A DNA stretch of 56,089 nucleotides, counting the filler, from Dugesia japonica (Eukaryota), in assembly GCA_001938525.1 (NCBI GenBank). It is 5 parts of 5 records of this genome, joined end to end, with 100 filler letters (N's around TTAATTAATTAA, not from the genome) between each part and the next. Parts side by side here need not be neighbours in the genome. Positions count along the whole stretch, not along the records: positions 23,141 to 37,042 come from MQRL01648069.1; 4 more parts are not named here. The stretch is one strand, 5' to 3'. The notes under the pieces are model-generated. The model was not told the origin of the DNA. It worked only from the letters and a program-made list of their open reading frames with translations, and did not search any database. Every line of letters begins with the position of its first letter. Positions within the stretch are counted from its first letter, which is position 1. The position numbers were made by a program, and so were the translations under genes. Below, in pieces: positions 1 through 56,089 of this stretch.

Positions 1-200
1 ATTGACAATAGGTCTTCCTTTCATTGTTGTTTTATGATCTTTAGGAACACAGAACATAGATGATGGAACTGGCTGATGACATTTAACTGCTAAAATTAAC
101 GATTTTTTCGGTCTTCATATTTCCCTGCAATTTTAATCAATTCTTTATTAAATTTATTTTCTTCAGTAAATTATCACATAAAGGAGTTAAAACAATTCAA
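1..200 (-). mobile_element. Penelope-like element, RT N-terminal fragment
   Basis: Minus strand reads LILAVKCHQPVPSSMFCVPKDHKTTMKGRPIVN, matching the PLE RT motif P..Y.LPK.HK....RPIV; nucleotide-similar to 36935-37020. Confidence 0.7.
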
Positions 201-490
201 AAAGTATATCTGATATCTAATTTTAACATTACTACTGTTCGGAATCACCCATAATTTATTATTACTAGAAAATAACATATATAAAGTACTTGCTTTTTGA
301 TTTATTTCATTAAAGATAAAGTTTGACAATTATTGTACTAATATTAATGTATTTTATGTTTGTTTAATCGCATCAAATTAATTAAAAAATATGTGTTTAA
401 TCATTTTATAGGAACACGTTTTGATAGATGGTGTGTTTTGGCTGTTGTCTTTAATAAATCTTAGAATGAAAAGTGTTCCTTATTTTTAAT

Positions 491-1640
491 TTCTACACTG
501 CAACTGAATATGGAGGAGCAGGTTGCACTGACTTCCTTGATGAATATCATACCCAAAGCGTTGTTCATTTTTTCAGACTCCTGACATCTAAATGTGGATA
601 CTCAAGAAACATAAATCTTGATTCAATGTGTTTTGTTATAGCTCCACGAATTAATCAAGTTACTGCCAATCCTAGTGAATGCCTGGAATGGATCAATGGT
701 AAAGAAACTTTAAGCAACAAACTGTCTAAGAAAACAAGATTTGTGAGATTGTGTACTGCTATCCAATACTTAAAAAACCACAATATAAACATTTCATTTG
801 AATTTAAAGAGAATGAATTAAACTTACACTTGACAACTAATACTTATGGTACAAATACTTACAATCTAAATTCTCGGAATAACTTATCCAGAGAAATTCA
901 TAAATCTTTCTCTCGGTCATATGTAGAAAATTGGGAAAACAGTACAATCAACCAATTTATTATTTCAGCAATAAAATTATCTCCATGTACAAATAAACTC
1001 ATTTTTAAAAGCCAAATAAATGAATTTGCATGGAATTTTGTTCACAAAGCTCGAACTAATGGACTATCAACAAGAGCACGACCATGGAATAAAACCGCTG
1101 AAGAAGGATGTTGTCGAAGATGTCATTTATCTGATGAAACATGGTGTCATTTGATACAAAAATGCAATTTAAATCTAGAAATTATTAAACAAAGACATAA
1201 TGTGTGCTTAAAGTTAATAACAAATGAATTGAATAATCGCGAATTAATTGTTGTCGTAGATCATGTGTTCTTTAGTTCCAGAGTCAAAGGAGAGAGTTGA
1301 TTTGATAGAAAAGAAGCAAATATTTTTAGTAGACATTAAATGCCCACTTGATTCAATGCACAATTTTGAGAATTTTGATAAAGCAAATCTTGAAAAATAT
1401 GCCAAATTGAAACAACAGATACAATACATTAAACAAGATTTCAAAGTAGAGTTATTTACCTATATTATAGGATCACTTGGATCAATACATCCTTGAACAC
1501 CAAATATTCTTATCAAAATTGGTGTTCAGAAATCACAGATTAATAAGCTTCTAAAATCATGTGTAATCTCAAACATTACATTCTCAGCAAAAATTTGGAA
1601 TTTTAACAATATTGGAATAATCATCACGGAAACGAATTAA
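491..1640 (+). mobile_element. 5'-truncated non-LTR retrotransposon with restriction-like endonuclease (NeSL/Utopia-like), pseudogenised
   Basis: YGGAG post-RT motif, CCHC knuckle CRRCHLSDETWCHLIQKC, RHN motif, then after a frameshift (~1265) RVDL...LVDIKCP...NLEKY...IIGSLGS (PD-D..K REL nuclease); read-through of a stop gives ...SAKIWNF ending ~1640. Confidence 0.85.
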
Positions 1641-2599
1641 TTAAAAATAATTAAAACTTAAACAAAAAGTATATTTTATATTTTTAATATATATTTATAA
1701 ATATATATTTAAGTATATTTTTAAGAAAAACTGTTTAAAAACATTTCTAAAATGAAAATCAAGCGTTAATATTAACTGGAAAAATAAAACATTTAAAAAT
1801 ACAATCAATCTTAGANNNNNNNNNNNNNNNNNNNNNNNNNNAGAAAATTTTACAAAAATTATTATTATTGAAATATTTAGTAATTTTTAATTAGAAAAAT
1901 GTTGCTTTTTTATAAATGAAAAATTACTATAATAATTTTAAAATAATTTATAAATGGAAAATACAAATAAATTGTAAAATAGAAAAATTATTTAAAATGA
2001 AATGAAAATTAAGTAACTTCAAAATATTTAACACTATCTAATAATTTTTCTCTTTTTATTTAAAGTTACATTGCACTTAGTATTGATTGTTGTTGGCATT
2101 ACTATTTGTTATCTGTAAATATGTTCTAAGCAGGACTCAATATGAAGAATAAAAGAAATAGCACAATTTGTTTTAATAAATATTTTAAATATTTTCAACA
2201 TTTCAAAATTCTAATAATCACATCAAATATGAATCAAAAGATATCAATGGGTTTTGCTTCACCATCAGATGCTAATTGCAATATTCAAACGTTTTCAATT
2301 GAAGAAAGAATCACAATGTTAGAATCGTCAATGATTTCCATGATTTCAAAATTTCGAACGAATTTGAAAGAAATAAGATGTTTGACAAATGAAAGTGAAA
2401 CCACAAATAAAGAAAATTACAAACAAAGTTGAAATCAGTTCCAAGCAGAACTCAATATTATTACTTATGAAAATTATCAAATTTGTTATACTTAATAAAT
2501 TTTTAAATGGTCCAGCGGTAATATCAATTATTTTACAGTTCATTAGTGGTGGTTTGATTCCTACGATTGACGACTTATTTTACACTTTGTTTTTCCTTT

Positions 2600-3571
2600 A
2601 TAACTTTTTATCTATATAGTTTGGTGATTTGTAACCATGTTTTTCCTATTTAAAATAAACTTCTCTATCGGATAGACTAGTTTATAATTACATCCCAGTT
2701 ACCCTTTCGAAATTTCATAATTCCCTCCCGGACTCACAAAAATGAAGTACATGTTTTTTATATTTAACTTTTTATCTAAAAGGTTTGGTGATTTTAGGTT
2801 TACATATTTCAATTTGGTGAAAGATTCTCTATCGAATAGATTCCTCTTTGATCAATTTTAAGTTACTTTTTCTATTTTGAAAAAAGTTACCAAATCCGAG
2901 AGGACAGCTGAATATCTTCGTTAGGATGCATTTTTACCGAGAGGATATTTTAACTTTACATAGTAACTTTTTCCTTGCAAGTAAAATATTACTAAATTTG
3001 AAACCATACGAGGTATGTATGAAGAGACAATTGAGCACCAAAATTCCAAATTTGATATTTTTCACCACAAAACCCTATTTATTTCATTCCGGATAAACTT
3101 TATCTATTTTAGATTTATATATTTGGAATCAGCAAAGAATTCTCTATCTAATAATAAATGTAAAGATGAGAAATAATTTTTTGAAAAATTTTTATTTGTG
3201 AAAAATAATCTCCATCGAATTCTGTATCGATTGATGTAAAAATCTCGACAAAAAAAATTTTCCGAAATTTTCGAATTTTTGGTAGTTCTCCCGGATTCCC
3301 ATAAAAATTTGATTTAAAAATTTTAAAAACTGAAAATTTAAACAAAAATGACCTAATTTAACCAATTTGCCACAAAAGTTTAAAATCAAGGTCAGAGTGA
3401 TTGTCAAGGTCAGAGTGATTTTCAAGGTCAGAGTGATATTAGTCAAGGTTAGAGTGATATTGTCAAGGTCAGTGTGATATAGTATCCTGCGATCTGATTT
3501 GTTGAAGCGTTTCAAAGTCATGCGGTCAAACTTCCTGGGCAGACGTCATATTTAAATTCTTCGCGGAGACT
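2600..3571 (+). repeat. Dispersed non-coding repeat, copy 1 (homologous to 38090-38620 and, inverted, ~30330-30400)
   Basis: 2890-3130 aligns by eye with 38255-38510 (e.g. aaatttgaaaccatacgag, attccaaattt, ggaatcagcaaa); internal degenerate subrepeats; ends ...GACGTCA...GGAGACT. Confidence 0.75.
3386..3480 (+). repeat. Tandem repeat, 5 x ~18-21 nt TCAAGGTCAGAGTGAT
   Basis: Units start at 3386, 3404, 3422, 3443 (TCAAGGTTA) and 3463. Confidence 0.95.
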
Positions 3572-4340
3572 TAATGTTAATATTTTTTTTGGTTTTAATG
3601 TTTCAATTTTTTTTAACGACCAAATAGGAAATTAAAAAGTAAGATAAGATTGTTTCAAGAACTTGCATCGTAAAACAATTTCTTCCCTTTGAAAATCACT
3701 TTTAAAAATTAAGTAATTGGACATCTCATCATGACCTGCTGGAGGTGAAATTGTTTTTCTATTTTCTTTACGATTTTTTGTTTTAGGTTTTTAAGGGTCA
3801 TTGAAATTTTTTCTCCAAGATCGCAGAAAGTTCTTTTTTCCGAGGTCATGAGTAGCACCAACGTATAAAGATTTGAAAAGTGAGATAAGAATGTGTAATG
3901 ATCTTGTATCGTAAAATCATTACTTCCCCATTATAAACGCAGTCTTTCTGGTTTACAATTTCTTGACGTTAAAGATGCGCAAAAATTTATTGATAACTAC
4001 ATTCAATCTAGGAACAAATACTTTTTTTATTCAGGTTATCAATCTTTTATCAGAAAGATGGTAAATAATAGTGGCAAATATTTTTATTAATGCACTATGT
4101 TATGTATTAATAATATTATTAAAAATCTTTCAATTAAAATGATGGAAACGTTTTCATACCACCAAATATATTGAATATTGTTATTTGAATATATTGATCA
4201 TTGTATTTCACATTTCAATTTGTTGTGATTTTTGGAACATTTTTTGGTTATTTTGTTTATCGATGTGACCGAGAATTTATCACATCCAAATTTATCAATG
4301 AATTTATTCTTACAAATTTATCAATTATAGCTAATATCTT

Positions 4341-5931
4341 TGTAAGTATGGTTTTAGACAGTTAAATGTTTTGATAGTTTGACCGAAGTTGATATGAAAA
4401 TAGTTTGATAAATAAATAAATTAACTTTATGTAATAAATTTAAATAACTTAATTCAAAATATTTTTTAATTATAGAATTTTGTGAAATGGTTAATTTTCG
4501 AAATTTAATTGAAAATATTTTGTTAAATATTAAATTTTGTAAAATGATTAATTTTTGAAATTTATTTTTTGTTTGAATATTTTAAAATAGCTTAAATAAA
4601 ATAAGTAATTAAATAAAAAGGTTAGCTAGTTTTAAAAATTTGTAAAAAAACAAATTGATAGATAGGTGTGTTTTGGCTGTTGTCTTTAATAAATCTTAGA
4701 ATGAAAAGTGTTCCTATTTTTAATGCAAAAATGAATGTATCACATTCATCTAAGATGGTGGCAGCGGTAAAATCCGAAGGAATTACCAAGAGATTATTGC
4801 CAAAGATATTTTGCCAAGGTCATGATTTTGAGAAATTTTTAAAGCGATGCGGAAGATAATTTGAAGCAAAAGGCATGGTTTGCAGGAAAGATCAAGAACG
4901 TTTGATAATATGTATGCTTGACGAAGACTTAATAGAGGCATATAGGAAAGCTCTAAATAAAATTGATGAATATCAAGAAAGATTACGATTAGCCGTAGGC
5001 AAAAGAGATATGATAAAAGATTTTCAAAATCTTATAAATTATCGACGTATTGGTGAAGACATAGAAATATACTTCAAGAAAGTGGAAGATTTAGTCTATA
5101 ATTTCTTATCAAATGGATATTTTACAAAAGGAAAAATCATGGCAAAGATGCTAATAATTTGCTCAGATAGCAAAAAAGCAGAAAAAGAAATTATTATGCG
5201 GAAATTGGAGAAAGTTGAAGATATAAAAGAAATTCTATATCTAGTAGAAGAAAAGAGAATGAAAAACAGATATTAACGTAGTGAAGAGTTATGTGGAAGT
5301 GGCAAGTGGAGAAGTTACAGTAGACAGTAAAAGAAATATCGAGAAATTTACGAAAATAGCAGGATCAGAGTGTTGGACATGACATATTTATGGTCACATA
5401 AAAAAAGAGTGTTCCAAGAATGCTGAGATACAATGTTGGACTTATCACAAGGAGGGACATATAAATAAAAAATGTCCAGATAAGAAACCACCAAAATGTT
5501 TTTGGTTTTTGTAAAATTGGTTACATCAGAAGGTTCTGTGCCGATATTTTTTGTGTAAGAGGTAAGAAACCTGGACACATAGCGGAAGAATGTAATACCA
5601 ACATCAACAAAACGAGACAAGAAAATAAGAGTCATAACTTTGAAAACCGGCATCTTAGAAAAGATGGGTTTCAAAAGATAAAGTTCGTAACAGAAAGCAA
5701 AGATGGGAAAAGCCCAAGAAGAAACGCGAAAAAAGATCAAAGAATTTCTTAAAATAGGGGTATGTAAGTATGGTTTTAAATTTTTTGATAGTTCGACCGA
5801 AGTTATTAATGAAAATAGTTTGATAAATAAATAAATTAAATTCGTGTAATAAAGTTAAAAATTTAATTGAAAATATTTTGTTAAATATTAAATTTTGTAA
5901 AATGATTAATCTTTTAAATTTATTGTTTTTG
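4341..5931 (+). mobile_element. Short gag-only Ty3/Gypsy-type LTR element (5' LTR 4341-~4755, PBS, gag, PPT, truncated 3' LTR from 5763)
   Basis: TGTAAGTATGG starts both 4341 and 5763 with ~170 nt of similarity; PBS at 4756; PPT-like AAAATAGGGGTA 5751-5762; gag-like ORF with two decayed CCHC knuckles (PKCFGFCKIGYIRRFC, KKPGHIAEEC). Confidence 0.8.
4756..4768 (+). promoter_or_regulatory. Primer-binding site complementary to tRNA-Leu 3' end
   Basis: TGGTGGCAGCGGT is the reverse complement of ACCGCTGCCA-CCA, the 3' end of metazoan tRNA-Leu(AAG/TAG). Confidence 0.8.
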
Positions 5932-6669
5932 GACGTGGAGAAGTTCAAAATTATATTTAAAAAATACGAGATAAATTTATTAATTATTTTTTATATTTGG
6001 ATAATTTATTAATTTAATATTTTCCAGCTAAATGTTTCCAAAAGTATAAAAAGGTATATTTCATTTTAATTAAAAAAAATAATTTTTTATTAATTTTTAT
6101 ATTAATTTTTTATTAATTTTGATATTAATAATTTTACAATTGGAAATTTAATTTGTCAAATTATTAATTGTAATATTTAAATATCATTTTCAAATCTCTT
6201 CATAAAATTTGTGTCAAATTAAAGTTATAAAAAATCAGTAAAATATTTCACAATATTAAAATTCATTATTTTTCAAAAGATAATTTTTTCATTTTTGATA
6301 ATTGAACATTTCAGATAATTCGTATTACTCATTAGTTAAAAGTAGAAAAAGAAAATATCAAAAAGGTAATTTTTAATTATTTGTTTTATTTATTTTGTGT
6401 TTTTAGATATGTTCGATAAAATATTGGGTAAATTGATTTAGCATTTTATGAATCAATCATTAGGTAATTAATATTTTTAATGAAAAAATTATAAAAATAA
6501 TAATAAATCTGCCATGCATTAAATTTATTATAATAATAATAATCCACTGCATAGTTTTAATGAAATTATTATTTTTGTTCAGATACGATTGGTCCTTCGC
6601 AAACTCCATCAAAAGGTTAGAATTATTTCTACAATTAATATGAATAGGTAGATAATGTAGTTTGACCGC

Positions 6670-6940
6670 ACCAAAATATACCAAGTGTGGACGAAAATGT
6701 TATGTTTTCGTGATGGAAAACCTTTTAAAAATATTTTTCGGGAAAACCTTTGAAATTGGATTTGAGCAATTTTTATGATCGGATCAAATTTCATATCTAT
6801 ACGCCCGGAATATGCGAATTTTTTGGTGGTGTTTTCATTTTGATGTGCTAATCGATATTCTTGAAAAAACGTTTTTTTACTCAACTGCATTTTGCACTTA
6901 AGAATTATTACTTTTTCGAAACTATTGTGAATGAGGTTGG
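6670..6940 (+). mobile_element. Degenerate piggyBac-like transposase fragment
   Basis: With frameshifts reads SVDE-MLCFR.G...YFSGKP.K and later a NYY-like segment, resembling piggyBac SIDE.M..F.GR...YIP.KP.K and DNYY motifs. Confidence 0.45.
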
Positions 6941-7039
6941 ATTAAAAAAACTGACTAAGTAAAGTATCTTTGGATAATAAATTGGATGACAAATTTTATT
7001 TTAAAAACTGATTAACGAGTAATGTAATGTATAATTTTA

Positions 7040-7640
7040 AATGATTTCATTTTAATTTTCTTCACATATTCTCCAAAGTTTTCCATATAATATTTTTGTT
7101 TCATAAAATCATACACCTTCTGAAATCCAGCGTTTCATAATGTCTTGTCCGTAGTGGTGTCATTTCGTTTATCTTTAGGAGCAAATATTTTATTGTTTTT
7201 AATAACAATTTCATCTTTATATTGAAAATTTACTATCTCTTTACTATCCATCTTATTTATGATGTCATTAATTTTCTCATCATTTCTTTGCATTTCATAT
7301 TTAATGATATCTTCATTTACAACTATTAAACGAGTTTGGGCTTTTTTATTTTTAGCATCAGCGTGATCCAAATTACATTGTTTGCACAACTGGTTATTCA
7401 ATCATTATAAAGCTCTGCGTTTGAATGTTTTTCTCCTTTTCTGTACTCCAACCTGATATTTAAACTACTGAGAAAATTTATCCAATTTTGAAATTGAGCT
7501 GTAATTGGTTTTCTTGTTGTTAACATAAAAGTTATCGCTTTATGGTCTGTTCGCAATACAAATTGTTTTCTTTTCTCGTAATGCAGTATCCAATTTCATG
7601 TTTTGACATAATTTTTGAACCGTAAGCAATGACTCTTTCT
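7040..7640 (-). mobile_element. Ty3/Gypsy pol fragment (RNase H end to integrase Zn-finger region)
   Basis: Minus strand: FVLRTDHKAITFML...WINFLSSLNIRLEYRKGEKHSNA, CKQC linker, KIFAPK...AGFQKVYDFMKQKYY. Confidence 0.85.
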
Positions 7641-7779
7641 CCTCCAAAAATATCTTTTTGGGACAATACAGCACCAATAAAAAACAGTTCATTGAAATAA
7701 AGAAATAATTAAATTAAAAAACCAGGAGTGGTAGTTTAAACCAACGTAATAATCGGCAAAATCGAAATTTGCAGCAAGA

Positions 7780-8070
7780 AACAACTCAGAAATTAGAAAG
7801 CCAAAAAGAAGAAAAGGAGTAATAGAAGTTATAAGCCAGATAAAAAAAATAATGAATAACAATTAGTTCATTAGGCAAAACTAAGAAAATCGTATTGAAC
7901 TAATAATTGGAGAACGAGAAAATAAATAAAAGGAATTAACTAAATTAATTAATGAAAGAAAAAACTACAAACTTAAATTAATTTCAGATCAGAAAAAGAA
8001 GAAAAATGAACATCAAATTATTAATAAAGAAGAAAATAAAATAAATAATTTATTTATTTAAATAAAATAA
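7780..8070 (+). mobile_element. Gypsy-like protease-region remnant, homologous to 10840-11030
   Basis: Shared ttcattaggc.aaa..aagaaaatc..att.aa.taataattg block in both places. Confidence 0.5.
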
Positions 8071-8559
8071 ATCATTCAATTGTGAGGTCCAAAGAATGTG
8101 TTACGTTGCGTTTTTTATATTTTAAAATGGGTAATGTGATTTTAATGTGATTTGAGTCAAAAATCTGTTAATTTCCGGTTGCGGTAAATCAAATGAGCTT
8201 TGAAGAAATTAATGTTTATTTCGATCGGTGCATTTTAGTTCTAAATAGAACTGTAAGATTTTAGCTCCAATTAATTTTTATAAATTAATATAAAAACTTC
8301 AAAATAAATCTCAAGAATTTATTTTCAATCACAATAACAAACTTTAAAAATAAAAATGACAAATTTTTATATCAATTATTTACTAGCCGTTTATTCGGTG
8401 TTACCTTATGAAGATAAGAGTATTATCAAGAACAATTGAACAACAATAAATATCGATGAAATTTTCAGCAAATTTAACTAAAAAAACAATCTTAATCAAT
8501 CTTTTTTATTAGAAATTTATTGAAATCGAGAATCTTAACGGTAATTTTTTATCCATATG

Positions 8560-8760
8560 AAGTTTGGGAGCAACAATTTCCAACGTGATGGATTACAGCA
8601 CTTATGATGCGCAAAATAATCAGTGTTGTTATGCAAATGGGTATCTCAAGTTAATACAATTGGTAGTCACGATAAGTCAGATTATTCATGTGTGCTGCTT
8701 CAGATCGAGATCGCAGTCCACGTTAGTTTCTAGTTTTATTGATGTAATTTTAATTTAATG
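8560..8760. repeat. Dispersed repeat similar to 11590-11730 (LTR-like family)
   Basis: Shared gtgct..(t/c)c(a/g)gatcga...cacgttagt segment; same relative order as the shared block at 9410-9578 / 12230-12410. Confidence 0.5.
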
Positions 8761-9192
8761 TATAATGAATGGAATTAACAATAATATAACTTACCATACC
8801 CAGATTTCTTTTATTTAATATGATTTTTATTTTATTTAAATTCTTTTGTTAAGCTGAGACTAGTGATAAGAACTAAAATTAACTCATCCTTTTAGGTACC
8901 AAGTGCTAAGTAAAATGATAAGTTAAAAGCGTTCATACTAGGAACAACTACCTAACATATTATGGTTCTCCGCTCATGATAAATTAAAACAGGGATTTTT
9001 TAACTAGGTTAACTTCTCTTTTCTGGTAAGCAATGCCTCTCATGCAGTGTTATTGACTCGAAGTAATGATGAAATTTGGCGCGAATGGGGAGGTTATTTA
9101 ATAATGTTGTTGGTGACAAATCTTGCTGATATAATTTACAGTTTATTGACAATATTCAAATGACCACAATGAGGTGTACGAATTATTTTTCT

Positions 9193-9607
9193 TGTTATAA
9201 AACCTGGGCCTCAGGATAACACTAAGCCTACATGGTACTTAACTTTCACTCATGACTTTTAATTTTTAGTCACTTTAATCTCTCGATCACCTGCTCAAAA
9301 CCTTGCTCATCATAACGAGTATTGATATGGTCAAACATTGATTAAAGATAGATAACCAATACAAAGATCTGACCAATAGAGATTAAGTGGTTCTAAAGAT
9401 CAAGTGTGTATTATGAAATATGAACCCAAACCAAAGGAATGCAAGTCTGTACTCAGATTCCGAGTCAACGGTTTCATTCCGAAAATCTAGATTTTGGGAC
9501 ACTAGATCAAATTCTTTGAGGGGTTTTATTAAGCCAACTAGCTTAGACTTGTCTACTCACATAAATAAAACCCCAACAATAATTTCGGGGCTCAGTCGGG
9601 ATTTGAA
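9193..9607 (+). mobile_element. LTR (TGTTA...CCCCAACA, 9193-9578) followed by tRNA-Pro-like PBS
   Basis: TG...CA ends; TCGGGGCTCAGTCGGGATTTGAA at 9585-9607 vs canonical Pro PBS TGGGGGCTCGTCCGGGATTTGAA; 9410-9578 homologous to 12230-12410. The 5' boundary is uncertain. Confidence 0.6.
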
Positions 9608-10439
9608 TAAAACTTTCTTAAAACCATCAATATCACATTACTAGTAAATCCATAAATAAATAATAACTAGAAATCTTAGGTAAAAAGAAAATATTTTTAA
9701 ATATCTTAAATAATCAAACAAACATATACTGTTGGACAGAATAGTAAATAGATATTAATTCTGATGCAAAAAAACTTAGTATTTAAGCAAAATTTACACA
9801 ATAAGTTCTATACAATACATTTAGTCAAAATATTCAGAAAAGAAAATAGTAGTTTAAGATTCCAATAAACAAAATATAAATATGGCATATTTTTTAATAT
9901 TCCTTATTTTAAAATATGAGCAGAATTTGTTCATTTTTTTTGTTTTAAATAAAAATGTTGTATAACTTTGTACTGAATAGGGGACTGTTAAGAAACAATA
10001 AACTATAGTTCATTTATAGTAATTTCGACTAGTCTGTTTATAGAACAATGTAAATTAAGCAAAATTTTACCCATCAAGGTTTTACATTATTTGTAATCAA
10101 AATCAATTACATAAAGACTTAAGTGTTAAAATTATTAAAATCAGATCACCAATTAAGATAAATTAATTATTAAAATATGAAACAAATTTTTTTTAAAGTT
10201 GTGATCTCTTCGTTAAAAAACAATTTACTAAAAGGATTATAATTAATTTTTTTAATCTCCTTTGAAATAACAAAAATTATCTCTTAGATAAAATAACAAA
10301 ACGATTGATCGTTTGAAAATTGCCTAAATCAAATAAATAATATAAGTAGGGGGATAACGGCACACTGTGCATTTTTAATTTAAGTAGTTATCGAGAAGCT
10401 CGGAAACACATTACGCTTAAGTTGTGTTTTTTTAACTAT

Positions 10440-10532
10440 GATTTTTTTTTGTGATTTGTCATTTGTGATGGTAGAAATATATGCAATAAAAAAAATATCA
10501 CTTACAAAATAACATGCACCTTATGTAAGGAT
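10440..10532 (+). mobile_element. Penelope-like GIY-YIG endonuclease start
   Basis: ICDGRNICNKKNITYKITCTLCKD: Cys-rich linker plus the Y.ITC..C start of PLE GIY-YIG; cut by the gap. Confidence 0.6.
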
Positions 10533-10632
10533 NNNNNNNNNNNNNNNNNNNNNNNNNNNNNNNNNNNNNNNNNNNNTTAATTAATTAANNNNNNNNNNNN
10601 NNNNNNNNNNNNNNNNNNNNNNNNNNNNNNNN
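10533..10632. other. Artificial scaffold spacer (44N-TTAATTAATTAA-44N)
   Basis: Identical 100-nt construct also at 23041-23140, 37043-37142 and 46930-47029; the 12-mer gives stops in all six frames. Confidence 0.95.
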
Positions 10633-10719
10633 AAATCATAATTAGATATATATTTATTCCTCCTTTTTAGATTGTTATATTAATAAATATTATGGTTATG
10701 AAACAGACTTCTAACAATT

Positions 10720-11400
10720 AGGAAATTAAAACATGTGCCATAACTAAAGAAATCTGGAAATAAAAGGTAATAAAGGTAAACGACAGAAAGGAAACGACAA
10801 AACCATCAACAGAGAGAGAAGACAAAGAAAATAACAAGCAATAACCAAGCGATCAATTCATTAGGCGAAATAAAGAAAATCAAATTAAAATAATAATTGA
10901 AGATGAAGAAAATAATTTAAACGAATTAATTATTAAACGAAAATGACTAAATTATATTAAAATTTAATTTAGAAAAAAAATCGGCAATTCAATTAATAAA
11001 TTAAGAAGAAAAGGAAATAAATAATTTGTTTTTTGAATAGAATAGATTTTATAAATTAAACTAATTTATTATTAAAAAGAAACCTAATTTATCCGAAAAT
11101 ATCGCAAAATGAAGGATTACGATTAAGAAGTAAAAAACATTATAGAAAAGAATAAATCAGAGAATTCGAAAATTGAAGTTAAAAAACCCCAGCTAGACCA
11201 GGAAAGAAGTTACAAGGGTTTTAAATTTAACCTATTAAATTCCAACAATTTTGGAATTCCAAAAGTTTGACTAATAATAAGAAATCAGATGATAGAATTG
11301 GAGTATCTTGACTAATGAAAACATGAGAAAAATCAGACCATGTCCATTATCCAATAAGAAAGATGGCGTACTAAAATTTAGTATAAATACCGTTTAATTT
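10720..11400 (+). mobile_element. Highly decayed Gypsy protease/RT-start remnant
   Basis: INSLGEIKKIKL..I protease-like segment, IDFI, and aagaaagatggcgtactaaaatttagtata (KKDG.L.F.I) RT motif. Confidence 0.5.
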
Positions 11401-11449
11401 CACGCAAAAAAATTTTCAATCAAAATTAGCAATCAAATTTATCAATCAA

Positions 11450-12410
11450 AATAAATTACTCAGTGGTAAGAATTTGACTAATTTGGTTGTCAACAATGTT
11501 TTTCAACTTAGCAGAACCAACACGGATAGAATATTGGATTGACGGGTTGACATAGCAACTAACAATAAATCAATACATTAGTTATAGGATAACTAATTGC
11601 GCACGGATTTGCATGGTGTAAACAATGGTTAGCAGATGAAACTAATGCAATCAAGTCGTCATAGCAACTTCAATCAATAAGGTGCTTGCTCCGGATCGAT
11701 CAATGGCTCACGTTAGTCTTTGTTTAATTTATATAATTTACAATTTAGTAATTCATAGAATTTTAGTAATGATGATACAAATTTCCGTTTGTTAAATTTC
11801 TTTTGTTAATTGTAATAAGATGAGTAATTATAAAAAATTGCATAATGTTAAGTAAATTTCAATTGAATAATGATATTAATTAAAACTTTCAATAAATGAT
11901 TTGTTGAAATGAGATGATAATGATTAATGATCAATAATAAATCACGGTAGTAATACTTAATTAATTACCATAAGGCATACGGATGATTTCTAAGTTTAAA
12001 TTCAGAACGCTAAAATGATAATAATAAACTCACTCTTCCATAATCCTCAATATTAAATCTTGATGATAAAAATAATAGCCCTAACTTCCGTAATACTCTT
12101 TTGATAACCTGCTAAAATGATAATCATGTTACTAATAACAGTCAGATATAATGATATGATTCAAAACGCTGTCGTCGACATCATTGACAATAAGAAATAA
12201 GTGTGCCTCACAGATTAAAGCGAGTATCCTGAAATATGATCGCAAACCAAAGGATTGCGAGCATGCACTCGAACTACGGGTTACGAGTCACCGGCTTCAT
12301 TCCTAAAATCTAGATTTTTGGAACTCTACATCAAATTCTTCGCGGGGTTTACTAGGCTAGACCACTCTAGACTTGACTTCAATTTAAATTACCTTAATGG
12401 AACCCTAACA
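11450..12410 (+). mobile_element. LTR-like repeat of the same family as 8560-9578, ending AACCCTAACA
   Basis: 12230-12410 aligns with 9410-9578 (gaaatatga..caaaccaaagga.tgc, ttcattcc.aaaatctagatttt). Confidence 0.6.
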
Positions 12411-12419
12411 ATATTAAAG

Positions 12420-13620
12420 AAATTAAAACAGACAAAACCAATAAATTGGTAGCTCTATCTGAACAGATATACAATGAATTATTCTCTGTACATTTAAATA
12501 ATTATGAAACAATAGCTCAAAAAAGACTACCAACTACAGAAGAAATTTGATTCAATAAACAATTAATTCAAATAGCAGAAAATATGAAGACCTAAAAAGA
12601 TATTTACTTTTAAAATTCAAATGTCATGAACAAAAAGGTGGTCTTGCAACGAGTAACAATATATCTCCAATTCTAGAGATAATTTTCATGAACTACATTG
12701 AAAATCAAACAATTTTTAAATCAAACAAGAAAATTCATTAATGGTTTATAAACATATATGATTTTTTCTTTGTAATTAATTATCCTTAAGAGAATATTTT
12801 AGAATTAGCTAATAGAATAAATGTTAACATTAAATTCACTTAAAAAATGCATTTACTTTCAGATTTCTATTCTAGACACTTTAATCCAAAAAGGACCTGG
12901 TGAAATATTAACTACCCAATTATATATGAAACCATTTCACAGTGGGTGTATATTACCTTGGAGTAGTAATACGACCATCAGTCAGAAAATTGGTATAATT
13001 AATGATGAAATAATTCAAGCTGAGAGGCTATCTTCAAATGAAGAAATGAAATTGATTTCTCTCAAGTTGATAAAAAATAAATTCTTAAATAATGGCTACT
13101 CAAATAAAATTATATCAAAATATTTATCTTCGAATCCAATATATAATAAAATGTGAAATAAGTTGATCGAGAAAATATTTTATTAAAATTAACTATGTTT
13201 AATTGAACATACGAATGCCTTAACCCTGCTTATATTATCAGAACCCTCCAAACCAGAATTAAGAAACAACTCAAATTTAAGTAAAGTAAAGAATTCAAAC
13301 ACTTTTAACACAAACATGACATTTCAATAAAACAACATCAAGTAACATGAAAAACACTAAAAACAGGCTACATTTTCACATTTCATCAAAAAAAACCTGA
13401 AGAATAACTAATTAAAGAAGATCTTTCTAAAATCAATGTAATTTATAATAATTAAATAATTAAAATTTAAAAAATTAAAAATTAAGCAATTAAAATTCAA
13501 TAAATAAAATTAATTAAAAACATTTTTACATTTTAAACATAAATCTTGCATAAATCAAAAAAAGTCAATTCCTAATGAAGACTAAGTAGAAAATTCGAAT
13601 TATCCTCTAAAACAACAAAA
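12420..13620 (+). mobile_element. Penelope-like element, decayed and internally deleted (RT, thumb, GIY-YIG C-end, 3' region with degenerate hammerhead)
   Basis: GLATSNNISPILEIIFMNYIE (GxxMGxxxSP region), ISILDTLI...TQLYMKPFHSG.ILPWSS (thumb), HxxTWKTL.TGY-like nuclease end, CAATTCCTAATGAAGACTAAGTAGAAAATTCGAATT at 13566. Confidence 0.8.
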
Positions 13621-13729
13621 TAATTTTGGACGAATCTTATAATACTTACTATATTTTATTTTTTTTATTAAGTCTATTTTGAAATTTTATTTTTTTAAAT
13701 TGAAATAAAATAAATGTTTGAAAAAAATT

Positions 13730-13861
13730 GCGTTAGATATAAAAGAAATTCCGTGAAAATCGCGTTGTAATAGTCGTGTTGTAGGAAACCTTTCGCATTT
13801 TGCGAACCGCGTTGTAGGGAAATCACATTATAGAAGTTCCGCGTTGTAAGAGAGTTACCTG
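13730..13861 (+). mobile_element. pogo/Tigger-type transposon right end
   Basis: Subterminal CGCGTTGTA repeats ending GAGAGTTACCTG|TA. Confidence 0.6.
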
Positions 13862-14569
13862 TATGTATATTCATTATTGAATAAATTTTGCCTATATTTA
13901 TACCTTATAAATTATATTATTTTAGATAGTTTTAGATATTTTAGTAATTTTTTGATCGAAAATTATTATGTTATAATTATAAATATATTTAAGGAGACTT
14001 TGATTGAATATTTTAGCATGAATCTGTAGCTTTCGTATATTGGCAAAGTCTGTGTGGTTACCAATTATTTATCGTTGAATGATAATAACTCGTGTCTTAA
14101 ACATGTTTAATCAATAGACAAAAGTAAAGGATCTGTGAATGTAATATGAAATTTACTAAAGCGATGAAAGCGGAATATAACTCTGGGAAGAGTGATAAAT
14201 AAGGAAAGTTTAGTGATAATCAAGGGTTTAAAAGAAACTAATTATGATCGACACAATGCCGGAGACTCCAATTTTGTGTGTCCAATAAAGAAAAGCATCT
14301 TAAAATAATTTGTCCGACGAAACAGTTTGCATAATATTAATCATGTCACCAGAAGGCGCAAGTCAGCTGGATTGATTCAGAAGAAATGAAGCATGCTATA
14401 TTGTTAATTGTGTACATTATTACTCTATTCTGTTTCATGTTTATAATATCCATTGGTTTACTGTGTATAAGACTTAATTAGTATAATATATATGAAGCAC
14501 AATTAGTTTGTTGTATTAGACTCTATTGACAGATATTGACATGTTTTACCCAGGATATTGAAAATGTTT

Positions 14570-15150
14570 ACTGACGTTATAAATAAACTTAAAAACGTAA
14601 AATAATACACACAATAAACCTTATAGAGTTATATAATACGCGAAATAAACCTAATAGGATAATATAATATACACTATAGACCTAATAGTATCATATAATA
14701 CATATAATAATCTCTTTAAAGTCACTAAATACAGAAAGAACGTGACTATTAATCAAAATATCTACAATTTTATATAATTTTGTAGAGTTAATAGGGCTTT
14801 GCTGTAGTGTTTAGTATGATTTTTATATGATCTTAAAAGGTTTTTATAGCTTTTTATACGGTAATCGTGTGGTTTTAATGTGGTTTAAGCGGGTTTGTCG
14901 GATAACTATAGGATTTCACAGGGTTTTATATGGTAATTATATAGATTTCTAAAGTAATTATAAGGTTTCATAAGATGATATATGGTAATTATATGGTTTA
15001 ATACAATAAATTTAAGTTTTATATGTTCTTATAATGCTTTTATATGGTTTTTATAAAGTAACTACAAAGTTTATAACTACGGGTTTATAAGGTTCTATAT
15101 GGTCTTATAAAGTTTTTTATGCGTTTTATAAGGTTTTATAAGGTAATTAT
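14570..15150. repeat. Degenerate low-complexity minisatellite (ttataaggtttt/atatggtaatt-like units)
   Basis: Recurring TATAAGG/TATATGG/GGTTT(T) units. Confidence 0.6.
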
Positions 15151-15221
15151 AGATATTTAAAAAAATTAAAAAATTAAAAAATTAAATATTTCGCCCATTA
15201 AAACAATAAATTTGAAATTTC

Positions 15222-15340
15222 TATACCAGTCCAAAGGTCAAATCAACCATTTTCTAAACCAGTCCAAAAGTCAACCCCATACATTTACACATGGTCCAAA
15301 GGTCAAGTCACCGAATATGTATACCAGATCAAAGTCTATA
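15222..15340 (+). repeat. Tandem repeat ~34-36 nt with core CCAGTCCAAA(G/A)GTCAA, 4 copies
   Basis: ccagtccaaaggtcaa, ccagtccaaaagtcaa, tggtccaaaggtcaag, ccagatcaaagtcta. Confidence 0.85.
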
Positions 15341-15399
15341 TTATAACATTTCTATATCGGTTTGTCAGCAGATGGAGGTGGTTCAATGCGCTTCTATCT

Positions 15400-16980
15400 G
15401 CCTACTGGTAATGAATACGTATCTTTTCTTGGGACGCTGTCTTAATTCTTCAGTTTTCTTTTTCACTGGGACAATAGGAGAAGGCAAAGGCAAAAACTTG
15501 GTTGCAATATCCCATTTTAAATCTATTTGTCTGGTGACTTCTTTCTGATATATGTGAGGTATTTTAGACGCTTTTTGTTTAATTAGTGTCAGATTAGTTA
15601 GCGGAATCTCATGCTCTATTACATGAGTTTTACCTAAATCCTATTCATGTTTCGCAAATATACTGTTATATTTTTCTAAAAGTTTATTCACGATTTGATT
15701 TTGCTATTTTGTTGAGATTTCACTTTCAACAAACGGTTTGCTACACTGTTTAACTTTTGGCGGGATAGTGTCATTAGAAATTTCTTGTCCTTGTATGGTT
15801 GGTCCAATTTTGATTTAGCCTTTTATTTTAATGGTTTATCACCAAAATCTTCAAATCTGACGGGAAGAGTTTAATCTGAGATTGTGAAAAGTCCTTTACA
15901 GATTGATAATCATGCGTCTCCATAAAGGTATAATAGGATTCAAATAAAAATTCTTCATTTGCTTTTATGTTGTTTTCACATAGTATACCATTTCATGGCA
16001 TTTTGGAATTGTATTATCTTGCTTTAAAAGCACTTTACGTGCTTTATGAATGATTTTGATTGTAAGTCTACTTATTAAATTTCTCGTTTTTAGATCCATT
16101 ACTATCAGTCATTAACACATAATTACGTGGTAATCCCATAATGTTTCTTCTTTTTGTTTCGATATCCACTTTTCCTTTATAATTTACAAACTCATTAATT
16201 TCAATGGAGATTTCAATTTTTTGTGATAGTCTTGTTAGGTGACACGGTAGTTGTGGCTGATACTTTGGTTTGAATTTATATAGCTGTTGAAATGATATGT
16301 CATCTTTAATCATCCATGAGATACGCTGTGCTTTGTAAGTATTTATATCCTTAACTGATAATAACGACTGAGTGCTACTTTTAGCAATATCCATGTTCGT
16401 TACGCCACTTGTGTCTGCATTGTTGAGATTATTATTCTCGATACTGCTACTATCTTCAGTTTCATCTCGTAATTTGACCCGGTTCTTCCGATTTCGTGGT
16501 TTTTTCTCATTTTCATTTGTTTGCTACTCTGCATTTGGTAATTTATATTTTCCATTTCATTAAATTGGTGACTAATTATTAAACATTTTGCAAGGAATGG
16601 TATACATTTCACAGTTAGCTTCGCTGAGAGACCAAATATGGTTTATAATCAGAAACATTAATAATCTTATGAGTGTCCATAACCAAAACACTCCTATGAA
16701 TCCGGACGTTACTTGCTTAAAATACAAGAAATGTATTCATATCCTTTTCATTGTATTTAAATTAGCTTTTTGTAATGATCTGGAGACAACAAGTAGTCAT
16801 AATTTACATTTTCCATTTCACTAGGTAATAACTTGTCCACAAATTTTGTTAAAATAATTTCCCTTTTTAATGGAAATAACAGATTTTGTCTAGCATCCTC
16901 AATCTCTTCATTCTAATAAATTCAGAATGATGCTAATTTGTCTAAAGGTGTAAAATTTTGTAAGTACTCCAATTTTGTCA
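15400..16980 (-). mobile_element. Ty3/Gypsy gag-pro-RT-start remnant
   Basis: Minus strand HE*DLGKTHVIEHEIPL...KQKASKIP...KEV..QI and PSPIVPVKKK (RT N-terminus); upstream gag-like ORF pieces. Confidence 0.7.
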
Positions 16981-18082
16981 TTTCCAATATCTCTATTTAT
17001 TAGATATTTACAAATTAAATGAATTTTTTGTCGATTTTCATTTTCAATTAAATATTTTTATTTTGACAAAAATTTTACAATTTATATTCTTACTTGAGAT
17101 ATTCAATATTCATTCATAGGTTTTACGGTTCGATACATAATATTTACTGTTTACATTAATATACATCTTTATACTATTAACTAAATTTACCTTCTAATTA
17201 CTGATATGTATTATTGAACCTTTAATTTTGGGCCTACAAAGTATGAAGCTATTTTAATACTTTGTTCTATAATCACTAATTAATTTTTTCATAATTGCTA
17301 AAAATGGAAGAGGTAAACTGTCCTTATAAAATACGTTTTGAACTGCGGAAGAAAGACGCGCGAAAATCACCTCCAAGTATTAACGGGTTGGTAGCCAAGT
17401 TGATGGTGTGGCAACAAATACTACTTTAAACAAAAAAATCATGAAATTAATAAATAAGATCCAATAAATTAAAGCGAATATCGAAGAAATTTAAATTTTA
17501 AGAAATTGGATATTCTTCATTAATTGTTAAAAAAATTGTAAATCGGAATCTTAATAAAATAGAAAAGTAATAAATTGTATTGTACTTTTTTTTAATTGTA
17601 CTTTTTGGTAATTTAAATTGTATTTAATTTCTGTTTATTTTTAATTATTGAAGTTAAAAAGTTAATTATTATACTTAAAAAGAAAAATATGATATCGCTA
17701 AGAGATAATAAACCTTATTAACTAATATATAAATAATTAAGCGTCATATATATTTACACGAAAAGGTCAAACACCATTACACCGGCTCTAAATGTTACTC
17801 ATTATCATTTAAAAATTGTAAACATGAAATCTATGATGACAGCAAATAATAGATTTTCTATAATTTACTTTAAAATAATTTATAATATTTGTATAAATTA
17901 TATCATCTGTACAAATTTTATATAAAATTTTTTAATTTAAAATCATAATTACAAAAATTATGGAATAAAATTTTTTTACTTTAGTTTTAGTTTTAGTTTA
18001 TTAAATAACTATTTACTAGAAAAAATCGTATATGTTGAAATCGTCTAAATAGTGTAATTAAAATAAACTATAAATATTTAAA

Positions 18083-18141
18083 ATGGTTACAAATAATGTG
18101 AAATTTTCTGATCTCTATGAAATGAAGGAAGAACTTGGCAG
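18083..18141 (+). CDS. CaMKII: Calcium/calmodulin-dependent protein kinase II, coding exon 1
   Basis: MVTNNVKFSDLYEMKEELG(R); GT donor at 18142; 49-nt intron ending ttcAG at 18190. Confidence 0.93.
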
Positions 18142-18190
18142 GTGAATAGCAGAATTAAACATTTAAGTTATTAGCTTTAATTATATTCAG

Positions 18191-18285
18191 AGGAGCATTT
18201 TCTATTGTAAAGCGATGTGTTCAAAAAGCCTCAAACTTAGAATTTGCAGCGAAAATTATCAACACAAAGCGCTTATCGTCAAGAG
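18191..18285 (+). CDS. CaMKII: Calcium/calmodulin-dependent protein kinase II, coding exon 2
   Basis: (R)[31 protein letters not shown], the CaMKII G-loop/subdomain II signature; 95-nt exon ending at GT 18286. Later exons are not recognisable in this piece. Confidence 0.93.
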
Positions 18286-18904
18286 GTTAGTAGCTTTAAT
18301 TGAATATTTTACTTAATATTTATTGATAAAGCTTTCAAATTTATAGCTTATTACATATAATAATGGCCCAATATTTTATGATATAAAGATTATGTTACTG
18401 TTTTCAAGTTTTAATAAGTTACAAGATTGTATAGACAAAACTGACTAAATATAATTGCTCTGAATTTTAACTTTTTAAGTTTAAAAACTAATTTAGCAAT
18501 TCTATCAATTATAATTCAAAAATGGATTTTCATTAAATTTAAAGAAATAAGCCAATATTTTGCCGTCAATATTAATTAATAAGTTTTCAATAAATGATAA
18601 TAATAATATAGTAATTTAGATATAAAATAAAAGGCTTTTTCAAGCGATTAAAATAAAATGTTATGGCATTTATAAATTTTAAAAAACTGACGTTTTTTTA
18701 TCGATTTTTACATTAGAATTCTCTGAAAGAATGAAAAAATTGGCTTTAAAAAATTAGTAGAAAATTATAATTTTTTTAATTGCTTTTTTTAAGGAATCTG
18801 TTTAATTCAAAACTACATATGCATAAACTAAAAGCATGAAAATAAAGATATCGTTAATTTTAATTTATTAATTTATCTTTAAAATATATATATATATATA
18901 TATA

Positions 18905-19240
18905 TCCGGCGAGGATGAAGTCTTGCTTTGACTATAGATATTCACTTCTGGCACAATGTTAGCCACTGCCTTTTCTTTTAATGTTAACATAAAACACCCA
19001 TTTTTCATCTCCCGTCATAATTCTTATTAAAAGGTTTTATTTATTGAATCTGGAGAGAAGAGCAACCTATTCTGTTTGTTGCTTTCACTCAAGTAAGTAG
19101 GAATCCGTGAATTTTCTTAATTCACTTTGCTTAATTAATATAGATCAATGACAATGGTGGTGTGAGAGACATGAAAGCGATCTCCTAATTACCATGTTGT
19201 AAGCTTTTGAACTCCTTCGATAAGAGTCAAACGCACTTTC
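18905..19240 (-). mobile_element. mariner transposase fragment
   Basis: Minus strand MTGDEKWVFYVNIKRK(R)QWL and KQDFHP. Confidence 0.8.
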
Positions 19241-19639
19241 ATATTTAAATTTTACTCAATTCCTCCAATATATTCAGATAGATCATAATCCCTACTCTTG
19301 AAATTTCGTTACATTCTTTAACATTTATATCTGGACCACCCAGAAACTGAATAAACAAATGAAACGCTTTTAAAGGCAGTATATATATAATCACTGCTAC
19401 ATCATCCTCCATCTCTCTCAACCGCTTACTTTTTAATAAAATCATTTAAATAATTAAGAAAATTTCTGCCAACCGCCACTTTTTAATATAAAGGTAATTT
19501 AAATTAATTTAATATAATGCGAATTTGCAATTAATTTTTTCCTTTTTTTGTTTATCCATAATAAAAATGACAAAGAGAAAATNNNNNNNNNNNNNNNNNN
19601 NNNNNNNNNNNNNNNNNNNNNNNNNNNNNNGAGGCACAT

Positions 19640-20511
19640 CCACAAACAACAGAGAAACGGGTTGGAGAAATATTTGAACAAATGTTTAAAAAATGATTTC
19701 GTGACGAAAAATAAATTATATTAGACGAAATAAAGAAAAAAATTTGTAAAATACAACACTGGAAGCAAAAGAAAAGTATAGAAAACCGATATTGAAATAT
19801 TCTATAGTTGATGAAGAATTTTCAAAATGGATAGATTATATCTAATCGGTGGGTGGAATACAAAATGATAATTTGCTAATAAATAAAGCTTTTACAATTG
19901 CCAAGAATAATAATATTGAAAAACTTTAAGGTTCGGTTATATGTCTTTTAAAATTCAAAGCAAGACGACGTTTTTGAATTTTGAAGAATTTTTACACTCT
20001 TTAATTCAAAAAATCAATTTTTATGGAGCAGAAAATGTTTATAATGCGAATAAAACATGTATTTTTTTTATAAGTTTATTCCTTCTAAAAACCTATACAC
20101 AAACATTTGAAATGAGTACAAGATACTTAATGAAAGAGTTTCAGTATTACTTTGTTTAAATATGGTCGGGACAAAGAAACTTAAATCTTTGGTTATTGTA
20201 AAGTTCGTAAAACCAAGGTATTTTAATCAGTTCTCTCCGGAAACATGTTAAATATAGCAATTCATCAAGATCTAGAAGGACAGTCGAAATTTTTAATAAG
20301 TGGCTACCAGAATGGAATTTTAAGCTTTCTAAATTGAAAAACATAATTTTAATAGTTATCGACAATTTTCTTTAACATAGAATTTGTTGCATTAAAATCG
20401 ATAGAAATATTTTTCATGCCAGCAAGTCTAACATCAACACTTCAACCGTTAAACGAAGGAATAATTAAAGGGCTTAAATTATCTTTTAATAGCAAAAAAC
20501 TATCTGATATT
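19640..20511 (+). mobile_element. pogo/Tigger transposase pseudogene (CENP-B-like HTH + DDE_1)
   Basis: YGAENVYNA.KTCIFF, ERVSVLLCLNM.G.KKL..LVI, WLPEWN, IVIDNF, FMPASLTSTLQPLNEGII. Confidence 0.85.
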
Positions 20512-20523
20512 ATTATTTATTAA

Positions 20524-21214
20524 CACATTCGCTGCCAGTTTGAATATGGTTGATTGTACACAGAAACCAAATTTCAATTATGCAAAATTATGTATTAATA
20601 ATATACCTATGCAATAAAAATATATTCGCCTTGTGTGCGATACAAAAACTGAACAACAGAAAAACAATATACAATGACTATACCATGTGCTCCTACGGGG
20701 ACGGCAATATGAACCGAGCGAAATATCAATTTCAGATACTTAGTGAAATTCAAATANTTTTTCAATGATTTATCGAATATAAAAATAACTAATAAAATGT
20801 GGTTTAAATTTAAATTGAATTTATCGATATTATTTATTAATAGAGAAATTATATATAAACAATTTCATATTATAAAACACTAAATTCGCGATATACGTAA
20901 GATTCGCGTTACTGATGTGTAAATACGATCATTTCATTTTGCATGTTTAAAAGCAGTTGAATTCTATCAAATTTTCTTACAAAAATGAGCTTTGTTTTGA
21001 AAATTTGTTTAGATAGAATAATGAATCGACTTCTGAATGACAGATACGGCTCGACTGTTTAGCATATTACTTCTACGCTCATCTGAATTTTGAGAAATAT
21101 TCCTGATAAACTGGATTTTGTAATCAATTAACTTTTCACAATCGTTATTTTTCTAAATATTATTCAACAATTTTAAGTTAAGGTTAATTACGTTCTGTTT
21201 AGAAATAATTAACA
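20524..21214 (+). mobile_element. TTAA-flanked piggyBac-like non-autonomous element end, copy 1
   Basis: TTAA|CACATTCGCTGCCA start; near-identical to 22349-23040. Confidence 0.55.
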
Positions 21215-21264
21215 NNNNNNNNNNNNNNNNNNNNNNNNNNNNNNNNNNNNNNNNNNNNNNNNNN

Positions 21265-22070
21265 TCGATAGAAATATTTTTCATGCCAGCAAGTCTAACA
21301 TCAACACTTCAACCGTTAAACGAAGGAATAATTAAAGGCCTTAAATTATCTTTTAATAGCAAAAAACTATCTGATATTATTGAAAAAGTTGAAAGTGGTA
21401 TTAATATTTTTGATTCGTATAAAAAATTTGCAGTTAAAGCTATAACCTGGATCAATTTTGTTTGGCAAGAATTAGCAACTACGACCATTCTAAATTATTT
21501 TAAACACGTTGTTAGAAGTCTGTTTAATTCCCATAATATTTATTAATGATAATCTAGAAAAGGAAGAATAAAAATATATGTAATTATGATTTCAGTAATC
21601 AACATATCTCAATCAGCAAACAAACATTGACCTGTTATGCAACATACAAAATATTTGAACTCAGTCAAATATTAATTATGCAACATACAATTTTAATAAT
21701 GATATTAAAGAAATATAAAATATCCTCACAAACGCAAAATAGTACGATCAAGCAGAAAGTATTTAAGCAGTTGATTAATATAAAATTGATGTATTTAATA
21801 AATTTATTCATAAAGCAGAAATTTTTTTATCCAATTGAGAAAAAAGAATTTAATGTGTTACTAAGTTTTTCAGATGATGAAAATGTAATCAATCATAACG
21901 ATAACGACTTAAATGATATTTATAATCAAAACGGAAAAGTAAAAATATCCATTCTTAAAAAAGAGATTTATACTGCTTTTCAGATAATAAAAGATTATTT
22001 TAACGAAGAAGGAATGTTTAGTAACAATACAATGATTTGTAATAATTCTCATTTTATCAAAATGAATTAA
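21265..22070 (+). mobile_element. pogo/Tigger transposase C-terminal part (overlapping duplicate of 20398-20511 and continuation)
   Basis: MPASLTSTLQPLNEGIIKGLK...AITWINFVWQELATTTILNYFKH. Confidence 0.8.
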
Positions 22071-22079
22071 TATTGATTA

Positions 22080-22250
22080 AGTTTTCAAATATTTCAACTC
22101 AAACATAATATTTTTCCAGAAAAACATCATATTACATGAAAAACACTCGAGACAGGCTACATTTCTACACTTCACAGAAAAAACATGAACAAATATTAAT
22201 TAAAGAAAATAAACCTAAGATCAATGTGGTTTTCAATAATTACAATAATA
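22080..22250 (+). mobile_element. Penelope-like GIY-YIG C-terminal fragment
   Basis: KHNIFPEKHHIT*KTLETGYISTLHRKKHEQILIKENKPKINV, same family as 13300-13450 and 36700-36830. Confidence 0.7.
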
Positions 22251-22348
22251 AAAAAATTTTAAAAAAAATAGTTTTTAGTAAAAAGGGAAATAATATTGAT
22301 AAAAAATTTTTAATACGAATTTGAAAGAAATTTTTAAATGTTTATTAA

Positions 22349-23040
22349 CACATTCGCTGCCAGTTTGAATATGGTTGATTGTACGCAGAAACCAAATTTC
22401 AATTATGCAAAATTATGTATTAATAATATACCTATGCAATAAAAATATATTCGGCTTGTGTGCGATACAAAAACTGAACAACAGAAAAACAATATACAAT
22501 GACTATGCCATGTGCTCCTATAGGAGACGGCCATATGAACCGAGCGAAATATCAATTTCAGATACCTAGTGAAATTCAAATAGTTTTTCAATGATTTATC
22601 GAATATAAAAATAACTAATAAAATGTGGTTTAAATTTAAATTGAATTTATCGATATTATTTATTAATAGAGAAATTATATATAAACAATTTCATATTATA
22701 AAACACTAAATTCGCGATATACGTAAGATTCGCGTTACTGATGTGTAAATACGATCATTTCATTTTGCATGTTTAAAAGCAGTTGAATTCTATCAAATTT
22801 TCTTACAAAAATGAGCTTTGTTTTGAAAATTTGTTTAGATAGAATAATGAATCGACTTCTGAATGACAGATACGGCTCGACTGTTTAGCATATTACTTCT
22901 ACGCTCATCTGAATTTTGAGAAATATTCCTGATAAACTGGATTTTGTAATCAATTAACTTTTCACAATCGTTATTTTTCTAAATATTATTCAACAATTTT
23001 AAGTTAAGGTTAATTACGTTCTGTTTAGAAATAATTAACA
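22349..23040 (+). mobile_element. TTAA-flanked piggyBac-like non-autonomous element end, copy 2
   Basis: Near-identical to 20524-21214; both run into gaps at the same base. Confidence 0.55.
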
Positions 23041-25803
23041 NNNNNNNNNNNNNNNNNNNNNNNNNNNNNNNNNNNNNNNNNNNNTTAATTAATTAANNNN
23101 NNNNNNNNNNNNNNNNNNNNNNNNNNNNNNNNNNNNNNNNCGCTAAAGAGATTGTAAACATTTTTCCATCCTATTTTTAAAAACTTGATTTTTTCAACTA
23201 GAGACAGCTTATGAGGTGTCTATATTCAATGGCTTAATTTTTAGTTTCTTTTTAGTTTACTTCCAGAATTCTAACTTTGATTTCCGGATTATTCATATTT
23301 TATTAAAACGGAAAATTTTTATACCATATTTTTTCTAAAAACGATTTATTTTTATACATTATCACAAATTTATATAATTAAAAGTAAGAATCTATTTAAG
23401 AAAAACACTTCGGATAAAATTAAATTAATTAATTTTTTTAATATTATTTACTTGTTTATACAATAAAAAAATTAACCTTTTATTATAGAAAGTATGTATA
23501 AACGATTTACCGATAAAATTGTAGATAGTACAGACGATATCAAGTAAGAAAATAATATGAAATCCACTAAAAAAATTAAAATTCTATTTCAAGAGAAATC
23601 TTTTTTTTTTTAATAAAATCTTACTTTTGTTTGTATTTATTTATAATAATTTTTAAAGTGGATTTTTAGATGAAATTTTTTTTACGGATATTTGATATTT
23701 TTATTTTATTATTAAATGTAAAAGTATGAGCCGGAAAAAAACTTAAATTTTCCTTAAATTTGTAATTAATATTTTAATTATCAAATTTTAATTTAATCTT
23801 ATATTTAAAAATAATTCAAAGATTTTTTATCAAAAATTTTTGATATTTTATTACTTTAGAAAAGCCTAAGTAAATTTTTCCCCTCAACCAAAAATTTTGT
23901 TTTTTTGCAATTCAAAGGGCGACCAAAAATACGAAATAAAGTCTTTTAGAAAAAGTTAGAAAAACATACGAAATGACAGAAAGCTTTAAAAATAAAATCT
24001 TATTATTCTTTATGTTTATTATGGGATTGGTGCTGTGAAAAGTTTTTTTATAATTTTTAAATTTTTTTCGCGACACACTATTTGCCCACCCCTGTATAAG
24101 ATTAATTAGTCAGATTTGCATAAATATTAGTAATTAAATATCTATGTTCTTTGTTATTTGTAATTAATTTTTTTAAATAAACATTAATATTAAAAAGAAA
24201 TGATTGATGAAATTACTTTAATAAACTTTTGATTAGAATTTCCCCCTTAAAATAACTGAGAAACCAAAATTTATAAAGACTATTTATTGACCATATTTAC
24301 GACGCAGCATTGATTACATTTTAGTTTTTTTAATTCTTTTCAATTTATAGAAGTTTTCTTTTAACAAATTATAATTAAAAATTATTAATTATAATGACTA
24401 AAAATCATATTTTATAAACTTTAAACTATTATATTTGTTGGGCTGAAACAGCTCAGTTGGAGAATAAATTTTAGTTAATTAAGAGAAGATGTGATAAAGA
24501 GCTCGGAGTACATGAGAAATGATTTTAATNNNNNNNNNNNNNNNNNNNNNNNNNNNNNNNNNNNNNNNNNNNNNNNNNNNNNNNNNNNNNNNNNNNNNNN
24601 NNNNNNNNNNNNNNNNNNNNNNNNNNNNNNNNNNNNNNNNNNNNNNNNGTCCGAATAAAACAAAGGATCAGAAAGAGAATGGAATTGTAATTAGAACAAA
24701 GGTACTCTAAGAAATAATTGTCCAAAACACATAAATAATTAAATAAAATGATTAAATAAAATGATTATATTAAATGAATAAATTAAAGAATAAATTAGAG
24801 GCGAACAATTTGGTAAATGAAAAATGATATTGGAAGAATGAATTAAATCGAAGAAGAATGAACTACCAAAATCAAAGTGTCGAAGAAAGGTGAATAAACA
24901 TTAATGCGGTGAATAAATAATAATGCTCAAAGAAAAATAGAAAAAAATTGAATTAAAGTTCAGAATTACTACGATAAAAGTCAGAAATAAAAAGGTTAGA
25001 ATTAAATAATGAGTGAGCAACGTAAAGATCGAAAGATATGCTGAACATATATTATTAATTATAATTTATATGATTGTTATATAAGTAGAATTATAAATNA
25101 ATANTTATTAGAATATAATAAAAAGATTATTGTAGGAAGTAGAATTAAAACAAAATAATTGTTGACTAAATTAGTATTATCATTATGTTATAAAATCAAT
25201 GGAAAAGATTTTATTATTAAAGTAAAGTATTAAATAATTAAAATATAAAAATATTATTATAGTATAATTATTGATTTTATTATTATTGGTGAAATATTAT
25301 TATTTGTAAAGAAAAAATCTGAATTTGGAAATGAAAGTTTTATATAGTGAAAAAGAATAAAAAGTAAATTAGTATTAAATATTTAAAGTAAATTATTTAT
25401 ATTTATTGATGGAAATATCAGTAATAAAATCTGTAAAATAGAATTTCCAAAATTATTATTTTAAACAATAAATATTATTAATTTTATTATGATCGGATAA
25501 ATATAATTAAATTTGATGAAAGAGACAGAATTTAATGATAAAAATTATATGAGAATAAAAAGGAGTTAATTTTATAAAAGATATAATTACTGATATTAAA
25601 TTATTTACATGTATTTATGTATTTATCCCTATTTACAAATCGTTAACAAGATTTTCAAATTATTATTTTTACATAAATATTATTATTTGAATTGGACATT
25701 TCTAAATGTCAAGCATTGATGTACGTGTTCCAACAAGTAGTATTGACACTATGAAATTCAGAATTTTGTTGATATTTGTTGAAATATGATAATGCCTGTG
25801 ACG

Positions 25804-26023
25804 GGTGAGCACCGCACTTTGTTGTAGACAATCAGAAATATATGTGTCTGGTGAGCACCGCACTATGTACAGAATATGACTTTGATGTAAATCTATGATG
25901 CCGAGTAAGCACCGGTATCCATATGCAGATAAGAAGATTGTATATCGAAGATGAACAGCAGATGTAAAAATAATCATGACTAAATTTAGATATTTGTGTA
26001 GAATCGGCGGGTGAGCACCGCAC
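25804..26023. repeat. Spaced repeats of GGTGAGCACCGCAC with non-identical spacers
   Basis: Exact copies at 25804, 25850 and 26010; variant AGTAAGCACCG at 25904; possible relic at ~25950. Confidence 0.9.
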
Positions 26024-26940
26024 GATTCGGCAAATATTTGAAGTAGATGCTTACGTGAAAATCAAATAATGATGATACAAAGATTACTATAAAAGAGATC
26101 TGAAATCTACAACTAAAACCAACCATTAAAATTAACTCAATTAAAATTGTTAGCGCTGTGAACACTGTTACATTGTTAATAATTTACTACAGATATATCA
26201 TTTTAAAGGCAAAGATGGAAAAGGAATTTTTGATTGTTTATTTTAATATTATCATCCATGATGTGAACGGAAGACTGATACGGTGATCGTCATTTTCTGG
26301 CAAAGCTAGCAATGATGATCATTGGAACTCAGAGATCCGAGGATACTAAATTATCTACTCTGGCAAAATCAAGTTTATGAGAGAACTTTTTTATGATTAT
26401 GAGAGAAATTCTTGATGAGAGAAAATGTTTGGGATTATGAGAGGAATTATGTTATTGGAATGTCGATGATCATGAAAGATGAATAGTAATGGTTGATAAT
26501 AAATGGCTAAGGTTAGAAGAGATGAGTTGTAAAGGACAATGATAAATATGAGACGACTATTAAAGTGAATGATGGTTAGATGAGATGGAAGTGGAGTGTG
26601 AAAGTGATGATAATAAAAGTGGATAATGAGAGATGAGGTTTAAAGTTGAGATGAGATAGATACGAATTGCGTTGTTGAGTTATAGAAATAAATATGTCTC
26701 TATATACCGATAGGCGGTGGTTGAATTATTCTATTACTGTTTAATAAATTACTTACTGTATTGCAGAATTGTAGTTGTAATTGTAGTGAAAATATTTCAT
26801 TGATGTCTGATATATTTGAGTCATTTTATTCATGGTTTTATTTTAGATTATTATTATTATTATTATTAATATCATAAATGAATTTTAGTTTATTACTTTA
26901 TATAATAAAATTGATATTACTTTAATTAGAAATTTATCAG

Positions 26941-27714
26941 GATAGTGCAGGAGGACCATTCTTTATGAGGAAGGAGGTAGATGTTCCAGAATTGGTCTTT
27001 AATGACCCCGATTATTATCGATTAAATGAAAATAAGTATCAAATTATGAATGTATCTATTGATACCCAATTATGAAGCACTTAAAATATATGAAGAAGTT
27101 CTAACTCCTTCTGCCCATGACGAATGATCGTTGGTCTCCCGGAATTTAGTAATTTAGATAATTTAATTTAAAAACTCGATGATCTGTTTTGACATTATCT
27201 GATTATTATTTTGGTTAAATATATGTATTGAATTTAATGTATCTTAAAACAAGAAATACGATTTTGTCTAGATGGCACAGAATATCGCATTAGAAGGGGC
27301 CAAGCAATCGATTACAGTGGATGGATGGAGTTTCAGCACGCCTAAGTCTAATAACATGCCTGTATTATGGGACTCACTGGGAGTCACAGGCACTGACATG
27401 GGTCCCTGGTGGATTATTCAGGATTGATTGAGAGAAAAGCAAAGTGAGATTTAACAATTACGAGCAGAGGCCAAACAACAAATTCATCAGCATATGGAAC
27501 ATCTCCAACAAATAGAGGCTCTGCAGGTTTGTGTGGATAATCAGGAGCAGGTTTATCAGCAAAGATTGGACGAGATAAACCGATGGCAGCGGCCGGCATC
27601 ATCAAGGCATATGCCGACAGAGAGGGAGTGTTGATTTCTACTGTAATGACGCTAGTGCAAGTTTCCAAACCGGAGAAAGAGATCTCAAAAAGGATCAGTC
27701 AAAGAAGTCATTGA
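26941..27714 (+). pseudogene. Decayed, possibly spliced ORF with coiled-coil segment inside the TG...CA element
   Basis: After ttatcAG: DSAGGPFFMRKEVDVPELVFNDPDYYRL...; after ttgtctAG: MAQNIALEG...PWWIIQD*LREKQSEI*QLRAEAKQQIHQHMEHLQQIEALQVCVDNQEQVYQQRLDEI; locally GC-rich; stops at 27425 and 27452. Confidence 0.5.
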
Positions 27715-28077
27715 TTTAGATGGATGATAAACATTGGACAAGTAATATTGCTTGATATGAAAAAAATGTTGTACAAATGTATTTGTGGAATCTCCGATTA
27801 TCATTTAAACTAATGATGAATAATATTGTTTAATTTCTAAATTAGAGCCGGATAGAAATTGAAACCTAAGTCGGAATACAGCATAGTCCCGCTGAATCAT
27901 GTAAAATAGGGATTGTGTTACTAGAGAGAGTAACTCAAATTTCTGTGGTTGCTAAGTATCATCCCCCAGACGTAAATGATATCTATGAGAAAGAAAATTG
28001 GTGATCGAGAGAATGGTAATAAAACTCAAAAGATCGAGTATAAATCAACATAATAAGGCCTAGCAACCCAACATATT

Positions 28078-29010
28078 GGTAAGAAAATAATGCCATTTCT
28101 TTAATCTTTCACTTTAAACTCAATTCCAAATAATATTTATTTATTAAAATAAATAATAATATTTTAAAACTTTTTTTAAAATTTATTTAAATATTAATTG
28201 ATAAGCCTCTTTTTGCGTTCATCTTCTTTTGACGAATTAAAAAACAGAAACATTTAAATGTCATGCCATTTATTTGTACGAGTTGAAACTGGGCCATGGA
28301 GCTATAACACTTTTCGTAAAGCCAACGGCATATTTTTTCAGAGTTCCGAAAATAAGCTTGTTATACAAAGATGTTTTAAAACAAACACCTACGAAGATGA
28401 AAGCCTAACAACTAAAGAAGGTCATGAACAATTATAAATTGAGTCATATGATTAAGGCAGATACAAGCACAACAATTTGAGAACTTGTTACAACTTAAAC
28501 GTAAGTCATCCAACAGTTCTGGACCATCTAAAACTACTGAGCAATGAAAAAAACCTGAAAAATGTGTACCACATGATTAAAATGAGAAACAAAAAAATCG
28601 ACGTTTCAAAGAGTGATTTATTTATTTCAAAACGTACAATCGTTCAGCACAATTTTTGGAACGTGACCAAGATCCAAAACCATAATTTCACCAAAAAAGA
28701 TTATGCTCACCGTTTAGTGCTTTGTTAGAGACATTATTTATTATGAATTACTGACTCCTGGAGAGATAATTACAAAATATAAGTACTGATAAATCAATAA
28801 GATGCACCAAAAATACAAAAGTTTAGTCCTGCATTGATCAATAGAGTAGACCTTATTATTCTCCCTTTTACACGGTACACAAATAACGAAAAGATAGTTG
28901 CATGTGTTATCGTATGCAAATTTCCAGCGTTCAGTATACTCACTGGTTCTATCTTTTATCTATAACATAAAAATTATTAAAAACGAAATAATTTTCTTAT
29001 CAACNTAATA
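28078..29010 (+). mobile_element. mariner element, decayed; left TIR split by the 24436-28073 insertion
   Basis: YELKLGH, PKKIMLTV, DIIYYELLTPGE motifs; right TIR ...TTTTCTTATCAACNTAATA matches reconstructed left TATTATATTGGTAAGAAAA. Confidence 0.85.
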
Positions 29011-29527
29011 CAAGTGATTCATTTAGTAAATAAAAATGAAAATAATAATTTGAAAATATAATTTATATATTTTATTGTATCCAAAGAATACGGAAATTTC
29101 AAAATTTCGAGCAACGTGTGGTGTTGCATTTCCTTGTTGCAGACGAACTTGTCCACGGTTGAGTAAAGAAGGGTAGCGTTGGGACACAATTTCATATATT
29201 CTTTATAGTCGTTCAATAACGGTGACACAAGCCTTGAACTCGAATAAGGATCTCTTAAACCATCTCTACTAGAAGAAAACTTACTGTGGAAGTATGTAAA
29301 ATTCAATCTTTCTCTCTCTACAGGCCAATTGTCATGTTGATATGACACTTCAAAATAAGACTTTCATAGCGATCTTTGCGCAATGAGTAATGTATATTCT
29401 ACAATGAATCTTTACGAGTTGTTGTAAATTCAAGCAATCAAAGGCTTCAAATTTGTCAAATGCTATTGAATAATTCACTGGATGTACTGAATTTTGAAAG
29501 AATTGCTACAATGGACAAAAAGTGGGT

Positions 29528-30520
29528 AGTATTAAAAGTAGAGGGAAAGTAGCTTTCAATCGCCCCACAGAATCAGTGATGTAATGAAACTTAATCCTAA
29601 AGTTTGGAAATTAAAAATTCTGTCAGAGAAGTTGTTTTTCCATGTGTATTTAGTTGGGGAAATTATTTGCACACAAATGATGTCATGAGATTTTTTTAAT
29701 CAGTGAAATTGGATTNCTTAAGTATTAAGAGAGACTATTTTTTCTTATGTTTTTAGTTGGCAAAAGATTTTTAAATTACATAACTCTTAGTCGCTTTTTT
29801 AAAGGTTTGGCGAATCATTTTCAAATTTTAGGCTTTTTAGTTGGGAAAATCTTTGAGACTTTTTAGGTGGCAAAAATTTTTTCAAGCATTTGGGTTAGAA
29901 TTCCCTGTGTGAAGTCGAATGAGGTTGATTTTTAATTGGTACAGATGAATTTGGTAAATAATTTTCTTGGTGAGGTCGAATATGGTCAAATTTTGTCTAG
30001 TTTAGAATAATTTTTGGGTGATTCGGTCAAATACTACCTCGGGAATAAAAGAATTGAGTAATTTTGGTCGAATTTTGATTCGATGAGGTCAAATCAAGTC
30101 AAATATGGTCAGTTTGGGTAATTTTGGTCAATTATTTACTCGGCATTGGTAAACTTGGTTAATTATTTGCTTAGAAGGATAATTTTTAGGTGAAATTGGT
30201 CAATTATTTCTTCACAATGGTCAGTTCAAGATTAATTTGAGTGATAATTTCCTCGAGCTAGTCAGTTTAGGTTGAATTTTAGGGAAATTCATAGTAAAAG
30301 TCGAATTTGTTTAAATCTTCTAATGGGATCTGGAATATCCAAAAATTCGATAAGTTTTTTGAAAAAACATTTTAATTTTTTTGAATTCTAGATCACATAA
30401 TTTACGGAAATCAACGGAAACTATCAACAGTCTTGATGGAATTGAGCTACTACCACATCGATTCTGGGGCAAATGGTATGAGTTCAAAATGATATATAAA
30501 AAGTGGTATTGACGAAATAT
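29528..30520 (-). repeat. Dispersed repeat, inverted relative of 38700-40176 (terminus plus degenerate TTGGTCAA array)
   Basis: AGTATTAAAAGTAGAGGGA start vs reverse complement of 40160-40176; catgtgtatttagttggg.aaatt.tttgcacacaaat matches revcomp of 39976-40014. Confidence 0.85.
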
Positions 30521-32239
30521 TTATTTTTATTTCATTTTACGGTTTTAAAATATGAATTAGAACATTAAAAAATTTTTAGTTCAAAAAAAATTAATTTTAT
30601 AATTTTATGAAATATTCATGTAAAATTAGTTCAATTTTGAATGAAATTTAAAAAAGAAATTTATAAAAAATAAAATTTATTTAAAATAACATAAATTAAA
30701 TGTAAAAAACACAAAATAAAATTTTTAAAAATTTTCAAAAAAAAATTAAAAAAATTTAAAATTAAAAAGTCTAAGTACATATATTATATCTAAAATATCT
30801 AAAAGACTTTTCTGTATTAATTTAAAAAATTTTTGAAATTTTTTGAGTTGATTTAAAAATAAAAATTNAAATCCATAATTAAAATAGAAAAAATAAACCA
30901 ATAAAATTTCAATAAAATTTAAAGAATTGAGTAAAAAAGATCTATTGCATTGAATATATCAAGAAGCCAACAGGTTCCCGAAGAAGACTATTGTCAAAAA
31001 TTTGAACCTTTTTACAAATAAATTTTATTTTTGATTGAAGCTTTTTCTTCTTTTAATGAAATCTCAAATGCGATCAATGGTTAAGTCCAACAACTATTCT
31101 CACAATAATTGTAATTATAAAATAGAAAATTTATGCCATTTTAAATAATATTGTTTCTAGTGCTTTTTAAAGTTTAAATTAGTGTTGAAACATTTACTTA
31201 ACAAAACTGTCAAACCTTTTAAACATCGATTATAATAAAAATAAATGTTGGTACAGTGTTCTAGCAGCCACATCACACAAGATTTATGTTTATCACTCGT
31301 GCAATATCTCTTAAATATGTAAAATGATCACGGTTGTTTTAATCAAGTACTATACTGAGAAGGGCTTCATTTATAGGAACGTATATTTGCTTCATTTTTC
31401 GGGAATTTATTCCCTGTTACAGTTGTAAACAATGTAGTGGAGTGCTATGCTTTTCCTGTTGAGTTTTTCTGGCCAATTTAGTAACAGAAGAATGCGTCCA
31501 ACCAAGAACGTTATTGTNAGCAATATACCAACCTACGTGTGCATTGTTGCTGTGAGTAAGGTTATAAATAATTCAAAAATTTTGGTTCCAAAATTGAATC
31601 TCAAATCTTAGTAATTCTCTTAGTTATCTTTTTTTGTATTCTAACGACGTTTTTCTTTGTATAATTGCAGATAACTTCAATTTCTNTGTATACTGGATCT
31701 GCAGTGAGAATTTCAATGACATCTATTACGAAAATCTGGTTAATTAAATTCTTGGGCAAGACTCTTGACAAGAAGTGAGCTATCCGCCTCACCTTTGATA
31801 ACGTTCTAAAACCCTTTTGATTGAAGTTTCCTCCATTTTGTCCTCAAACCATTTTGTCGGCTACCACTTCATCTAATATACTTGTAAGAACTTGCGTCTT
31901 TTGACTTTCAACATGTTTAGATTATTAGCAAATTTTTTGAAAATAGATAAAATCTTCAGAATATTCTCTTAATGTTTTTTTTACTGCAAACTACTGTATT
32001 AGTAGAAAAGTGGGATTCAAAATATTTCCCAACGTTTGGTCTTTGTTTTCAAAAGTGATTGATACTTTTTTGCTTATCAAACTTTGTGCTAGGAAAATAA
32101 AATCTTAATTGAAATCTCTTTTAGCAAAAGCGCTCATTTTTTATGGGACACTCTAATAATAATACATGATTATCTGAAAGAATAATAAATCGATAAAAAC
32201 NAAAATTCAATAAGTGTCTAAGAACTTATTGAGTATCCT

Positions 32240-33341
32240 ATTAAGAGGATCCATTTTTACCGAAAACTGAATTCCAGAATTTTCGGATTGTTGTAATATG
32301 AAATTAGGAATTCCGAGATAATTCCGGAATTGACAAATAAAACGTCAAGAGCAAAATACTGGTTAACCAGCAAAAATTCTTTTCAAAGTAAAAAAATTAT
32401 TCTATTTTTGTATTAATAAAAGAAAACACAAACAAAACTATTCAATATTTAAAAAATAAAAATTTAGGTTTGCTTTTTGAATAAGCTTCTGAACATACAC
32501 AAATTATCAAATGTAGTATCATTAAGTCTTGACTTATTATTTTGAAAATGCTCCAGTGACGGAAAAGGCTCTCTCTGCTTCAACACTTGTTGAAAAAATA
32601 CACTTTTTTAAATATAAAATCTTTGATCGTTTTACATTTTCTAGCTAAATTGCCGGTATTTGCACCAGCAACACTCGTTTCATTAATTTTTCGTTTATTT
32701 AAAATATTGTTTTGTTTAGCTCGTAAATGGGTGTGCATGGTATCGTACATCCACCAAATATTTTTAAGTCCTGCTTACATTTTTTGTTCCTCGTAAAAAT
32801 AATTCCACACCGAATTTGATGTAATCTCTTTGGAGACGTCTATTAAAATTTCGTCTTCCTTATCCTCCATCCCTGGGATTAAAAATATGTACACAAGAAA
32901 TATATGAAATTTTGAAACTGATAAAACCTACCTATGCGCAATGCTTCCATGAAGAGTTGAACTTGAATAGCTAATTTAAATATTTATATTAATAAACTGA
33001 TAATGATTTACTGATTACTAAATATAATATTACACTTAAATACAACATACAACCAAACACAGGAAAAAAGCATTTATATTATGAATTCACAAAAATTTAA
33101 ATGTCAAAACGAATAAAATTATTTTTATATTTTTATTTCTTATGGCATATGGTTTGTACTTTAAAAAAAAATCGTTACAAAGGCTGAAATTTTGTGTAAT
33201 TTGCTAGAAAGCAAAAATAATTAAACCCGAATAATCCGGAATTCGATTTATTTCAATTCCGGAATTTCGAATTTAAAAATGCAAGGTAGAATTTCGGAAT
33301 TCCGAAATTAATGAAATCCAGATTTTGATTCCTAATCCTAT
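32240..33341 (-). mobile_element. Internally deleted hAT transposon (BED finger + dimerisation domain)
   Basis: Minus strand NSVWNYF...CK...MHTHLRAK (BED) joined to SVEAERAFSVTG...SRLNDTTFDNLCMFRS (hATC); ATTCCGGAAT subterminal repeats at both ends. Confidence 0.85.
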
Positions 33342-33458
33342 AATACTAATCGAAACTATAATAATAAAATTAAAATATGAATGAAAAATTAATATGAAAA
33401 ATTAAAAACTTAAAATCAAAAAAAGCAATTAATAATAAACATTTTCAAAAAAAGCTTT

Positions 33459-33829
33459 TTATTTTTTCATTTGATTTTTTGTGGTGTCAATTTGAGAATC
33501 GTCACGTTTTTTATTTCTAAAAAATCCGAATAATGAACGTTCAGATTTTTGAGAAGATTTTTCTTTTTCTATTTTATTTGACTCTTTAATATCGTTTTTA
33601 ATCGGTTGAGATTTTTTCAATTCAATTTTATTTTCTGATTTTTCTTTCAATATTTTTAATTCATTTTCTATTTCTTCTCTTTTTGATCTCTGAATAGTTT
33701 GAATATCTCTTCCACACAAATTTGACGAATTGCCTTCCATTAAAATCCATTGATGTGAAAGTATATCGATTACCGTTAATCTTTTCAAAGGTTTTGGATT
33801 TAATAAACCATCAATAAGTTCTTTGGCTT
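33459..33829 (-). CDS. CAMK-group Ser/Thr kinase, last exon (subdomain XI + charged tail)
   Basis: EAKELIDGLLNPKPLKRLTVIDILSHQWI...stop; 47-nt GT..AG intron 33830-33876. Confidence 0.88.
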
Positions 33830-33876
33830 CTTAAAATATAGTTGATGCATTTATGAAAACGTCAAATATTTTTTAC

Positions 33877-34044
33877 CTCGCATTATTCCATTCCATTGGT
33901 AGCCACAATAATCATATGTATTATTGACTATGTTGTGAAACAGTTGAGAACGATCACTGTTTCCTGTCATGAAAGGATGGTTAGTTGATAAAAGCATGTA
34001 TGTCAAAATTCCCAAGGACCACGTATCCACCTCGTGCTTATAAG
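33877..34044 (-). CDS. CAMK-group Ser/Thr kinase, penultimate exon (subdomains IX-X)
   Basis: YKHEVDTWSLGILTYMLLSTNHPFMTGNSDRSQLFHNIVNNTYDYCGYQWNGIMR, open frame, tgcAG acceptor and GT donor. Confidence 0.9.
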
Positions 34045-34100
34045 CTGCATGTAAAAGAAAATTAAATTTTTTTTATAATATTCAAATTAAAGGTTTTTAC

Positions 34101-34116
34101 CGATTTTCATAATCAA
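34101..34116 (-). CDS. 16-nt micro-exon of the same kinase (LIMKI-A)
   Basis: ttAG|TTGATTATGAAAATCG|GTaaaa; 56-nt intron; phase matches the next exon and supplies the 6 residues expected between APE and Y...VD.W. Confidence 0.7.
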
Positions 34117-34929
34117 CTAATTTTAATTTATAATTATCTTATACATAATAAATCATCTTTAATCTAGTATGTTGATTCAATCATTTCATCTAAATATATT
34201 TAAAAATGCCACAATATTATTGTTAGATGAGTTTGGAATACTCATCTGATCATTAATATCAAAACTCGATTCCATAACAAAATTTATTCAATCAAAACTA
34301 TACTAACACTATTTGTTTATTCAAACAAATTAAAATCCCGTGTTTTAATTAGTGACCATCTTTTAAAATTATTTAAATTTATTTTAGGTTATTTAAAAAT
34401 TTTCATTTATTTTGTTCAGTCAAAATATTTAATCACCAATCATAATCAGCAATCACACAAAAATTTTAACTCGCTTTTCAAAACACACTCACAATTATTG
34501 AGAAAGAAGATTACCATTATTTTATAAGATAAATCAAATATTTTAACTTCAACTAAAATTATAAATCATTCAAAGAATAACAGGGGAAATTGAGGGAGAT
34601 AATGAATAAAATGATTGTCTTATGTCATTATTAGAAAGGGTTAAGATTGTTATAGATTTGTAATTGCCATTTTCGGTAATCATTTAAAATTAATATCAAC
34701 CCATATCACATAATAATAATAATAATGATAATAATAATTAAAATAATAATAATAATATAATTTTGGGGATTAAAAATTAATTGGAATTTTAAGATTGTGT
34801 TTAAATATTATAATCATTTATTTGGGAGTAGGTTGAATTTGAATTTGAATTTAAAAAATAAATCTTGGGCAAAAAGTTTATTGTAGTTAAACCTTGTTAT
34901 TTATTTATTAAATATTTTTGCTAAAAGAA

Positions 34930-35810
34930 GATTATTCTTTACCAGAGGTATGTATGCCTTACAATAATAATATAATAATATGTGGATGATATATTTCTGA
35001 TTTTAAATAACCAAGTAGATATTGACCATTCCTAAACTATATGAATTCATTGCATAGCAACATTAAATTCACTACAGAAATGGAATGTAAATCTAAACTT
35101 TCTTTCCTTGATTTATTAATAGAAAGAAAGTCCAAACATTGTGAAACCGAGATTTATGACAAACCAACAGATACAGGCTTCTATACATCTCCTAGTAGTT
35201 TTTGGAAATCTCGTTATAAGTATAATTTGATTAAAGGATTGTTGTATAGATCGTGGACTCTTTCTTCTTATATTTGAAGTCTTGTGCTAATATTCAAAGT
35301 TTAACTTCTTTACTAAATAAAAATGGTTGGTGTAAATNAATTGTGGAGAAATTAAAACGTGAAACAATTGATAAAATAATTTATAAAAATAATAATGTAA
35401 TTAAAGATGTTGATAGTGATGATAATAATAATTTAAATTGTGAAAATATTATCAAATACCCAAGTAAGATAGATAAGTTTAGTTACGTATTAACTATTCC
35501 GTATTCATTTTAAAAATTTTAAAATGGGTTATTAAAATATAGAATTGACTCTTGGAATTTTAAAATTGTTTCGCAATCTAATAAAATCATAAATAAGTTA
35601 AGTAATAAATCTAAAACACCAATTCAATTGTGTTCTGATCTTGTTTATTAATAGGAATGTAATGGGTGTAATGTCATATACATTGGAGAGACTTCGCGTC
35701 ATCTTTGTACAAGAATTCAAGAACATCGTCGAGTTGATAGTGGAAGTAATATTGCTGAACATAACATTAATTTCAAGTCAGTTATCAGTATAAATAATTT
35801 TAAAATTTTG
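34930..35810 (+). mobile_element. Penelope-like element RT + GIY-YIG pseudogene
   Basis: YVDDIFLI, MNSLHSNIKFTTEME..KLSFLDLLI...IYDKPTDTG, DLVY..CNGCNVIYIGETSRHLCTRIQEH. Confidence 0.92.
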
Positions 35811-36049
35811 TGGTGATTAGGTCAATTGATCCAAAAATTAATTTTCAAACTGGTCTTTCTAGATCTTTATTAAATGTTTTTTTTAATTTGATTTATTGAA
35901 GAGATTGCATAATTGCTTTCATGGCGTTAAAATGAAAATTTCTTACCATTTTTGATAAATTTTTTAAATCAAATTACAAAAGTTGACTTGAATCTTTGTA
36001 TTATGAATATTATTGAAAATTCCGTGGAAAAATTTTGTTGGTAAATTTT

Positions 36050-36423
36050 TTAAACGAATCCGGATAATAAAATGGCGGTACTATTATTGCTGGCGAAATT
36101 AATTGATTGGTTAAGTGAAATAAAGATATTTTTCCAAGAAATTTACTATCGGGAAAAATATTTCTACTCATATAAAGGAATTCGAAAAATTCGTCGAAGA
36201 ATAAAACATGGTGGATCCAGCTCAACGTTCAGAAGAGCTATTGAAAAGTCTAGAAAAAGATGCGTGTTTCGTACTCCAATCAATTCAAGAATTTAAATAC
36301 AATTCAGGAAACTACGAATGGTTGAATGCCAAGTTAATTGAAGTATATCATGTTAAGTCAACTAAAGTAACTTCAATAAGAAATCCTATGTTTAAAATTT
36401 TTCAAAATTCTAAATCACATTAA
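36050..36423 (+). mobile_element. Possible LTR-retrotransposon gag N-terminal remnant
   Basis: Frameshifted ORF pieces LLKSLEKDA...NYEWLNAKLIEVY resembling a gag helical region; no diagnostic motif. Confidence 0.35.
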
Positions 36424-36689
36424 GTAAAATTATTTGAAAACTAATATTTTTTAAAAGATGGAAATAGTATACGTAAATGCGTAAATTCATCTCAACAGAT
36501 GCATTTTATTAGCATAAGGTAACGATGCCAACGACTTCAAACTGAGATTGAATAAAATTCGAAAAATGAATATATTTTAAAATTTTTTATTAAGAATAAA
36601 TTTATGAAATTAATAATAATTATTTTACAATTGCAATTATTGCGAGAATAATTGCTGGACATAAACATTGATCGTTTTTCAAAATTCAT

Positions 36690-37030
36690 TTAGAGTTGTT
36701 TTTTAATTTGTAATTCTTCATGTTTCTTCCTATGAAGTGTGGAAATATAGCCGGTTCCTAGTGTTTTCCATGTTATGTGATGTTGTTCTGGTGAAATATT
36801 CTGTTTGTGTTGAAAAAGTTTGAAGACTTCACTTTTTATTCGTTAGAGATGTTCTATAATTCTTGTTCGGATCGTTTTGCATGTTTCACTTATATATGTT
36901 TCTTTACAAATAGTGCATGTTATTTTATTAGCATCGACTATAGGTCTTACTTTCATTGTTGTTTTGTGATCTTTAGGAACACATTACATCGAGGATAGAA
37001 CTGGTTCATTACGTGCTTTAAATCTGAAAT
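36690..37030 (-). mobile_element. Penelope-like element with RT start fused by deletion to GIY-YIG
   Basis: Minus strand VPKDHKTTMKVRPIVDA-NKITCTICKETYISETCKTIRTRIIEH...HHITWKTLGTGY. Confidence 0.85.
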
Positions 37031-38089
37031 AAATAAAATTCGNNNNNNNNNNNNNNNNNNNNNNNNNNNNNNNNNNNNNNNNNNNNTTAATTAATTAANN
37101 NNNNNNNNNNNNNNNNNNNNNNNNNNNNNNNNNNNNNNNNNNACATATCAATAAAAAACAATGACCCAAAATATAAATTTAAATAAAAATAAAAATCTAA
37201 GCAAATAATGAAAGAAAATTTCATAAAATACTGCGAAATAAAAATGAAAAATCCTAAATATTTATCAGTTTTCTTAATAAAATCTTCAGTTAAATAATTA
37301 TTTTAAAATGTATTTATTAATTTTCACTTTATTTAACAGTTTCTATTTTTAATATCGCCATCAAAATATTAAATTTTTAAAAATCCTTAAAAGATTGTTT
37401 CATCAATATCCGATCTCTAATTAGTAAATTGAAATATTTTCTGTTAATTGATTTTAATTTATCTTTATAGTTTTCAATGAATTAAAAACACATTTAGACA
37501 ATGACAGATATTTGAAGAATCAATTTTTTAAATTAAATTCAAATGCATGTTTAATGCAAATGAGAGTTTATTAAATATAGATAAATCCTATATTTACCAT
37601 TACCAAACCTACATTTTCATAACAAAACCTCGGTTTTTGATGAAATCATAAATTTATCTATTGAAACTAATATTTTCAATAAATAGTTACAAATAATTTC
37701 ATTAATTCAATCTTAATAAAAATTCATATTATAAATTAAATTTTAATTAGATTTTTACGATAAAAAATAGAACAATTTATTAAAACTACACGGTATATTT
37801 TAATTTCAAATTACAAGTAAAAATAAAGAACAGGATAAATAATTAAATACTAATTAAACAGTAAATTTACCACTAGTGAAGAGTAACGACCTGCAAAGAG
37901 TGAGAAAATCATGGATAACTAAAAATCAGTATACTGTAAGCAGAGAACTTATAACTGAAATATTGTGTACAGAGTGCAGAGTTCTGAGGTTTGAGCACTT
38001 GTACACAGAGTTCTGATAACTGAGGACAGGTGAAGAATAAAATTTCATCTAAAAACTACCAAAAATTGACTTACCGAATAAATTATCAT

Positions 38090-56089: not shown

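What the first reader, a model, noticed from the sequence alone, without database searches (positions are those of the whole stretch)
24436..28073. 3.6-kb TG...CA element with clean TSD, no gag/pol, carrying cargo: candidate giant gene-bearing solo LTR
Seen: ends TGTTGGG/CCCAACA and TATT duplicated on both sides. Removing the element rebuilds TATTATATTGGTAAGAAAATAAT, which matches the right TIR of the adjacent mariner and independently supports both boundaries. No RT, integrase or transposase motif is visible inside. Both ends weakly match the reverse complement of the LTR at 9193-9578 (agct.agttgg...aataaa; tctctcgatcacc), which is followed by a tRNA-Pro-like PBS. Known: TG..CA ends with a 4-bp TSD are typical of Gypsy integration, and multi-kb LTRs occur in giant Ogre and planarian Burro elements. 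Inference: a solo LTR of an undescribed giant retroelement whose LTR carries an antisense gene and a repeat array.
Basis: partly seen in the sequence, partly recalled or inferred. Interest (0 to 1): 0.72.

Follow-up and report, generated by a model that had tools for sequence, protein, structure and literature searches.

The report
Solo LTR of PPT-less giant retrotransposon
This 3.6-kb piece is the lone leftover end-repeat of a large, virus-like jumping gene of a likely flatworm: it carries two broken small genes, and its relatives lack the purine-rich stretch that such elements normally use to start their second DNA strand, having instead a C-rich stretch that reads like the end of a tRNA and likely does that job.

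Summary
Confirmed: 24436-28073 is a solo LTR with a TATT duplication, inserted in a mariner's terminal repeat. Both ends are sharp in many copies, other copies span the N gap, and the right end is followed elsewhere by a 7-nt spacer and an 18-nt tRNA-Pro primer site (52 places, control 0). That fixes the LTR on the + strand. The cargo is sense, not antisense: two helical coding blocks under purifying selection between subfamilies, broken in this copy. Relatives show gag-env-pol order, a Burro-like Gypsy type known from planarians. The unexpected part lies at the relatives' 3' junction: none of 91 listed junctions has a polypurine tract. They have a hairpin, a T run and an ~11-nt stretch that ends in CCA in 70 of 91, 6 nt before the LTR, mirroring the primer site. 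It likely serves as a non-purine plus-strand primer; priming by a second tRNA is possible but weakened by a four-copy lineage ending in AGA. The junction was not seen for the window's exact subfamily (0 of 53). This scan noted LTR-borne small genes in this genome and a similar PPT replacement in single fungal copies before.

The parts
24436..28073 (+). Solo LTR (TGTTGGG...CCCAACA), 3638 bp with a 119-N scaffold gap; whole relatives measure 2.7-4.2 kb
24432..24435 (+). Left copy of the 4-bp target-site duplication TATT
28074..28077 (+). Right copy of the 4-bp target-site duplication TATT
24530..24648 (.). Scaffold gap inside the LTR; spanned without N in 13 other contigs
25267..25688 (+). Old internal duplication of about 210 bp (about 70% alike), seen as cross-matches to other copies
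   Evidence: query 832-1048 against 1039-1253
25804..26019 (+). Three exact and one degenerate copy of the near-palindrome GGTGAGCACC; possible enhancer sites (inferred); present in L080 and L090, absent from 5 of 9 LTRs scanned
27272..27589 (+). Coding block A, predicted coiled coil; two in-frame stops here and cut short by the deletion
27589..27590 (+). Junction of a deletion of about 600 bp (580-644 bp present in five other contigs) that removed the end of block A, the spacer and the first half of block B
27595..27727 (+). Remnant of coding block B (KAYADRE motif), with a frameshift near its end; the block is one long predicted helix in less damaged copies
27754..27768 (+). Place of the polyadenylation-signal-like hexamer found at a fixed offset in 20 of 27 contigs; lost in this copy
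24427..29010 (+). Decayed mariner transposon that received the insertion inside its left terminal repeat (24427-24435 and 28078-29010)
9572..9602 (+). 3' end of a sister-family LTR, 7-nt spacer and decayed tRNA-Pro primer site (another stretch of the pack; same orientation as the solo LTR)

Best explanation
This is a solo LTR, likely left by LTR-LTR recombination of a large env-bearing Gypsy retrotransposon (Burro-like gag-env-pol layout in relatives) that had integrated into a mariner's terminal repeat; it carries two broken sense-strand coding blocks, and its relatives have no polypurine tract but a C-rich, tRNA-end-like stretch that likely primes the plus strand. Steps. (a) Shown: LTR identity, orientation, 4-bp duplication, tRNA-Pro primer site 7 nt off the LTR. 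(b) Shown: relatives with the same LTR ends have gag, env, protease, RT, RNase H and integrase in that order. (c) Shown: the 3' junction of relatives reads hairpin, T run, about 11 nt ending mostly in CCCCA, 6-nt spacer, TG. (d) Inferred: RNase H cuts the genomic RNA after CCA, on a hybrid much like the tRNA/PBS hybrid that it must cut anyway, and this fragment primes the plus strand; integrase would then trim 6 and 7 nt from the two ends instead of the usual few. (e) Inferred: the LTR blocks are accessory proteins of the element, made from spliced or LTR-started RNAs that end at the LTR's polyadenylation signal; this copy cannot make them.
For: LTR: 52 places join the right end to GGAATTT plus the primer site, control 0; 2 of 26 nearest right ends do so, found without asking for it. 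The site is the exact complement of the host tRNA-Pro 3' 15 nt plus CCA. Exact 4-bp duplications in 3 of 6 whole large LTRs (window included), one mismatch in 2, none in 1; exact in 6 of 7 sister LTRs; no exact 5-bp duplication. Solo excess: 5 of the first 100 of 1275 left ends abut internal sequence. Body: Retrotrans_gag, zf-CCHC, PF24664 fusion protein (E 5.5e-48), RVP, RVT_1, RT_RNaseH, rve, in order on L340 and L346; RT-RH-IN point towards the C-rich junction on L205, L303, L351. Link to this LTR: L123 (nearest LTR start) has the primer site and a pre-env accessory homologue (E 1.6e-11); L138 has the same right end and primer site and a gag 55% identical to that of L340; L223 is 70-75% like this LTR in four stretches and follows the C-rich junction. 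Junction: a search that left the site free gave 131 hits, 100 listed, 91 true junctions by eye, 70 ending CCA, none with a purine tract; in 59 fetched junctions the longest purine run in the last 20 nt is at most 5, purine share falls from about 0.7 to 0.4, and T run to spacer is 11 nt in 32 of 47 measured. A T-rich box before the plus-strand primer is a known element (10.1101/2022.12.06.519325, passage); Ty3's primer is 12 nt (PMC5371799, passages). Cargo: between subfamilies third positions differ most (block B 0.31/0.20/0.55) and sense syn:non is 498:196 against 164:530 antisense; five distant homologues of block B, E 5e-12 to 1e-4.
Against: The C-rich junction was not found for the window's exact subfamily: 0 of 53 left ends and 0 hits; about 5% would be expected, so zero has a chance near 7%. 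The link of this LTR to env and pol is through relatives; no contig holds a whole element. The 59 junctions and the 46 primer-site junctions counted there came largely from patterns that asked for CCCA or GGAATTT, so only searches are unbiased. The region 40-100 nt upstream is purine-rich (runs of 8 or more in 41 of 59), so a more distant primer is not excluded. No cDNA ends, no RNA data and no biochemistry. One whole LTR (L088) has no duplication. MATH, BIR, ankyrin and BCL2 domains of Burro were not found in the frames scanned.
Confidence: 0.75

Rival explanations
1. Same solo LTR, but the plus strand is primed in trans by a second host tRNA-Pro that anneals to the TGGGGGC site on minus-strand DNA, so both strands start from tRNA.
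For: The two inner junctions mirror each other: CCCAACA, 7 or 6 nt, TGGGGGC. The minus strand matches the primer site for 5 or more contiguous bases in 50 of 59 junctions, 7 in 32 (partly selected set). One copy has the 3' internal region joined to the U5 end with the U5 spacer, i.e. flipped at that shared motif (L119).
Against: Only 5-7 bp of pairing. Four copies, about 91-98% alike, share an end in AGA instead of CCA, which no tRNA has. No left end carries a tRNA copy: the 5 hits are ordinary U5 junctions of other families. The flipped junction is a single place in the genome and the control pattern also had one hit.
Confidence: 0.15
2. The C-rich site is not a primer. It pairs with the primer site or with itself (GGGCCC palindrome) to circularise or dimerise the RNA, or forms a hairpin with the LTR start, and the plus strand starts at a purine run further upstream.
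For: The common form can pair 9 nt with the primer site with one G-U pair (read). Predicted folds pair the C run with the LTR's first GGG or with the upstream G run (10 natural copies). Purine runs of 8 or more lie 40-100 nt upstream in 41 of 59.
Against: The upstream sequence differs between subfamilies while hairpin, T run, length and spacer are kept. A primer 40-100 nt away would leave a very long U3 extension for integrase to remove. The GGGCCC palindrome is missing in the CGAGG and CTGAAG forms.
Confidence: 0.15
3. Not an LTR but a non-autonomous DNA transposon with 7-bp terminal inverted repeats, or a scaffolding join of two unrelated pieces.
For: Ends are inverted repeats and no coding region for mobility lies inside; an N gap lies near the left end.
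Against: The right end is followed by a tRNA primer site in 52 places, left ends of relatives follow integrase-bearing internal sequence, and 13 contigs span the gap.
Confidence: 0.02

Closest known systems
Burro / GYPSM1 giant Gypsy elements of planarians (PMC6431247, section 7 read whole)
   Same: Gag with retrotrans_gag and CCHC knuckles, fusion-protein env between gag and protease, an extra domain between protease and RT, multi-kb LTRs, decayed copies; fragments add up to roughly 25-30 kb (inference).
   Different: No MATH, BIR, ankyrin or BCL2 hit in the frames scanned; two protease-like domains; several kb of extra frames after integrase. The section read says nothing on LTR genes, primer site or plus-strand primer. 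No sequence comparison with Burro1-4 was possible.
GAG-ENV-POL, HSV/gB-type errantiviruses of Platyhelminthes (PMC13524379; passages and 9 rows of supplementary file 1 seen)
   Same: Same gene order; env hits PF24664 and looks by eye like the one Schmidtea env row shown.
   Different: The table gives no LTR or primer site for any of the six Schmidtea elements ('none'); 'polypurine' occurs 0 times in the main text.
Ogre elements of plants (as summarised in PMC6431247)
   Same: LTRs of 1.9-6.5 kb.
   Different: Other host kingdom; extra ORFs lie in the internal region; no env of this type.
MMTV sag, HIV nef, foamy-virus bel2 (recalled, no call)
   Same: Accessory gene in or reaching into the LTR, on the sense strand, upstream of the polyadenylation site.
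   Different: True retroviruses with a polypurine tract; unrelated proteins; LTRs under 2 kb.
Polypurine-tract priming of Ty3, Ty1 and HIV (PMC5371799 and PMC3185511, passages)
   Same: Position next to U3, upstream T-rich box, length of 11-12 nt.
   Different: Known primers are purines with at most a single pyrimidine; here the 3' half is a run of C, and the offsets are 6 and 7 nt (primer-site offsets of 0-5 nt in PMC2790888, passages, where the program's own limit may set the range).

Membership tests
Solo LTR | TG...CA ends with a short target-site duplication and no internal region | tested here: met
Solo LTR | The same unit occurs elsewhere next to a primer binding site | tested here: met
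   L123 holds both ends and the primer site
Solo LTR | The same unit occurs elsewhere as a 3' LTR after internal sequence | tested here: inconclusive
   Met for a 70-75% relative (L223) and other subfamilies; 0 of 53 for the exact subfamily
Ty3/Gypsy | Pol order PR-RT-RNase H-IN | tested here: met
   In relatives: L205, L340, L346, L350, L357
Ty3/Gypsy | tRNA primer binding site after the 5' LTR | tested here: met
   18 nt, tRNA-Pro, 7 nt off the LTR
Ty3/Gypsy | Polypurine tract before the 3' LTR | tested here: not met
   0 of 91 listed junctions; longest purine run at most 5 in 59 of 59. Class rests on pol, so this marks a variant, not exclusion
Ty3/Gypsy | Place in an RT tree among named clades | not tested
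   Best database hits 36-50% identical and mostly unnamed; no tree built
Flatworm GAG-ENV-POL errantiviruses | gB-type env between gag and pol | tested here: met
   PF24664 on L346 (E 5.5e-48), L352, L355, weakly L340; upstream of PR and RT
Burro / GYPSM1 | retrotrans_gag followed by two or three CCHC knuckles | tested here: met
   PF03732 weak (E 8e-4, under cut-off) and two zf-CCHC
Burro / GYPSM1 | dUTPase-like domain between PR and RT | tested here: inconclusive
   A conserved extra frame sits there, but Pfam gave no dUTPase hit
Burro / GYPSM1 | MATH, BIR, ankyrin, BCL2-like domains | tested here: not met
   No such hit in the open frames scanned between gag and env or after IN; frames are fragments of decayed copies. 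Not filed as Burro proper
Burro / GYPSM1 | One in-frame polyprotein of about 5000 aa; total length over 30 kb | not testable with these tools
   Assembly in 648,594 contigs; no whole copy found
Burro / GYPSM1 | Sequence identity with Burro1-4 | not testable with these tools
   No reference sequence held; the describing paper was not held

The most novel reading that the evidence does not exclude
A whole, once very active group of env-bearing animal retrotransposons has given up the polypurine tract: it starts the plus strand from a site that copies the 3' end of its own tRNA-Pro primer (as a genomic RNA fragment or as a second tRNA), giving mirror-image ends with 6- and 7-nt extensions, while its multi-kb LTRs carry their own selected genes and spread them as over a thousand solo cassettes.
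Probability: 0.55. Interest if true: 0.78.

Novelty: new variant of a known kind. Interest (0 to 1): 0.58.

Why it matters
The solo LTR itself is ordinary and dead. The family matters for two reasons. First, a purine-rich plus-strand primer is treated as universal for retroviruses and LTR retrotransposons; here about 90 junctions from several subfamilies lack it and keep another, sharply placed signal, which gives a natural test of what RNase H really recognises. Annotation programs that look for a polypurine tract and a primer site within 5 nt would miss these elements' ends, which may be why published tables give none for Schmidtea relatives. Second, LTRs that carry selected genes and a polyadenylation signal turn each solo LTR into a possible expression cassette, in a genome with more than a thousand such left ends.

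Tried and rejected
A guessed purine tract 6 nt before the LTR: 3 hits with unrelated spacers, rejected. Inverted homology to the 9193-9578 piece: rejected. Antisense gene: long antisense frames exist in many copies but the codon pattern rejects them. Introns in the cargo: AG sits before both blocks in most aligned copies, but no copy lacks the spacer (11 contigs measured) and five homologues of block B begin with their own Met; two small ORFs or exons remains open. tRNA left on a U3 end: none. Split tRNA-Pro genes: L241 and L242 lack the 5' part, but whole 5' halves exist, so rejected. Block A: no homologue at E 0.01 among proteins of similar length, no informative Atlas hit, only weak coiled-coil Pfam hits. 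Rfam: nothing in 23141-30000. Metagenome scan for the primer-site junction: 0. Sequencing runs: no RNA holder listed. Literature: searches found no paper, by listing and abstracts, on an LTR element without a polypurine tract or with a tRNA-primed plus strand; searches found no description of Burro ends or LTR genes. The original Burro paper and Repbase entries could not be read and may hold such details.
Full report
Observation. The window is a pack of five stretches; the finding lies in the third, G000:C648069:1296-4933. The element starts TGTTGGG at 24436, ends CCCAACA at 28073 and has TATT on both sides. Read without the element, the site matches the far terminal repeat of a decayed mariner at 19 of 23 positions (by eye); the mariner gives PF01359 at E 1.1e-7. 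It is a repeat: 69 matches among 40 scored of 3028 candidates. All 30 left-end loci begin at the same base and 26 of 30 right-end loci end at the same base with flank. Thirteen other contigs join the left end to the interior without N, so the gap does not join unrelated loci.

It is an LTR, on the + strand. Two of the 26 right ends continue into GGAATTT and TGGGGGCTCAGCCGGGAT or a decayed form; a pattern for this junction finds 52 places, control 0. The 18-mer is the complement of the host tRNA-Pro 3' end: ARAGORN calls tRNA-Pro(AGG) in L360, and the 3' part in L242 plus CCA pairs with all 18 bases. L123 holds a whole 3226-bp LTR with nearly the same start, followed by that site. Whole solo copies measure 2.7-4.2 kb; the 4-bp duplication is exact in 3 of 6 (window included), off by one base in 2, absent in 1. 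The first 15 bases occur 1275 times (control 3); 5 of the 100 listed abut internal sequence, so solos likely outnumber full elements by well over ten to one, a rough figure in a draft assembly. That 15-mer is shared by many subfamilies; 53 places carry this subfamily's 20-mer.

The piece at 9193-9578 is only the 3' part of a sister LTR: its copies share the upstream sequence, and whole ones are 1.3-2.05 kb, start TGTTGGGGTGAAACA and have exact 4-bp duplications in 6 of 7. It therefore runs in the same direction as the solo LTR, and the reverse-complement matches are chance-level over the whole lengths.

Cargo. Less damaged copies hold about 600 bp more at 27590 and show two coding blocks in the last 1.4 kb. 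Between subfamilies, mismatches by codon position are 0.42/0.31/0.61 and 0.40/0.18/0.52 for the two parts of block A and 0.31/0.20/0.55 for block B; single-change codons in B are 498 synonymous to 196 non-synonymous on the sense strand and 164 to 530 on the antisense strand. Among near copies the pattern is flat, as expected for decay after insertion. Block B folds as one long helix (mean pLDDT 80.6, pTM 0.42) and has five small unnamed homologues sharing the K-x-YADRE motif; a sixth hit is a repetitive protein and was set aside. Block A has no homologue found. A polyadenylation-like hexamer lies 119-138 nt after the core of B in 20 of 27 contigs. In the window copy block A has two stops, the deletion removes the end of A and half of B, B has a frameshift, and the hexamer is lost. 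Whether the blocks are exons or two small ORFs is open. Their role as accessory regulators is inference from the place in the LTR, by analogy with retroviral LTR genes (recalled).

The body. Contigs that share an RT with a 3'-junction copy show gag, several unknown frames, a fusion-protein env (PF24664), two protease-like domains with zinc knuckles between them, an unassigned frame, RT, RNase H, integrase, then further frames with hydrophobic stretches. This is the gag-env-pol order described for Burro (PMC6431247, section 7 read) and for flatworm errantiviruses (PMC13524379, passages). Burro's MATH, BIR, ankyrin and BCL2 domains were not found, so I call it Burro-like, not Burro. The host is likely a planarian; this rests on that layout and on notes of this scan, not on a test. 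The tie between the window's LTR and this body is indirect: L138, L123 and L223. Many copies are internal-deletion derivatives (L203, L204, L123).

The 3' junction. Left ends that abut internal sequence show no purine tract. A typical natural copy (L181) reads AATTCCGGGGCGGAATT, TTTT, GTGGGCCCCCA, GTAATT, then the LTR. RT, RNase H and integrase point towards this junction on L205, L303 and L351, so it is the 3' side. A search anchored only on the hairpin arm and the LTR start gave 131 hits, control 0; of the 100 listed I dropped 9 as chance; of 91, 70 end in CCA six bases before the LTR, 15 differ by one or two changes, 4 end in AGA and 2 in TTG; none has a purine tract (counted by eye). In 59 fetched junctions, a set partly chosen for CCCA, purine share falls from about 0.7 upstream to 0.4 in the last 20 nt and the stretch between T run and spacer is 11 nt in 32 of 47 measured. 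On the minus strand the site reads CCCAACA, 6 nt, TGGGGGC, a mirror of the primer-site junction.

Mechanism. Plus-strand synthesis normally starts from a purine-rich RNA next to U3 (PMC3185511, PMC5371799; passages), often behind a T-rich box (10.1101/2022.12.06.519325, passage). Here the T run, the length and the position fit such a primer, but the sequence copies the tRNA 3' end. [quoted passage not shown] Against a second tRNA in trans: 5-7 bp of pairing, a four-copy AGA lineage and no tRNA left on any U3 end. For it: the mirror symmetry and one flipped copy (L119). A primer further upstream with a structural role for the C run is not excluded. The junction was not seen for the exact subfamily (0 of 53; 0).

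Known or new. Solo LTRs, multi-kb LTRs and gag-env-pol planarian elements are known. I found no paper on an LTR element without a polypurine tract nor on Burro's ends or LTR genes; the original Burro paper and Repbase were out of reach, and the eLife table lists no LTR or primer site for six Schmidtea elements. Notes of this scan report LTR-borne small genes and a zipper gene in this genome and single fungal copies with a tRNA-like site in place of the tract; I had written my reading of the junction before seeing them and did not check the fungal cases. Verdict: new variant of a known kind; interest 0.58, carried by the family's ends, not by this dead copy.

Noticed in passing
L119 (G000:C180327:70-757): An LTR's U5 end and its 7-nt spacer are joined to the 3' internal region in reverse, exchanged at the shared TGGGGGC; the only such place found.
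   Followed up: partly
L243:161-218 (G000:C378538): A tRNA-like stretch (RF00005, model 8-63, E 9e-8) runs on through the primer-site complement into an LTR U5 end; its 5' part looks unlike the tRNA-Pro genes. Possibly a reverse-transcribed primer.
   Followed up: partly
L241 and L242: Two 3' parts of tRNA-Pro with different anticodons lack the 5' 13 nt and share about 330 nt of upstream sequence; whole 5' halves exist elsewhere, so likely an insertion or assembly effect.
   Followed up: partly
L350:78-1154, L348, L351, L346: Pol region holds two aspartic-protease-like domains separated by zinc knuckles.
   Followed up: no
L205, L209, L218, L350 (after integrase): Several kb of extra frames with signal-peptide-like and membrane-like stretches and no Pfam match.
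   Followed up: no
L295-L298: Four-copy lineage whose 3' site ends in AGA instead of CCA.
   Followed up: partly
L254, L255, L284, L294 and several left ends: Many insertions sit in or next to (AAT)n/(TTA)n microsatellites; possible target preference, not tested.
   Followed up: no
window 33462-34072 (- strand): Exon-like pieces of a protein kinase gene (PF00069, E 6e-6 and 0.015).
   Followed up: no
window 29640-30320 and 38770-40020: Copies of one repeat with about 51-bp degenerate units, in opposite orientations on two stretches.
   Followed up: no
window 20398-20996 and 22341-22822: Near-identical (98-99%) duplication 1825 bp apart, beside N gaps; may be an assembly effect.
   Followed up: no
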